Under the pieces are notes generated by a model. It was not told the DNA's origin. It saw only the letters and a list, made by a program, of their open reading frames with translations, and searched no databases. A DNA stretch of 64,000 nucleotides. Source: a bacterium. GTDB lineage: Bacteria; JADJOY01. This document shows, piece by piece, positions 1-64,000 of the stretch. The position numbers were made by a program, and so were the translations under genes. Every line of letters starts with the position of its first letter. Positions within the stretch are counted from its first letter, which is position 1. The stretch is taken from positions 266,370-330,369 of the forward strand of contig JAXLQJ010000002.1 in assembly GCA_046331705.1 (NCBI GenBank). The letters run 5' to 3'.

Positions 1-205
1 ATCCTCTACGAGGTCCACACGATCGAGCGCTTCCCGCGCGTGCAGGATTTCGCGTCGTATTGCCGGCTGGTGAAATGCAGTCGTGAGTCCGCGGGCAAGA
101 TCCACGGCACCGGCGGCGCCAAGATCGGGAACGTTCACCTCAAGTGGGCCTACTCGGAAGCCGCAACGCTCTTCCTGCACGGCAACCCCGAAGGCCAGCG
201 GCTAC
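1..205 (+). pseudogene. IS110-family transposase C-terminal fragment, truncated
   Basis: Frame 1 reads ILYEVHTIERFPRVQDFASYCRLVKCSRESAGKIHGTGGAKIGNVHLKWAYSEAA, typical of the IS110 Transposase_20 region. Similarity appears lost after EGQRLR; the 5' part is outside the window. Confidence 0.75.
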
Positions 206-293
206 GGGGGGCCTTGATCGGGGTAGTGATCGTGGACTCCGGCTCATTGTTTGAATGGAGGAATGCCCGGGTTGATTCCTTTACACGAGGCAG

Positions 294-444
294 GTCGAAC
301 GACCTGCCGTTCAGCAGCCAACGCCAAGGTCGCGTACGAGCGTAACACGGCCGCGGGCCGCGGGTGCAGCCCGCGGCGTCGCGGCATGAGCCCAACTCCG
401 AGCGGAAGCGCGTGGCGCTCGACTGCTGCAACGGCCGGTTGGGC
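294..444 (-). other. attC recombination site (151 bp)
   Basis: Minus strand: R'' GCCCAAC, 5 nt, L'' GTTGCAGC (one extra base), ..., L' GCTGAAC, 8 nt, R' GTTCGAC. Starts 7 nt after the stop of ORF 452..757. Confidence 0.75.
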
Positions 445-451
445 AGCGCTT

Positions 452-757
452 CTAGGGTGAGGTCTTGTCTTCGGCCTTGAGAAGCTCGACTGCTCGGTGG
501 GTCACCATCTTCACGACGCGATCGTCGGTATTCAGAAGGCGTCCGACGAGCGACGGCCTCCGCCGGATCTCCTCCATGAGGAGCTTCGCATATGCGTCTT
601 TGTCCTCCGACTTCCAGAGACCGCTCGCGTGATGGTGGAACACGTGGCACGCCTCGTTGAGGATCTTCGAGATGCGCGCGCTGTCCTCAGGGTCGGAGCC
701 CAACTCGTAGGCGACATCCGTCCAGCCGTCATTCTTGGGGAGTTTCTCGTGCGCCAC
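452..757 (-). CDS. Gene-cassette hypothetical protein (101 aa)
   Basis: Bounded by complementary cores GTTGGGC (765-771) and GCCCAAC (438-444); GTG start 7 nt after the core. Confidence 0.7.
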   Translation of the reverse strand: MAHEKLPKNDGWTDVAYELGSDPEDSARISKILNEACHVFHHHASGLWKSEDKDAYAKLLMEEIRRRPSLVGRLLNTDDRVVKMVTHRAVELLKAEDKTSP

Positions 758-1286
758 GCTGTCTGCCCAACGACCTGACGTTAACTGACACCCGCCGCTT
801 GACGGACGGGGGCCTTATAGGTGTTAGGCCGCCCTTTCGCAGGTGGTCGCTCAAGATCGGCTGGCGCTCCCGGAACCACTCAGACGCGCGCGGCTCCCAC
901 GGCCAAATGCCGTCGGTTGTAGGATAGATGATCTGAAGGACCTCGAAGTTTTTCCCGCCGTAGAGCCACTTGTCCCATCCGAGGTAGTCGTCGAAGTGGG
1001 CCGGCGTAACGACCTCGAACTGCACCCGGAAGCCTTCAAGGAAACCCTCGTGTCGAGTCCCTGGCGCGAAGCGCTCACCGGCTCGAACCCGACTGTTGTA
1101 CTCATTGACCACGAAGTGAGCGATCGTCTGCTTCAGTCCGATCACGATGACCTCAGGGACGCCGGAGGTCTTCTGCACGCCGACCGAGTAGGAGAAGGGG
1201 GGCCCCTCCTCGTCCTCGAGCACATGGATGACGTGACAGCCGTACTTCTCGATATCGTCGAGGGCTTTCTTCTCTCCGGCGTCCAT
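729..1286 (-). CDS. DUF4262-like protein (gene cassette); C-terminus reads through the damaged attC
   Basis: IEKYGCHVIHV, PPFSYSVG, PEVIVIGL and VLQIIYPTTDGIWPWE pattern. Cassette cores GTTAGGC (1302-1308) and GCCTAAC (823-829) are complementary. Confidence 0.75.
   Translation of the reverse strand: MDAGEKKALDDIEKYGCHVIHVLEDEEGPPFSYSVGVQKTSGVPEVIVIGLKQTIAHFVVNEYNSRVRAGERFAPGTRHEGFLEGFRVQFEVVTPAHFDDYLGWDKWLYGGKNFEVLQIIYPTTDGIWPWEPRASEWFRERQPILSDHLRKGGLTPIRPPSVKRRVSVNVRSLGRQRGARETPQE
765..829 (-). other. Disrupted attC site containing a 26-bp putative IS-end remnant
   Basis: R'' GCCTAAC and L' AGTTAAC-8 nt-R' GTTGGGC are present. The L'' position is occupied by the segment 796-821, which recurs at 3749-3773. 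Confidence 0.6.
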
Positions 1287-1301
1287 GAGCGTCGCTTGTC
1301 G

Positions 1302-1363
1302 GCCTAACGCAGTACTAAGCGGCGGGCGCGCAGCGACCGCCCGCCTTCAGCACTCTGTTAGGC
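1302..1363 (-). other. attC recombination site (62 bp)
   Basis: Minus strand GCCTAAC-agagt-GCTGAAG-gcgggcggtcgctgcgcgcccgcc-GCTTAGT-actgc-GTTAGGC: canonical R''/L''/L'/R' layout with a central hairpin. Confidence 0.85.
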
Positions 1364-1424
1364 CATGGTGCCACCGGAAAGCGGAGCCGGCCAGCTACAT
1401 GCGAAAGGCACGAGACGTCTGAAT

Positions 1425-1790
1425 TCACCACTCACGCAGTTCCCAGTCATCATCGCGGATCACCGCGCCGAGCTTACGCGTCAGTTCGCTCGCGACGCGA
1501 TGTGTGGCGTGGTCGTCGCTCTCAATGCCGGGGACCGCGTTGAACGTGACCGTGCCGTCGGACCTACGCCAAAACGACGCCGTCCATTCGCCCTCGATCA
1601 GTACTTCGGCGTCTCCTGGGGAGACGCCGACCTTGATGCGGCGACCGTCAGGCAGTGGAACGGTCGCGTCGCCTTCAATGATGCGAACCCCTGGCGTAGT
1701 GGCCACGGCCGCTACCCACTCCTCCATCGAGAAGCCCGATACCTCCTCATCCTGCTCGCGATGAAGATGGAACTCAGCTGGCAGGGGCAC
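1425..1790 (-). CDS. Gene-cassette hypothetical protein (121 aa)
   Basis: Protein-like composition; lies between core GTTAGCC (1808-1814) and attC 1302-1363. Confidence 0.7.
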   Translation of the reverse strand: MPLPAEFHLHREQDEEVSGFSMEEWVAAVATTPGVRIIEGDATVPLPDGRRIKVGVSPGDAEVLIEGEWTASFWRRSDGTVTFNAVPGIESDDHATHRVASELTRKLGAVIRDDDWELREW

Positions 1791-1912
1791 TCCCTTCGTT
1801 CAGCCCGGGCTAACCCAGATGGAATGAGAAGGCTGACCTCCCGATCACGAGATGTCGTAAACGATTCTCAAGGTTGGATCAACGGGCTCGAAGCCCAAAC
1901 AGGAGGTCAGCC

Positions 1913-3052
1913 ATGAGCGATAGTGCCACGAAGTCCTTCGGATCGGAAGCGCAGGCCGCCTCGCTTCCGCCCCTCACCGCCGGCCTCGACGTCGGCGACC
2001 GCCACTCGACGATGTGCTTCATCGACGCCGCCGGCGAAACGGTCGAGCGTACGCGGGTGCGCACCACCTCCGAGGCGCTCCGGGGAGCATTCGGCCACCG
2101 CGCACCGCTGCGCATCGCCCTCGAGGTGGGTACCCACTCTCGATGGATCCGTCGGCTGCTCGTCGAGCTCGGTCACGAGGTGTTCGTCGCGAATCCACGT
2201 CGGGTCCGAGCGATCTACGAGAGCGACACGAAGACCGACAGCTCGGATGCCGAGATGCTCGCGCGACTCGCGCGGGTCGACCCGAAGCTTTTGTGTCCCG
2301 TCCGACATCGCCGCGAGGACCGAGCCCGGGCGCTCGCCGTGGTGCGCAGTCGCGACGGGCTCGTCCGCGCGCGCACTCTGCTCATCAACCACGTCCGCGG
2401 TGCCATCAAGCCGGTCGGCGGTCGCGTGAAGCACTGTTCGTCCGAGAGCTTCGCACGCCAGGCGCCGGAGCAGATTCCCGCGGAGCTGCAGGCGGTGCTT
2501 CAGCCCGTCATCGAGCAGATCGGCCACCTGACCCGCACCGTCCGAGAGTTCGATCGGCAGATCGAGCAGCTCTGTGAGCAATTCCCCGACGCACAGCGAC
2601 TGCGGGAGATTCCAAGCGTTGGTCCCGTGACCGCGCTCACCTTCGTTTTGACCGTCGACGACCCGGCGCGGTTCCAGAACGCCCGCATGATCGGACCCTA
2701 TCTCGGACTTTGCCCCCGGCGAAAACAAAGCGGCCGGGACGATCCGCAGCTCGGCATCACGAAAGCGGGCGACTCGTACCTGCGCAAGCTCGTCGTCACC
2801 TGCGCGCAGCACACGCTAGGCCCATTCGGCAAAGATAGCGCCTTGCGCCGCTGGGGACTCCAGCGAGCAGGCAGCGGCGATCGGATCGCCAAGAAGAAAG
2901 CGGTCGTTGGCGTCGCCCGGCGACTGACCGTCGTGATGCTGCACCTGTGGGTGAGTGGCGAAACCTACCGGCCGTTTCCGACGCCCGCGCCACCCGCGCG
3001 ACCGCCTTCCCCGGAAAAGACCGTCGAGAAGAAGGAGAAGAAGGCGGCATAG
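1913..3052 (+). CDS. IS110-family DEDD transposase/recombinase
   Basis: GLDVG, LEVG, KTDSSDA (DEDD); IPSVGPVTA; YLGLCPRRKQSG, GITKAGD. RBS AGGAGG precedes ATG 1913. Confidence 0.95.
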   Translation: MSDSATKSFGSEAQAASLPPLTAGLDVGDRHSTMCFIDAAGETVERTRVRTTSEALRGAFGHRAPLRIALEVGTHSRWIRRLLVELGHEVFVANPRRVRAIYESDTKTDSSDAEMLARLARVDPKLLCPVRHRREDRARALAVVRSRDGLVRARTLLINHVRGAIKPVGGRVKHCSSESFARQAPEQIPAELQAVLQPVIEQIGHLTRTVREFDRQIEQLCEQFPDAQRLREIPSVGPVTALTFVLTVDDPARFQNARMIGPYLGLCPRRKQSGRDDPQLGITKAGDSYLRKLVVTCAQHTLGPFGKDSALRRWGLQRAGSGDRIAKKKAVVGVARRLTVVMLHLWVSGETYRPFPTPAPPARPPSPEKTVEKKEKKAA

Positions 3053-3059
3053 CCGGCGA

Positions 3060-3430
3060 CTCAGAGAAACGAACACCAGATGGAACCGATGGAGCAACGG
3101 AAGGCCGCACGGCGCGGGTCGCGCGATCTCGGCGACCAGCACCGGCCGCCTCGTCCGGGTGACTGCGAGCTGAGCTCGGGCCCCTCCGGGGCAGACCGCA
3201 ACCCAGATGGCAGCACCAGGGCGAGTCGGACTCCAACCTGCACCGAGCTCACCGAACGAGCTCACCCGAGTGCGAATGGAAGCGTGGCGTCCGGTGGTTC
3301 GCCCGCCTTCGATCGTCGGCCCGCGACGGTCGGCCTTCCCGACTGCTCTTCGAGAAACCGTTCATCTACCCGCGAATACAAGGCTCAAGAACGGGCACCG
3401 CCGCCTCAACAAGGACGTGAACTTGAAAGG
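3060..3430 (+). ncRNA. Putative bridge/seek RNA region of the IS1111-type element
   Basis: Non-coding region between the transposase stop and the right IR, with four 8-11 nt matches to the element's junction and flank sequences. RNA boundaries are not determined. Confidence 0.55.
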
Positions 3431-3489
3431 GAGAGCCTTCTCATGGAAGCTCAGCAGCGGCCCCGGACTGAACCGTACCGAGACTATGG

Positions 3490-3773
3490 TCTTTCGCTGG
3501 TTCTGCTCCCCAGCCCGCAACGAACTGGCTTCGAGCCTGACCTTTTGATTGGGACGGGAGAGGATACGAAATGGTTTCTAGGCCGCCGCGTGTGATGCGC
3601 GGCAACCGCCGCGAGGGGTTGAGCCTCGATAGGTGTTTGGTGCAGCGCCACGTTCGTGGTGCGAGCTGAAACAAAGTCAGAGTCGCGTCAAGCGCCAGGC
3701 CAGATCTCGAGGAATTGCGGTGAGAACAAACCGCTAGGGAGAGGTGTGCGCTTGACGGACGGGGCCTTATAGG
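3490..3773 (+). mobile_element. Right-end remnant of a second putative IS110-family element
   Basis: Non-coding, ends CGCTTGACGGACGGGGCCTTATAGG one nt before attC core GTTCGGC (3775-3781); the same end occurs at 796-821. Left boundary is approximate. Confidence 0.45.
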
Positions 3774-3787
3774 AGTTCGGCTCAGTG

Positions 3788-4257
3788 TCAAAACCAGCCT
3801 TGTGCGTGAAGCACCCACAGGTTGGGATGAATGCATGTCACAACGAATCCACACAGGCACCAAGAAGTCGAGTCGAAGTGATTATCGACTGCGACCAATG
3901 TCCATCTCGAACTCAAGCACCGTCTCTCGATATCCGACAGGTAGTACGAGCGGTACGGGTACGACAACGAGTGCGAGAAGGCCAGCGAACGCCATGTCCT
4001 GTTCGTAATACCACCAGACAGTGTGATCGTGGTCCTCGACACGGTCGGGGTCACCCCATAGCGCTCGGACGATTTCTTCTGTAAGGTTCTGGCGGGTCCC
4101 GGGGCGGGGTGCCTGACAACCACGACACACGCCCCCGCTCTTCCGCTAGATAGACAAACGAGCCGCGCAGACGGCATCCCCTGAGGATCCCGCCCATGCA
4201 TCCGGCGGTGATCTGGACAATTGCCAGGAGCGCGGCTGTGCGGAACCGGCGATTCAT
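3788..4257 (-). pseudogene. Frameshifted cassette gene, lipoprotein-like
   Basis: Protein-like pieces in three frames (MNRRFRTAALLAIVQITAGC; EEIVRALWGDPDRVEDHDHTVWWYYEQDMAFAGLLALVVVPVPLVLPVG; WCLCGFVV), ending just before R'' GCCGAAC. Confidence 0.45.
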
Positions 4258-4731
4258 ACCGCCCTGGTCGCGTGCTCGCCATTGGCCTTCCAACGAAAAG
4301 GATTCTATCCAGGGTACCGGCCGAGCACCACGCGCCCATTGAAGATCTGGCCCTCGTCACCTTCTTCAGTGAGACCTTGCATGCGTGCCCCCGAGTTCGC
4401 ACACCTGATCAGCGTGTCGTCCTTCCCTGCGAGAACGTCGCGCTCGATGCACGGCTTTCGGTGCCCCCCGGCGACCCGGCTTCACCTGTCGTGACCGTGG
4501 CGTTCGACGTGGCCCGCGCTCTGGTACCAACGCGGTGCGTGCCCAGGCACAGGGTGCGCGTGACGCGGATCGGGCGGCACCTCGGCCCGCATCGCCGTGC
4601 TTTCAAGCTCAAGCTAAAGGATCCCGTGAAGGACAACCCGCTGAAATCACAGCACGACCGCGCCTCACCGCCTACGGCTTTCAAGGAAGGGGAAGTCCTA
4701 TGGGCATGACTCCGTGTCTGATTCACGGCGC

Positions 4732-5295
4732 TCATCCGGACCACCCGGACACCCGACTGAGCGTGATCCACCGCTCACCCGCACGACCTCGCCGCGTGAA
4801 CTCCAGCAGGATCCCCGCGCGCCGGAAGAAGGGCGCCGCGCGACGCAGGCGCCCGGAGAGAACCCCTGGCGTGCGAGGCCATGACGAGGAGTAGAGGACT
4901 GGCTCGGGGACGTGTCGCCCCAGCAGGTTGAGGCATTCAGTGGCAGTGCCGCTCCAACGAGGTTCGACGGCGAGCAAGTCCAGGACCGCAGCAGCTACAA
5001 CGTCGCCCTCGAGCGAGTGCGTCACCACGTCGGCGCGGTTCTCGTCGTAGATCCTCAAGATTGCCTCGGAAGTCAGCCCCAACGCCGGAGCTGCCGCAGC
5101 AATCCAGTCAGCGAAGTCAGCCATTCGCGGAAGTTTGCGCTGCGTCTGACGCACCCTCGGAAGCTCGCGCATCGCGAGGCTCACGACGTCGAGCAGCGCT
5201 CCGAGAACCCGCGGTCGCATCTCGTTCACCTTGGCCCACACCTCAGCCTCGGTCAGCCTGGCGACCTGATCGATTGGGGGCAGATCGAGCAGAAT
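4732..5295 (-). pseudogene. C-terminal part of a phage/ICE-type primase-associated ATP-binding protein, truncated by IS256
   Basis: ILLDLPPIDQVARLTEAEVW, RPRVLGALLD, LPRMADFADW, WSGTATE, WPRTPGVLSGRLRR. The reading frame runs into the IS256 left end. Confidence 0.6.
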
Positions 5296-6671
5296 GAGGT
5301 AGCCTCAGGACGTGTGGAAATGAAGTGAAGGCGGCGTAGCCTTCCGGTTGAGCCATCAACCACCGGGCCCCATGCCCGGCCAAGGAAGGAGACACCGCCG
5401 TGGAGGATCGAAGCATCGGCAGGTCGAAGGCGTCAACGGTCGTGTGGGAGAACATCGAGGAGTTCGCGCGCCTCAAGATCCAAGAGTTTCTCCAAGCGAT
5501 GCTCGAAGAGGAAGTCACCGAGCTCTTGGGCCGAAAGAAGTCGGAGCGCCGGTCGGCCGTGGACGCTGCCGAGGGCTACCGCAATGGCTTCGGCAAGGAG
5601 CGTCGCGTCGCGCTGAAGACCGGAACGGTGACCGTGCGACGTCCACGGGTGCGCGGTCTCGAAGAGCGCTTCGAGAGCCGGGTGCTGCCGCTCTTCAAGC
5701 GCCGCACCGAGGCGGTGGCGGGGATGTTGCCAGAGCTCTACCTGCATGGACTGGCGCAGCGAGATTTCGAGCTCGCGCTGCGCGGCCTCCTCGGTGAGGG
5801 TGCGCCACTCTCAGCGAGCTCGATCGAGCGCCTGCGCGCCAAGTGGGTGCTGGAGCATGAGACCTGGGCGAACCGATCGCTGGCCGATCTCGAGATCGTG
5901 TACCTGTGGGCCGACGGGCTGTACGTGAAGGCCGGTCTCGACGACCAGAAGGCGGCGTTGCTCGTGGTGATCGGCGCTCGTCGGGATGGGCAGAAGGTGA
6001 TCCTCGCGATCGAGAGCGGGCATCGAGAGTCGAAGGAATCCTGGTCCGCTGTGCTCCGCGATCTCAAGCGGCGCGGACTACGGGCGCCACGAACGCTGAC
6101 GGCAGACGGACACCTGGGAATCTGGCCGGCGCTGGCCGAGATCTTTCCGACGACCGAGCAGCAGCGCTGCTGGAACCACAAGATCGTGAACGTGCTCGAC
6201 CAGCTCCCGCGGAAGCTGCAAGACGAGGCGCGGGAACTGGTGTGCCAGATCCCGTATGCCGAGACGCGAGCGAAGGCCGAGCGCCTCCGAGATCGATTCG
6301 TCGATCGCTACGGGAGGGCGTACCCCAAGGCGGCCGAGACCTTGAAGCGCGACTGGGACCGGATGATGACCTTTTACGGTTTCCCGAAGGAGCACTGGAA
6401 GCACCTTCGGACGAGCAACGTGGTGGAGTCACCGTTCGCCTCGGTGCGCCTGCGGACGGCGGCAGGAAAGCGCTACAAGCGTGTGGCGAATGCGACCGCA
6501 CTGATTTGGCGATTGCTCATGGTCGCGGAGAAAAGTTTCCGGCGACTCGACCACCCGCACTTGCTGGCCGAGGTTGCGGAAGGGGCAAAATACGTCGATG
6601 GACTGCGCGTCACGAAGGAGACCGAGAAGGCTGCTGCCTAACCTCGTTTACACACGTCTTGACTAAACCTC
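5296..6671 (+). mobile_element. IS256-family insertion sequence
   Basis: Imperfect ~30-bp terminal IRs: GAGGTAGCCTCAGGACGTGTGGAAATGAAG versus the reverse complement of the right end, GAGGTTTAGTCAAGACGTGTGTAAACGAGG. No flanking duplication. Confidence 0.85.
5400..6641 (+). CDS. IS256-family transposase
   Basis: YRNG, YLWADGLYVK, TADGHLG, QRCWNHK, LRTSNVVES Mutator-type DDE motifs. Confidence 0.95.
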   Translation: MEDRSIGRSKASTVVWENIEEFARLKIQEFLQAMLEEEVTELLGRKKSERRSAVDAAEGYRNGFGKERRVALKTGTVTVRRPRVRGLEERFESRVLPLFKRRTEAVAGMLPELYLHGLAQRDFELALRGLLGEGAPLSASSIERLRAKWVLEHETWANRSLADLEIVYLWADGLYVKAGLDDQKAALLVVIGARRDGQKVILAIESGHRESKESWSAVLRDLKRRGLRAPRTLTADGHLGIWPALAEIFPTTEQQRCWNHKIVNVLDQLPRKLQDEARELVCQIPYAETRAKAERLRDRFVDRYGRAYPKAAETLKRDWDRMMTFYGFPKEHWKHLRTSNVVESPFASVRLRTAAGKRYKRVANATALIWRLLMVAEKSFRRLDHPHLLAEVAEGAKYVDGLRVTKETEKAAA

Positions 6672-8148
6672 GCGGCTGGTTGCGCTCTCCGATCGCCGGC
6701 CGCTCAAGCCCGAGGAGATCGAGCAACTCTTTCGCCACATGCAGACCGCGCGCATGTCGTGCAACGCCGCTGGGCTGGTCGACAAGCGCACCGACGGCTC
6801 GCCCAAGCTCGACGAGCTGCAGCGCATGATCGAGGACGTGTGCGTGACGGCCGGTCGCAAGGCTGTGGTGTTCACCGAATGGGAATCGTTCCAGCGCATG
6901 GCCGCCGAGCGTGCCGCAGCGCTCGACATCGGCTACGTGCGGCTGCACGGTGGGGTTCCCACGGCGAAGCGTGGCGCCCTCATCGAGCGATTCCGCGACG
7001 ATCCCGACTGCCAGCTCTTCTTCTCGACCGACGCCGGCGGGGTCGGGCTCAACCTGCAGTGGGCGGACACGGTCATCAATCTCGACCTACCGTGGAACCC
7101 CGCCGTGCTCGACCAGCGCATCGCACGCGTCCACCGGCACGGGCAGAAGAATCCCGTCCACGTTCTGCTGTTGGTCGCCGAGGACTCGTTCGAGACTCGC
7201 CTCGAGTCGGTGATTCGCGGCAAGCGCGAGCTGTTCGAGGCCGTGATCCTGCCCGACTCGGCGGTCGAAACGATGGGCACGCCCTCGGGCTGTCTCGCGA
7301 TGGCACGCGCGGCGCTGGCCGTGCCGGCAGCGAACGGGGAGCAGGAAGAGGAAGCGTCGCCGGGCCGTCCATCGAAGTCGGCAGCGCGACCCTCGCGAGC
7401 GGCGGAACCGGCCGGCACCGCCATCGATGCGCAGCGCTCCCAACGAGCAGCGGCGGAGCTCGAATCCGGGTCACCCGATCGCCTGGCGCCACCGGGCGAG
7501 GCGCGGGGATCGACGGCTGGAACGGCGCCCGAGCCATCCCCCGACGCTCCACCCGAGGAGCGTCTGCGTGAGCTCTTGGGCCATCGCTTGGAGCGCGTCG
7601 TGCGGCTCGGCTCGGGGCGCGTGGTGGCGGTGGTCGACTCCGCCGACGAGGTGACCAGCGAAGCGGCCGCGCGGACGAACGTCGCCGTTCTCGATCGCGC
7701 CGCCTTCGCCGCCACGCAAGCGCTCGGCGACGACTCGCCGTTCGCCGCAGCGGAAGTTCTCTTCCAGCGCGACGCCGCACCCGGAAACGGCCGCACCGAG
7801 GGGCGCCGAGCCGAGCTGCTGGCGATCGCGCACCGCCGGCTCCACGCCGCTGAAACCCTGCTCGCCAGCGAGCTCCCTTCGGAAGCGCTGGCGCAGGCTC
7901 ACGCCGCGATGGAGGCGGCGGTGCGCGCTCTCGACCCCGACGCTGGCGGCGACACTCCACACGCGGCGCGGCTGCTCTACGAGCACCTGGTGCCACGCGG
8001 GCTTTTCGACCTCGAGCGCGCGGCGTTGGTGAGCCGCGCCGACGGCTTGGCGCGGGCCTTCGCCGAGCTGCCGGTGGCACCACCGCGCGAGCTGGTGATG
8101 GCCGTGGTGGCGGATGCGCGCCGAATCGTCGGCGCAAAGGCTCCCTGA
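6672..8148 (+). pseudogene. SNF2-family helicase, C-terminal helicase domain only (5' part removed at the IS256 end)
   Basis: KAVVFTEW, LHGGVP, STDAGGVGLNLQ, VINLDLPWNPAVLDQRIARVHRHGQ. The open frame extends to the IS boundary and the N-terminal ATPase domain is missing. Confidence 0.8.
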
Positions 8149-8369
8149 CCGTCGATTCAGCGCGGAACGAGCGCGCGCTGCGGCGCGGCCGCGACGAAGC
8201 GCTGCCCTCCATCCCGAGCGCCGTCGTGACCGCTGGCGAACGATGAGGTTCCGTCGCCGACGCGCTCCCCTCGTCGACCACGTTCGTCGATCGCGCGTTC
8301 CAGACGTCGATGGGTCATCTACACTGCGCGTGCGACGTGCTCTCACACCACTCACGCGAGCGAGCCACC

Positions 8370-9020
8370 ATGCGCAATCCCCTGCTTCGGACCCTGGCGA
8401 TTCTCTTGCTTCCGCTCTCGCTCGCAGCCTGCTCGCCCGCGATCCAGGTGACCCGGCTTCCCGCGCTCGACGCGGTCACGTCGCCGATCGCGCGCGTCGG
8501 GGTGCTGCCGGTCCACCAAGTGGCCGACGCCGCGGTACCCGCAGCGCGGCCGGACGCGGCTCCGCCACAGCAGCCACGCGAGATGCTCGAGAATGCCCTT
8601 CGCACCGGCCTCGCGGCGCGCAAGATCACGGTGATCTCATCGAGTGACCTCGCGGCGGCCACTGGAAACACCGTCGCGGCGCTCGATTCGCTCGAGCCCG
8701 CAGCCGCGTGTGAGCAGGCGCGGGCTCACGATGCCGCCGACGCGGTGGTGAGCGCCGAGGTGCTGCGCTTCCGCGAGCGCAAGGGCAGCGATCTGGGCGT
8801 GGACCAGCCGGCCAGCGTCAGCTTCCGTGTCACGCTCTGGCACGTCGCCGACCATGCGGCGCTCTGGAGCGCGGAGTTCGACGAGACCCAAGAGCCGTTG
8901 TCGTCGAACCTGTTCAACCTGGGGCGCTATCCCGGCAACGGCGCGCGCTGGCTCACCGCCGAGGAGCTGCTGCGCTGGGGAGCCGCGGAGGCGGCTGCGC
9001 GGCTACCGACATCCCGCTGA
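8370..9020 (+). CDS. Lipoprotein, unknown function
   Basis: Signal peptide with lipobox LAAC. Confidence 0.75.
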   Translation: MRNPLLRTLAILLLPLSLAACSPAIQVTRLPALDAVTSPIARVGVLPVHQVADAAVPAARPDAAPPQQPREMLENALRTGLAARKITVISSSDLAAATGNTVAALDSLEPAAACEQARAHDAADAVVSAEVLRFRERKGSDLGVDQPASVSFRVTLWHVADHAALWSAEFDETQEPLSSNLFNLGRYPGNGARWLTAEELLRWGAAEAAARLPTSR

Positions 9021-9045
9021 TGCCACGCGGCGCCCTCGACGCGCC

Positions 9046-9798
9046 TCACGGCCGTCCGGCGCGGATGTGGAGCGGCCAGCGGACCGAGCGCGCGAGGCCC
9101 GTGTCGCCCCACACCGCCTCGAGTCGCTGCCGCAGCGCCGGAAGCGGATCCTCACCGCGAGCGCGGACGTAGCCCTGCGTGGACGACCACGTGCCCAGAT
9201 AGCCGAGCAGCTCGTCGAGGTTCCACGACTTCTCCATCCACAGCGCCGGTGTCCGGTCGAGCTCGCGAAAGCGAAACGGAAGCGAACGGTAGTGGTCGTC
9301 GACCGCCGCGCGATCGGGCGGCCAGTACGGCCCCACGACGTCGACGTAGTAGTGGGCGATCACCCGATCGACCTCGGGATCGACGGTGCAGACACTGTAC
9401 GCCCACAGCGCCAGCGCGCCGTCGGGGCGGAGCACACGCCGGGCCTCGGCATAGAACCGATCGAGATCGAACCAGTGCGCGGCCTGCGCCACGGTCACCA
9501 GATCGATCGAGCCGCTCTCCAACCCCGATTGCTCGGCTGGCGCGACCGCGTAGCGCACCCGTGGATGGGGCGGGGCTCGGCGGAGCTGGCGCTCGCTGGC
9601 GTCGGTCGCGATCACCTCGTCGAAATGCTCGGCCAGCGCGAGTGCCGCCTGGCCGTTGCCCGTGGCGCAATCCCACGCGCGGCGGCGGTCGCTGACCAGC
9701 GACCGCAACCACGCGAAGAGCGCCGCGGGATAGTCGGGTCGGTAGCGCGCGTAGGCGTCGGCCTTGGCCGAGAAATGGTCCTGGAACGCGCTGCTCAT
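9046..9798 (-). CDS. Class I SAM-dependent methyltransferase
   Basis: YARYRPDYP, AWDCATGNGQ, AQAAHWFD. Confidence 0.9.
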   Translation of the reverse strand: MSSAFQDHFSAKADAYARYRPDYPAALFAWLRSLVSDRRRAWDCATGNGQAALALAEHFDEVIATDASERQLRRAPPHPRVRYAVAPAEQSGLESGSIDLVTVAQAAHWFDLDRFYAEARRVLRPDGALALWAYSVCTVDPEVDRVIAHYYVDVVGPYWPPDRAAVDDHYRSLPFRFRELDRTPALWMEKSWNLDELLGYLGTWSSTQGYVRARGEDPLPALRQRLEAVWGDTGLARSVRWPLHIRAGRP

Positions 9799-9839
9799 CG
9801 GTCACGCTCGGACGGATTCCTCGTGACGCGCCGCCCGCG

Positions 9840-10643
9840 TCACTCGTCGCGTTCGTAGCGGGGCTTTCGCTTCTCGACGAACGCTGCGGCTCCCTCGCGG
9901 ATCGCTCGGCCGGCGATCGCGTCCATGCCCACCTCGGCCTCGATGCGCAGCCCCTCCGCCAGCGGGCGGCCCCAACCCATGACCGCCGCCTGCTTGTCCG
10001 TGCGCAGCGCACCCTGGGGTAGCTCGCAGATCGACGCCGCCAGCTCGCGGGCGCGCGCCAGCGCGTGGCCGCGCGGCACGATCTCGTTCACGAGCCCGAT
10101 CCGCCGCGCCTCGGCGGCGTCGATCACGCGACCGGTGATGATGAGCTCCATCGCGAAGCCCATCCCCACGATCCGCGGCAGCCGCTGCGTGCCGCCGTCC
10201 ACCAGCGGCACGTTCCATTTGCGACAGGTCACGCCGAACTCGGCGTTCTCCGCGGCGATTCGGATGTCGGCGAGGCACGCGAGCTCGAGCCCGCCCGCGA
10301 ACGCGTAGCCGTTCACGGCGGCGAGGATCGGCTTGAAGACGTCGGTCTGTCGCGTGTAGCCGATGAATCCCGGCCCGTCGTTGATGAAGCGCCGGCGCGC
10401 GTGCGACGAGACGTCCCTGCCGGGACCGAGCGAGTCGAGGTTCTTGAGATCCGCGCCGGCGCAGAACGAGAGATCGCCCGCGCCGGTGAGGATCGCGACC
10501 CAGAGATCGTCGTCGTCGCGGAACTCCTTCCACGCACGCTCCAGCAACGACGCGGTCTCGCCGTCGATGCAGTTGCGCACCTCGGGGCGATTGATGGTGA
10601 GCACCAGCACGTGGCCGTCGCGCTCGGTGATCACCTTCGGCAT
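9840..10643 (-). CDS. Enoyl-CoA hydratase/crotonase family protein
   Basis: FCAGADLK, KPILAAVNGYAFAGGLELA, DGGTQRLPR. Confidence 0.92.
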   Translation of the reverse strand: MPKVITERDGHVLVLTINRPEVRNCIDGETASLLERAWKEFRDDDDLWVAILTGAGDLSFCAGADLKNLDSLGPGRDVSSHARRRFINDGPGFIGYTRQTDVFKPILAAVNGYAFAGGLELACLADIRIAAENAEFGVTCRKWNVPLVDGGTQRLPRIVGMGFAMELIITGRVIDAAEARRIGLVNEIVPRGHALARARELAASICELPQGALRTDKQAAVMGWGRPLAEGLRIEAEVGMDAIAGRAIREGAAAFVEKRKPRYERDE

Positions 10644-10653
10644 GACGTCTGCC

Positions 10654-11994
10654 CTACAAGAGCGTGCCGCGCAGCAGCAAGCTCGCCACGGTGAAGTAGA
10701 TGACGATGCCGCTCACGTCGACGAGGGTGGCGACGAAGGGCGCCGAGGCGCTCGCGGGGTCGAAGCCCACACGGCGCAACACCAGCGGCAGCATCGAGCC
10801 CGAGAGCGCGCCCCACAGCACCACGCCCACGAGGCTCGCGGACACCGTGAACGCGATCAGCAGGTAATGCTCGCCGTAGAGCGTGTCGCGGCTCGGCCAC
10901 ATCAGGATGCGCACGAAACCGATCGCGCCCAGGATCGTGCCGAGGGTGAGCCCGGCGGCGATCTCGCGGCGCATCACGCGCCACCAATCGGCGAGCCGCA
11001 CCTCGCCGAGCGCCATGGCGCGGATCACCAGCGTCGACGCTTGCGAGCCGGTGTTGCCGCCGCTCGAGATGATGAGCGGGATGAAGAGCGCCAGCACCAC
11101 GGCGCGCGAGATCTCGTGCTCGAAGTAGCCCATCGCGGTGGCGGTGAGCATCTCGCCGACGAAGAGCACCACCAACCAGCCGGCGCGCTTGCGGATCATG
11201 CTGAAGAAGCCGACGTTCAGGTACGGCGCGTCGAGGGCCTCGACGCCGCCGTACTTCTGCATGTCCTCGGTGGCTTCTTCCTCGACGACGTCGAGGATGT
11301 CGTCGGCGGTGACGATTCCCTTCATCTTCCCGTCGCTGTCCACGACCGGGATGGCGACGAGGTCCGAGTCGCGGAAGAGCTGGCTCAGCGCCTCCTGATC
11401 GAGGTCGTCGCTCGCCAGCACCAGATCCGACTGCATCACGTCGGCCACCAGGCTGTCGGGAGGCGCCATGAAGAGCTCGCGCAGCGACAACACGCCGATG
11501 GGGCGCTGCTCGGCGTCGAGCGCATACGCGTAATAGATCGTCTCGGGATGCTCGCGGACCTGGCGCCGCAGGTAGCGAATCGCCTCGTCGGCGGTCATCT
11601 CCGGGCGAACGCGGGCGTAACGCGGGCTCATCAGACCGCCCGCCTCGTCCTCGGCGTAGAGCAAGAGCGCCGTCACTTCCTTGCGCGTGACGGCGTCCAA
11701 GAGGGCGAGGATCGAGTCGCGCTCCTCGATCGGCACCTCTTGCACGAGGTCCGCGACGTCGTCGGGCGGCAAGAGCCGCACCCACGAGCGACGCTCGTCG
11801 GCGGGCAGCCGGGTCAGCAGCGCGGCCTGATCGAGCGCCGAGAGCGCCATGAAGAAATCCTCGGCCTCGACCCGCGGCAGGAGTCGAAATCCCTCGAACC
11901 GATCGTCCTCGGAGAGCACCGTCCACGCTTCCCGAAGCTCGGAAGCGTCGAAGGTCTCGTCGGCGACCCGGACGGGTTCGGTCGGCTCTTCCAT
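10654..11994 (-). CDS. mgtE: Magnesium transporter MgtE
   Basis: AGGLM, CBS pair, RAGWL, SSGGNTGSQ, DPASASAPFVATLVDV. Start placed at MEEP. Confidence 0.93.
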   Translation of the reverse strand: MEEPTEPVRVADETFDASELREAWTVLSEDDRFEGFRLLPRVEAEDFFMALSALDQAALLTRLPADERRSWVRLLPPDDVADLVQEVPIEERDSILALLDAVTRKEVTALLLYAEDEAGGLMSPRYARVRPEMTADEAIRYLRRQVREHPETIYYAYALDAEQRPIGVLSLRELFMAPPDSLVADVMQSDLVLASDDLDQEALSQLFRDSDLVAIPVVDSDGKMKGIVTADDILDVVEEEATEDMQKYGGVEALDAPYLNVGFFSMIRKRAGWLVVLFVGEMLTATAMGYFEHEISRAVVLALFIPLIISSGGNTGSQASTLVIRAMALGEVRLADWWRVMRREIAAGLTLGTILGAIGFVRILMWPSRDTLYGEHYLLIAFTVSASLVGVVLWGALSGSMLPLVLRRVGFDPASASAPFVATLVDVSGIVIYFTVASLLLRGTLL

Positions 11995-12237
11995 GGCACG
12001 CGCGCTGCGAAGCCGAGGAAGCTCGCCGCGGGCGTCGGAGACTAGCAGGCGCGCGAAAACGGCGGCGACGGCGCGACCGAGGTCTTCGGCGAGCGAAGCA
12101 CGGACGCCCTCACGGCACGCGCGAGCGTTCGCGCGAAGGTCTCGCGCTGCCGTCGCGAGCGTCGCAGCGAGTCCGCTCGTGCTCGCTGACGTTGCCGGCG
12201 CCACGGCGCCACGTGCGCGCGCGACCCTCGAAGCAAA

Positions 12238-12477
12238 TCAGCGCTGGATCGCCCAGGCCCCGAAGATGCGGTTGTAGCGGATGAGCCAGACCTCGTCCCG
12301 ATCGGTGCGAACGCGAAAATAATCCTGCGGCGAGTCCGTGGGGTGGGCCGAGCTGCCGAGCCAACGATCCACGATCTCGACGATCCGCCGCCGCTCGCCG
12401 TCGATGACCAGCGCCCGAGGCTCCTCGCCTCCGCGCGTGCCGGCATAGGCCTCGACCTCGACGAGCGTCCAGCTCAC
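12238..12477 (-). CDS. Small conserved-looking hypothetical protein
   Basis: VEAYAG, EEPR, VEIVDRW, YFRVRT pattern; GTG start assumed. Confidence 0.7.
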   Translation of the reverse strand: MSWTLVEVEAYAGTRGGEEPRALVIDGERRRIVEIVDRWLGSSAHPTDSPQDYFRVRTDRDEVWLIRYNRIFGAWAIQR

Positions 12478-12630
12478 GGCTGCACCCGCCTTCCCCGCCC
12501 CTGCCGGCATGGGACGGTCTCGGGACGTCCGAGCTCGCTGGTACGGAAAATGCGCTTTCCCGTCAACATCCTCGCCTCCCAGGACAAGCCCACAACGTCC
12601 CGCACTCTCCCGATGTGACCAATAATCATC

Positions 12631-15600
12631 ATGATTACAATGTCTTACAAATCAGATTCCGCATCGCTCGGTGGGCAGGTGCCACCCTCCAACGTCGAGC
12701 CGACGAGCGAATCATCGTTGACCAATGGTCAACTCGTTGCTCATTCGACATCTGTGGCATTCCCAACGCCCCACGAATCCGGCGAGGCTGGTCCGCATGC
12801 ATCAGCAATCACGGAGGCGCACCTGATCGGGGCTCGGTACCGCGAGATTCGCTCTCTCGGTCAGGGTGGCACGGGCGCGACGCTGTTGGTGGCGGATACC
12901 GCCGACGGCGACGCGCTGCGTGCGCTCAAGTGGATCACCGCTCCCGCCCGCGACGACGCGCCTGCCGCTGTCGATTCCGCAGCCTTGGCCTGCCGCGCGG
13001 CGCTCGCCGGCGAGTTCCAGCTCCTCGCCACCCTCGACCATCCGCACCTCACCCGCGTCTTCGATTTCGGCCACGATGCCCGCCGCGGCGGCTGGTACTT
13101 GGTCGAGGAGTGGTCGAACGGCACCACCTTTCCCGCGCACGACCCCGCCCGCTCGCCTGCGTTCACCGACACGACGCTCGCCGATCTCGCGCACCAGCTC
13201 CTCGGCACGCTCGCGTTCCTGCACGAGCGCGGCATCGTCCACGGCGACATCCAGCCCGGCAACGTGCTGCTCGAGGACCGCGACGGCACGCCCTATCTGC
13301 GCCTGATCGATTTCTCCGGCGCGCTCGCTCGCTGGCTTCCTGCGGGCGCCGTCACCGGAACGCCCGGATACGTGGCCCCCGAAGTGCTGTCCGGCGCACC
13401 GCGCTCGCCCGCGACCGATCTTTACGCGGCGGGCGTGCTGCTCGCCGGCGCGCGGCCGCCACACGACGGCAGCAACGGCAACGGCGCACGCACGGCGCTC
13501 GACGACCTCTGCGACGGCTTGCGCCAGCGCGACCCGAGCCTGCGCCTCGCGAGCGCTCACGCCGCCGCGCGCATCCTGAGTGACGACGCCGCCGCCCCCG
13601 CCCAACCATCGAGCGTCGCGCAAGCGCCGCTCTTCGGCCGCGAGCGCGCGCTCGAGCAAGCGCTGGCCCAGCTCGGCTTCGGCGCCGCGTCCGCACCGAC
13701 CCGCGAGGCCCGACTGGTGGTCGTGGACGGCGCGGTGGGCATCGGCAAGAGCCGCTTCCTCGACGAGATCGAGACCCGCGCGCGCCTCGAGGGTACGCGG
13801 GTGGCCCGCGTCCACGCCGATCGCGATCGCGCGCGGACCGAGCTCGCGCCGGGCGAGCTCACCGTCTTCGATCCGCTGCCGCACCCGCTCTCGCCCGCCG
13901 GACGCGCGATCCGCGCGGCGCTCGTCGAGAGCGCGACCGACGCCGCGGCGCTCGGACCGCGCATCGCCGGCGCCCCGGCGAGCGAGGACGACGCCCATGC
14001 GTGGAGCTCGTGCCTCGCCGAGCAGCTCTCCTCGCGCGCGGCGCTGTGGATCGCCCTCGGTCCCCTCGACGAGCCGGCGTGCGAAGCGCTCGCGGCCTGG
14101 GTCAGCCCGCGCCACGAGGGCTCGGCGGCGTGCGGCTCGATCGCCCGCCGCAGCGGCGGCAACCCGCTGCTCTTGCTCGAGCTCGTCAACGCGCGCGCCG
14201 CGGGCCGCGATCTGCCCGAGCGTGGCCGTGGCGTGAACGCGCTCACCGACCGCATCCGCGCGCTGCCCGAGCCCGAGCGTCGCGTGCTCGCCGCGCTCGC
14301 CATCCTCGACGACAACGCGACCGCCGCCGAGATCGCGTGCGTCATCGACCGCGCCGCCCAGGACGTGCACGTGCTGTTGCGTCGCCTCGAGACGCGCGGC
14401 CTGGTCGAAGCGTCGCCGAGCGGCGACTCGCGCTGGGAGTCGCGCCACGGCCTCGCCACCGAGACCGCGCTCACGGCGTGCGACGAGGACCAGCGCGCCG
14501 CGTGGCACCAACGCGCCGCGCGCGCCCGGGAGGAAGGCGTGCTCGCGGCCCGTCCCCTGGCGATCGCGCGCGATTGGCTGCGCGGGCGCGAGCCGCTGCG
14601 CACCGTGACCACGCTGGCGCGCTCGTGGGACGCGGTCGCGCGGGAGCATGCGATCCACGGCGCCGCGAGCCTGCTCGCGGAGGCGTCGGGCTTGCTGCGG
14701 CGCGAGGACGCCGCGTGCCCCGACTGGCTCTTCCTCGCGCACGCGCTCGAGCTGGGCGGCGAGCCGGAGAGCGCCCTCGAATGCGCCGAGCGCGCCGGCG
14801 CGACCGCCACCACCCCGAGCGAGCGCGTGGCCGCGGCGGTGGCCCGGGCCGCGGCGCTCAAGGCACTCGGCCGCGTCGCGGAGGCGAGCGCGGCGCTCGA
14901 TGTCGTCGCTGCCGACTCGGACCCTCGTGTCGCCGAGATGCGCATGCGGCTCGCGACCCTCGCCGGCAAGCCGCTCGAAGCACTGGCGACCGCCGACCTG
15001 CACGCGGGCGCCGCCGCAGCCCTGGACTCACCCGCGATCTGGGTCCAGCGCGGCTACGCGCACGCCGCCATGGGGCAGCACGATCTCGCCCGCGAGCTCT
15101 TCGAGCGCGCGCGGGCCGCGCTTGCGCCCGACGCCACGAGCGAGCGCCCGGCGCGCGCGCTCGCCGCCAGCGGCCTCGGCGTGCTCGCCATGCAGGCCGG
15201 CGAGCACGCGCGCGCCGCGCAGTGCTTCCGTGACGCGATCGCCGACTCGGACGGCGCCTCGAGCGTTCGCGAGCGCGCCACCTTCCGCCTCAACCTGGCG
15301 GCGGCGCTCCACGGCCAAGGTGAGCTGTTGCAAGCGCTCGCGACCTACGCGGAAGCGGCCGAAGAGCTGCGCGCCGCGGGAGCACGGCGAGAGCTCGCCC
15401 ACGCGCTCGCCTCGCGCGCCAGCCTGCTCGCGTTCCTGGGCGACCTGCGCGCCGCGCGCGCCCTCGCCGCGGAGGCGTGCGCGGTGCTGCCCTCGAGCGC
15501 GGACGCGAACGCCGGCATCTTCCCGTGGCTGGTGGCGGCCAGCGCGGCCGTCGAGGATGGCCAGCTCGAGGACGCCGAGCGAGCCGCGCGCTCGGTGCTC

Positions 15601-17853
15601 GAGCGGAGCGCGCCGCGCAGCCGCGAGCGCGCCCTCGCGCTCCACGTCGTCGCCGAGGCCGCTCGCCGGCGTGGCGATGCCGGTGCTGCGCTGGCGGCGC
15701 TGGGCGACGTGCTGACGCTCGCAGCCAGCCTCGACGCCCGCGACCTGCTCGCCCGCGCGTTCCTGTCACGGGGTCGCATCGCCTCGCGCACCCGGCCCGA
15801 GCGGGAAGCGGATCTGAGGCTCGCCCTCGCGACCTTCACCGAGGTGGGCGAGCGCATCGGCCGCGCCGAGTCCGCGCTGACGCTGGTCGCATTGCTCGAG
15901 GAAAACGGCGATCCCGCCGGGCAGGCGCACGAGCTCGTCACCCTCGCCCACCAGGCGATCCGCGAGCAGGCGCGCCTGGTCCCCGACCGCTACCGGCCGC
16001 TCTTTCTTCGCTCGCGCCGCTTCGATGCGGCGGTCCTCGACGCACCCGACGGCGCAGGCGGCGGGATCGAGCGACCCGCTCGCGTCGCCGCCAAGGAAGG
16101 CGAGGCGGCGCGCAGCGTGCGGGCCGCGAACCGAACGCTGCTCGACGCGCGTCTCATGCGCGTCCTCGAGATCAATCGGCGCCTCGCCAGCGAGCGCGAT
16201 CGCCAGCGGCTCCTCGAGCGGATCCTCGACAGCGCCATCGAGCTCGCCGAGGCCGAGCGCGGCTTCTTGATCGTTCACGACGGCACCGCGCTCGAGATCC
16301 CGGTGGCGCGGAACCTCGACCGCGAGACGCTGGCGCGTCCCGGCCATCTCATCAGCCGCACCATCGCCGAGCGCGTGCTCGCGAGCGGCGAGCCCTTCGA
16401 TTCCCCCGACGCCATGGCGGACACCCGGCTCGCGAGCGTGGGTAGCGTCCACGACCTGCGCGTGCGCTCGGTGCTGTGCGTGCCGTGCCGCGGCGACAAG
16501 GGCACCGTCGGGGCGCTCTATCTCGACCACCGCTTCTGGGCCGACGCCTTCGGTCCCGAAGATCGCGTGCTCGTCGAAGCGATCGCCGATCAAGCGGCGA
16601 TCGGCCTCGAGAACCTGCGGCTCGCCGACGAGCTGGCCCGCCGCAACGCCGCCCTGGAACGCGCGCAGCGCGATCTCTTGACCCAGAACCAGGCGCTCGC
16701 GCGCGAAGCGGAGGCCGAGCGCGCGCGCGTCGCGGCCGTCGAGCAGCAGCTCGAGCACGCCCAGCGCGAGAACGCCCTGCGCCACCGTTACGACCGGATC
16801 GTGGGCCGCTCGCCGGCGATGGTCGACGTGCTCAGGCTCGTCGATCGCGTGACCGACACCGAGTCCACCGTGCTCGTCTACGGCGAGAGCGGCACCGGCA
16901 AGGAGCTGATCGCGCGCGCCATCCACTACAACGGCCCCCGCTCCAAGGCGCCCTTCGTGTCGCTCAACTGCGGCGCGCTGCCCGAGACGCTCCTCGAGGC
17001 GACGCTCTTCGGTCATCGCAAGGGCGCCTTCACCGGCGCCATCGAGACCCGCACGGGCCTCTTCGAGGAGGCCAACGGCGGAACGCTCTTCCTCGACGAG
17101 GTCGGCGACATGAGCCCCACCATGCAGGTGCGGCTCCTGCGCGCGATCCAGGAAGGCGAGATCCGGCCCGTGGGCGCCGATCGCCCGGTGAAGGTGAACG
17201 TGCGCATCGTCGCGGCGACGCACCGCGACTTGAGGGCCGAGGTCGAGAAGGGCAACTTCCGGCAGGACCTGCTCTACCGTCTCGAGGTCATCGTGCTCTC
17301 GCTGCCCGCGCTGCGCGATCGTCGCGAGGACATCCCGCTCATCGCGACCCACCTCCTGAGCGAGCTCGCCGGGCGCGACGGCAAGCCCGCTCCCGCGCTG
17401 AGCCGCGGCGCGCTCGAGCTGCTCTTGAGCCACGATTGGCCCGGCAACGTCCGCGAGCTCGCGAGCGTGCTCGAGACCGCGCGGGTGCTGGCCAACGGCG
17501 ACGTGATCCAGCCGAACGATCTGGCGGCAAGCCCCGCGTTCCACGCGATCCGAGCGCGTGCGACCGCGCCCGCCGCGTCCGCTGACGACGACGCATCCGC
17601 CGGTGGCGACTTCCGGGAGCAGGTCCAAGCCTTCGAGCGGAAGATCTTGAGTGACTCCCTGGCACGCGCCAGCGGTAACATGAGCAGGGCCGCGCGCGCG
17701 CTCGGCATGGACCGCGCACAGATGTTCCGCTTGCTCAAGCGCTACGGCATCGGGCAATCGCCGGCGACTCGCGCCGACGAGCCGCGCGCTTGGCGCGACG
17801 ACGAGCCGCGCACCCAACCGATCGGCGGGCCGAACCCGCGGGAGAACCGATGA
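12631..17853 (+). CDS. Ser/Thr kinase-ATPase-TPR-GAF-sigma54 activator-Fis HTH fusion
   Basis: LGQGGTG, HGDIQPGN, LIDFS, GTPGYVAPE; GAVGIGKS; Ala-rich helical repeats; AERGFL and GALYLD (GAF); GESGTGKE, GAFTGA, LFLDEV, WPGNVREL; C-terminal HTH. Start uncertain. Confidence 0.92.
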   Translation: MITMSYKSDSASLGGQVPPSNVEPTSESSLTNGQLVAHSTSVAFPTPHESGEAGPHASAITEAHLIGARYREIRSLGQGGTGATLLVADTADGDALRALKWITAPARDDAPAAVDSAALACRAALAGEFQLLATLDHPHLTRVFDFGHDARRGGWYLVEEWSNGTTFPAHDPARSPAFTDTTLADLAHQLLGTLAFLHERGIVHGDIQPGNVLLEDRDGTPYLRLIDFSGALARWLPAGAVTGTPGYVAPEVLSGAPRSPATDLYAAGVLLAGARPPHDGSNGNGARTALDDLCDGLRQRDPSLRLASAHAAARILSDDAAAPAQPSSVAQAPLFGRERALEQALAQLGFGAASAPTREARLVVVDGAVGIGKSRFLDEIETRARLEGTRVARVHADRDRARTELAPGELTVFDPLPHPLSPAGRAIRAALVESATDAAALGPRIAGAPASEDDAHAWSSCLAEQLSSRAALWIALGPLDEPACEALAAWVSPRHEGSAACGSIARRSGGNPLLLLELVNARAAGRDLPERGRGVNALTDRIRALPEPERRVLAALAILDDNATAAEIACVIDRAAQDVHVLLRRLETRGLVEASPSGDSRWESRHGLATETALTACDEDQRAAWHQRAARAREEGVLAARPLAIARDWLRGREPLRTVTTLARSWDAVAREHAIHGAASLLAEASGLLRREDAACPDWLFLAHALELGGEPESALECAERAGATATTPSERVAAAVARAAALKALGRVAEASAALDVVAADSDPRVAEMRMRLATLAGKPLEALATADLHAGAAAALDSPAIWVQRGYAHAAMGQHDLARELFERARAALAPDATSERPARALAASGLGVLAMQAGEHARAAQCFRDAIADSDGASSVRERATFRLNLAAALHGQGELLQALATYAEAAEELRAAGARRELAHALASRASLLAFLGDLRAARALAAEACAVLPSSADANAGIFPWLVAASAAVEDGQLEDAERAARSVLERSAPRSRERALALHVVAEAARRRGDAGAALAALGDVLTLAASLDARDLLARAFLSRGRIASRTRPEREADLRLALATFTEVGERIGRAESALTLVALLEENGDPAGQAHELVTLAHQAIREQARLVPDRYRPLFLRSRRFDAAVLDAPDGAGGGIERPARVAAKEGEAARSVRAANRTLLDARLMRVLEINRRLASERDRQRLLERILDSAIELAEAERGFLIVHDGTALEIPVARNLDRETLARPGHLISRTIAERVLASGEPFDSPDAMADTRLASVGSVHDLRVRSVLCVPCRGDKGTVGALYLDHRFWADAFGPEDRVLVEAIADQAAIGLENLRLADELARRNAALERAQRDLLTQNQALAREAEAERARVAAVEQQLEHAQRENALRHRYDRIVGRSPAMVDVLRLVDRVTDTESTVLVYGESGTGKELIARAIHYNGPRSKAPFVSLNCGALPETLLEATLFGHRKGAFTGAIETRTGLFEEANGGTLFLDEVGDMSPTMQVRLLRAIQEGEIRPVGADRPVKVNVRIVAATHRDLRAEVEKGNFRQDLLYRLEVIVLSLPALRDRREDIPLIATHLLSELAGRDGKPAPALSRGALELLLSHDWPGNVRELASVLETARVLANGDVIQPNDLAASPAFHAIRARATAPAASADDDASAGGDFREQVQAFERKILSDSLARASGNMSRAARALGMDRAQMFRLLKRYGIGQSPATRADEPRAWRDDEPRTQPIGGPNPRENR

Positions 17854-19346
17854 TGGTCCAGCGACACGCGCGCACGGCCTGGATCGGCTTCTTCGCGGCG
17901 CTGACCGCGCTCGCCCTCGGCTGCGAGGGCGGAAGCGCGGGCTTGCCGCCGATCCCGGTGTCGCCGTTGCGCGTGATCGCCGCGACTCGACCCAGCGACG
18001 GCAGCCTCGCCGCGGTCGCCGATCCGTACCTTCAGGCGATTCCGGTGAGCGGCAACGCGGTCAACGGCGCGATCGCGGCGGGTGTCGCGATCGAGGTGCC
18101 GGTCGACCAGACGTATTTCCTGGAGGTCACCGACGGCCCGACCCCGACGCGCGATGGCGGCCGACTGGTGGGCGACGTGGTGTTCGCCTCGGGCGCCGGA
18201 TCGCCCGACACCAGCGCGCTCTTCGTGGACGCCGCGGACGTGCCCATCGATCTCGGCGAGCTGCGGCTGGCGGGAGGGCGCGTCAGCCCCAGCACCAATC
18301 CGCTCGACTTCGTGGACGCCGACGATGACGGCGTTCCCGACTCGCAGGAGGTCAACACCAGCCCGCTGCGCGTGCTGCGCGTCGACCCGAGCGACGGCGC
18401 AACCGAGGTCGCGCGCGACGAGGAGATCGAGATCCGGTTCTCGCTGGCGATCGACCCGGCCACGGTCGACGACGCCACCGTGCGCATCGAAGGCCCGGAT
18501 GGTGCGATCCCGATTCGCATCTCGAACGAGGACGAGGGCGAGGAAGCGGGTCGCATCGAGATCGAACCACGCGACGGCTTGGCGGCCAGCACGACCTACA
18601 CCGTGGTGGTGACCACCGGCGTGGAGAGCACCGACGGTCGCGCGCTGGCGGTCGAGTTCCGCAGTCGCTTCACCACGCGCGCGGGGAGCGGCGGCGGCAG
18701 CGGCTCGGGCAGCGAGGACGATGGCAGCGCGGGCGGATCCAGTGGCTCGGGCAATGGCACCGACGACGGTAGCGGCACCGGATCCGGCGACGGCAGCGAG
18801 GACGGATCGGGGAGCGGCTCCGGCAGTGGCGATGACGGCTCGTCCGGCGGCGGAAGTGGCGGCAGCGACGACGGCGGTGCCAGTGGCGGCTCGGACGACG
18901 GAAGCGACGATGGCTCGGACGGAGGATCCGGCGGCTCCGACGATGGCTCCGGCGGCGGCTCCGGCGGGACCGACGACGGATCCGGCGATGGTTCCGGTGA
19001 CGGTTCGGGTTCGGGTGACGGTTCGGGCGGCAGCGACGACGGCTCGGGCAGCGGGTCTGGATCGGACGACGGTTCCGGCGGCAGCTCGGGCAGCGGCGAC
19101 GACACCGGCGGCGATGGCTCGGGCGAGGTCGAGAGCGCCGACGTGACCGGTACGGTGACGGCCATCGCCAGCAACTCGATCACCGTCGCCGGCGAGGTGT
19201 GGACGATCACGGCCAGCACCCGAATCGTCGACTCCACCGGGGTGGTCGACTGGAACGCCATCCCCCTCGACGCAAAGGTCGAGGTCCAAGGCGTGCGCGA
19301 GATCGACGGCACGCTGATCGCAGAAGAGATCAAGATCGAAGACTGA
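17850..19346 (+). CDS. Lipoprotein with Ig-like domain, Gly/Ser/Asp linker and DUF5666-like domain
   Basis: ATGA overlap with the activator stop; LALGC lipobox; VDPSDGATEV, IRFS, YTVVVTTGV; C-terminal GTVTAI, VEVQG, AEEIKIED. Confidence 0.8.
   Translation: MMVQRHARTAWIGFFAALTALALGCEGGSAGLPPIPVSPLRVIAATRPSDGSLAAVADPYLQAIPVSGNAVNGAIAAGVAIEVPVDQTYFLEVTDGPTPTRDGGRLVGDVVFASGAGSPDTSALFVDAADVPIDLGELRLAGGRVSPSTNPLDFVDADDDGVPDSQEVNTSPLRVLRVDPSDGATEVARDEEIEIRFSLAIDPATVDDATVRIEGPDGAIPIRISNEDEGEEAGRIEIEPRDGLAASTTYTVVVTTGVESTDGRALAVEFRSRFTTRAGSGGGSGSGSEDDGSAGGSSGSGNGTDDGSGTGSGDGSEDGSGSGSGSGDDGSSGGGSGGSDDGGASGGSDDGSDDGSDGGSGGSDDGSGGGSGGTDDGSGDGSGDGSGSGDGSGGSDDGSGSGSGSDDGSGGSSGSGDDTGGDGSGEVESADVTGTVTAIASNSITVAGEVWTITASTRIVDSTGVVDWNAIPLDAKVEVQGVREIDGTLIAEEIKIED
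18682..19125 (+). repeat. Low-complexity coding repeat (GSDDGSG-like)
   Basis: About 145 codons made almost entirely of Gly/Ser/Asp with variable synonymous codons. Confidence 0.85.
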
Positions 19347-19623
19347 CGCGCTGCGCACGCCGGTCGCGTGCTGCGCGCTCGGGGTCGCCACGCTCGGCGA
19401 CGGTTGACGAATCGTCGTCGACCGAGACCGCTGAGCCACATGCGCGTACCGAACGCGAACGGAACGTCGTCCGCGTTTCACTCGCGGCTCACGCGCCGCA
19501 CCACCGTCGGGTGCGGCGCGGGCCCGCTCGACTCACGCGAACCACGCGATCTCGCGCCAGTTCCGCGCAGCGATCGATCCCTCATCGCCGCCGCCGCGGC
19601 GCAACGTGACCTCCGTCACCAAG

Positions 19624-19639
19624 CGGCACGACGGCTGCA
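19624..19639 (+). promoter_or_regulatory. Putative sigma54 -24/-12 promoter
   Basis: CGGCACGACGGCTGCA has exact GG-N10-GC spacing with GGCAC and TGC; about 100 bp upstream of ATG 19743. Confidence 0.55.
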
Positions 19640-19742
19640 CGACGCTGCACCGCTCGCGCGCCCGATCGACGCGTGAGCGGTTCCCACCGCGCGTGGGACC
19701 TTCACCCCCTGGATGACGCGAAGCAAGAAGGGAGGACGAACG

Positions 19743-21350
19743 ATGGACGACGATCGACACGCCAGCCCACGTCACCGGCCGCAGCGCACCGGCCTCGCGC
19801 TGCTCTTCGCCGCGATCACCGCTTGCGGTGGCGGCGCAAGCGGCGGTGCGACGCCCGTACCCGGCGACGGCGGCACGACGCCGCCGCCCGCGAGCGGCGG
19901 GAGCGCCGGCGCGCGCTTGATCGGCAGCATCACCGACTCCGGCGCGCTCGGAGCCACCGCTCGCAACGCCCCCGCGAGCGGTGTCCGCATCGAGGTGCTC
20001 GACGGGCGCGGTCGCGCGCTCGGTGCCGGCAGCAGCGACGGCGGCGGCGCGATCACCATCGACGGTCTTCCCGCCGGCAGCGTGTCGCTGCGCCTGACGC
20101 TGCCCTCGTCGGTGCGTCCGCTCGCGAGCGGAGCGCCACCCACGCTGACGCTCGCCGCGACGCTCGCGGCCAACGGCGATGCCGCGCTCGTCGAGGATCT
20201 GGGCCTGGCCGATCTGAACGCCGACGGCCAACCGGACGCCGTGGTCTTCGCGGGCTACGTCCGCGACGCCAACGGCGAGCGCGTGCATCGCATGGCGCTC
20301 GACCCCGCCTCCGGCCGGACCGTGCCCGACACCAACGGCGACGGCCAGGTGAACGGCAACGACGCGGGCTTCGACGACTCGAACGGCGATGGCGTTCCCG
20401 ACGACAGCCAGCAACCAGTTCCGGTGACGTCGGAGGTGCAGGCGCGTGGCGTGATCGAAGACCTTGGCACCGACGCGATCACCGTGGGAGGCGTGACATT
20501 CGCCATCACGGGCAACACCGTGTGGCTGGATGGCACGGGTTCCGCGACGGTGCCGTCCGCGTTCCAGCAGGGCGATGCGGTGGAGGTCGAGGGCGTGCGT
20601 CAGGCGGACGGGGGCGTGGTGGCCACGCGCGTGAAGGCCGAGGACGACGGCGGCGTGGGACAAGACGAGGTCGAGCTCACCGGCACCGTGGAGAACCTCG
20701 ACAGCGCCAGCATCACGGTACGCGGTGTGACGTTCGCGATCGCGAGCGACACCGTCGTGACCGGTCAGCGCAACCAGCCCATCGGCATCGGCGACCTCGC
20801 CGTCGGCGACTTCGTCGAGATCGAGGGCGAGACGCGAAGCGGCACGCTGACCGCAGTCCGCATCCACGTCGAGGATCTGGGCGACGACACGGGCGGCGAG
20901 GTCGAGCTACGCGGCACCGTCGACGCCATCGATGGCGGCTCCATCACCGTCGGTGGTCAGGTCTTCGCGATCACCGGAAGCACCCAGTTCCGCGACGACG
21001 ACGGCAACGCGATCTCGGCTGGCGACATCCAGGTGGGCCAGCGGGTGGAGATCGAGGGCACGCGGGACCCGAGCGGCAATCTCGTCGCCACGAAGGTGAA
21101 GATCGAAGACGAGACTGGCGGGGGCGGCGGCAACGCTGGGCCCGGCAACGGCGGTGACGACGGCAGCAGCGACGACGGCGATGGCAACGACGATTCCGGC
21201 TCCGGCAGCGACGGCGACAGCAACTCGGGCCCCGGTGGCGGTAGCGACGACGACGGTGGCGATGACCACGGCGGCGGTAGCGACGACGACGGCGGCGACG
21301 ATCACGGGGGTGGAGGTAGCGGAGGGGCCGACGACAGCGGCGATGGCTGA
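19743..21350 (+). CDS. Lipoprotein with three DUF5666-like repeats and DxNxDG Ca-binding-like motifs
   Basis: RBS GGGAGGA; ITAC lipobox; DLNADG, DTNGDG, DSNGDG; three GxV, ITVGG, VEIEG units; acidic Gly-rich tail. Confidence 0.82.
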   Translation: MDDDRHASPRHRPQRTGLALLFAAITACGGGASGGATPVPGDGGTTPPPASGGSAGARLIGSITDSGALGATARNAPASGVRIEVLDGRGRALGAGSSDGGGAITIDGLPAGSVSLRLTLPSSVRPLASGAPPTLTLAATLAANGDAALVEDLGLADLNADGQPDAVVFAGYVRDANGERVHRMALDPASGRTVPDTNGDGQVNGNDAGFDDSNGDGVPDDSQQPVPVTSEVQARGVIEDLGTDAITVGGVTFAITGNTVWLDGTGSATVPSAFQQGDAVEVEGVRQADGGVVATRVKAEDDGGVGQDEVELTGTVENLDSASITVRGVTFAIASDTVVTGQRNQPIGIGDLAVGDFVEIEGETRSGTLTAVRIHVEDLGDDTGGEVELRGTVDAIDGGSITVGGQVFAITGSTQFRDDDGNAISAGDIQVGQRVEIEGTRDPSGNLVATKVKIEDETGGGGGNAGPGNGGDDGSSDDGDGNDDSGSGSDGDSNSGPGGGSDDDGGDDHGGGSDDDGGDDHGGGGSGGADDSGDG

Positions 21351-21491
21351 CAGCCCACGCTCGCGAACCTAGACCGCGGGGCCCGTCCCCGACGATCTGC
21401 GATGCCCACGAGGGGCGGTGCCGACGGCGCCGCCCCTCGCTCGTTCCGCGCTACGACGATCCCCGCTCCGAGCCTCTCGCCCCAGCCGCGC

Positions 21492-21881
21492 TCACCGCCG
21501 GCCGAGGTCGGTCAAGAACCACGCGAGCCAGGCGATTCCCAGCACCTGACCGAGATTCCGATTCACCGGCGCCGGCGCCGCGGAGAGCTGGCGCAGCGGA
21601 TGGATGCCGAAGATGTTGCGCAACCGCTGGGCCGTGCCGTCGTCGAGCCCCCGCACCCGAAGTCGCGCATGATCGGCCTCCCGGACCGCTCGGATCGTCG
21701 CCTTCGCGGGACGGAGCTGCACCAAGACCTCCTCGAAGTCGGCGAGCAACCCGGGCGGGATCCGCCCGCGAAGCACCAGCACCCGTCGTTCGCGCACCGA
21801 CAGCACGAAGATCTCGTTGCCGCGCTCCACGACCAGCCAGGCGATCGCGAAGATCGCCACCAGCACGATGATCTGAATCAT
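21492..21881 (-). CDS. DUF3634-like small membrane protein
   Basis: N-terminal TM; RGRIPPGLL and QRLRNIF. Confidence 0.7.
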   Translation of the reverse strand: MIQIIVLVAIFAIAWLVVERGNEIFVLSVRERRVLVLRGRIPPGLLADFEEVLVQLRPAKATIRAVREADHARLRVRGLDDGTAQRLRNIFGIHPLRQLSAAPAPVNRNLGQVLGIAWLAWFLTDLGRR

Positions 21882-22070
21882 GCGCCCTCCCGTTCGCGGC
21901 GAGCGTACGCCGGCGCACACAGCGCCTCAACGCACGCCCGCTCGCACGCCGGCGCGATTCGCGCCGAGTCAGGGGTTCCGCAGCGGCCGATAGGCCGCTG
22001 AGATCATAGGGAGATGGGTGCGGCAGATTCCCAAGGCTGGTGGGGTTGCGGATTCTGGCACATATTATGA

Positions 22071-22550
22071 TTGCTATTAGAAGCAGTCCCGTCGTATCGT
22101 CGGCTCGTGCGCAAGACCGCCAGCCGCCTGCGTCAGAAGCTCCTCGAGTTGGGGCAGGACTACCAACGACACCTCGAGCAGCTCATCGGTGAACGGGGGC
22201 CCTTGGTCCGCGGCAGCTTCGGCACGCGGGCCCGCCGCTGTGGCAAACCCGGGTGTCGTTGCACCCAGGGCGAGCTTCACGAGTCCAAGTACCTCACCGG
22301 CAGCGACGATGGACGCATTCGTCAGATCCACGTTCCAGCCGCTGACGAGGTGGAGGTCCAGGTCGGGGTCGATCGTTACCGCCGCTTTCGGCAGACCCAG
22401 GCACGCCTCATCGATTTGGCTCGCAGTCACCAGGCGTTGGCGGATCAGCTTGGGCGCGCGCTGTTGAAGCCGTATCCGCCCAACGACCCGCTGCCGCCCC
22501 CGAAGCGGCGCGGACGGCGTCCACGGGGAGGACCGAACGAGCCGCGCTGA
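22071..22550 (+). CDS. DUF6788-like IS accessory protein
   Basis: LVRGS and RRCGKPGCRCTQGELH motif. Confidence 0.75.
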   Translation: MLLEAVPSYRRLVRKTASRLRQKLLELGQDYQRHLEQLIGERGPLVRGSFGTRARRCGKPGCRCTQGELHESKYLTGSDDGRIRQIHVPAADEVEVQVGVDRYRRFRQTQARLIDLARSHQALADQLGRALLKPYPPNDPLPPPKRRGRRPRGGPNEPR

Positions 22551-22635
22551 GCGGGCAGATGCGGTCGAGCGCGACGCGGGAGGCTCGTCCCTCGTCGCCG
22601 AGGGAGAGGATTTCGCCGCCGTCAGCCGCGGCTGG

Positions 22636-23916
22636 TTGCGCGCGCTGGTGGCCTACGGTCGGAAGGTCTACGACCTGCGTGAGCGACTCGAGGCCGTGAC
22701 CGACAGTCGGCAACAGGCGATCGTCCCGTCGTCTGACGTCGCCGCGGCGGTGTTCTTTTGCGGCCTGTTACGCATCCGCAGCTTCAACGCGCTGGAACCG
22801 CGGCTTCGCGAGCGGCCCTATCGTCGGTTGATCGGATCGGAAGCCGAGCCCCGACGGCTGGTGTGTGCCGACACGCTCAGTCGGGTGCTTCGGCGCATGG
22901 ACGTCGCGACGCTGCGGTCGCTCGTCGTGGGGATGGTGAAGCAAGCCGAACGGAACAAGGTGTTTCGGGAGGGGTGGTACCGGGCGCTGCGTTACGTGGC
23001 GGTGGACGGTTGGGAGCCGATCACGTCGCGGGGCCGGCATTGCCGGCATTGTTTGGTGCGTCGGGTGAAGGTGAAGGATCGGACGGGCGCGATCGTGGAG
23101 GTCGAGGAGTACTACCACCGCTACGTGGTGGCGATGCTGATCGACGCGCGCTTCGACTTGATGCTGGATTTGGAACCGCTGTTGCCGAGCGATCGGCGGC
23201 CGTCGGGGTCGCCGCAGGACGAAGGTGAGCTGACGGCTGCGCGTCGGTTGGTGTTGCGGATCGCCGAGACCTACCCGTGGGTGGACGTGGTGGTCGCCGA
23301 CGGGTTGTACGCGAACGGTCCGTTCCTGACGACGGTGAAGGAGGCGGGGCTGGGGGCGGTGGTGATCGCGAAGAAGGCGACGGACGAGCCGCTGCGGGAG
23401 GCGCTGACGCTGTGGTCGGGTCAGCCGGCGACGGAGACGATCGAGGATCGCGCGCGCGGTGAGCAACTCGCGCTGTGGGATTGCCGAGGGGTCGAGACGT
23501 TGATGACGTACCGCGGCCCGATTCGGGTGGTTCGCGGCGAAGTGACGCGACGAGACGAGCCGACGGCGGGCCGTCGCACGTGGTGCATGGCGGTGACGGG
23601 CACGGCGATGCGGTTGTCGTCGGCGGATGTGCTGTCGGTGGCACGGGCGCGCTGGCACATCGAGAACACGGGGTTTCATCAGTGGACGACGCGGTGGCGG
23701 TTCGCGCACGTCTTTGTGCACGATGGTCCGGGGATCGAGGCGCTGTACTGGTTGTTCTTCGCGGCCTACAACCTGTTGACGTTGTTTCTCTACCGCCAGG
23801 TGCGCCGCTACGGCCGGGACCGAGGCGGTGACGGCACACGCACGATCAGTCGGCTGATCGACGAGATGCTGGATGAGCTGGCGCGGCTGACCGAGTCGCC
23901 CTGGGACACGAGCTGA
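22636..23916 (+). CDS. DDE transposase (IS4-superfamily/ISNCY-like)
   Basis: VAVDG, CRHC, YYH, DEGELTAARRL, VVADGLYA, RARWHIEN. True start may be upstream at 22537. Confidence 0.85.
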   Translation: MRALVAYGRKVYDLRERLEAVTDSRQQAIVPSSDVAAAVFFCGLLRIRSFNALEPRLRERPYRRLIGSEAEPRRLVCADTLSRVLRRMDVATLRSLVVGMVKQAERNKVFREGWYRALRYVAVDGWEPITSRGRHCRHCLVRRVKVKDRTGAIVEVEEYYHRYVVAMLIDARFDLMLDLEPLLPSDRRPSGSPQDEGELTAARRLVLRIAETYPWVDVVVADGLYANGPFLTTVKEAGLGAVVIAKKATDEPLREALTLWSGQPATETIEDRARGEQLALWDCRGVETLMTYRGPIRVVRGEVTRRDEPTAGRRTWCMAVTGTAMRLSSADVLSVARARWHIENTGFHQWTTRWRFAHVFVHDGPGIEALYWLFFAAYNLLTLFLYRQVRRYGRDRGGDGTRTISRLIDEMLDELARLTESPWDTS

Positions 23917-24194
23917 ATCCGGCGTCGGCACCGCCCGCACCGGGCCGTGCGGTTGCGCCGACGCCACGTCACCCAGCCCCCGAACCACTCGCACCCCGAA
24001 CCGAGGCGGGGCCACCTCACAACTCAGGGCGTGCTCCCTCGCGGAGGGGAACTGCGCCTCAACGACTCCGAGTGCGCCCCGGCGCGCCTCGAACCCGAGT
24101 CCCCGCCGGTCGCTGCGGAGCCTCTGCGCTCGCGCTCGGCGCCTTCCCGGGCGCGTCGTTCGGATGGTAGCGTGCGGCGCGCGCTGCGGGGGCG

Positions 24195-25268
24195 ATGGCG
24201 CTCGAGCGCACGGAGAAACGGCGACGGATGCGAGCGATCGGCGAGCGGGCGCGACTCACGGAGATCGGCTGGGACAAGGATCTCGTCTTCGAGGTCGTGG
24301 ACGAGCCCGTGCCGGACGCCACCGGCGACAAGGTGCTGGTGGAGGTCGAGGCGTGCGGGGTGTGCTACCGCGATCTCATCGATCGTTCAGGCCGCTTCCC
24401 GTTCCTGCAGACGCCGATCACGCCTGGCCACGAGGCGGCGGGGCGCGTGGTCGACGTCGGCCCCCGCGTGCAGCGCTGGCAGGTCGGGGATCGCGTCGCC
24501 ACCTTGCACCGCGACTACTGCGGCAACTGCAGCGCGTGCGCGCGCGGCGATACCTGCTTCTGCACGCGCGCGAGCTGGGTGCTCGGCTTGCTCGCCGACG
24601 GCGGCTACGCGCGTCATCTCCTGGTGCCCGAGAACGCGCTCTATGCCGTGCCAGCGGAGCTCTCCTCCGCGCAGGCCGCCGTGCTGCACTGCACCTACGG
24701 CTCGGCGTGGCGCGGCCTGGTGGTGGCGGGCAGGCTCGAGAAGGGTGAACGGGCGCTGATCACCGGCGCCAACGGCGGCGTGGGCGCGGCAGGCGTGGAG
24801 CTGGCTGCGCGGCTCGGCGCCAGCGTGACCGCCGTGGTGCGCGACGAGAAGCACGTCGCGCGCATGCACCAGCTGGGCGCGCACGACGTGATCGTCGATC
24901 GCGAGGGCGCCTTCCACAAGCATCCGTCGCTCGAGCGCGCGGACGTCGTTCTCGAATGCGTGGGCAAGGCCACGTTCAACGCCTCGCTGCGTAGTCTGGC
25001 CGTGGGCGGCCGGATGGGGCTGGTGGGGAACATCGATCCCGAGCAGGCGTCGCTCAACCTCGGCTTCGTGATCGTCAACGGGCTGCGGATCGAAGGGCCG
25101 GGCGGCTGCACGCCGAAGGACATCGAGGGCATCGTCGCGCTGCATCGCGAGGCGCCGCTCGAGTTCCTGATCGATCGCACGCTGCCGCTCGCGCAGGCCG
25201 ACGCGGCGCAACGGCTGGTGCGCGCTGGCGGTCTCGAGGGCCGGATCGTGCTCGTGCCTGGCGCGTGA
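24195..25268 (+). CDS. Zinc-binding alcohol dehydrogenase (MDR)
   Basis: CGVCYRD, PGHE, CGNCSAC plus a further Cys, ITGANGGVG. Confidence 0.92.
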   Translation: MALERTEKRRRMRAIGERARLTEIGWDKDLVFEVVDEPVPDATGDKVLVEVEACGVCYRDLIDRSGRFPFLQTPITPGHEAAGRVVDVGPRVQRWQVGDRVATLHRDYCGNCSACARGDTCFCTRASWVLGLLADGGYARHLLVPENALYAVPAELSSAQAAVLHCTYGSAWRGLVVAGRLEKGERALITGANGGVGAAGVELAARLGASVTAVVRDEKHVARMHQLGAHDVIVDREGAFHKHPSLERADVVLECVGKATFNASLRSLAVGGRMGLVGNIDPEQASLNLGFVIVNGLRIEGPGGCTPKDIEGIVALHREAPLEFLIDRTLPLAQADAAQRLVRAGGLEGRIVLVPGA

Positions 25269-26179
25269 GCGCCGCGCGCACGCCCGTCGCTTGCGACATG
25301 GCTCCGCCCGAGATCGCCGCTGCGGCGCTCGCGTCGTCGCGCGCCGACCGGCTCGCGTGGTCGGACGCCGAGCTACGGACGCGATCCTTCCTCGAGCGTA
25401 CGGTGGTGCGCGCCGTCACCTTCGTCCACGACCACGGCTGGGCGAAGACTCCCTTCCTGGTCTGGGTGCACACGTTCACCAACTGGTTCGCGTGGCGATT
25501 CGTGGGGCGCGTGCTGGAGGTCCACCACACGGACCGCCTGAATGCGATCGCAAACGAGCGACCCGTGGTGGTCATGGCCAATCATCTGACCTTCTGGGAT
25601 CTCTACATCCTCTCGGCCGTGCTCTATCGGCGCACCGGAGTGTGGCGTGACTACTACTTCCCGGTACGGGCGCGCTTCTTCTACGAGAGCCCGCTCGGGT
25701 TCCTGCTCAACGTGGTCTTCGCTGGGCTCACGATGTTTCCGCCGTTCTTCCAGGCGGACGGCGCGCGGCGGCTCGACGTGGAGGCGCTGCGGATCCTCGA
25801 CCGCGTGGCCGGTCGGCGGCGCGCGTTGGTGGGCTTCCACCCCGAAGGGACCCGCAACAAGACCGGCGATCCGTATCGGCTGTTGCCGGCCCGCGCCGCC
25901 ACCAAGCGCGTGCTCCATTCCGCGCGCCGCGCCGGCGCGACGTTGATCCCGATCTTCATGAACGGTCTCGATGGTGGCATGCACCGCGCGTTGTGGAAGA
26001 ATTGGACGCGTCGCGCGCGCATCCACGTGCTGATCGGCGAGCCGCTCGATCCGCGCGAGCTGCTCGCGAGCTGCGACGCGAACGGCGCCGACCCCGTGGC
26101 TCTGGTCATGGACCGACTCCACCAGCTCGCAGCCGAGGAGCGTGCGCTGCGGGACTCCGCCGCAGCGGACGCGCCATGA
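25265..26179 (+). CDS. PlsC-like lysophospholipid acyltransferase
   Basis: NHLTFWD (HX4D) and FHPEGTR. Confidence 0.88.
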   Translation: MSAARTPVACDMAPPEIAAAALASSRADRLAWSDAELRTRSFLERTVVRAVTFVHDHGWAKTPFLVWVHTFTNWFAWRFVGRVLEVHHTDRLNAIANERPVVVMANHLTFWDLYILSAVLYRRTGVWRDYYFPVRARFFYESPLGFLLNVVFAGLTMFPPFFQADGARRLDVEALRILDRVAGRRRALVGFHPEGTRNKTGDPYRLLPARAATKRVLHSARRAGATLIPIFMNGLDGGMHRALWKNWTRRARIHVLIGEPLDPRELLASCDANGADPVALVMDRLHQLAAEERALRDSAAADAP

Positions 26180-29100
26180 CGAACGCGCGCCGCGCTCGCC
26201 GCACGGGGTTCGCTGGTCTCGCCGCGGCGCTCGCGCTCGTCGCTGCGTGCGGCTCGGGCGCGTCCAGCCGGCCGGCCACGGACGCTTCGCCGATCCCGCC
26301 CGAGCCCGGCTTCGCGATCGAACGATTGGTGAATCCGCCCGCGAGCTACGGGCCGTGGGTGCGGTGGTGGTGGCCGGGCAACGACGTCGAGGACGCGGAG
26401 CTCGCGCGCGAGGTGGACGTGCTGGCGGCGGCGGGCTTCGCGGGCGCCGAGATCCAGGCGTTCGACGCGGCCCTCGATCCGAACGCGGACGCGGCGGAGA
26501 TCGCCCGCCGGCGCTCGTACGCGACTCCGTCGTTTTACGCGCACCTGGCGGCGGCAGCGGCACAGGCCGAGGCGCGCGGGCTGGCTCTCGATCTCACGCT
26601 CGGCTCCGGATGGCCGGTGGGCGGCGAGCACGTGCGGCCGGAATCGTCGATCGCGACCCTGCTCTGGAGCGAGGACGCGGTCGAGGGACCGGGCACCGTC
26701 ACGCTCGATCTCGCGCGACCGGACAAGCCCATCTTCTACCTGGTCGCGCAGGTTCTGGAGCTCGCCGGCGAGCCGCAAGCGCGCTGGGAGGGCGATCGGG
26801 CCGAACGTGTCGCAGTGCTCGCCTATCGTGTCACTGGCGGGGGCCGAGCCTCGAACCCGCTCGACCTCGCCGACGCGATCGAGCTCGACGCGGGTTCGGT
26901 GGTGGACCTCACCGCGCGCGTCTCCACCGACGGCACGCTCGCGTGGGAGGCACCCGCGGGCCGCTGGCAGGTGATCGCCTTCTTCCGAGCGCCCGATGGC
27001 GAGTATCCGCTGCTCGTCGCCGAGCCCGGGCCCGGCTACGTCGTCGACCATCTCGACACAGCGGTCGTGCGCGACGAGCTCGAGTACCACCTGGGCGCGC
27101 GCACCGGGCTGGCGCTCGACGGGGGCGCGCCGTTCCGGGCCATCTTCGACGACAGCCTGGAGCTCAAATCCGAGCGTCACGTCACCGCCGACTTCGTGCA
27201 GGAGTTCCGCCGCCGTCGCGGCTACGACCCCACGCCGTGGCTCCCGGCGGTGGTGGTGCCGGGCGCGGACAACTACGTGTTCGAGGCCGCGGCGCTGCAG
27301 GCGGGTGCGCCGTTTCGGTTCTCGGACGACGACGAGCGTGTGCGCTACGACTGGTCGCGCACGGTCTCGGACCTCTTCGTCGAGCGCTGGTACGGCACGA
27401 TGCGATCCTTCGGCCACGCGCGTGGGCTCGCGTTGCGGGCGCAGCCTTACGGCGCCGCGTTCGACGTGCTGCGCGCGCAAGGCGCCGTGGACGTGCCCGA
27501 GACCGAGCAGCTCTACGCCGGTGGCAGCGAGCTGGCGCTCGCCATGGCGTCCTCGGCCGCCGCGCTCTACGGCCGCAACCTGGTCTCCGCCGAGGCGATG
27601 CCGTGGGCGGGTCGCGATTTCATGACCACGCCGGCGAAGATGAAGCTCGCCGCGGACAAGCTCTTCGCGAGCGGCGTGAATCAGGTGGTCTTCCACGGCT
27701 TCCCCTACCGCAAGGAGGGGGGCTACGGCGAGGCGGGTTGGAATCCGTTCTCCTCGCCTTGGTCGGGGTTGCTCACGTTTGCATCCCACATTGGCGAGAC
27801 GGATCCCTTCTTCGGCGACCAGCCCCAGCTCGATCGCTACCTCGCGCGCTGTCAGTACGCCCTGCGCCAGGGCGCGCCCGACGTCGACCTGCTCGTCTAC
27901 TATCCGTGGCTCGGCTTCCCCTCGAACTACCAGTTCACCGAAGGGCACGACGAGACGCTCTTCACGGGAGCGCTGCCGGATCTCGAGCCGCGGGCGGGCT
28001 TCGACCAGCTCTATCGGATCGGTCGGCTGCTCGGTGTCTCCGGGACCGATCCGCGCGCGGCATGGCTGGAACGGATGTGGCCGTTGCTCGAGGGGCTCGA
28101 CGCGCGCGGCATCACGTGGGCGTGGGTGAACGACGAGAGTCTCGCAGTCGCCGAGCGCGCCAGCGACGCGCGTGTCGCGATTCGGGGGCGGACCTATCGC
28201 GGCGTGGTGGTGGCGGACGCGCCCACGATGGATGCCGCGGCCGCCGAGCGCGTCGGCGCGTTGGCGCAGGTGTCGATCCCGGTCTTGCTCGCGGGCGAGA
28301 TCCCGGCGCGCCAGCCCGGTCTTCGGGACATGGCCCGCGGAGATGCGCGGGTCGGCGCGGCGTTCGCCCGCGCCGCGGGCGGCGCGAACGTGGCGCGCAG
28401 CGAGGACCCCGCGGCGGGGATGGCGGCGCTCGAGACGATCGGCTTCGGATCGCCGTTTCGATTCGCGCGTCCGGCGACGGCCTTGCGGCAAGCGCGCCGC
28501 GCGCTCGCCGACGGGGGCGAGATCGTCTTCTTCTGGAATGCATCGCGCGAGCCCATCGCGACTGCCGTCGAGGCGTCGGATTGTGCCGAGCCGCGTTGGT
28601 TCGACGCATGGACGGGCGAGCTGAGCGCCGCGGAGACGGCGTTCGGGCTCGCGCTCGCGCCTTGGGAGACGCGGTTCTTGCTGTGTGGCGTGAACGTGGA
28701 CGGCGCGCCTGTGGCCGACGGCACGTTGCCGATCGTGGTGGCGGGTGAGTCGCGGCGGCGGACCGCGCTCGGCGCGTGGCAGCTCTCGGTGAGCGGCCCG
28801 GACGTGATCGGCGGATCGTTCTCGACCGAGCTGAGCGCGCTCACCGATTGGCGCGAGATCCCCGCGCTACGCGTGAGCTCGAGCCCGGGTGTCTACAGGA
28901 CGAGCATCGATCGGCCAGCGCTGGGCGAAGGGGAGCGCGCGGTGCTGACGCTGGGCTGGGTCGTGGGAACGGCCGATGTCCGCGTCAACGGCGGCGACGC
29001 GCGTCGCCTGCGGCTCCCGCCATTCGAGCTCGACGTCACCGACGCGCTCGTCGAGGGCCGCAACGACCTCGAGATCACCGTGACGGCGCCGCTGCGCAAT

Positions 29101-29226
29101 CGCTTCGTCGGCTACGGCGTCGCCTTAGACCCCGCGTACGCGCAGTTCGCCGGGCGCGGCGATGCGGTCATGGCGGCGGGGATCCTCGGCCCCGCGTCAC
29201 TCGACGTCCGTGGCGCTCGGCCGTAG
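26176..29226 (+). CDS. Glycoside hydrolase, GH106 (alpha-L-rhamnosidase-like), lipoprotein
   Basis: LVAAC lipobox; PWVRWWWPG, GSGWPVGG, FDDSLE, VPETE, GVNQVVFHG; C-terminal beta-sandwich. Confidence 0.85.
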   Translation: MTNARRARRTGFAGLAAALALVAACGSGASSRPATDASPIPPEPGFAIERLVNPPASYGPWVRWWWPGNDVEDAELAREVDVLAAAGFAGAEIQAFDAALDPNADAAEIARRRSYATPSFYAHLAAAAAQAEARGLALDLTLGSGWPVGGEHVRPESSIATLLWSEDAVEGPGTVTLDLARPDKPIFYLVAQVLELAGEPQARWEGDRAERVAVLAYRVTGGGRASNPLDLADAIELDAGSVVDLTARVSTDGTLAWEAPAGRWQVIAFFRAPDGEYPLLVAEPGPGYVVDHLDTAVVRDELEYHLGARTGLALDGGAPFRAIFDDSLELKSERHVTADFVQEFRRRRGYDPTPWLPAVVVPGADNYVFEAAALQAGAPFRFSDDDERVRYDWSRTVSDLFVERWYGTMRSFGHARGLALRAQPYGAAFDVLRAQGAVDVPETEQLYAGGSELALAMASSAAALYGRNLVSAEAMPWAGRDFMTTPAKMKLAADKLFASGVNQVVFHGFPYRKEGGYGEAGWNPFSSPWSGLLTFASHIGETDPFFGDQPQLDRYLARCQYALRQGAPDVDLLVYYPWLGFPSNYQFTEGHDETLFTGALPDLEPRAGFDQLYRIGRLLGVSGTDPRAAWLERMWPLLEGLDARGITWAWVNDESLAVAERASDARVAIRGRTYRGVVVADAPTMDAAAAERVGALAQVSIPVLLAGEIPARQPGLRDMARGDARVGAAFARAAGGANVARSEDPAAGMAALETIGFGSPFRFARPATALRQARRALADGGEIVFFWNASREPIATAVEASDCAEPRWFDAWTGELSAAETAFGLALAPWETRFLLCGVNVDGAPVADGTLPIVVAGESRRRTALGAWQLSVSGPDVIGGSFSTELSALTDWREIPALRVSSSPGVYRTSIDRPALGEGERAVLTLGWVVGTADVRVNGGDARRLRLPPFELDVTDALVEGRNDLEITVTAPLRNRFVGYGVALDPAYAQFAGRGDAVMAAGILGPASLDVRGARP

Positions 29227-29287
29227 CGCGGAAGTGCCGTCGGCGTGGTCACGCGTGACGGGTTCCGCTGCGGCGCTTGCGTTCCCG

Positions 29288-29986
29288 TCACGTTCCGCCG
29301 AGCCGCACGCGGCGCTCGGTGAGCAACGTGGCATGGCCGTCGCGATGCGCGTCGAAGGTGACGAGCTCGAGCGTGCGGACGGTGACGCGGATCGGCGGCA
29401 GCGGACGGTGGGGATGGAGCGCGCTCGCGATCGGAGCGGTGGGGCGCACGTCACGAAAGCGCCCGATGGTCACGTGCGGCGTGTAGGGCGCGAATCGAAC
29501 CTCGGGGTGCACACGGGCCAGCTCGTCGCGCACGCGCGCCAACGTGCGGTGTGGATCCTTTACGTCGAGGAATGCGCACGACGCGAACGCGTTGGCACCG
29601 CCCATTTCGATTTCCACCGGACGAAGCGATGCGCTGGCGAGCGCTGCGGCCTGCGCGTCGAGCACCGTCCAGGGCACGTCATCGTCGTGAGCTGGCGGGT
29701 CCTGGCATGGAAAGCCCGCCACGAAGGTGGTGACGTGCGCGTCCGCCGCGGCGACCGGCTCGATCGCGTCGGCGAGCGCGGCGGCGATGCGCGCCATGCG
29801 AGCGAGCACCTCGCTCGCGTCGATGCGAAGCACCCACACCGCGTAACGCGTGCGCCCGCGGTGCCAGGATTCGCGCGCACCGGCCGTGGGGCCGAGTGTC
29901 ACCGTGCGGGCGCGGAACGCGTGGAACGTGGCGTCGAGGTCGACGTCGCGTCGCGCCGGAGGTTCCGCCGATGCGCGCGCGCTCAA
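29288..29986 (-). CDS. 2H phosphoesterase / 2'-5' RNA ligase family protein
   Basis: Two HxT motifs (AHVT, PYTPHVTIG); TTG start overlapping the upstream stop is assumed. Confidence 0.72.
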   Translation of the reverse strand: MSARASAEPPARRDVDLDATFHAFRARTVTLGPTAGARESWHRGRTRYAVWVLRIDASEVLARMARIAAALADAIEPVAAADAHVTTFVAGFPCQDPPAHDDDVPWTVLDAQAAALASASLRPVEIEMGGANAFASCAFLDVKDPHRTLARVRDELARVHPEVRFAPYTPHVTIGRFRDVRPTAPIASALHPHRPLPPIRVTVRTLELVTFDAHRDGHATLLTERRVRLGGT

Positions 29987-30831
29987 GCGAAGGTCGTGGT
30001 GAGGCGCGCGAGCGGCCAGTCGCCCGTGAGCTCGATCGCCACCACGTCGCCGGGAGCGAGCGCGGTCACGCCCTGGGGCGTGCCCATGAAGATCAGATCG
30101 CCGGGCTCGAGGGTCATCACGGCGCTGGCGCAGGCGATGATCGCGGCAGGATCGAAGATCATGAGCCCAAGGGACGAGTCCTGACGTACGGCGCCATTGT
30201 GCGAGCCCACGATGCGCATGCGATCGAGCGGGAAGGGGACGCCGGGAGGTGTCAGCCGAATCCACGGTCCCAGCGGACCGAATCCGTCGTAGCCCTTGGC
30301 ACGGGTCCATTGCTCGTCGCGGCGCTGGAGGTCGCGGTTGGAGACGTCGTTGCCGAGGGTGATTCCCGCGACGTACCGCCACGCGTCGTGGGCTGGGATG
30401 GCGCGTCCGCGCTCGCCGATGACCACCACCAGCTCGCTCTCCATGTCGGTGCGCTCGAATCCGCGCGGCAGCGCGACGGTGGCGCCATCGCCGACCAGGC
30501 ACGAGGGAGGCTTGAAGAAGAGCAGCGGTTCCGTGGGGACGTCGTTGCCGAGCTCCTGGGCGTGCGCGCGGAAATTGCGCCCCACCGCGAGGATCTTGCT
30601 GGGGCGGATCGGCGGCGCGAGCGTGAGCGAGCCGACCGGCGCCGTGAACCCGCCGGCGACGGGCTCCGCGGACAGGCGGAGCGCCGGCGGGTCGGAGAGT
30701 GGATCGACGATCTCCTCGGCGAGATCCGCGGGCGTGGGCGGAGCGCCGCTCGTCACGACGCGCAGCGAGCGAATCGAGCCGTCTGGGGCGTGGGCTCGGC
30801 CCAGCCAGGTGGTCGCACCCGCCGCGCTCAC
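29983..30831 (-). CDS. Fumarylacetoacetate hydrolase family protein
   Basis: KILAVGRNF, ESELVVVIG, NDVSNRD, RAKGYD, TLEPGDLIFMGTP. Confidence 0.9.
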   Translation of the reverse strand: MSAAGATTWLGRAHAPDGSIRSLRVVTSGAPPTPADLAEEIVDPLSDPPALRLSAEPVAGGFTAPVGSLTLAPPIRPSKILAVGRNFRAHAQELGNDVPTEPLLFFKPPSCLVGDGATVALPRGFERTDMESELVVVIGERGRAIPAHDAWRYVAGITLGNDVSNRDLQRRDEQWTRAKGYDGFGPLGPWIRLTPPGVPFPLDRMRIVGSHNGAVRQDSSLGLMIFDPAAIIACASAVMTLEPGDLIFMGTPQGVTALAPGDVVAIELTGDWPLARLTTTFA

Positions 30832-31391
30832 GGCAGCGCGGCCTTGCACGCGGGCGTCAGCGTGGCCTCGTGGCTCTTGAGGCATTGCAGGATTCGCCCC
30901 TTGCCCTTCTGGATGCCCGCGCAGTTCTTCGTGACGTCGGCGGCGCAGGCGTCTTCCATCGCGCCCTTGGTCGCCTCGACCTTCTCCTTCAGCTCGGCGC
31001 GGGTGGCTTTCGCCTTCTCGACCTCGGCCCGGCAATCCGCCGTGAGCTTGGACTCGTGGTCGGCGAGGCAGCGCATCACCCGCCCGCGGCCCGCCTCGAT
31101 GCCCTTGCACAACTTCTCCGCATCGTCGGTGCAGCTTTCGGTGATCTCGTCGTGGCGCGCCTTCATCTCCTTCACGTGCGCCTTGCACTCGGGAGAGAGC
31201 TCGTTCTCGTGGCTCACGAGGCATTGGAGGCGGCCCCCGCCGCCGGGCTTCACGTCGGCGCAGAGCTTGGCGCGGTCTGCGGCGCAGGGCCCGGGCGGCG
31301 GACCGGCCCACGCGGTGCTCGCCAGCATCGCCAGCGCAGTGACCAGGCCCGACGAGAACACGACGATCCGGTGACCAAGCGAGGCATGCAT
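30828..31391 (-). CDS. Secreted cysteine-rich repeat protein (GLG1-like repeats)
   Basis: Signal peptide; three CxxDxxxxC...GxGR..CL..H...L...C repeats. Confidence 0.85.
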   Translation of the reverse strand: MHASLGHRIVVFSSGLVTALAMLASTAWAGPPPGPCAADRAKLCADVKPGGGGRLQCLVSHENELSPECKAHVKEMKARHDEITESCTDDAEKLCKGIEAGRGRVMRCLADHESKLTADCRAEVEKAKATRAELKEKVEATKGAMEDACAADVTKNCAGIQKGKGRILQCLKSHEATLTPACKAALP

Positions 31392-31487
31392 GCGGGTTGC
31401 TCCTTGTGGAGGGATTCGAGTGGTGCGTGAAAAGGTAATGCAGGCACGGAGGGGCGGGGAGGCGACGAGGTCCAGGGAGGGCCAGCG

Positions 31488-32126
31488 ATGCCTTCCTTGA
31501 TCACCCACTCGTTGGTGGCGCTCGGCGCGACCCGTGCCTTGGCTGGCGAGCGGGCCGATCGCTCCGTCTACGTCGCTGCGGCGGTGCTCGCGTGCCTGCC
31601 CGACGCGGACGTGGTCGCCTTTCGCTTCGGCATCCCGTACGACCACGCGCTGGGCCATCGGGGGTTCAGCCACTCGCTCGGGTTCGCGCTCGTCACCAGC
31701 CTCGTGACCACGATCGTGCTGTGGCGACGACGGCCCCTGGAGCGCGCGCGTGTGAGCGCATTCCCGTTGTGGATGCTGCTCTTCGCGATGGCGGCGTCGC
31801 ACGGGCTGCTCGATGCGTTCACCAATGGTGGTCATGGCATCGCGTTCGCGTGGCCGTTCACCGCCGAGCGATTCTTCGCGCCGTGGCGCCCGATCCAGGT
31901 GTCGCCGATCGGCATCGGCCAGTTCCTCGGCCCGCGCGGCGTGCGCGTGATCGTCTCGGAGGCGCGCTGGGTGTGGGCACCGCTGCTAGCGTGGGTCGTG
32001 GCGGCAGAGGTCACGCGACGACGAACGCGAGCCGACCTCGCTCGAGCCGTGGCCGCGCCGCACGCGTCGTTAGACTGCGGCGTAGAGGAGGGACCGCTCG
32101 ATGGCCGAGCTTCGGAAGCTGAGTGA
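31488..32126 (+). CDS. YdjM-family membrane metal-dependent hydrolase
   Basis: LPDAD, GHRGFSHS, SHGLLDAFTNGG. Confidence 0.88.
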   Translation: MPSLITHSLVALGATRALAGERADRSVYVAAAVLACLPDADVVAFRFGIPYDHALGHRGFSHSLGFALVTSLVTTIVLWRRRPLERARVSAFPLWMLLFAMAASHGLLDAFTNGGHGIAFAWPFTAERFFAPWRPIQVSPIGIGQFLGPRGVRVIVSEARWVWAPLLAWVVAAEVTRRRTRADLARAVAAPHASLDCGVEEGPLDGRASEAE

Positions 32127-32394
32127 CGAGGAAGCGCACGCGCACCTCGGGGAAGCGGCGGGGTGGTCGATCCGCGACGGAAAGCTCCATCGCGCCTTCG
32201 AGTTCCGCGATTTCGTGGAGGCCTTCGGCTTCATGGCGCGGGTGGCGCTGGTGGCGGAGCGCATGGATCACCATCCCAACTGGTCGAACGTCTACAAGCA
32301 CGTCGTCATCGACCTCTCGACGCACGACGTCGGTGGCTTGAGCACGCGCGACTTCCGCCTCGCCGCCCAGATCAACGACCTGCTCGCGCGCTAG
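32101..32394 (+). CDS. phhB: Pterin-4-alpha-carbinolamine dehydratase
   Basis: FRDFVEAFGFM, DHHP, STHDVGGLS. Confidence 0.92.
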   Translation: MAELRKLSDEEAHAHLGEAAGWSIRDGKLHRAFEFRDFVEAFGFMARVALVAERMDHHPNWSNVYKHVVIDLSTHDVGGLSTRDFRLAAQINDLLAR

Positions 32395-32562
32395 CCAGCG
32401 GATGTCGTCGCCGGGGGCTTTTCGAGCCCGTGGCGCCGCGAAAGGCGGTCTTCGAGGGGCCTCACCCCACGAGTCGCCTCGCCGCGTTCGCGGCGCGCGC
32501 CCGACGCGCGCCATTCGTGCGCGGACAGAATCGGCGCATCTGTCGAGGCGCCTAGGTCAGGA

Positions 32563-33759
32563 CTAGCGAACGCCGCCGCGGGGCAGGTCCTTGAAGGGGA
32601 CGTTCTTGTCGATGCGATCTTCGCGCGGCAGGCCCAAGACCGTCTCCGCCACCACGTTCTTCTGGATCTCGTCGGTGCCGCCGGCGATGTGGAGCGCGGG
32701 TGCGAACAAGAACTGGTTGACCCAGTGGCCCTGGCGAAGCGCGGCGTCGGGGCCGGAGAGCCGCAGCCCGAGGTCGGCCGCCTTGGTCACGACGCGCGCG
32801 ATCCCGAGCTTCATCACCGACGCCTCCGAGGTGGGGTCCATGCCGGCCCCCATCTTGGTGATGACGCGCGCGTTCAAGAGCTCGAGCGTCTTGGCCCAGG
32901 TGTAGAGGCGCGCGAGATCGTCGCGTAGCACGGGATCGAGACGGCTCGCATTGGCGCGCGCGTGCTCCGCCAGCGTCTCGAACTTGAACATGCGCTCGAT
33001 CCCGCCCATCGCCATTCGCTCGTTCATGAGCGTGGTCATGGCCGCGGCCCAGCCCGCGCCTTCGGGACCGAGGCGCGAGGAGTCCGGGATGCGCACGTCG
33101 TTCAGGAAGACCTCGGTGAAGTGGGAGCTGCCGGTCATCTGGCGCAGCGGCCGGATCTCGATGCCCGGCGTCTTCATGTCGACCAGGAAATACGTGATGC
33201 CCTTGTGCTTGGGCACGTCGGGGTTGGTGCGAGCGAGGAGGATGCCGAAGTCGGCGAAATGCCCGCCCGAGCACCACACCTTCTGGCCGCTCACCACCCA
33301 GGAATCGCCGTCGCGCACCGCGCGGGTGGATATTCCGGCGAGGTCCGAGCCCGCGCCGGGTTCGCTGAAGAGCTGACACCACACCTCGTCGCCGCGCAGC
33401 ATCGGCGCCAGATAGCGCGCTCGCTGCTCCTCGCTGCCGTGTCCCATGATCGTGGGGCCGGTCATGCCGATGCCGACCACGAAGATCGACTCACCCAAGC
33501 CGACGCGCGAGAGCTCCTGGTTCCACACGATCTGCTCGATCGGTCCGAGGCCCTTGCCACCGAAGTCCGTGGGCCAGGTGATCGCGCCCCAACCGTTGTC
33601 GAAGAGCGTGCGCTGCCACGCCTTGGAGAGGCGAAGCATGCGCTCGTCGTCGAGATCCTCGGCGTAGTAGTCCCAGCGCTCGGTGGGCGCGTGCTTCTCG
33701 AGGAAGGCGCGCGCTTCGGCGCGGAACGCGGCTTCTTGCGGGGAATCGCGAAAGTCCAT
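32563..33759 (-). CDS. Acyl-CoA dehydrogenase
   Basis: WCQLFSEPGAGSDLA, GQKVW, IAGGTDEIQK. Confidence 0.93.
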   Translation of the reverse strand: MDFRDSPQEAAFRAEARAFLEKHAPTERWDYYAEDLDDERMLRLSKAWQRTLFDNGWGAITWPTDFGGKGLGPIEQIVWNQELSRVGLGESIFVVGIGMTGPTIMGHGSEEQRARYLAPMLRGDEVWCQLFSEPGAGSDLAGISTRAVRDGDSWVVSGQKVWCSGGHFADFGILLARTNPDVPKHKGITYFLVDMKTPGIEIRPLRQMTGSSHFTEVFLNDVRIPDSSRLGPEGAGWAAAMTTLMNERMAMGGIERMFKFETLAEHARANASRLDPVLRDDLARLYTWAKTLELLNARVITKMGAGMDPTSEASVMKLGIARVVTKAADLGLRLSGPDAALRQGHWVNQFLFAPALHIAGGTDEIQKNVVAETVLGLPREDRIDKNVPFKDLPRGGVR

Positions 33760-33887
33760 GAGGGCTCCGTCGGTCTCGCGTCGAGCGTGGGCTTCCCGAG
33801 CGGTCGGCGCCCGCGGCGAGCGAGGGCGTGGAAGAGGACGAAGGCGAGCGCGCCGCCACGCGCCGCGGGTGCTCGCGAAAGCGGGAT

Positions 33888-34082
33888 TCAGCCTTCGACG
33901 ATCTTGAGGGCGCGCTTCGGGCAGCCGAGCACCGCGGCCTCGATCTTGGGGCGCAAGCTCTCGTCCGGGTTCTCGATCTTCAAGTGCAGGTTGTCGTTGG
34001 CGTCGAGTCGAAAGACCTCGGGTGCCTTGCGGCAGCACACGGCGTTGGCCTCGCACAGGTCGTAATCGATCGCGATCCGCAT
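33888..34082 (-). CDS. Small 3Fe-4S-type ferredoxin (FdxD-like)
   Basis: CEANAVC, APEVF, CP. Confidence 0.9.
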   Translation of the reverse strand: MRIAIDYDLCEANAVCCRKAPEVFRLDANDNLHLKIENPDESLRPKIEAAVLGCPKRALKIVEG

Positions 34083-34146
34083 CACGCGCTCCTTCGGGCT
34101 CGAATTCACGTAGACAACTTCGTCGCGAGGACGGATACTAGCACCG

Positions 34147-34166
34147 AAGTGAAACATGTTCTACTT
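34147..34166. promoter_or_regulatory. KstR-type operator
   Basis: AAGTGAAACATGTTCTACTT contains TnnAACnnGTTnnA; lies between the divergent ferredoxin and FadE26-like genes. Confidence 0.8.
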
Positions 34167-34270
34167 TGGCTCGAGCGTCGCGATTCGCTCGCGGCGCAGG
34201 CGGAAATGGCCCCGTAACCGGGGTCTGCTCGCCCCGCGAGCCCCCTCCATCCCCATCTCGAGGAGCACCG

Positions 34271-35455
34271 ATGTACGTCGGGCTGAGACCAGAGCACGAA
34301 GCGCTGCGCGACCAGTTGCGCGCCTACTTCACCGAGCTGATGACGCCCGCGTTGGCCGCCGAGGTCGCGGTCTCCGAGGGGGGTGGCCCCGAGTACATGA
34401 AGGCCTTGAAGAAGATGGCCCAGGACGGCTGGCTCGGGATCGGCTGGCCGACCGAATACGGCGGCCAGGGGCGCTCGGCGATCGAGCAGTACATCTTCGC
34501 CGACGAGTGCCAGCGCTCGGGTTACCCGTTCCCGCTGCTCACCGTCGGCACGGTCGGCCCGACGATCATGATGTACGGCAGCGACGAGCAGAAGGCCGAG
34601 TACCTGCCGCGCATCCTGCGCGGTGAGCTCCACTTCTGCATCGGCTACAGCGAGCCGGGGGCGGGTACGGACCTGGCGTCGCTCAAGACCCGCGCGGTGA
34701 AGGACGAGAAGACCGGCGAGTGGGTCATCAACGGCCAGAAGATCTTCACCAGTCTCGCCCAGTTCGCCGACTACGTCTGGCTCGCCGCGCGCACCGATCC
34801 CGAGGCCCCCAAGCACGACGGCATCACCATCTTCATCGTGCCCACCAACGCGCCGGGCTTCCGCTGGACGCCCATCCACACCGTGGGCGACGTGACCACC
34901 ACCGCCACCTACTACGACGACGTCCGCGTGCCGGCGTCGGCGATCGTGGCGGGCGAGGGGATGGGCTGGGCGCTGATCGTGAACCAGCTCAACCACGAGC
35001 GCATCTCGCTCATGTCGGTGGGGCTCATGGAGCGGCTCTACGAAGAGACGCTCGCGTGGGCCGTCGACACGACCAAGCCGGACGGCGAGCGCGTGATCGA
35101 CGAGGGCTGGGTGCAGCTCAACCTGGCGCGAGTCCGCTCCAAGATCGAGATCCTGAAGCTCCTCAACTGGCGTCAGCTCTGGAACGTGACCCGCGGCGAG
35201 CCCATGAACTACGCCGAGGCCTCCACCGTGAAGGTCTACGGCAGCGAGACCTACATCGAGGTCTACCAGCTGCTGCTCGAGGTGCTCGGCACCGAGGGCC
35301 TGATCCGGCGCGACTCGCCGGGCGCCTTGGTGCGCGGCCACGTGGAGCGGATGTATCGGGCGATGCTCATTCTCACGTTCGGCGGCGGCACCAACGAGAT
35401 CCAGCGCGAGCTCATCGCGATGGCCGGTCTCGCGATGCCGCGCAGCAAGCGCTGA
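34271..35455 (+). CDS. Steroid side-chain acyl-CoA dehydrogenase, FadE26/FadE29-like subunit
   Basis: YFTELMTP, LHFCIGYSEPGAGTDLA, QLNHER, LILTFGGGTNEIQR. Confidence 0.88.
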   Translation: MYVGLRPEHEALRDQLRAYFTELMTPALAAEVAVSEGGGPEYMKALKKMAQDGWLGIGWPTEYGGQGRSAIEQYIFADECQRSGYPFPLLTVGTVGPTIMMYGSDEQKAEYLPRILRGELHFCIGYSEPGAGTDLASLKTRAVKDEKTGEWVINGQKIFTSLAQFADYVWLAARTDPEAPKHDGITIFIVPTNAPGFRWTPIHTVGDVTTTATYYDDVRVPASAIVAGEGMGWALIVNQLNHERISLMSVGLMERLYEETLAWAVDTTKPDGERVIDEGWVQLNLARVRSKIEILKLLNWRQLWNVTRGEPMNYAEASTVKVYGSETYIEVYQLLLEVLGTEGLIRRDSPGALVRGHVERMYRAMLILTFGGGTNEIQRELIAMAGLAMPRSKR

Positions 35456-35484
35456 GCACGGAAGCGCTCACGGAGACGGTGACG

Positions 35485-36651
35485 ATGGATTTCTCGTTCA
35501 GCGAAGAGGAGCTCGCGCTCAAGGACCTGGCGGCGAAGATCTTCGACGGTTGCATCAAGGTCGAGGACTTGCGCGCCATGGAGGCCGGCGCCGAGTGGTT
35601 TCACCGCAAGCTCTGGGACGAGCTCGCCAAGGCGGGCTTGCTCGGCGTGTCGCTGCGCGCTGACGTGGGCGGCGGCGACATGAGCTTTCTCGCCGTCGCG
35701 CTGCTCCTCGAGCAGGTGGGGCGCACGGTGGCGCCGATCCCGCTCTTGCCCACGCTGGTCATGGGTGCGCTACCCATCGATCGTTTCGGCAGCGCGACGC
35801 AGCGCGAGCGCTGGCTGCCGGGGGTGGTGAGCGGCGAGACCGTGCTCTCGGCGGCGCTGATCGAGGGTGCCCACGCCGACCCGCGCAAACCCGTCACCAC
35901 CGCGCGGCGCGACGGCAAGGGCTGGAAGCTCGACGGCGTGAAGCTCGGGGTCCCGGCGGCGGCCTTCGCGGCGCGGGTGCTCGTCCCGGCGTCCACGCCC
36001 GACGGCGGCGTCGTGGTCGCCCTGGTCGATCCCAAGTCCGCGGGCGTCACGCTCGAGAACCAGATCCTCACCACGCGCGAGCCGCATCACCGCATGACGC
36101 TCGCCGGCGTGCGCGTGGAGGATGGTGACCTCCTCGGCGACGCCAAGCAGGGTGCGCAGATCCTGGAATTCATCCTCGATCACACCCTGGCTGGCCTGTG
36201 CGTGATGGAGGTGGGATGCGCCGAGCGCGGCATCCGGCTGATGGCCGAGTACACGAGCCAGCGCGTTCAGTTCGGGCGCCCCATCGCCACGTTCCAGGCG
36301 GTGGCGCAGCGCGCAGGCGATGCCTACATCGACGTGGAGGCCGTGCGCCTCGCGGCGTGGCAGGCCGCGTGGAGGCTCGCGGAAGGGCTTCCGGCCACGG
36401 ACGAGCTGATCATCGCCAAGTTCTGGGCCGCCGAGGGCGGCCATCGGGCGCTCTACGCGGCCCAGCATCTGCACGGCGGCATCGGCGTCGACATGGACTA
36501 TCCGTTGCACCGCTACTACCTGCTCTCGAAGCACATCGAGCTCACGCTCGGCAGCGCCAAGGTTCAGCTCGCGCGTCTGGGCGCCCGTCTCGCGAGCGCG
36601 GATCGCGCCGCGACGGCGAGCGCCCCCGCCCGTGAGGCTCGCGTCGGCTGA
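35485..36651 (+). CDS. Acyl-CoA dehydrogenase partner subunit, FadE27-like
   Basis: MDF start; RVQFGRPIATFQAV, HLHGGIGVDMDYPLHRY; lacks the GTxEI motif. Confidence 0.86.
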   Translation: MDFSFSEEELALKDLAAKIFDGCIKVEDLRAMEAGAEWFHRKLWDELAKAGLLGVSLRADVGGGDMSFLAVALLLEQVGRTVAPIPLLPTLVMGALPIDRFGSATQRERWLPGVVSGETVLSAALIEGAHADPRKPVTTARRDGKGWKLDGVKLGVPAAAFAARVLVPASTPDGGVVVALVDPKSAGVTLENQILTTREPHHRMTLAGVRVEDGDLLGDAKQGAQILEFILDHTLAGLCVMEVGCAERGIRLMAEYTSQRVQFGRPIATFQAVAQRAGDAYIDVEAVRLAAWQAAWRLAEGLPATDELIIAKFWAAEGGHRALYAAQHLHGGIGVDMDYPLHRYYLLSKHIELTLGSAKVQLARLGARLASADRAATASAPAREARVG

Positions 36652-36681
36652 GCCCGCGCGACCTTCAGGAGGATCCTTCCG

Positions 36682-38289
36682 ATGCAGTTCAATCTCGCCG
36701 ATCTGTGGGAATGCGTCGTCGACCACGTGCCCGACCGCGAGGCGATCGTGTGCGGCTCGCGTCGGCTCACGTTTCAGCAAACCGAGGACCGCGCCAATCG
36801 CCTGGCGCACGCGCTCGCTGCGCGCGGCGTCGGCAAGGACGATCGCGTCGGCCTCTATCTCTACAACGGCTCCGAGTACGTCGAGGGCTCGCTGGCGGCG
36901 CACAAGATCCGCGCCGTGCCCATCAACGTGAATTATCGCTACGTCGAGGACGAGCTGCGCTACCTGTTCAAGGACGCGGGGCTCAAGGCGCTCGTCTTCC
37001 ACCGCGAGTTCGCGCCGAAGATCGCGTCCGTGAAGGCCGAGTTCCCGGCGCTCACCGTCTTCCTCCACGTCGAGGACGGCTCGAGCGCGGACCTGAGCGC
37101 GATCGGCTCCACCGAGTACGAGGCGGCGCTCGCCGCCGCCTCGCCGGCGCGGGATTTCGCCGAGCGCTCCGCGGACGATCTCTACGTGCTCTACACCGGC
37201 GGCACCACCGGCATGCCGAAGGGCGTCATGTGGCGCCAGGAAGACCTCTTCATGGCGGCGCTCGGTGGCGGCAACATCGGCGGACCGCCGCTCGAGAAGC
37301 CCGAAGAGATCGGCCCCAAGTCGTGCTCGCGCCCGCAGTTCATCATGATCCCCGCTGCGCCGCTCATGCACGGCTCGGCGCAGTGGGCGGCGTTCATCGC
37401 GCTCTATTCGGGTGACAAGATCGTCATCCCCACCGGCAAGAAATTCGACCCCGACCTGATCTGGCGGCTGGTGGGCGAAGAGAAGGTGAACCAGTTCGCG
37501 CTGGTGGGCGACGCCATGGCGCGCCCCCTCGCCGAGCAGCTCGCGGCGAACCCCGGGAAATACGACACCTCGACGCTCTTCGTCGTGGGCTCGGGCGGCG
37601 CGGTGTTCTCGCAGGCGGTCAAGAAGCAATTCCTGGATCAGCTGCCCAACGCCATGATCTTCGATGGCTTCGGCGGCTCCGAGGTCGGGCACCAAGGCAC
37701 CGGAACGGGCGAGGCGGCGGCGCCGCGGTTCCGCGTCGACGAGCGCACCGGAGTCTTCGATCCGGCGACCATGGAACCGATCGAGCCCGGCTCGGGGAAG
37801 GTGGGGCGTCTCGGCAAGTGCGGCAACATCCCGCTCGGCTACTGGAACGATCCCGAGAAGACCGCCAAGACGTTCTTCACCATCGGCGGCAAGCGCTGGG
37901 TGCTTCCGGGTGACATGGCGTCGATCGAGGCCGACGGCACCATCACGCTCTTCGGCCGCGAGTCGGTGTGCATCAACTCGGGCGGCGAGAAGATCTTCAC
38001 CGAGGAGGTCGAGGCCGCGCTGCGCTCCCACGAGAAGGTCTTCGACGCGATCGTCGTCGGCGTTCCCGACGAGCGCTGGGGCCAGCGGGTCGCCGCCGTG
38101 GTGCAGGCGCGTGCGGGCGAGGCGCCCACGCTCGAGGAGCTGGTGGCGCACTGCCGCACCAAGATCGCCGGCTACAAGGTGCCGCGCCAGCTTCACCTGG
38201 TGAGCGAGCTGGTTCGCCAGCCGAGCGGGAAGCCCGACTTCAAGTGGGCCAAGGCGATCGCAACGGGCGAGACCCCGCTCGCGCGCTGA
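36682..38289 (+). CDS. Acyl-CoA synthetase, FadD19-like
   Basis: FNLADL, NVNYRYVEDEL, YTGGTTGMPKGVMWRQED, GRESVCINSGGEKIF, SGKPD. Confidence 0.9.
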   Translation: MQFNLADLWECVVDHVPDREAIVCGSRRLTFQQTEDRANRLAHALAARGVGKDDRVGLYLYNGSEYVEGSLAAHKIRAVPINVNYRYVEDELRYLFKDAGLKALVFHREFAPKIASVKAEFPALTVFLHVEDGSSADLSAIGSTEYEAALAAASPARDFAERSADDLYVLYTGGTTGMPKGVMWRQEDLFMAALGGGNIGGPPLEKPEEIGPKSCSRPQFIMIPAAPLMHGSAQWAAFIALYSGDKIVIPTGKKFDPDLIWRLVGEEKVNQFALVGDAMARPLAEQLAANPGKYDTSTLFVVGSGGAVFSQAVKKQFLDQLPNAMIFDGFGGSEVGHQGTGTGEAAAPRFRVDERTGVFDPATMEPIEPGSGKVGRLGKCGNIPLGYWNDPEKTAKTFFTIGGKRWVLPGDMASIEADGTITLFGRESVCINSGGEKIFTEEVEAALRSHEKVFDAIVVGVPDERWGQRVAAVVQARAGEAPTLEELVAHCRTKIAGYKVPRQLHLVSELVRQPSGKPDFKWAKAIATGETPLAR

Positions 38290-38363
38290 CGCGCCGCCCG
38301 CGTCCGCGACTCACTTCATTCCGCGTTCCGACGCACGCTCGATCCCACGACCGCGAGGAAAGC

Positions 38364-38921
38364 ATGGGCTACGTATTCGACCCCGAAGTGCTCGCCGAGA
38401 TTGCCAAGAAGGCCGTCGGGCTGCCGCACGATCAGATGTTCCGCACGGTGCACGCGGCCCTCTACGAGCGCTACCCCAAGCACATCCACCCCGAGATCCG
38501 TTGGATCTTCAACAACGCGGGGGGCGCGATGGGGCAGATGACGCTGCTGCACGCGTCGCTGAGCGAGTACCTGCTCTTCTTCGGCACGCCGATCGGCACC
38601 GAAGGCCATTCGGGTCGCTACGTGACGCAGGTGTGGGACTTCATGATGGAAGGCGAGATGTGGTGCTACATCGAGGGCGAGACTCAGCGCACGGTCTACA
38701 CGCCCGGCGAGTACGCGTATCTCGGCAAGAACAAGGTCAAGGGCTATCGCATCCCCGACCATGGCTGGATGCTCGAATACGCCCGCGGCCCCATCCCCGC
38801 GATGGTGCCGTTCGGCCTCGCCGACTCCGTCTTCTCCACCGTCGACTACAAGTGCGTCCTTCGCACCCTCGCCATGTACGGCCAGCTCGTGATCAAGGAG
38901 CTGTTGCAGGGGAAGGTGTAG
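38364..38921 (+). CDS. ERG2 / sigma-1 receptor family protein (sterol C8-isomerase-like)
   Basis: WIFNNAGGAMGQM, LHASLSEYLLFFGTPIGTEGHSGRY, LEYARGPIPAMVPFG, STVD; no N-terminal TM helix. Confidence 0.88.
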   Translation: MGYVFDPEVLAEIAKKAVGLPHDQMFRTVHAALYERYPKHIHPEIRWIFNNAGGAMGQMTLLHASLSEYLLFFGTPIGTEGHSGRYVTQVWDFMMEGEMWCYIEGETQRTVYTPGEYAYLGKNKVKGYRIPDHGWMLEYARGPIPAMVPFGLADSVFSTVDYKCVLRTLAMYGQLVIKELLQGKV

Positions 38922-38924
38922 GCG

Positions 38925-39602
38925 ATGGCCACCAAGTCACGTCGCCCGGCCGCGCTCACGGCCACGAGCTCGAAGTCGCGCACACCGCGCTCGCGCACCA
39001 GCGACCGGAGGCGATCCGAGCCCTCGGAGCGAATCGTGGCGACCGCCATCGAGCTCGCCGAGCGCGGCGGGTTCGAGGCCGTGCGGCTGCGGGACGTCGC
39101 ATCCCACGCCGAGGTCGCGCTCGGCACGCTCTACCGCCGCTTCCGCAGCAAGGAAGACATCCTGGTCGCGGTGCTCGAGCAGGAAGCCGAGCGCCTCGAG
39201 CAGCTGCTGGCCCAGAAGCCGATCCGCGACGCGGACACCCTCGATCGCATCACCTCGTTCTTCAAGACCATCACCAAGCTCCTCACCAGCCGCCCCAACC
39301 TGGCGCGCGCCGTGATCCGCGCGGTGGCCTCGGGTGACGTCGAGGCGATGGCCAAGGTGGCGTCGTTCCATTCGCGGATCACGCGCATGATCACCGCCGC
39401 GATGCGCGGTGCGCCGGCGGACCCGGACGTGGACGAGCCGAGCGAGAAGGAGTTCACGGTCGCTCACCTGCTGCAGCAGATCTGGTTCGCCGCGTTGGTC
39501 GGCTGGGCCGGCGGCTTGAGCGACAAGAACGACGTCGTCGAGCACGTCCGCTTCGCCGCCGACCTCATCCTCCGTGGTGCCGCGGCCACCGATCGCGGAT
39601 GA
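38925..39602 (+). CDS. kstR: TetR-family regulator, KstR-like
   Basis: GGFEAVRLRDVA and VALGTLYRRFRSK resemble the KstR HTH; gene context and operators support the call. Confidence 0.72.
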   Translation: MATKSRRPAALTATSSKSRTPRSRTSDRRRSEPSERIVATAIELAERGGFEAVRLRDVASHAEVALGTLYRRFRSKEDILVAVLEQEAERLEQLLAQKPIRDADTLDRITSFFKTITKLLTSRPNLARAVIRAVASGDVEAMAKVASFHSRITRMITAAMRGAPADPDVDEPSEKEFTVAHLLQQIWFAALVGWAGGLSDKNDVVEHVRFAADLILRGAAATDRG

Positions 39603-40540
39603 ACCGGTCGTTTCCGTTCCATCCGTTTCCCAGCGGCTGGTACCAGGTCGCCTACGGCGAGGAGCTCGCGCCCGGCGACGTGCGCGCGCTTCGCTACTTC
39701 GGCCGCGATCTGGTGCTGTTTCGGACCGAGTCGGGCGCGGCGCGCGTCTTCGACGCCCACTGTGTCCACCTGGGCGCCCATCTCGGCGTGGGCGGGCGCG
39801 TGGTGGGCGAGAGCCTGCGCTGCCCGTTCCACGCGTGGCGCTGGGGCGCGGACGGTGCGTGCGTCGAGGTGCCGTACAGCGTGCGCCCGCCGGCGCAGGC
39901 GCGGATGCGCTCGTGGCCCCTGTGCGAGGTGAATGGGCTCGTGATGGTGTTCCACGACGCCACCGGTGCCGCGCCCTCGTGGCACGTGCCGGTGCTGGCG
40001 GAGGTGGGCGCCGACGAATGGACGCCCTTCGAGAAGCGACGCTGGAAGATCCGCACTCAGCCGCAGGAGATGGCCGAGAACGCCGTCGATCGCGCGCATT
40101 TCCGCTTCGTCCACGGCACGCTCACGCTGCCCGAGACGGTCGCTGAGGCGGACGGTCCGGCGTTGCGGGTGCGATCGAAGATGAAGCTCGGCACACCGAT
40201 GGGCGAGATGGACGGCGCCATCGAATCGGATTCGTGGGGTTTCGGGTTCGGAGCGGTGCGCTTCAAGGGCATCGTCGAGACGTTGCTCGTGACCTCGGTC
40301 GTGCCGATCGACGGCGAGCATGTCGACGTCTGGTTCTCGTTCAGCATCCGGAAGCTCGGCAGTCGCGGCGCCACCCGCGGCGTGGGTGCCGCGCTGATCG
40401 CCGACATCGAGAAACAGCTCGCCGAGGACACGCCGATCTGGGAGAACAAGGCGCACCTCGCGCAGCCTTGCCTGAGCCCCGACGACGGCCCCATCGGCCT
40501 CCTGCGCCGCTGGGCGCAGCAGTTCTATCCGGCGGCGTAG
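39599..40540 (+). CDS. Rieske sterol oxygenase (KshA / cholesterol 7-desaturase-like)
   Basis: FPSGWY, CVHLG, CPFH, ENAVDRAHFRFVHG, DTPIWENK, RRWAQQFY. Confidence 0.85.
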   Translation: MNRSFPFHPFPSGWYQVAYGEELAPGDVRALRYFGRDLVLFRTESGAARVFDAHCVHLGAHLGVGGRVVGESLRCPFHAWRWGADGACVEVPYSVRPPAQARMRSWPLCEVNGLVMVFHDATGAAPSWHVPVLAEVGADEWTPFEKRRWKIRTQPQEMAENAVDRAHFRFVHGTLTLPETVAEADGPALRVRSKMKLGTPMGEMDGAIESDSWGFGFGAVRFKGIVETLLVTSVVPIDGEHVDVWFSFSIRKLGSRGATRGVGAALIADIEKQLAEDTPIWENKAHLAQPCLSPDDGPIGLLRRWAQQFYPAA

Positions 40541-40751
40541 ACCGCTCCGGTCGGGCACGGCGGGTGCGGCATCGCACCCGATCCGCCGGACGTCGCGGCA
40601 GGGCGGCAGCGCTGGCGCGCGAGCGATCTCGCCGTGCGCCGTGGTGCGTTCCGGCCGGCTCGCGCGCTCGTGCTCGCCCGCGGTCCGTCGTCGTCGCCCT
40701 TGGCGGCGCGCGCGCTCATCGGGCACCATCGCCGCGGCGCGAGGAGAAACC

Positions 40752-41543
40752 GTGATCGAAGCGATCGGTATCACGCAGCACTATGGCGTCCGGCCCATCC
40801 TGCGGGACGTGAATCTGCGGGTCGAGACCGGCGAGCTGGTCGCGATCATGGGGCCGAACGGGACGGGCAAGACCACGCTGCTCAAGGTGCTCGCGGGAGT
40901 GCTGTCGCCGCAGTCCGGATACGTCGTGGTCGACGGTCTTCGGCGGCGCTCCTCGCCAGCGACCGAGCTTGCGATTCGCAAGCGAACGGTGTTCCTGCCC
41001 GCCGAGCCTTGGGTCGCGCGTACCAGCACCGGGCGCGAGTTCCTGCTCGCGGTCGGGCGGCTGTGGGAGATCGGTGACGAGCGGCTGCTCGATCACGTCG
41101 AGCACGTGCTGGACCTCTTCCGCCTGAGCCACAAGGCCGACGCCGCGATCGGCTCCTATTCGACCGGTGAGCGCAAGAAGATCGCGCTAGCCGGGGCGCT
41201 CGTCACCGACGCCAAGGTGATGATTCTCGACGAACCCTTCGCGGGAGGTCTCGATCCCGCGGGGATCGCGGCGCTCACCCGGGTGCTGCGCTCTTTCGCG
41301 GTGCGAGGCGAGCGAACCATCGTGATCGCGACGCCGGTGCCGGAGCTGGTCGAAGGATTGGCTCATCGAGTGGCGATCGTGGGCGACGGTTCGGTGCTGG
41401 CGTTCGATACGCCGGCGCGGCTGCGTGAGCTCGTGCGCGCCGGTGCCTCGCTTCAGGAGGCGATCGAGCGATGGTCGGCCGGCGACTCGGACGACGCCGT
41501 CGAGCGATATCTCGACTTCGAGGGCACATGCGGCGCTGGTTGA
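40752..41543 (+). CDS. ABC transporter ATP-binding protein
   Basis: GPNGTGKT, YSTGE, ILDEP. Confidence 0.9.
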   Translation: MIEAIGITQHYGVRPILRDVNLRVETGELVAIMGPNGTGKTTLLKVLAGVLSPQSGYVVVDGLRRRSSPATELAIRKRTVFLPAEPWVARTSTGREFLLAVGRLWEIGDERLLDHVEHVLDLFRLSHKADAAIGSYSTGERKKIALAGALVTDAKVMILDEPFAGGLDPAGIAALTRVLRSFAVRGERTIVIATPVPELVEGLAHRVAIVGDGSVLAFDTPARLRELVRAGASLQEAIERWSAGDSDDAVERYLDFEGTCGAG

Positions 41544-42739
41544 AGTTGGTGCTGCCGGCGTGGTGGTGGGTCGGGCTCGCGCTCGCGTTCTATCTCGTGG
41601 TGTGGGGGCTGGATCTCTGGGTGAGGCTCTTGCCCGCGCACGCCGTGGCGGCGCGCCATCCCTCGGCCAGCGCGGCGCGACTGGTTCGCTTCTACTGGCA
41701 TGTGCTGTGGATGCCTCCGCACGATGCGACGCTCCGCCGCTGGGCGCTCGATTTCTGGATGATTCACTACGGCCTCTTCCGAGCGCTCGGATTCCACCCG
41801 CTGGCGAAGAGCGACTACCGCGAGTGGTTCGCGGCGACGCCGTGGCGCCCCGGCAAGGAGCTGCCGTGTGGACCCGTCCAGCTGGTGCGTCAGGACCTCG
41901 TCCTGGTCTCGGTGACGAGCTACCTCTTGCTGGCGGCGCTCGACCCGTGGCCCATCGATCCCGCGCTCTTCTTCCTGGCGGCCTACGTGTGCGGCGGCGC
42001 ACTGTTGCTTCGCCTCCAACGTTCTGCGACAGCGGGCTGGCTCCTCGCGGGCGCCGGATTGGCGGTGCTGTCGTGGCCGAACCGGCCCGCGGTTCTCGTC
42101 ATCCTGGGGGCGCTGAGCGCCGCGTGCGGGAGGGCGCTACGCGGCTCGCTCGAGGAGATCGTGGGGATTGGTGCGCCTACGCGATCCGAACCGGATTCCA
42201 AGCTCGTCTCCAAGGTCGGGCTCTCCCTCGCGGCCATGTCGCCGGGTGCCGCGAAGCCGCGCGTCGGGCGACTCTCCGCGCGACTGGGAGCCATCGGTTT
42301 GCTCGCGTGGTGGTACTTCGTGTTGATCCGTGCCGCCGAGGATTCGGCGGGTGACGTCTGGGAGATCGCGGAGTTCCTCGGGGGATTCGTGATTCTCTGG
42401 GCGGTGCTTGCGCGGCTCGTGCGATATCTGGAGGGGCACGGCTCGCCGCTCGGGCTCGCCGCGCGCTTCGCCGTGCGCAGGCTCGTGGTGCCGAGCTTCG
42501 ATGTCGTCTTCGTGACGCCCCTCGTGATGCTGACGCTCGGATTCGGGTTGCCGCACCTGTTGCGAGGAGTGGTGGGCGATGGGCTGGCGTGGAGCGTCGC
42601 GGTCTTGGCGACGCTCGCTTGTGGCGTGCTCGGCGGACCCGACTGGCAGCGCTGGCGGCTCACCGCCGAGCACACCGTGCGCGTCGACGGCACGACGGGT
42701 GGGGGCTTGCAGATCGAGCTCACGCCGCGCACGAGCTGA
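41528..42739 (+). CDS. Multi-pass membrane protein, probable ABC permease
   Basis: Many hydrophobic segments; overlaps the ABC ATPase stop. Confidence 0.7.
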   Translation: MRRWLKLVLPAWWWVGLALAFYLVVWGLDLWVRLLPAHAVAARHPSASAARLVRFYWHVLWMPPHDATLRRWALDFWMIHYGLFRALGFHPLAKSDYREWFAATPWRPGKELPCGPVQLVRQDLVLVSVTSYLLLAALDPWPIDPALFFLAAYVCGGALLLRLQRSATAGWLLAGAGLAVLSWPNRPAVLVILGALSAACGRALRGSLEEIVGIGAPTRSEPDSKLVSKVGLSLAAMSPGAAKPRVGRLSARLGAIGLLAWWYFVLIRAAEDSAGDVWEIAEFLGGFVILWAVLARLVRYLEGHGSPLGLAARFAVRRLVVPSFDVVFVTPLVMLTLGFGLPHLLRGVVGDGLAWSVAVLATLACGVLGGPDWQRWRLTAEHTVRVDGTTGGGLQIELTPRTS

Positions 42740-43112
42740 GCCCACCGCCAAGACGTGGATCGGCGGCCGTGGTCGGTCGTGGTGCGCGGCAGCGACGCCG
42801 GTCATGACTCGGTCGTGGGTTCCGTGGCGACGAGCTTCGAGACCGAGACCGGGACCCGGATCGCGAGCGACAGCGTCGCATGACATCCCCGGGAGGGTTC
42901 GCCGAGGCGTTCGCGTCCGGTGACGAGTCGATCGCGCCGTGCGCCGCCGCGCACGGAGTCAGGCCCGACGGCGGAGGTCGTGCTCCCGCGCGGTGACCCA
43001 GACGATCCGCTTGCCGGCACGACGGGGCTTTCTCGCGCACGCGGGCGGCGCTCTCGACGCGCGGGACGTTCGTTCGTGAGAGCCCGCTTGCGCCGCATGC
43101 GCCGCGCGTGCG

Positions 43113-45518
43113 ATGAGTCCGGCGCACGAATGCATTCGCGCCGGTGCACGCGGATCGGCGAGCGCGAGCGGAGCGAGGGGACGCGTGGAACGGCTCATCC
43201 ATCGATTGCTGCGGCATCGGGCCTGGGTTCTCCTCGGCCTTGCCGTCCTCACCGCGCTCTTCGCGGCAGCGCTGCCGCGGGCGCAGGTGCGCAGCACGCT
43301 CACGGGGCTCTTCTTCGACGACGACTCGGAGTTCGTCCACTTCCGCAAGCGCGCGCTCCCCTTCGGCACCGACGAGGTGCTGGTCGTGGGCTTCCCTGCG
43401 GCCGCGCCGCTTGCCGCCGACACGATCACTCGACTCGAGCGCGCCGTGCGCGCCGTCGAGGATCTACCCGAGGTCGAGCGCGTCACCTCGATCCTCGACT
43501 CCACCCGCGTGGTCGCCGACGCGGAGGGCGCCGAGATCCGGCGCTTCGTGGACGAGGCCCGTCGCCCCGGCGCCGACCGTCTGCAGCTCGAGCGCGAGCT
43601 GACGCTCGACCGGCGCTCCCGCGGCATCGTGATCAGCCCCGCGGGCACCGACCTGGCGGTGCTGATCGAGCTGGTCGACGACGAGCACCGGCCCGCGGAG
43701 GCGGGGCCCGCGTTCGTCCGCGCGGTGGTGGATCGGTTCGAAGGCGCGGGCTTCGAGCGCGCGAGCCTGCACCTCGACGGCCCCGTCGCGGTGATCGGCG
43801 GGCTCGTCGACGAGACCTACCGCAACATCTACAAGCTGCTGCCGCTCTCGGTGCTGGCCTTGGCGGCCACCGGCCTGGTGCTGTTCCGCCGAATCTTCCC
43901 GATCGCGATCACGCTCGCGGTGAGCGGCATCGCGGTCGTGTGGACGTTCGGCGCGGCGATCTGGGTGAACCCCGAGGTGAACATCTTCCTGTCGATCGCA
44001 CCTCTTTTCATCCTGGTGCTCGGCTTCTCGGAGGTGGTGCACCTCTCGAACGCATACCTGCTCGAGCTGAGCGCCGGGCGCGCGAAGGTCGACGCCATCG
44101 TGGCGAGCGCCGCCGAGGTCGGCGAAGCCTGCCTGCTCACCTCCGCCACCACCGTGCTGGGCTTCGCCTCGCTCGCGCTGGTGCCCACGCCGCTCATGCG
44201 GAGCTTCGGGCTCACCCTCGCCGCGGGCGTGGGTACCACGCTCGTCGCGTCGCTCGCGCTGACGCCGATCGTGCTCTCGTACCTGCCGGTGCCGCACACG
44301 GTGGCGCCGGGCACGCGCGGTCACGGTGGGCTCGTAGGGCGCATCATCACCTTCTGCGACGGCCTCACCAGCCGCCATCCGCGGGCCGTCATCGGTGGTT
44401 TCGCGGTGATCCTCGCGATCGCGGCGGTGGGGTTCATCGGCGTGCGCGTCGACACCTCGTTCATGGACCGCTTCTCGCCCTCGAGCCGGCTGCGGCGAGA
44501 TCACGCGTACTTCACCGAGCGCTTCGCGGGTACCGACTACGTCACCGTGCTCCTCGACACGCCGGCGCGCGACGGCTGGGTGGACCCCGAGCGGGTGCAG
44601 GCGCTCGCCGCGTACGTCACGACGCTCGAACGGGAAGCAGGCGTCGATCGGGCGCTCTCGCTGGTGGACCTCCTCGACGGGCTGGATCGCGCCATCCGCC
44701 CCGAGATTCCGCGACCTACCGCCGACCGGGGTTTCGGCCCCATGCCTGCGAGCCGCGAGGCGATCGCCCAATACCTGCTCCTTCACGAGATGGGCGCGAG
44801 CCCGGCGGACGTGGCGCGGCTGCTCGACACCGAGCGCCGCACCACGCAGGTGCTGCTGCGCGTGGAGGGCTTGCCGCTGCGGGCGCTCAACGAGCTGGGC
44901 AAGCGCGCCGCTTCGCTCGCACCCAGCTATTTCGGCGACTCCGTCCACGTGCAGGTGGGGGGAGTCTTCTTCTTCCTGGGTGGCTGGCTCGACAACATGG
45001 TCATCGGTCAGACCCGCGGTCTCGTCTTTTCGATTCTCACGATCTCCGTCGTCGTCGCCATCGGCCTGCGCTCCGTTCGCACCGGCCTCGGCGCGATGAT
45101 CCCCAACCTGCTGCCGCTCTGCTTCCTGGGTGGCTGGCTCGGTCACACCTACGACGCCGTCGACTCCGACGCGATGGTGGTCATGATGATCGCCCTCGGG
45201 ATCGCCGACGACGACACGATCCACTTCATCACCCGGCTACGCGAGGAAGCCCACCGCGCGACCACCGTCGCCGAGGCCGTCTCGCGTACGTTCCACTATT
45301 CGGGGCGCGCCATCATCACCACCGCGCTCATCCTGGTGGTGGGCTTCCTGCCGCTCGCCACCAGCGACTACCTCTCCATCCGAATGCTCGGCACCTATCT
45401 CCCCGGCACGATCTTCGTGGCGGTTCTCACCGAGGTCTTCGTCACGCCGGCACTGGTGCACCTGGGCGTGATCCGGATCGTGCCCCTGGGCGGCGCTCGC
45501 GATGCTCTGGAGGGGTGA
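43113..45518 (+). CDS. RND/MMPL-family transporter
   Basis: Two-repeat topology; LLTSATTVLGFASL, IALGIADDDTIHF, GRAIITT. Confidence 0.88.
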   Translation: MSPAHECIRAGARGSASASGARGRVERLIHRLLRHRAWVLLGLAVLTALFAAALPRAQVRSTLTGLFFDDDSEFVHFRKRALPFGTDEVLVVGFPAAAPLAADTITRLERAVRAVEDLPEVERVTSILDSTRVVADAEGAEIRRFVDEARRPGADRLQLERELTLDRRSRGIVISPAGTDLAVLIELVDDEHRPAEAGPAFVRAVVDRFEGAGFERASLHLDGPVAVIGGLVDETYRNIYKLLPLSVLALAATGLVLFRRIFPIAITLAVSGIAVVWTFGAAIWVNPEVNIFLSIAPLFILVLGFSEVVHLSNAYLLELSAGRAKVDAIVASAAEVGEACLLTSATTVLGFASLALVPTPLMRSFGLTLAAGVGTTLVASLALTPIVLSYLPVPHTVAPGTRGHGGLVGRIITFCDGLTSRHPRAVIGGFAVILAIAAVGFIGVRVDTSFMDRFSPSSRLRRDHAYFTERFAGTDYVTVLLDTPARDGWVDPERVQALAAYVTTLEREAGVDRALSLVDLLDGLDRAIRPEIPRPTADRGFGPMPASREAIAQYLLLHEMGASPADVARLLDTERRTTQVLLRVEGLPLRALNELGKRAASLAPSYFGDSVHVQVGGVFFFLGGWLDNMVIGQTRGLVFSILTISVVVAIGLRSVRTGLGAMIPNLLPLCFLGGWLGHTYDAVDSDAMVVMMIALGIADDDTIHFITRLREEAHRATTVAEAVSRTFHYSGRAIITTALILVVGFLPLATSDYLSIRMLGTYLPGTIFVAVLTEVFVTPALVHLGVIRIVPLGGARDALEG

Positions 45519-45598
45519 TTCGCCGCAGGGACTTCGCGCGTGTGCCCGACCAACCCGGACGTGACGGGGAGTCCTGTCCGAAGCGACGCCCAAGGCGG

Positions 45599-47179
45599 CT
45601 ACGCACCCGCGATGAGCGCGGCCGCTTTCTCGGCGATCAGGATGGTGGGGGCGTTGGTGTTGCCGCGGGGGATGCGGGGCATGACGGAGGCGTCGACGAC
45701 GCGCAAGCCGTCGAGGCCGTGAACGCGCAAGTCCGGCCCGACGACGGAGTCGGCGCCCATGCCCATCTGGCAGGTGCCGGTGGGGTGGTAGAGCGTCGAG
45801 ACCTTGTTGCGCACGAAGTCGGTGAGGTCGGCGTCGCTGCGGACGGCGTCGCCGGGCTGAAGCTCCGCACCGCGCAGCTTGGCGAGGGCGGGCTGGGCGA
45901 AGATCCGTCGCGCCACGTTCACGCCGTGGACGAGGCGAGCGAGATCGCGCTCGCCTGGGTCGGAGAGAAAGCCGGGGTCGATGCGGGGCGGCGTGAACGG
46001 ATCGGCGGAAGCGAGCTCGATCCGCCCCACGCTCGCGGGGGTGACGAGCACCGGCCCGGCGGTGATCGCGTGGCGAGTGGGCTCGGTCTCGAGGTTGGTG
46101 TCGAAGTAGACGGGTGCGAAGTGGAGCTGGAGGTCCGGGGCGATGAGCTCCGGCCCGCTGCGCACGAAGGCACAGACCTCGGCGACGTTCGACGTGAGCA
46201 TGCCCTTCTTGAAGAGCAGGTACTTGAGGACTTCCGCAGGACGCTGTGCGGCCATCAAGGAGCGCGCCTCGGCGGCTTCCCACATGAGCGCCACGCACAG
46301 GTGGTCTTCGAGGTGCTGGCCCACGCCGCGCAGATCGCGCAGCACGGGCACGCGGTGGGCGGTGAGCTGGTCCTTGGGGCCGACGCCCGAGAGCATGAGC
46401 AGATGCGGCGACTCGATGGCGCCGCCTGCGAGCAGGATCTCGCGCTCCGCCTCGACGATCTCGCGCTTGCCGCGTCGCTGGTATTCGACGCCGCGAGCGC
46501 GCGCGCCGTCGAAGCAGATCTTGGTGGCGTGGGCCTCGGTGATCACCGTGAGGTTCGGCCGGCGCAGCGCAGGTCTCAGGAACCCGACCGCGGCGCTGCA
46601 GCGCTTGCCGTTGCGCTGGGTGACCTGGTTGAAGCCGACGCCGTCCTGGGTGGCGCCGTTGAAGTCGGCGTTCGCGGGGATGCCGCTCTCGCGCGCGGCG
46701 GCGACGACCGCTTGCATCCAGGGGTGCGGATCCCGCAGGTCCTGGACCGAGAGCGGCCCGCCCACGCCGTGGTACGTGGAAGCGCCGCGCTGGTTGTCCT
46801 CGCTGGCGCGGAAGTGGGGAAGCACCTCGTCGTACGACCAGCCGTCACAGCCCGCAGCCGCCCAGGCGTCGTAATCCGCGCGATTGCCGCGCATGTAGAT
46901 CATCGCGTTGATCGAGGAGCTGCCGCCCAGCGTCTTGCCCCGCGGCCAGTACATGCGCCGCCCGGCACAAGCCGGTTGCGGCTCGGTCTGGTACGCCCAA
47001 TCACGCTCGCTGTGCAGCACCGTGGAGAACGCGGCGGGGATGTGGATGGCGGCGGGCGTGTCGCGCTTCCCGGCTTCCAGCAGGATCACGCGGTTCTTCG
47101 GATTCTCGGTGAGGCGCAAGGCCAGCACGCACCCCGCGGAGCCAGCGCCGACGATCACGTAGTCATAGGGCTTCGCCAT
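45599..47179 (-). CDS. GMC oxidoreductase (choline dehydrogenase-like)
   Basis: YDYVIVGAGSAG, GKTLGGSSSINAM, YHPTGTC, GNTNAPT. Confidence 0.93.
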   Translation of the reverse strand: MAKPYDYVIVGAGSAGCVLALRLTENPKNRVILLEAGKRDTPAAIHIPAAFSTVLHSERDWAYQTEPQPACAGRRMYWPRGKTLGGSSSINAMIYMRGNRADYDAWAAAGCDGWSYDEVLPHFRASEDNQRGASTYHGVGGPLSVQDLRDPHPWMQAVVAAARESGIPANADFNGATQDGVGFNQVTQRNGKRCSAAVGFLRPALRRPNLTVITEAHATKICFDGARARGVEYQRRGKREIVEAEREILLAGGAIESPHLLMLSGVGPKDQLTAHRVPVLRDLRGVGQHLEDHLCVALMWEAAEARSLMAAQRPAEVLKYLLFKKGMLTSNVAEVCAFVRSGPELIAPDLQLHFAPVYFDTNLETEPTRHAITAGPVLVTPASVGRIELASADPFTPPRIDPGFLSDPGERDLARLVHGVNVARRIFAQPALAKLRGAELQPGDAVRSDADLTDFVRNKVSTLYHPTGTCQMGMGADSVVGPDLRVHGLDGLRVVDASVMPRIPRGNTNAPTILIAEKAAALIAGA

Positions 47180-47181
47180 CT

Positions 47182-48036
47182 TCAGCTCCCCGTGGATTCG
47201 TAACGACGGATGCCGGCGTCGAGCATGCGGTTGGCAACGTAGAGCAGGGCGATGCCGACGATGGGCGTGGCGACGGCGAAGACGTGGAGGCCGCGATCCT
47301 CGAAGAACGCCGACGCCGGATAGAAGCACGCGAACCCGAACGGCAACACGAAGGTCATGAGCCACTGGATCCACTTCGGGAACACGCGCAGTGGATAGCG
47401 CGAATATTCGGTGAGCGTGAAGAGCGGCCGAAAGAGCCCATAGCGGTTGAGCCACCAGAAGCTCGCGAACGTGGTGATGAGCGCGATCCCGGCGAGGACG
47501 GCCGCGGCGGAAACGCCCATCACGCCGAACTTGGCGAGGTTCCAGGCGCTGAACGGGATGTCGAGGCGGGCGGCTGCCCAGCCGGCGATCAGCGCGCCCT
47601 TGACGATGATCGCCATGTCGAAGGGGTAGAACTGTTCCAGGATCATCTGGAGCAGCGGCGGGAACGGTCGCAGCAGCACGCGGTCGAGCAGGCCTTCCAC
47701 GAGGTAGAGATTTCCGAAATCCCACATGAGCGTGAACAAGAGGCACGAGAAGAGCCCGAACGTGAACTGGCCGAAGCCGTAGAGAAAGACCACCTGCTCG
47801 AACGACCAGCCGCTCATCGACGGCACCTCGCCGAAGACCAGCACGAAGAACGTGAGGTTCACGACGCTCCACAGGATCGTGGAGAAGAGCGAGATGGCGA
47901 GCTCGGTGCGGTAGGTGAGCTTCACCTTGAGGGTCTGGGCGATGTAGTGGCCCATGATGCCGAGCGTGCGAGCCAACGAGGCCGGCGGGGGCTCGTTCAG
48001 TCGGAGTGGGTTCGCGACTCGTTCGCCCGTGTCCAC
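47182..48036 (-). CDS. ABC-2 family permease (DUF990-like)
   Basis: GWSFEQV, GLLDRVLLRP, YPLRVFP. Confidence 0.85.
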   Translation of the reverse strand: MDTGERVANPLRLNEPPPASLARTLGIMGHYIAQTLKVKLTYRTELAISLFSTILWSVVNLTFFVLVFGEVPSMSGWSFEQVVFLYGFGQFTFGLFSCLLFTLMWDFGNLYLVEGLLDRVLLRPFPPLLQMILEQFYPFDMAIIVKGALIAGWAAARLDIPFSAWNLAKFGVMGVSAAAVLAGIALITTFASFWWLNRYGLFRPLFTLTEYSRYPLRVFPKWIQWLMTFVLPFGFACFYPASAFFEDRGLHVFAVATPIVGIALLYVANRMLDAGIRRYESTGS

Positions 48037-48037
48037 G

Positions 48038-48880
48038 TCAGCCGCCCTGCACCGAGATGTGCCGCCGTCCGAGGTCGTAAAACCGTCGCACGGCGATGAA
48101 GCCGAGACCCACCCAGGTCCATGCGACGGCGACCGCCGCGACCAGCCACGGTCCAGGGATGCGACCGAGGTAGGCCTCCGCCGGGACGTAATAGATGAAG
48201 CTGGTCGGCAGCGCCACGAGCACGTTCTCGAGCCACGCCGGAAAGAACGAGAGCGGGATCGCCGCGCCGCCGAGCAACATCAAGACCAGCTCCACCGACC
48301 AGGCGAGCTCGCCGGAGAACTCCACGAAGAAGCCGATCAGCCCAGCGAGGGTGAAGGCCAGGTTGTAGAGCAAGAAAGCCGCGAGCGTGAGCAGCAAGAA
48401 CGCGGCGAAGGTGAGGGCGTCGGGCGGTGCGGGCAGGACGCCGGCGAGGCCGAAGGCCAGCAGCGTGGGCAACCCCATCGTGAACACCTGGCTGGCACCG
48501 CGCCCGCTGATGTAGCTGATGGCGAACCACGGAAACGCGAGCGGGCGCAGCAGGAAGGTCGCGATCTGGCCGGTGCGGATGGCTTCGCCGATGAAGATGC
48601 TGATGTTGTTGGCGAAGAGCGTGCGCAGCGTCTGCATGAGCGCCACGTAGCCGGCGATCTCGGCCAGCCGGTGGCCGCCCATCACCTCGGGGCCGGTGGC
48701 GTAGAGCGCGGCGAAGATGAAGTACTGGAACGCGGCGGTGAGGGGCACCAGCACCAGCCGCATCCAGATCTGCGAGCGGTAGGCGAGCGTCTCGAGGAAC
48801 CCGAGCCGGAACACGTCCAGGTAGGGCAAGAGCGCGGGGCGCCGAACGTCGCCGGGATGGCGGGGAGTGGACGAGGTCAT
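48038..48880 (-). CDS. ABC-2 family permease (DUF990-like)
   Basis: LAYR, IRTGQIATFLLRP, GAAIPLSFFP, C-terminal VQGG. Confidence 0.85.
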   Translation of the reverse strand: MTSSTPRHPGDVRRPALLPYLDVFRLGFLETLAYRSQIWMRLVLVPLTAAFQYFIFAALYATGPEVMGGHRLAEIAGYVALMQTLRTLFANNISIFIGEAIRTGQIATFLLRPLAFPWFAISYISGRGASQVFTMGLPTLLAFGLAGVLPAPPDALTFAAFLLLTLAAFLLYNLAFTLAGLIGFFVEFSGELAWSVELVLMLLGGAAIPLSFFPAWLENVLVALPTSFIYYVPAEAYLGRIPGPWLVAAVAVAWTWVGLGFIAVRRFYDLGRRHISVQGG

Positions 48881-49035
48881 GGTCGTCCGTCCGTCGGGAT
48901 CTCGAGCACGCCGCGCGCGGCGCGGCACGCCGTCGTCGCCGAGAGCTGGCCCATGGGGCGGCGCGCGGCGCTCCCGAGCGGGCCCGAGCTGCGGCCGGCA
49001 CCGCTCGCGACGCGACTCGATCGACGCACGCTCAT

Positions 49036-50088
49036 TCAGCTCGGGACGGCGGCCGTGCGGTGTTGTTGCGCGCGATAGACGTCGCGGACCACGTCGGCGA
49101 GATCGGCTTCCTGCACCGAGAGGTCCACGATGGGCGGGCCCTGGAGTGCCCGCGCGACCACCTCCGCGGGGCCGATCACGTCGGGATCGAAGAGCACGGT
49201 GATTCGTGAGCCGGCGCCGTCGCCGTCGAGCGTGAGCGGCAAGCCATCGAGATTGCGCCGCGCGGCGGCGTGATCCTCGGCGCGGACCAGGTCGAGCACC
49301 ACGCGCCGCTCGCGCGCGAACCGTCGCTTGAACTCGATCAGCGCGCCATCGAAGAGCACCTTGCCCTCGTCGATGAGGATGACGCGATCGCAGAGCTCCT
49401 CGATGTCGCGCAGGTCGTGGGTCGTCAGCAGCACCGTGGTGCCGTGGCGCTCGTTCACCGCGCGGATGAAGCCGCGCACGCGATCCTTCACGTCCACGTC
49501 GAGGCCGATGGTGGGCTCGTCGAGGAACAAGATCCGTGGTCGATGGAGCAGCGAGGCCGCCAGATCGCAGCGCATCCGCTGGCCCAGCGACAGCTTGCGC
49601 ACGGGGATGTGAAGTAGCGGACCGAGGTCGAGGACCTCCCCGAATTCCGCGAGACGCTCCTTCAGCGCTGCGTCGCTGACGCCGTAGATTCGCGCCAGCA
49701 GGCGGAATGCCTCGATGACCGCGATGTCCCACCAGAGCTGGGTGCGCTGGCCGAACACGACGCCGATCTGATGGACGTAGCGGCTGCGCTCCTCGAGCGG
49801 ATCGAGCCCGGCGACGCGCACGTGGCCCGACGTCGGCCGCAGGATGCCGGTCAGCACCTTGATGGTCGTCGACTTTCCGGCGCCGTTGGCGCCGATGTAA
49901 CCGACTCGCTCGCCGGACTCGATCGAGAACGAGATGCTCTCGATGGCGCGCTTGATCTCGCGCTGGGGACGGAAGAGGTCGACGAGCGCGCCGCGCAGCC
50001 CTTCGCGCTTGCGCGAGGTGCGATATTCCTTCACCAGGCTTCGCACCTCGATCAGTGCGTCGCCACGCGTCGCGCCAGGTTCCGACAT
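49036..50088 (-). CDS. ABC transporter ATP-binding protein
   Basis: GANGAGKST, FGQRTQLWWD, LSLGQRMR, LFLDEPT. Confidence 0.93.
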   Translation of the reverse strand: MSEPGATRGDALIEVRSLVKEYRTSRKREGLRGALVDLFRPQREIKRAIESISFSIESGERVGYIGANGAGKSTTIKVLTGILRPTSGHVRVAGLDPLEERSRYVHQIGVVFGQRTQLWWDIAVIEAFRLLARIYGVSDAALKERLAEFGEVLDLGPLLHIPVRKLSLGQRMRCDLAASLLHRPRILFLDEPTIGLDVDVKDRVRGFIRAVNERHGTTVLLTTHDLRDIEELCDRVILIDEGKVLFDGALIEFKRRFARERRVVLDLVRAEDHAAARRNLDGLPLTLDGDGAGSRITVLFDPDVIGPAEVVARALQGPPIVDLSVQEADLADVVRDVYRAQQHRTAAVPS

Positions 50089-50132
50089 GGCGCGCTAGCG
50101 TATCCGCGCTGCTGGTTCGGTGGGAGGTGAGC

Positions 50133-53120
50133 GTGCGCACGTACGACTGGACGATTCGGTTTCTCGCTCGTGACGCGCGCCGGCGCGCGCACGTCGCCGC
50201 CCTCGTCTGCTCGACGGTTTGCGTCGCGGGCGTCCACGCCGCGGACGACGACCCCTTCACGCTGCCCATCGCCCGCGTGACGGCGAGCCCCTCGATCGCC
50301 TCACGCGCGTCGCTGCCCGCGGATTGGAGCGTGCAGGCGGTCGCGGGTTCGCCCAGCTCACCCGAGGTGGCGCTGCTCCTCGCCCACGACGCCGACACCG
50401 CCGTGCATCTGTGGCGAGCGGGCGAGACCGCGACGCGGCCGGTGGATGTGACGTGGCCCGCCGGTTTCGTGGCGCGCGGCCAGGCCACGGACGGCACGCC
50501 GATCCAGCCCATCGCGTGGCATCCGATCGAGCGGCGACTCTACGTGGCCGGGAACGTCGCGGGGCGCGGCGCGATCGTGACGCTGGCCGAGAACGGCGGT
50601 CATTGGAGCGCGACCACGCTCGGCGAGGTGGGCGATCGGGTGCGATCCTTGCTCGTCGGGCCGCGTCCCTACGTGACCGGCTGGGAACCCGAGACCCGCG
50701 AGTATCGCGTGTTCTTCGGCGTCGAGGCGCGCGAGCACGAAGGCGCGATCCGCTCCCTCACCGAGCACGGGACGAAGCCGTATCAGGTCATCGGCGCCAC
50801 GTTGCCGAAGGACGCGTCCCGTTACGAGGAGGAGCGCCCGAGTGCCGTGGTCGCGCCGTGGTCGGAGCCCGAGGCCTTCCATCCGGCGGGCGATCGCATG
50901 ATCTGGCGCGACGCGAAGGGCTGTCACCAGCTCGCGAGCTACGGTCGCCAGTCGTGGACCAGCGCACGCGCGCTCACGAGTGCGATTCCCTGCGGCGGCG
51001 TGCTCAGCGTGCCGCCCAATGGCGACGGCCTGCTCCGCTGGCAAAGCGGTGCGCCCGGCGTGACGCTCTTCGTGGGTGACGCGGGCAGCTCGAGCACCCT
51101 CGCTGGCGACGTCACGTTCACGAGCGCGCCTGCGATGACGCCCGATGGTCGCGGGTTGGTGGGAGCGCTTGTCGGCCTCGACGGTCGCACGGACGTCGCC
51201 TTCGTTCCCGTGGCGATGCCGCTCGGCGACGTGGCCAACGCGTGGATGTTCGCAAGCACGGCCGACGATCGTTCTCGATTCGCCCGTGACGGTGGCCTCT
51301 TTCGGCCGCTCGCCGCGCCGCAGCTCTATTCGCTCTACGACACCGAGCGTTACCAGTGCGGCGGACTCGACACGTCGGCCTCCGCGCGGCCCTACCTGGT
51401 GACGACCGACGTGTTCTGGGAGGTCTTTGCCGCGGCGTACGAGGGGCTCTTCCTCGTCGACGAGAAGTCGCGCGCGATCCCGGCCTTCTGGAGCCTGGTG
51501 GACGCCGGTTCCAAGGCCGCAGCGGCGAGCAAGGATCCTGCGGCTGCCAAGTGGAGCAAGGTGTTCAAGGCCTTGGCGGCGGTGAAGAAGGGGGACCGCT
51601 CGAATGCGGAGGCGGCGCGGATCCTCGCCGCGCGCGGTCGCGGACGATCGGCGCTGCTCGGCATCGAGGTCGATTACGCGGATCTCGCGCCGCGCGGCCA
51701 CTACACGGCAACACCCGAGCGCAGCCGCTATTTCGCGGCGTTTCGCTATCTCACGGCCGTTCCCGTCAACGCTGCCGACGCCGCATTCCTGGCGGCGTTA
51801 CCGGAGAGCGTGCGCGCGCTCGCAACGGCGTGGGCCGCGCCTTACCGCGAGCTCAAGGCGCCCGCGCGCGTACCCTCGGCGTGGGGAGAGACGGCGGTGC
51901 CGCCGAGCTACGCGCGCCACGCACCGACGACGGCGTCGCTCTTCCCGCTGGGCTGGGGGCGCGACAGCGAGGCGCTGTGGCGTACGGTTTTCCACGAGCA
52001 GTGGCCGAGCGAGGAGCAGATCGCCGGCGAGAAGGGGCCGCGCGCGCTGCCGTCCGGACTCGACGTCGCGGCGGCGCTGGGAAGTGCGTTCGCCCGCGCG
52101 CTGCTCGACGAGTCGGGGGTCATCGCGCTCTATCCGCAGCTCGGCTCGACGCTCGACCAGCTCGCGCGCGATCTCGCCGCGCGCACTCCCGCCGCAGCTC
52201 GGCCCGAGAGCGCGATTGACGCGTCGACCGATCTCTACGACGCCTGGCTCGGGGCGCTTGCGGTGCAGTGGTCGGGCGGCGTGCCGGCCCCGGGCGGCGC
52301 GGCGACCAACGAGGCCGAGCGTCTGTGGCAGACCAAGCGCCTCCAGACCGGGCTCGCGTCGTGGGCCACGCTCCGGCACGCGACGGTGCTGGTCAACGAG
52401 CGCTCGGTGGCCGAATGCGGCGAGGGGGGCTTCGAGCCGATCGTGATGGACCCTCCGCGTGGATACGTCGAGCCGGATCCCGCGACCTTCGATGCGATCG
52501 CGCGGCTATTCGAGGGCGCGGCGGCGCTCGTCGCTCGCGATCCCACGCTCGCGCGGACCAAGAGCCCGATCGCGGAGGACTTCGGGGATGCGTCGAGCGA
52601 CGCGTCGAGCGACGCCCCGAGCCACGCGCGCGAGATCGCCATCGGCCTGGGCAAGCGTCTCGAGGCGAGCGCCGCGAAGGCGCGACTCTTCGGCGCCATG
52701 GCCCGCAAGGAGGTGCTCGGCGAGGAGCTCTCGCCGGCCGACTACCAGGAGATCTTCGACGTGGGACGCGTGGCCGAGCACCACGTGCTCGTCTATCGAA
52801 GTCTGGCGCGGGACGATCTCGCGCTCTCCAACCCGGATCCGATGCCGCGCGTCGCGGACGTGGCCGACGGTCGCGCCGCGGGTGGCGGCCTGCTGTTGGT
52901 CGGCGTGGGTTTTCCGCTCGAGTGGGACCAGGTCGTGCCGTTCCATGGTCGCCGTCAGATCGTGAAGGGGCCGGTTTATGGCTACTACGAGGTCGAACGC
53001 GACGCGCCGATGGACGACGCGACCTGGCGGAAGGAAGTGACGAAGGTTCCGCGCCCGCGCTGGGTGGCGCCGTTCGTGGGAGGCCCGCCGTGCGAATGCG
53101 CGCCCGAGCCGCGCTTCTGA
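50133..53120 (+). CDS. Secreted DUF3160-domain protein with N-terminal propeller-like region
   Basis: YLVTTD, PRGHYT, LPSGLDV, LQTGLASWATLRHATVL, GYVEP, VADV, YYE. Start uncertain. Confidence 0.8.
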   Translation: MRTYDWTIRFLARDARRRAHVAALVCSTVCVAGVHAADDDPFTLPIARVTASPSIASRASLPADWSVQAVAGSPSSPEVALLLAHDADTAVHLWRAGETATRPVDVTWPAGFVARGQATDGTPIQPIAWHPIERRLYVAGNVAGRGAIVTLAENGGHWSATTLGEVGDRVRSLLVGPRPYVTGWEPETREYRVFFGVEAREHEGAIRSLTEHGTKPYQVIGATLPKDASRYEEERPSAVVAPWSEPEAFHPAGDRMIWRDAKGCHQLASYGRQSWTSARALTSAIPCGGVLSVPPNGDGLLRWQSGAPGVTLFVGDAGSSSTLAGDVTFTSAPAMTPDGRGLVGALVGLDGRTDVAFVPVAMPLGDVANAWMFASTADDRSRFARDGGLFRPLAAPQLYSLYDTERYQCGGLDTSASARPYLVTTDVFWEVFAAAYEGLFLVDEKSRAIPAFWSLVDAGSKAAAASKDPAAAKWSKVFKALAAVKKGDRSNAEAARILAARGRGRSALLGIEVDYADLAPRGHYTATPERSRYFAAFRYLTAVPVNAADAAFLAALPESVRALATAWAAPYRELKAPARVPSAWGETAVPPSYARHAPTTASLFPLGWGRDSEALWRTVFHEQWPSEEQIAGEKGPRALPSGLDVAAALGSAFARALLDESGVIALYPQLGSTLDQLARDLAARTPAAARPESAIDASTDLYDAWLGALAVQWSGGVPAPGGAATNEAERLWQTKRLQTGLASWATLRHATVLVNERSVAECGEGGFEPIVMDPPRGYVEPDPATFDAIARLFEGAAALVARDPTLARTKSPIAEDFGDASSDASSDAPSHAREIAIGLGKRLEASAAKARLFGAMARKEVLGEELSPADYQEIFDVGRVAEHHVLVYRSLARDDLALSNPDPMPRVADVADGRAAGGGLLLVGVGFPLEWDQVVPFHGRRQIVKGPVYGYYEVERDAPMDDATWRKEVTKVPRPRWVAPFVGGPPCECAPEPRF

Positions 53121-54546
53121 TCGTCGTGTTCGCGGCGCTGGAGGCGCGCGCCGACGAGGCGCGCGCCGAGCGGTTGCTCTTCGTGGGCGACGTCTTGTTG
53201 TCGCGACAAGTGGCCGACGAGATTCGCGAGCGCGGCACCGACCCGTGGCGGCACCTACGCGGTCTCTTTGCCGCGGCCGATTGGGTGGGCGGCAATCTCG
53301 AAGGAGCGGTCGGCGAGCCAGGTGAGTGCAACCCCAGGCTCGTCGCCGCGGGCACGTGCTTCGCCGTGCCGGCGGCGCTCTTGGCGCGTGTCCGCGAGGC
53401 GGGGTTCGCCGCGCTGGCGCTCGACAACAATCATCGCGCCGACCTGCGAGCGGTGGGGCGTGCTCGCACCCGCGCGGCGGTTGCCGATTCGGGTCTGTTG
53501 CCGCTCACGTTCGAGCGATCGCCGGAGTTCGTGCGCGTGGGCTCGCTCGATGTCGCGGTGATCGCGCTCGACCGAGTCGCCGACGTCGAGGGCGCGATCG
53601 ACGCGCTGCCGTCGGTCGAGCTGGCGCGGAAGCTCAGGCTCGCGCGAGCGCTGGCACAGCTCACGCTGGTCTCGGTTCACTGGGGACGCGAGCTGGTGGA
53701 TACCCCGGACGCGAGTCAGCGTGCCGCAGCGACGTGGCTGGTCGAGCACGGCGCCGACGTGGTGCTCGGCCATCACCCACACGTCGTCCAGCCGTCCGAA
53801 TGCGTCTCCGGGCGACCCGTCTACTTCTCGCTCGGAAACCACCTCTTCGACCAGAAGTACCCCGAGACTCGACGCGGTCGGATCGCGGATTGCTCGCTCG
53901 ACGGCGCCGAGTTGCGTTGTGGAGCGCTCGCCACCGAGGCGGCGCCGCGCAGCACCACGCCCTCGCTCGTGGGTGTCGAGGAGGACGTTCGCGCGGCGCT
54001 GGCGTCGTGTCCGGTGCCGCTGCGCGAGCGGCTGACGGTCGACGGTCACGCGATTCGCGCGTTGCCGACACCCGTGCGGAGCGAGCGACTGGAGGTCGCG
54101 CTCGCCGGTGGTCCCGCGGGCGCGGTCCCGACGCGAGCGCCAACGAGTGGCGCACGCGGGGGGCGCCGCTCCTGGCGGCACAGGCCTTTCCGCTGCCGGA
54201 CGAAGGGCACGCGGAGCTCTTGTTCACCCTGGAGGCGCACGCCTCGCCACTCGACGGGCGAGTCGCGCCGCGCCCCTACGTTTACGCGGTCTCGGCCCGC
54301 GGGCTCACCGCCAAATGGCGTGGCAGCGGGCTCGCGTGGCCCCTGATCGATGCGATCGTGCTACCGAGTGGGCTCTTGTGCGCGCTCCACGAGGACGGGT
54401 CGTTCCTTGCGCCGAGAACAATGCCCGCGGAGAGCGAGCGCGCGCGCCGCATCGCGCTCTATCGCTGGAACGGATTCGGCTTCACCGGCGTCGACGACGC
54501 GAGCGAGCGATCCCGCTGCGCCGCTGCGTTCGACTCGACGCGCTGA
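53096..54546 (+). CDS. CapA (PGA_cap) metallophosphoesterase-like protein, frameshifted near 54100-54140
   Basis: VGDVLLSR, GNLEG, NNH, SVHWG, GHHPHV, FSLGN. The C-terminal WRGSGLAWP and YRWNGFGF segment is in another frame. Confidence 0.75.
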
Positions 54547-54719
54547 GCGATCGCCCGCGCAGCGCGGCGCGGCGCAGGACGCCGGATTCGGCTACGGACC
54601 GTCGAGCCCAATGCATCGAGAGGCAAGCCGCGGCTGCAGCGGATCGGGCAAACGAGAGAGCCGATCACGCCGGCCGGAGCGCACCGGACCTCGCCCCCGT
54701 GGTTCCCGATGCACTGCAG

Positions 54720-55130
54720 TCTCATCCGGTGCAGACGGAGGTCGACCGTGAACCGAAGCCCGACGCGCAACGCAATTCGACGGATCCCGAGAGCCGGATC
54801 ATGCCGTCGAACGGGGCGTTCGTTCAGGGCGAGAACGCGCAGCTCGCGGTCGACGACGCGCAGCGGATCGGCGCGGCGCCGGCGCTCACGAACCCGTTGC
54901 CCGATGCGCGGCACCGTCGTCCGATGCTCCAGCAAGTCGAGGCCAATTGCGGTGCGGCGTCCCAGCAGCTCACGGTGGACGCGGGCTACTGGTCGCAGGG
55001 CAACGCAGCGTACGGTGCGGAGCGCGGCGTCGATGCGCACATCGCCACGAAGCGGTTGAAGCCGGCGAGAAAGCGCCCGCGGCCCGAGGGCGGGTGCCGA
55101 AGAGCTTGGATGCGAAGGGGCGTATGCGGC
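54720..55130 (+). pseudogene. IS1182-family transposase remnant
   Basis: PDAQRNSTDPESRIM, FVQGENAQ, DAGYWS; fragmentary. Confidence 0.7.
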
Positions 55131-55324
55131 GGGTCCCCGGCACTCGCGACGGAGCACACGCGACGTCCTGAGGAAGGCCGGCCGTGCGTCGATCGACTCG
55201 GGCGCCAGTACACACCCTCACTCACGAGATCGGCGACGGGATCATCGACTCATTCGCCGGACCGAACGGAAGGCGAAGGCGGACGGCAGGTCGCGCTCCA
55301 TGGACGTTCCGCATCGCTTTCCCG

Positions 55325-55555
55325 TCACACTCCCAGCCGTACCTGCGCAGCCCGCGATCCGGCTGGCGATCGGCGATCTTGCCGAACACGTGGCTGCCGA
55401 GCGCGAGCCCCGCCATGTACGTCGTGAGCACCGTGCTCACGGCGTAGAACGTATGGCCGAACGCGTAGCCGAGCACCCGGACGAGGGTGATCTCGTAGAC
55501 GACGCGCTGAGGCCCGAGAGGAAGAGCAGAGCGCTGAGGCCCGCGATCAGCCGCG
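55325..55555 (-). pseudogene. N-terminal fragment of a fused MFS/spermidine-synthase-like membrane protein
   Basis: LLFLSGLSA, frameshift, then VYEITLVRVLGYAFGHTFYAVSTVLTTYMAGLALGS; truncated afterwards. Confidence 0.7.
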
Positions 55556-57223
55556 TCCCTGCTCGGGGCGAGTGGAGGCGCCGGTGAAGCGGGCGCGCCA
55601 GCCGGTGTCGCGGTGCAGGGCGGTGGGCTTCACGTCGCCGAGACGCTGGCCGAGCGATGCGCAGCCGGCGAGGTAGCGACGTGCGGCGTCTTGGACGGCA
55701 ACCACGTCCACGGCGGCGAGCTGGCCGAGGCGACGGGCGTAGTCGTAGTGAGGATTGGCCGCGAGCGCGCGATCGAGCTTCGTTGCGAGCTCGGGTGTCG
55801 GCGCGTCCGCGGCGCTCTCGACGAACAGCGCGTAGCGAGGAGCGGGCGTGGTCTCGGGCGCCAGCATCGCGAAGCGCGCGCTCGCGTCGTCGCCCAGCAC
55901 CGCGCGCAACGATGCGGCGACGAAGTCCTCGTGGAGCTTCTCGCCCACGAGATCGACGACGCGGTCGACCCTCCCCACGAACTCGATGAGGGGAGTCTTC
56001 GCGACTCGTCCCACGACGCGGACGGCGTCACCGAGGGCGTAGCGATAGAGCCCCCCGCTGGTGGTCAGGATGACCTCGTAATCCTGGCCCGCGTCGAGCT
56101 CGTCGACCAGCGCCGTGCGCGTGTCGTTCGAGCCCGCGGCGCGGAACTCGAGCACGTGCGAGAGCAACGCGGGAGCGGCACCCGGATGACCGAGCAGAGG
56201 GATGGACACGACGCCCTCGGTGGCCAGCAATCCCTTGCCTTGGATCTCGGTGCCGGGAAAACGCGCGGCCAGCTCGCGGGCGGCGCTCGCCGACGCGCCC
56301 GCGGTCCAGCAGCTCAGCAGCGTGAGGTTGGGCCAGGCGTGGCGTGGATCGATGCGGCCGTCGCGAGCGAGGATCGCCGAGAGCGCGCGGGCTCGCTCCG
56401 GATCGGGGCGCAGCCGGCGGCTCAGCGCCGCGCGCACCTTTGGATCGATCGTGCCGACGTGCGCGAGGCGCCCGTCGTGGATGTCGCGGATCAGGTCCAC
56501 GCCGTGCTCGGCGAGACCGTCGCAGAGCACGCTGAAGAAGCTCGGGCTCCACACCGAGACCAGGCCGAGGCGCCCGCTGCCGAGCAAGAAGCGCAGCGTG
56601 ACGTAGCGCCAGGTGTCCAGATCGGTGACGTGACGCACGCTGCGCGGCACGGCATGGGTGACGCGCGTGAGCAGGCGGGTGAGGGGCGAGAGGTAGACGC
56701 CGTCGTCCTCGACGCCGATGGGTGTGCCGCCCGCGGTGCGCTCGCCGCTCGCCACCAGCGGCGAGATGGACCAATAGGATTCGCGGCCGAGAAGCCGGGG
56801 ACGACGCGCGCTGAGGTCGAAGAGCCACGGCGCGATGGCGCGGTCGAAGTCGTCGAGCAAGCCGCTCGTGTAGGGCACGAGCTTCACCGCGCCGGACGAG
56901 CCGCTGGTGCGCTCGAAGAAACGCGGTGGCTCGGGAAAGGTGAGGGCGTTCGCGTCGCCGGCCGCGACCCGCTCGATCCACGGCCGCAGCTCGTCGTAGC
57001 GAACGATCGGGACCGCGGCGCGCCAGCGCGCGAGATCGTAGACGCCCTGGATGCGCGCTTCGTTGAGGTACGTCGAATACCGGTTGAGCGCGAGGATTCG
57101 CGCCAGGGTGCGCTCCTGGGCCGGACGCGGCGAGCGCAGGGCGCGCCAGAAGGCCAGTGCGTGGGGAGCGCAACCGGCGGTGACCAGCCCGTTGGCGGTC
57201 GCGACGAGCTTGGAACGAATCAC
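55547..57223 (-). CDS. GH3-family acyl-adenylating enzyme
   Basis: FERTSGSSGAVKLVPYT, LLATEG, GLYRYALGD correspond to the three GH3 nucleotide-binding motifs. Confidence 0.88.
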   Translation of the reverse strand: MIRSKLVATANGLVTAGCAPHALAFWRALRSPRPAQERTLARILALNRYSTYLNEARIQGVYDLARWRAAVPIVRYDELRPWIERVAAGDANALTFPEPPRFFERTSGSSGAVKLVPYTSGLLDDFDRAIAPWLFDLSARRPRLLGRESYWSISPLVASGERTAGGTPIGVEDDGVYLSPLTRLLTRVTHAVPRSVRHVTDLDTWRYVTLRFLLGSGRLGLVSVWSPSFFSVLCDGLAEHGVDLIRDIHDGRLAHVGTIDPKVRAALSRRLRPDPERARALSAILARDGRIDPRHAWPNLTLLSCWTAGASASAARELAARFPGTEIQGKGLLATEGVVSIPLLGHPGAAPALLSHVLEFRAAGSNDTRTALVDELDAGQDYEVILTTSGGLYRYALGDAVRVVGRVAKTPLIEFVGRVDRVVDLVGEKLHEDFVAASLRAVLGDDASARFAMLAPETTPAPRYALFVESAADAPTPELATKLDRALAANPHYDYARRLGQLAAVDVVAVQDAARRYLAGCASLGQRLGDVKPTALHRDTGWRARFTGASTRPEQGRG

Positions 57224-57260
57224 GGGGCGCGGAGTCGAGGAAGGCGAGGGGACGGTGGGA

Positions 57261-58064
57261 TCAGGTCGTCGGATCCCGACGGGCGGCCCGCGCGCGCGCC
57301 ACCGGCGCGATGCCCGCCATGCGGCGCCCGGCGGCGGTCAGGTTCTGCTCGGAGATCTCGCACAGGCACACCATCTCGTCGCCGCGCTCGTGGCCCGCGT
57401 TGCGTTCGGTGAAGAAGCGCACGTGGGGGTTGCGGGCGCGAGCGTCGGTGATCTCGCCGACGTCCGCGCGCAGGCGTTGGGCACCGTCGACGAAGCGCAC
57501 GATCCCGCTGGCGCGGTCGTACTCGGCGCCGAAGCGCGCGGCGGCGAGCTCGTCGACGAGGCGGCGGATGGGTTCCGGCGTGGGGCGATCGTGGCGGGGG
57601 TAGAAATCGCGAAAGAACACCGGCAGCAGCCGATAGGTGCGGTATCCGGAGACGATCAGCAGCCACCACACCCGGCCCTGGCCTTCGCTTCGGGCCAGCT
57701 GGTTCACGGCGTCGATCCAGCTTCGGTGCAGCGCCGGCGTGTTCCACGCGCTGCGATCGACGATGGTGTCACCGGAGAACACCACCGTCATCGCCTCGCC
57801 TTCGAAGGTGTGACGGTGAACGTGCAGCGTCGTGAAGCCGCGCAGCGCGCCAGTCTCGTCCTCGAGGAGGATCACCCAGTTCTTGGCGGCGAGATCGCGC
57901 TCGAAGACGCGCGCCTCGACGCCCTCGAAGTAGCTGGCGAGCAGCCCATGCATCGCGCTCCGCTCGGCGTCGGTGAGCGCCGCGCGCGCGACCAGGCGGC
58001 CGCGGATCGAGGTGCCGGCCACCGCCTCTCCTTCGACGATCTCGAGCGGCGCGGAGGAACGCAT
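57261..58064 (-). CDS. Uncharacterised GNAT-like protein
   Basis: Start overlaps the radical SAM stop; FERDLAAK, FSGDTIVD, WLLIVSGYRTYR. Fold assignment is tentative. Confidence 0.7.
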   Translation of the reverse strand: MRSSAPLEIVEGEAVAGTSIRGRLVARAALTDAERSAMHGLLASYFEGVEARVFERDLAAKNWVILLEDETGALRGFTTLHVHRHTFEGEAMTVVFSGDTIVDRSAWNTPALHRSWIDAVNQLARSEGQGRVWWLLIVSGYRTYRLLPVFFRDFYPRHDRPTPEPIRRLVDELAAARFGAEYDRASGIVRFVDGAQRLRADVGEITDARARNPHVRFFTERNAGHERGDEMVCLCEISEQNLTAAGRRMAGIAPVARARAARRDPTT

Positions 58065-59422
58065 CAGCTCGCTTCCAGGAGCTCGCCCGACCAGGTGCGG
58101 TCGCCGAGCGGATAGTGGTTGCGCAGGCTCACCTCGGCGCGATGGATGCCGTTGATGAGGAAGAAATTCCGAAACATGAACCAGTTCTCGCGATTCACCG
58201 GATCGATGCTGCGCTTCAGGATGCTGGGCCAGGTGTAGAAGCTGCGGCGCGCCTCGACACAGCCGCGCTCGACCTCCTCGGGTGAGATCTTGCGGGGGCG
58301 AAACGGGACCTTGTTGTAGCCGTAGCGCTCGTCCATCCACCATTTCTCGTAGAGCAATCGGCCTTCCTTCTCGAGGCGTTCGTAGAGCGGAGTGCCCGGA
58401 AACGGCGTCAGGTGGTTGAACGCGGTGATGTAGAAGCCGTGGCGCTTGGCGAACGCCACCGTGTCGGCGAAGGTCTCGGGCGTGTCCTCGTCGTAGCCGA
58501 AGATGAAGGTGGGATAGAGACGGATCTTCTTGTCCCGCAGCTTGGCGAGCGATTTCTCGTAGCCGCCGCCCATGGTGTTGAAGTCCTTGTCCATCTGCTC
58601 GAGGTTCGCGCGATTCAAGCTCTCGAAGCCGATCAACACGCCTTCGCAGCCGCTGAGCTTGAGCAGGTCCAGGAACTCGGGATCGTGGGCGCCGTTGATG
58701 CTGGTCTGGCTCACCCAGCGGATCTTGAGCGGCGCCAGCGCGCGCATGAACTCCTTGACCTCCTTGATGTTGGAGGTCTGGTTGTCGTCGACGAAGAAGA
58801 AGAACTGGCGGCCTTGCTGCTTCAGGTCGGCGATCTCGGAGACCACCTCGTCGATGGGGCGGCGCGTTTGGCGGCGCTGGAAGTAGGTGGTGACGGCGCA
58901 GAACTCGCACACGAAATGGCAGCCGCGCCCCGCCTCGACCAGGCTCACCGGCAAGTAGTCCTTGCCTCGGAAGATGCTGCGATCCGGGCGGGCGCCCTTG
59001 AGCGGTGGGCGGTCGGGAAGCTGGTAGAGCTTCTTGGCGGTGCCGTGACGATGGTCGTCCAGGACCTCTTGCCAGAGCCCCTCGGCCTCACCGACCACCA
59101 CCGACTCCGCGTAGCGCATGACCTCGTCGGTCTGCAGCCGCGCGTGGAAGCCGCCCATCACCACCGGCACGCCGCGGCGGCGGTACTCGCTGGCGATCTG
59201 GTAGGCGCGCTTGGCGGTATAGGTCTCGACGCTCATCGCGACGAGATCGGTGGGCTCGTCGAACGGGATCGGCTCCATGCGGTCGTCGTAGAAGCGGATG
59301 TCGACGTCCTTGGGGGTGAGCCCGGCGATGAGCGCCGCGGGCAGCGGCTCCATCTGCCAGCCGCGGATGTAGCGCTGGCCGGGCACGCGACCGATGCAAG
59401 GATGGATGAGGGTGAGTCTCAT
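58064..59422 (-). CDS. B12-binding domain radical SAM protein
   Basis: N-terminal DLVAMS, VVMGGFH, VVVGEAE; RGCHFVCEFC; FVDDN; IGFES; LTPFPGT. Confidence 0.93.
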   Translation of the reverse strand: MRLTLIHPCIGRVPGQRYIRGWQMEPLPAALIAGLTPKDVDIRFYDDRMEPIPFDEPTDLVAMSVETYTAKRAYQIASEYRRRGVPVVMGGFHARLQTDEVMRYAESVVVGEAEGLWQEVLDDHRHGTAKKLYQLPDRPPLKGARPDRSIFRGKDYLPVSLVEAGRGCHFVCEFCAVTTYFQRRQTRRPIDEVVSEIADLKQQGRQFFFFVDDNQTSNIKEVKEFMRALAPLKIRWVSQTSINGAHDPEFLDLLKLSGCEGVLIGFESLNRANLEQMDKDFNTMGGGYEKSLAKLRDKKIRLYPTFIFGYDEDTPETFADTVAFAKRHGFYITAFNHLTPFPGTPLYERLEKEGRLLYEKWWMDERYGYNKVPFRPRKISPEEVERGCVEARRSFYTWPSILKRSIDPVNRENWFMFRNFFLINGIHRAEVSLRNHYPLGDRTWSGELLEAS

Positions 59423-59633
59423 GCGATGGATCTCGGGCCGCGGCTGGCGCGGCGGTCGGAGCGCACAAGCCTAGCGGTGCGCGCGATGCCAGGCCAAGGG
59501 GTGCGGCAAGCGGTGCGCGGCGATCGAAAGCGCAGCCCGAGGATATGCTCGCGCCGGTCCCGGGTACCCGCGCGGGCGACGCTGGCATCGGCGCGGCGGG
59601 GCCAGCGAGCGCGGTCGTGAGCGGCCAGCAGCG

Positions 59634-60761
59634 ATGAGCACGTCGATCTGGATCGACTTGGCGGACGACGCCGACGACGCCGAGCTGCGCCGGTTGCTGC
59701 GCGACAACGCGATGCCCGGCGGGATCTCGGTGGCGTTCCATCGTGAGCCGAGCTTCTTCCGCGCCGTCGGCATCGAGGGCGACGCCCAGCAAGTGATCGT
59801 CGGGCGCGACGCAGCCGATCCCGCGCGGATTCGCGGGGTCGCGACGCGCTCGACGCGCACGATGTGGGTGAACGGGCAAGCGCGTCGGATCGGCTACCTG
59901 AGCGGGCTGCGCGTCGATCCGGCGGTTCGCCAATCGATCTGGCTGGCGCGCGGCTACCAGAAGCTGCGCGAGCTTCACGAGGCGGACCCGGTTCCCGTCT
60001 ACGTCTCGACCATCATCGAGGACAACGCGCTGGCCCGCTCTGTGCTCGCCAGCGGCCGGGCCGGGCTGCCGAGGTATCGCGACCTCGGTCGCCTGCGCAC
60101 GTTCTCGGTTCACCTGGCGGGGCGCGCGCGGGGCGCGCGGGTGCCGGGGATCGCCGTCGAGCCCGGCAGCGCCGAGCGGCTCGGCGAGATCGTGGCTTGT
60201 CTCGCGCGGCACGGCGCGACGCGCCAGTTCGCGCCGCGCTGGTTGGCGGCGGACTTCGCCGGTGATTCGCCGCGTGTGCCGGATCTGCGGCCGGAGGACT
60301 TCCGCGTGGCGCTGCGAGGCGGACGCGTGGTCGGCACGATGGCGCGCTGGGATCAATCCCGCTTCAAGCAGACGGTGGTGGTCGGATACGGCGGCGCGAT
60401 GCGGTGGTTGAGGCCGCTCTACGGGCTCGCCGGACGACTGCTCGGATTCGCGCCGTTACCGAAGCCGGGACTGCCGTTTCACTATTTTCACGCGGCCTTC
60501 GCGTCGGTGGATCCCGGCGAGGACGATCCGCGCGCGGTCTTTCGACTGCTGCTCTCGACGCTCTTCGACGAGGCGCGGGGGAAAGACTACGGCTTCTTCA
60601 TGCTCGGTCTGCACGAGCGCGACCCACTCGTGGGCGTGCTCGACGAGTTCCGCTACACGCCGTACGACGCACGGATCTACGCCGTGCACTGGCCGGATGG
60701 CGCGGCGTTCGCGGACGAGCTGGACGCGCGCCCGCCGGCGCCCGAGGTCTCGACGCTGTGA
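59634..60761 (+). CDS. Tandem GNAT-like acyltransferase
   Basis: MPGGISVAFHREPSFF and RIGYLSGLRVDP; divergent from the radical SAM gene. Confidence 0.72.
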   Translation: MSTSIWIDLADDADDAELRRLLRDNAMPGGISVAFHREPSFFRAVGIEGDAQQVIVGRDAADPARIRGVATRSTRTMWVNGQARRIGYLSGLRVDPAVRQSIWLARGYQKLRELHEADPVPVYVSTIIEDNALARSVLASGRAGLPRYRDLGRLRTFSVHLAGRARGARVPGIAVEPGSAERLGEIVACLARHGATRQFAPRWLAADFAGDSPRVPDLRPEDFRVALRGGRVVGTMARWDQSRFKQTVVVGYGGAMRWLRPLYGLAGRLLGFAPLPKPGLPFHYFHAAFASVDPGEDDPRAVFRLLLSTLFDEARGKDYGFFMLGLHERDPLVGVLDEFRYTPYDARIYAVHWPDGAAFADELDARPPAPEVSTL

Positions 60762-60801
60762 GCTCCGGCGGACCCCTGCAACACGCGCAACGCCGGCCGG
60801 C

Positions 60802-61893
60802 TCAGGGAACGCCGACGCCCGCCTCGGCGAAGCGTCCCTGCAGCTCGAGCCGGCCGTCCGTCCAGGTGGCCACGGGGTGGTTGAGCCGGTCGACGACGAC
60901 CGCGCGCTCGTAGCGCGTCGACGCCAGGAACTTGCAGAGCGCCAGCATGCGTTGCCGCAGGTCGGCTGGCGGTGCGTGGGTGGTCTCCGACGAGAGCTCG
61001 ATGCGCACCCGCTTCTGGGCCTTGTCCGCCGCGGAGGCTTCCAGGACGTGCGCGCCCGGGAAAAAGGGCTCGAGCGCGGCCTCGGCGATCGCCGCCGGAG
61101 CGGGCTCGCCGAGGAAGGCCCGCGAGGCGTAGAGGCCGTAGCCGAGCGATGCGGCGGCAGCCGCGATGCTGACGCTGGCGAGCGCGATTCGGCTGGTGCG
61201 GCGAGCGCTAGGCGCGCTCGCGGAGACGCGCGCCGGTGGCTGGCCGAGGACCCGGGTGGTCACCCCGGTGCCACGAACCTCGCGCGTGCCCTTGCGGGGC
61301 GCACCGTCCGCGCGGTTCGTCCCCGGCTCGCGCGGGAACGCCTTCGAGTCGCTGGGCGGCGGCGTGGCCTCGAGCGGCGCGGCGACACCGGCGGTGCGCG
61401 TCAGCTCGATGGCCTCGGCCACGCGTTCGAGGCGAAAGAGCGCGCGCGCCAAGAGCTCGTGCACGTCACGGCTGGCGACGTCGGTGCGGTCGGATTGCGC
61501 TTCCAGCTGCTCGCGGGTGTCGGCCAGCGCGGCCTGGAACGCGTCCAGCGCCGCGGCGCCGGTGACGCCCTCGAGACCCGCCGCGAGCGGTCGGGCGCGG
61601 TGCTCGTGCCAGAGCGCGAGGATCAGGATCGAGTCGACCACCGAGCTTCGCCAATCCGCCGGTGATCCCGTGTCGCTCGCGAGCTCCGCGAGCAGCTCGC
61701 GCTCGGCGTCGCGCAGCCACAGATCGGGGGCCGCATCGGCGAGCGCGCGCTCGCCCGCATCCACCGCGACCAGCGCCGGCGGAGCGACCAGCGCGGACAG
61801 GTCCGCGCGCCGAGCCGCGAGCGCATCGCGCAGGCCGGCAATGGCGCTCTCGAGACGATGGGGTGGGGGCTCGGTCGGGGAGGGCGGGGGCAT
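60802..61893 (-). CDS. Hypothetical single-pass membrane protein
   Basis: Long ORF with one TM segment (IALASVSIAAAAASLGYGLY). Confidence 0.6.
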   Translation of the reverse strand: MPPPSPTEPPPHRLESAIAGLRDALAARRADLSALVAPPALVAVDAGERALADAAPDLWLRDAERELLAELASDTGSPADWRSSVVDSILILALWHEHRARPLAAGLEGVTGAAALDAFQAALADTREQLEAQSDRTDVASRDVHELLARALFRLERVAEAIELTRTAGVAAPLEATPPPSDSKAFPREPGTNRADGAPRKGTREVRGTGVTTRVLGQPPARVSASAPSARRTSRIALASVSIAAAAASLGYGLYASRAFLGEPAPAAIAEAALEPFFPGAHVLEASAADKAQKRVRIELSSETTHAPPADLRQRMLALCKFLASTRYERAVVVDRLNHPVATWTDGRLELQGRFAEAGVGVP

Positions 61894-61986
61894 CGTGTTT
61901 CGCGTCGGGACGCCGCGGGCGACCGCGCTGGCTCGCCGCGGTCACTGCTCGTCGGGGGGGGAATCGTACGTCGCGCGCTCGCGGGC

Positions 61987-62433
61987 TCACTGCACCGCGA
62001 TCGCGAAGGTCCGAATGGCGCCGTTCTCGTATTGCTGGGCTTCGATCGAGTTACTGCCCTGGTAGCAGAGGAACACTCGGCAGGAGGTGCTGGCCGTGGC
62101 GACGAACGAGCCGCAGGCGTCGTTGTCCTGGTACCCGATGTCCGCCTTGTTGCGCGGGTTCACGTCGGCGTGGCGCGGCACCACGCGGTCGAGAACGTCG
62201 GTGGCGGCATTCGGGTTGGCCTTGGCCATCTCGGTGTCGAGCTCGTTCTGTAGCTCACCGGAGAGCCCTTTGTAGTTGTCGTCGCAGGCGGCGCGCCAGG
62301 CCTTCTCGCGGGCGCCGAGCAGCTGGGGAATCGCGAGGCCCGCGATGATGGCGATGATGGCCACGACGATCAGCAGCTCGATCATCGAGAAGCCGTGGTC
62401 GTGGCGCGGACGAGGATGGACGTGGATGCTCAT
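61987..62433 (-). CDS. Type IV pilin / pseudopilin-like protein
   Basis: Prepilin cleavage motif G|FSMIELLIVVAIIAIIAGLAIP; C-terminal cysteines. Confidence 0.88.
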   Translation of the reverse strand: MSIHVHPRPRHDHGFSMIELLIVVAIIAIIAGLAIPQLLGAREKAWRAACDDNYKGLSGELQNELDTEMAKANPNAATDVLDRVVPRHADVNPRNKADIGYQDNDACGSFVATASTSCRVFLCYQGSNSIEAQQYENGAIRTFAIAVQ

Positions 62434-62653
62434 GGCGAAAGGGGGACTCGAATCGAAGGGGCCCGTGGCGGTGGATGCGACTGTCGTCGTCGCACGGCGC
62501 GCCCGGAACGTGATCGCGCTGCGCAGAGTATACGGACATACCCGGGCGCGTCGTAAGGGCCGCGCCGACGATCGTCCGCCGCGCAGCGCGACGAGGCCCG
62601 GCGCGCGCGCGCGGAGGCATGGGACGGAACGCCCGGCGGCGCTTGGCGGGGCG

Positions 62654-62673
62654 AAGTGAAACATGTTTCACTT
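62654..62673. promoter_or_regulatory. KstR-type operator (perfect 20-bp palindrome)
   Basis: AAGTGAAACATGTTTCACTT; 18/20 identical to 34147-34166; 40 bp upstream of the SDR gene. Confidence 0.82.
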
Positions 62674-62712
62674 TCGTCACCCATCCATCCGCCAGCGCGA
62701 GGAGATGCGCAC

Positions 62713-63546
62713 GTGAGCCAACGTCTCGAAGGGAAGGTCGCCGTCGTCACCGGAGGCGGAAGCGGCATCGGTCGCGAGGCCGTGCTTCGGTTCCTGCGCG
62801 AGGGCGCCAAGGTGGTGATCGGCGACCTGAACGAGAAAACCGCGCAGGAGGCGATGGACCTCGCCGCCACCGAGGGCCTGGGAGCAAACGTTCGGTTCAT
62901 CAAGACCAACGTGTCCGACGAGGCCCAGGTCGCCGCCATGATCGACTTCGCCCCGCGGGAGTTCGGTCGCCTCGACGTGGTGTTCAACAACGCGGGCCTG
63001 CCGGGTGCGCTCGGCAAGGTCCACGAGATCAAGACCGAGGATTGGGACTTCACGTTCTCGGTGCTGGTGCGTGGCGTGTTCCTCGGTCTCAAGCATGGGG
63101 CACGCGTGCTGCGCGCTCAGGGGCAAGGCGGTTCGATGATCAACACCGCCTCGGTGGCGGGCTTGAGCGGCGGCTGTGGGCCGCACGCGTACACGGCGGC
63201 GAAGGCGGCGGTCGTGAACCTGACGCGGTCGGTCGCCGTGGAGCTCGCGCGCAAGAAGGTCCGCGTCAACGCGATCTGCCCGGGTGCGATCCTCACTCCA
63301 TTGGTGCACCGCGGGAACAAGGACGCGCTCGAGCCGATGATGGCCCAGTCGCAGCCGTGGCCGGAGGCCGGGCTCGGCGAGGACGTCGCCGCAGCGGCGC
63401 TCTATCTGGCGAGCGACGAGTCGCGCTTCGTGACCGGTGCCGTGCTGGTGGTGGACGGGGGGCTCACGGCGGCGGGTCCACACGTGTACCGCGGCAACTG
63501 GGAGCAGTCGGGCAACACCGTCGACATGGGCACGACCGGGCTCTGA
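62713..63546 (+). CDS. Short-chain dehydrogenase/reductase
   Basis: TGGGSGIG, NNAG, YTAAK, VRVNAICPG, VDGG. Confidence 0.93.
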   Translation: MSQRLEGKVAVVTGGGSGIGREAVLRFLREGAKVVIGDLNEKTAQEAMDLAATEGLGANVRFIKTNVSDEAQVAAMIDFAPREFGRLDVVFNNAGLPGALGKVHEIKTEDWDFTFSVLVRGVFLGLKHGARVLRAQGQGGSMINTASVAGLSGGCGPHAYTAAKAAVVNLTRSVAVELARKKVRVNAICPGAILTPLVHRGNKDALEPMMAQSQPWPEAGLGEDVAAAALYLASDESRFVTGAVLVVDGGLTAAGPHVYRGNWEQSGNTVDMGTTGL

Positions 63547-63612
63547 GCCCGCAGGGAGTGGCGGACGGCTGGCACCCAGCACCCCGCCATCGCCTGGGCG
63601 CGCTCGGGCGCC

Positions 63613-64000
63613 ATGGCGCTCACCGGCGAGCGACATGGGCCGGCGCTCGTGGCACCGGCGACGCTGGCGACCAGCGCGGCGGCGGTGGTCGGGGAGCTCG
63701 CGCTCCGCGCCGGCGCGCGCTGGCGGCTCGGCGCGCTCGATGGCGCCGCGCTCCTCGGTGAGCGCGCCGCGATCTTCGGCTACCGACGAAACGGCCGCAT
63801 CTCGCCGGGCGCCACGTGTCGCCTGACGCGAGCCCGTGACGGTTGGATCGCGATCAATCTGCCCCGCGCCGACGATTGGGCGGCGCTCGCGGCGTGGCTC
63901 GAGTCCGAGGGCTGGGCGGGCGTCGGTGGGACGGTGCTCGCGGACGAGGGCGCGTGGGCGCGGCTCGCCGCCGACGTGAGCGTGCGCGAGAAGGCGACGC
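63613..64000 (+). CDS. CaiB/BaiF family III CoA-transferase-like protein (partial, runs off the window)
   Basis: MALTG, LLGERAA, GRISPGATCRL, RDGWIAINLPRADD. Confidence 0.65.
   Translation, partial: MALTGERHGPALVAPATLATSAAAVVGELALRAGARWRLGALDGAALLGERAAIFGYRRNGRISPGATCRLTRARDGWIAINLPRADDWAALAAWLESEGWAGVGGTVLADEGAWARLAADVSVREKAT

Follow-up and report, generated by a model that had tools for sequence, protein, structure and literature searches.

An IS1111-type insertion element with a predicted guide RNA, inserted in an attC-like repeat of a bacterium found in activated-sludge data sets

The window, by which we mean the whole analysed stretch of 64,000 nucleotides, comes from a GC-rich bacterium that occurs in activated-sludge data sets, and at positions 1817-3447 it very probably holds an insertion sequence of the IS1111 type that has a structured guide RNA and sits, in one fixed orientation, in an attC-like repeat of an integron. 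What is established here is how the element is built, that its non-coding region has a conserved fold, that the guide segments covary with flanks and termini, and that the target is confined to attC-like repeats. Experiments on ISEc11, ISKpn4, ISPa11 and IS621 lead us to expect that the RNA would be produced, would bind the recombinase and would direct both excision as a circle and insertion. IS1111 elements that target attC sites, and their seekRNA, have already been published, as described in PMC11187229, and the present element is a further example of them and not a new idea.

A preliminary description of this DNA had noticed four short segments in the non-coding region 3' of the recombinase gene that recur at the element's ends, and all eight strings were found where it had placed them. 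Segment a, AACCCAGATGG, lies at 3200-3210 and 1812-1822; segment b, CCAGATGGAA, at 3076-3085 and 1815-1824; segment c, ATGGAAGC, at 3276-3283 and 3443-3450; and segment d, GCTGAGCT, at 3169-3176, is the reverse complement of 3448-3455. The element that carries them is an intact one of the IS1111 type (IS110 family), with the following parts.

1809-1816, + strand: box end of an attC-like repeat, forming the left target flank GCTAACCC; its last five nucleotides, AACCC, recur in the RNA at 3200-3204
1817-1823, + strand: left terminal extension AGATGGA; its AGAT start is conserved in 53 relatives, and the bases upstream vary
First two bases from 1817, and again 3448-3449: core dinucleotide AG
1824-1834, + strand: left subterminal inverted repeat ATGAGAAGGCT, also present in relatives
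1913-3052, + strand: intact DEDD transposase/recombinase gene, 379 aa
3434-3444, + strand: right subterminal inverted repeat AGCCTTCTCAT
3445-3447, + strand: right extension GGA
3448-3469, + strand: right target flank AGCTCAGCAGCGGCCCCGGACT, the core AG and part of the attC-like repeat

The inverted repeat is perfect, with 11 of 11 bp shared by 1824-1834 and 3434-3444, and the extensions are asymmetric, 7 nt on the left (the IS1111 group has 7 or 6) and 3 nt on the right. Upstream of the gene there are 78 nt between the left repeat and the start codon, and downstream of it the non-coding region extends over 381 nt (3053-3433). The recombinase matches the Pfam families PF01548 (DEDD_Tnp_IS110, 1.4e-21) and PF02371 (Transposase_20, 2.3e-20), and among 8000 scored, 7724 homologues reach E<=1e-30. 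Residues D26/D29, E71, D109 and D112 are conserved in its alignment (A1), and so are G265, P268 and G274 of the stretch GLCPRRKQSG, which fits the C-terminal motif GL-P----S/TG that PMC11187229 gives as a feature of IS1111. The same source describes IS1111 elements as having subterminal repeats of 11-13 bp, beyond which they extend for a further 7 bp at the left end and 3 bp at the right end, and this anatomy places the ends at 1817 and 3447 with an AG core at both junctions. Judged by its sequence, the element has those defining features of the IS1111 group that were tested.

For comparison, an alignment of 37 homologues was used in a search that gave 80 loci with 44-57% protein identity, spread over Acidobacteriota, Gemmatimonadota, Planctomycetota, Actinomycetota, Chloroflexota and other metagenome-assembled genomes. 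A single-protein scan of genome contigs found nothing, and 60 related genomes gave only matches of 31% and 28% identity. An automatic search of the 80 loci and the window found the same repeat (ATGAGAAGG.../...CCTTCTCAT) in 58 of these 81 elements; the other 23 were excluded, having no ATGAG.../...CTCAT repeat that the search could find, and five more were excluded for short flanks, which left 53. Both sequence anchors used in the guide test were present in 45 (the eight others were excluded from that test), and 40 of these were non-redundant. The nearest relatives, with 45-57% identity, target unrelated sequences.

In the relatives AGATGGR (7, sometimes 8 nt) precedes the repeat and RGA followed by AG comes after it, and directly outside AGAT on the left and RGA-AG on the right their sequences vary. 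A copy of the element on a metagenome contig (L098), 99.88% identical, has a different left flank that ends in AACCC, and its right flank is AGAGCTCAGC... The contig of a related copy, with seven other letters and one gap over 1817-1897, diverges from the window exactly before 1817. The preliminary description had set the ends at the inverted repeats (1824/1825 and 3442/3443); from the flanks of the relatives, L098 and the diverging contig they are better placed at 1817 and 3447, and this is why the matches had seemed to span flank plus element. We also considered ends at 1812 and 3469, drawn from the similarity among three genomic copies and from an 18-bp palindrome formed by the joined flanks. 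They were rejected because the outer shared bases belong to the target, all copies occupying one repeat family that also occurs elsewhere without the element, and the left flank by itself is already nearly palindromic.

The long non-coding region contains what we predict to be the guide RNA. When the non-coding regions of the relatives were aligned on the shared AGAT they showed one architecture, beginning with ...GGGUGACUGCG, a variable stretch of 10-11 nt, a hairpin, CG and a variable stretch of 5-6 nt, and continuing with AGAU.GCAGCACCC..., CGGAC, CCCAACA, UGCAC, a hairpin and ..AGAGUGCG.AU(G/A)GAAGC. An nhmmer profile of 38 relatives, built without the window, matches the window at 3147-3290 with E 1.2e-24; in the rest of the genome it matches two decayed copies of the element more weakly and nothing else. 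As a side observation, positions 5019-5076 of contig C66 (G000; locus L005) weakly match window 3272-3333, which takes in the donor guide and what follows it, with 79% DNA identity over 58 nt; the RNA profile missed them. The parts of the RNA, and the segments that we assign as guides, are these.

3147-3290, + strand: predicted seekRNA/bridge RNA gene, from the profile and the structure counts
3153-3166, + strand: 5' strand of the closing helix P1, with bulged A3162, pairing with 3210-3218 and 3228-3231
3168-3177, + strand: target guide T, which contains segment d; reverse complement of the right target flank, with predicted top-strand pairing
3178-3198, + strand: hairpin P2 (helix 3) between the target guides, with z<-1 in 36 of 39 relatives
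3200-3210, + strand: target guide B (segment a), made up of AACCC of the left flank, the AG core and ATGG, the next bases of the left end; predicted bottom-strand pairing, G3210 being already part of helix P1
3232-3238, + strand: weak candidate for the right-donor guide, TCCAACC, with a TCCA that is reverse-complementary to TGGA at 1820-1823
3240-3273, + strand: second module, helix P3, GCAC 3240-3243 with GUGC 3270-3273
3245-3250 with 3258-3263, + strand: hairpin P4 inside P3, with z<-1 in 32 of 39 relatives
3276-3282, + strand: donor guide (segment c without its last base), ATGGAAG, equal to the right terminus 3443-3447 and the AG core

A structure of 26 pairs in five helices was written by hand and scored on an alignment of 39 sequences. 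Its positions are paired in 89.7% of cells, compared with 81.3% in shuffles (none of 500 reached the observed value) and 30.6-45.9% in slid controls, and compensatory changes were seen in 101 cells where 31.6 were expected; the structure was derived from the same alignment that was used for counting, which biases these figures in its favour. In P1, helix 2 is paired in 97.2% of cells and has compensatory changes at four of nine pairs; in the second module, helix 4 is 100% paired, and helix 5 has compensatory changes at all five of its pairs. RNAalifold recovers the closing helix P1 and helix P3, and hairpins P2 and P4 are retained despite unlike sequences and lengths. Several helices contain G-U pairs, in keeping with a + strand RNA. 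A further closing helix beyond P1, CGCC/GGCG, was unsupported (13-29 of 39 paired). The window's own sequence folds no better than its shuffles (z -1.14, with an equally good fold in 29 of 200), and a search of positions 1500-4000 against Rfam 15 gave no family in that library, only two chance matches with E about 6. The first module measures about 79 nt (3153-3231) and the entire fold about 144 nt. The suggestion in the preliminary description that this is an RNA-guided element of the IS110/IS1111 type is borne out to the extent that the long 3' non-coding region holds a conserved and covarying fold, and the predicted RNA has the structural and guide features of a seekRNA or bridge RNA that were tested.

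The variable parts of the target guides follow the DNA outside the element. T was taken as the 12 nt after ACUGCG and B as the 8 nt before AGAU.GCAG, anchors that ignore the flanks. In 20 of the 40 elements T matched the reverse complement of its own right flank over at least 8 nt, compared with 4 of 1546 comparisons with the flanks of other elements, and the mean match was 7.0 for own flanks and 3.1 for others. B matched the end of its own left flank over at least 4 nt in 25 of 40, against 7 of 1546 for other elements' flanks (means 3.8 and 0.39). The third base of the donor guide, G or A, tracks the element's own right extension, GGA or AGA, in 39 of 39 (one element lacks the anchor), and the left end, the right flank and the RNA all have the core AG in 37 of 40. 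Under a strict rule 11 of 53 relatives had no B match, and in three related loci (L082, L083 and L086) no left-junction match of at least 7 was found, only a T match. A fourth stretch, CCCAACA before P3, shows weak complementarity to the left extension, with a mean of 3.7 for own extensions and 3.0 for others, and its variants pair tellingly, CCUUA with TAAGG and CUCAA with TTGAG; this weakly suggests a right-donor guide at 3232-3238. We also looked for a continuation of the donor guide into the right flank, a "handshake", and rejected it for the relatives listed: the bases after the core do not follow the flank. The window's C3283, the last base of segment c, is a coincidence.

Segments a, c and d lie exactly where relatives have segments that covary with their own flanks, the check that the preliminary description had proposed, or with their termini, and b does not; the roles that it could not assign can be given as target guides for a and d and donor guide for c, b being no feature of the family. 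An upstream junction match like that of b, of at least 6, occurs in 4 of 40 elements and in 43 of 1544 controls, and only the window reaches 9; on these counts b was rejected as a family-wide guide. Segment b (3076-3085, + strand; identical to the left junction 1815-1824) is lineage-specific, lies 24 nt behind the stop codon and outside the conserved fold, and is kept in all three genomic copies.

We propose that 3147-3290 in the 3' non-coding region is the gene of a structured RNA, about 140 nt long, which is the counterpart of the seekRNA or bridge RNA by which DEDD recombinases are guided. Helix P1 would close an internal loop around hairpin P2, and the loop would present both target guides. 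Its 5' side, 3168-3177, would pair with the top strand of the right target half, that is the core G and AGCTCAGC; at the canonical site 3169-3176 is complementary to AGCTCAGC and C3177 to the core G. The 3' side, 3200-3206, would pair with the bottom strand of the left half, AACCC and the core AG, and B runs on for another 4 nt that repeat the left end of the element itself. At the AG core, where the strands would be exchanged, both target matches would meet. Behind the P3/P4 module, 3276-3282 would read the right terminus and the core as donor guide, and a weak right-donor guide may sit at 3232-3238. T is located 5' of B, and they overlap at the AG core, which is the insertion point. For IS1111 seekRNAs PMC11187229 describes a top-strand match that lies 5' of the bottom-strand match, with overlap at the insertion point, and for the IS621 bridge RNA PMC11208158 describes two guides that meet at the core dinucleotide, one pairing with the left half on its bottom strand and the other with the right half on its top strand. 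The run of B into the element end recalls the IS621 bases that, as PMC11208158 reports, pair with the partner DNA after strand exchange, the "handshake". By a parallel with what is described in PMC13626964, it could also be the left-junction sequence that has to be read for excision.

The target deduced from this register is the 15-bp AACCC-AG-AGCTCAGC, divided as 5+2+8, and the site of L098 is exactly this sequence. The repeat in which it lies is about 90 nt long and was found by genome search in about 21 copies (E<1e-3), in arrays of one orientation on contigs C23, C30, C59 and C100 with a spacing of 0.3-2.2 kb. It ends with AAC and GTT boxes, and its inner arms covary. Three full-length integron integrases score above the TIGR02249 cut-off (C59:21710-22654, C44:3476-4420 and C23:90368-91282) and each adjoins such repeats. 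From the arrays, the boxes and the adjoining integrases we therefore read the repeat as the attC of this organism, and the suggestion in the preliminary description that the guides are aimed at attC boxes agrees with flanks that look like integron repeats beside integrases. In all three cases it is the 3' end of the integrase, and not the 5' end, that faces the repeats. Each of the four copies of the element that we have seen occupies this repeat, with the AACCC box end on one side and AGCTCAGC on the other, and all are oriented alike. The exact 15-mer does not occur in the 8.2-Mb genome; with one mismatch there are four sites, all in attC-like repeats beside integron integrases, and with two mismatches there are 14, one of them in a repeat. 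In 9 of 12 intervals between repeats the longest frame points against the orientation that we give the repeats, and the side of the site taken by the element is therefore probably the R' end, where cassettes are exchanged, to which this points weakly.

In the window itself the right flank reads AG-CTCAGC and is 2 nt shorter than the family register AG-AGCTCAGC, so that this copy occupies a site that is shifted or was altered later. The repeat goes on for only 22 nt after the element, and beyond 3469 the sequence departs from the consensus (a partial match, E 0.058). An exact 13-mer, AACCCAGCTCAGC, which is the reconstituted site of the window, was at one stage taken as the target and has been superseded by the 15-mer register; it has two exact matches in the genome, both unoccupied and outside repeats, and a repeat at C30:15221 matches it with one mismatch.

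That the matches are due to chance, or are a by-product of three copies that go back to a single insertion and were carried about with their flanks by duplication of cassettes or segments, deserves hardly any credence. We compared 2000 dinucleotide shuffles of 3053-3433 with both junctions, and the 8-nt matches are by themselves at the level of chance, being reached in 593 of 2000 shuffles for the right junction on the same strand and in 459 of 2000 for the reverse complement, and the window copy and the C54 copy, which share about 0.9 kb of right flank, do not count as independent. Segments c and d accordingly gain their weight solely from what the relatives show. A same-strand match of at least 11 nt to the left junction is rare, however (3 of 2000 shuffles), and in any of the four match classes a match of at least 11 nt arose in 29 of 2000 and one of at least 10 nt in 120 of 2000. 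The 11-mer of a and the 10-mer of b were found only at the places given above within the 64-kb window; segment a is not a matter of chance, and segment b probably is not either. The same positional pattern recurs in 40 unrelated elements from other phyla, and L098, with its different left flank, is an independent site, which also speaks against duplication.

We think it very unlikely that the repeated strings are features of the DNA, such as recombinase sites or internal copies of the termini, and not guides in an RNA. Segments a and b both repeat the left junction and c repeats the right terminus, and since the termini are conserved in the family the internal copies could be sites for a protein; but the variable parts of T and B follow the flanking DNA of the host, which lies outside the element, the guides lie in the loop of a covarying fold whose G-U pairs hold only for an RNA of the + strand, and homologous systems act through RNA according to PMC11187229 and PMC11208158. 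Just as small a probability falls to the idea that the recombinase system is guided and the copy in the window stranded or inactive, its RNA no longer matching what excision needs. This would suit the right flank, 2 nt short of the predicted register, and an attC consensus that stops at 3469. The reading frame, the inverted repeats and all guide segments are nevertheless intact, 8 nt of T are still complementary to the flank from the core onward, and the 99.88% identical copy of L098 occupies the canonical site.

Among known systems the element is most like the IS1111-attC group (ISKpn4, ISPst6, ISPa21/ISPa25), whose members, as described in PMC11187229, insert in one orientation at one end of the attC sites of cassettes; the same source gives the ISKpn4 seekRNA as about 82-86 nt long and derived from the downstream non-coding region. 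It shares with this group the IS1111 organisation, the insertion in attC in one orientation and the order of T before B, and differs in having a host with its own attC family and a recombinase that is distant from the plasmid-borne relatives. A tblastn search of the recombinase against 72,556 plasmids gave 501 Klebsiella records in which every best match was below 60% identity, and the 25 matches listed had 32.9-35.5%. Because of this distance, and because the nearest relatives aim elsewhere, the attC targeting looks like a separate retargeting within an environmental clade. It is possible, if rather improbable, that two things hold jointly: that attC targeting arose here independently of the ISKpn4 lineage, by way of a large uncharacterised soil and sludge clade of IS1111 elements whose core is AG, whose target code is 5+2+8 and whose donor guide is placed behind P3, and that b is a functional third reader of the left junction which could, for example, favour or restrain excision.

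ISEc11 and ISPa11, for which PMC11187229 reports an experimentally shown seekRNA, with a short RNA of 82 nt and a long one of 154 nt from the 3' non-coding region, subterminal repeats of 11-13 bp, 7/3 bp extensions and a junction promoter in the circle, resemble the element in the sizes of repeats and extensions, and in the lack of target duplication if one repeat copy is assigned to the element. Their 82 and 154 nt compare with predicted lengths of about 79 nt for the first module and about 144 nt for the whole fold in the window, which has other targets and other repeat sequences. With the IS621 bridge RNA described in PMC11208158 it has in common two guides in an internal loop around a stem-loop and a second module that reads the donor. 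It is unlike IS621 in having the RNA gene in the right end and not in the left, the target guides in reversed order, AG and not CT as core, long inverted repeats, and a donor guide that lies behind helix P3 and not within a symmetrical loop. According to the predictions of Durrant et al., 93.0% of IS1111 elements have a bridge RNA in their right end (PMC11208160).

In these families the joined ends make a junction promoter, as described in PMC11187229, and in the window the joining of 3447 to 1817 would by consensus match alone create one from the following hexamer.

3422-3427, + strand: -35-like TTGAAA, with GAAGAT of the joined 3447/1817 at 17-nt spacing; putative junction promoter

In 25 of 40 relatives the best -35 hexamer listed is TTGACA. 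Many relatives (e.g. L015 and L074) have, about 10-30 nt upstream of the -35-like TTGACA near their right end, a conserved hairpin GGCCGCCACGUCGGCC that may be a terminator or a processing site of a long RNA; nothing in the window obviously corresponds to it. In four RNA libraries, contigs span 1887-2083, 2439-2675, 2946-3134, 3025-3175 and 3301-3449 with 0-1 differences, the last three at low depth, and in these four runs none covers 3176-3300 and none has RNA ends. They attest presence in the libraries and not transcription, as carry-over of DNA is possible. Words of the element are present in DNA runs of activated-sludge and related metagenomes. Fourteen DNA runs contain at least 94% of the sampled words, and the rows with all or part of the stretch belong to 13 studies, some of which may have supplied the genome.

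What these results offer is an annotated natural RNA-guided recombinase aimed at integron sites outside the clinical Proteobacteria, with ends, core, guides and a 15-bp target taken from sequence. The known mechanism is left unchanged by them, and a specialist will not be surprised. An insertion a few bases from the box end of attC should split the site and freeze the neighbouring cassettes, and in this way chromosomal integrons could be shaped by such elements. For the mining of bridge and seek recombinases, the clade of some 40 relatives compared here, which all differ in their target, is a natural retargeting set.

The genome (8.17 Mb in 118 contigs) holds three copies of the element. Those on C54 and C30 are 94% and 92% identical to that of the window, and in both the reading frame is broken and the guides are decayed. 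To the right of the window copy, the flank 3470-4325 is duplicated beside the C54 copy (L004 1501-2387), with 93.5% identity over 894 nt, and at least these two copies spread together with their flanking DNA and not by transposition, so that they are not independent insertions. On C54 a block of 1349 bp lies exactly between ...GGACT and GAACCG, which adjoin in the window (3469/3470), and it consists of the rest of the attC, a second IS110 gene and its 3' region. It may be an attC-targeting IS110-type element with an attC-like left end, or it may come from a cassette or recombination event. Three occurrences of this second, different IS110-family transposase are known in the genome, and in every one a copy of the attC-like repeat immediately precedes it (window 1-345, G000 C2:264885-266715; L002 3153-4501 on C54; and C10:50355-50890), and the window and C54 copies have 83% DNA identity over about 200 nt.

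Two frames to the left of the element, both on the - strand, could be cassette genes, namely the gene of a DUF4262 protein at 729-1286 and a frame of 121 aa without Pfam match at 1425-1790, the start of which abuts the attC box left of the element. Two kb downstream there is an intact transposase gene of the Mutator/IS256 type (window 5400-6641; Pfam Transposase_mut, 9.1e-59), and the neighbourhood is therefore rich in mobile elements.
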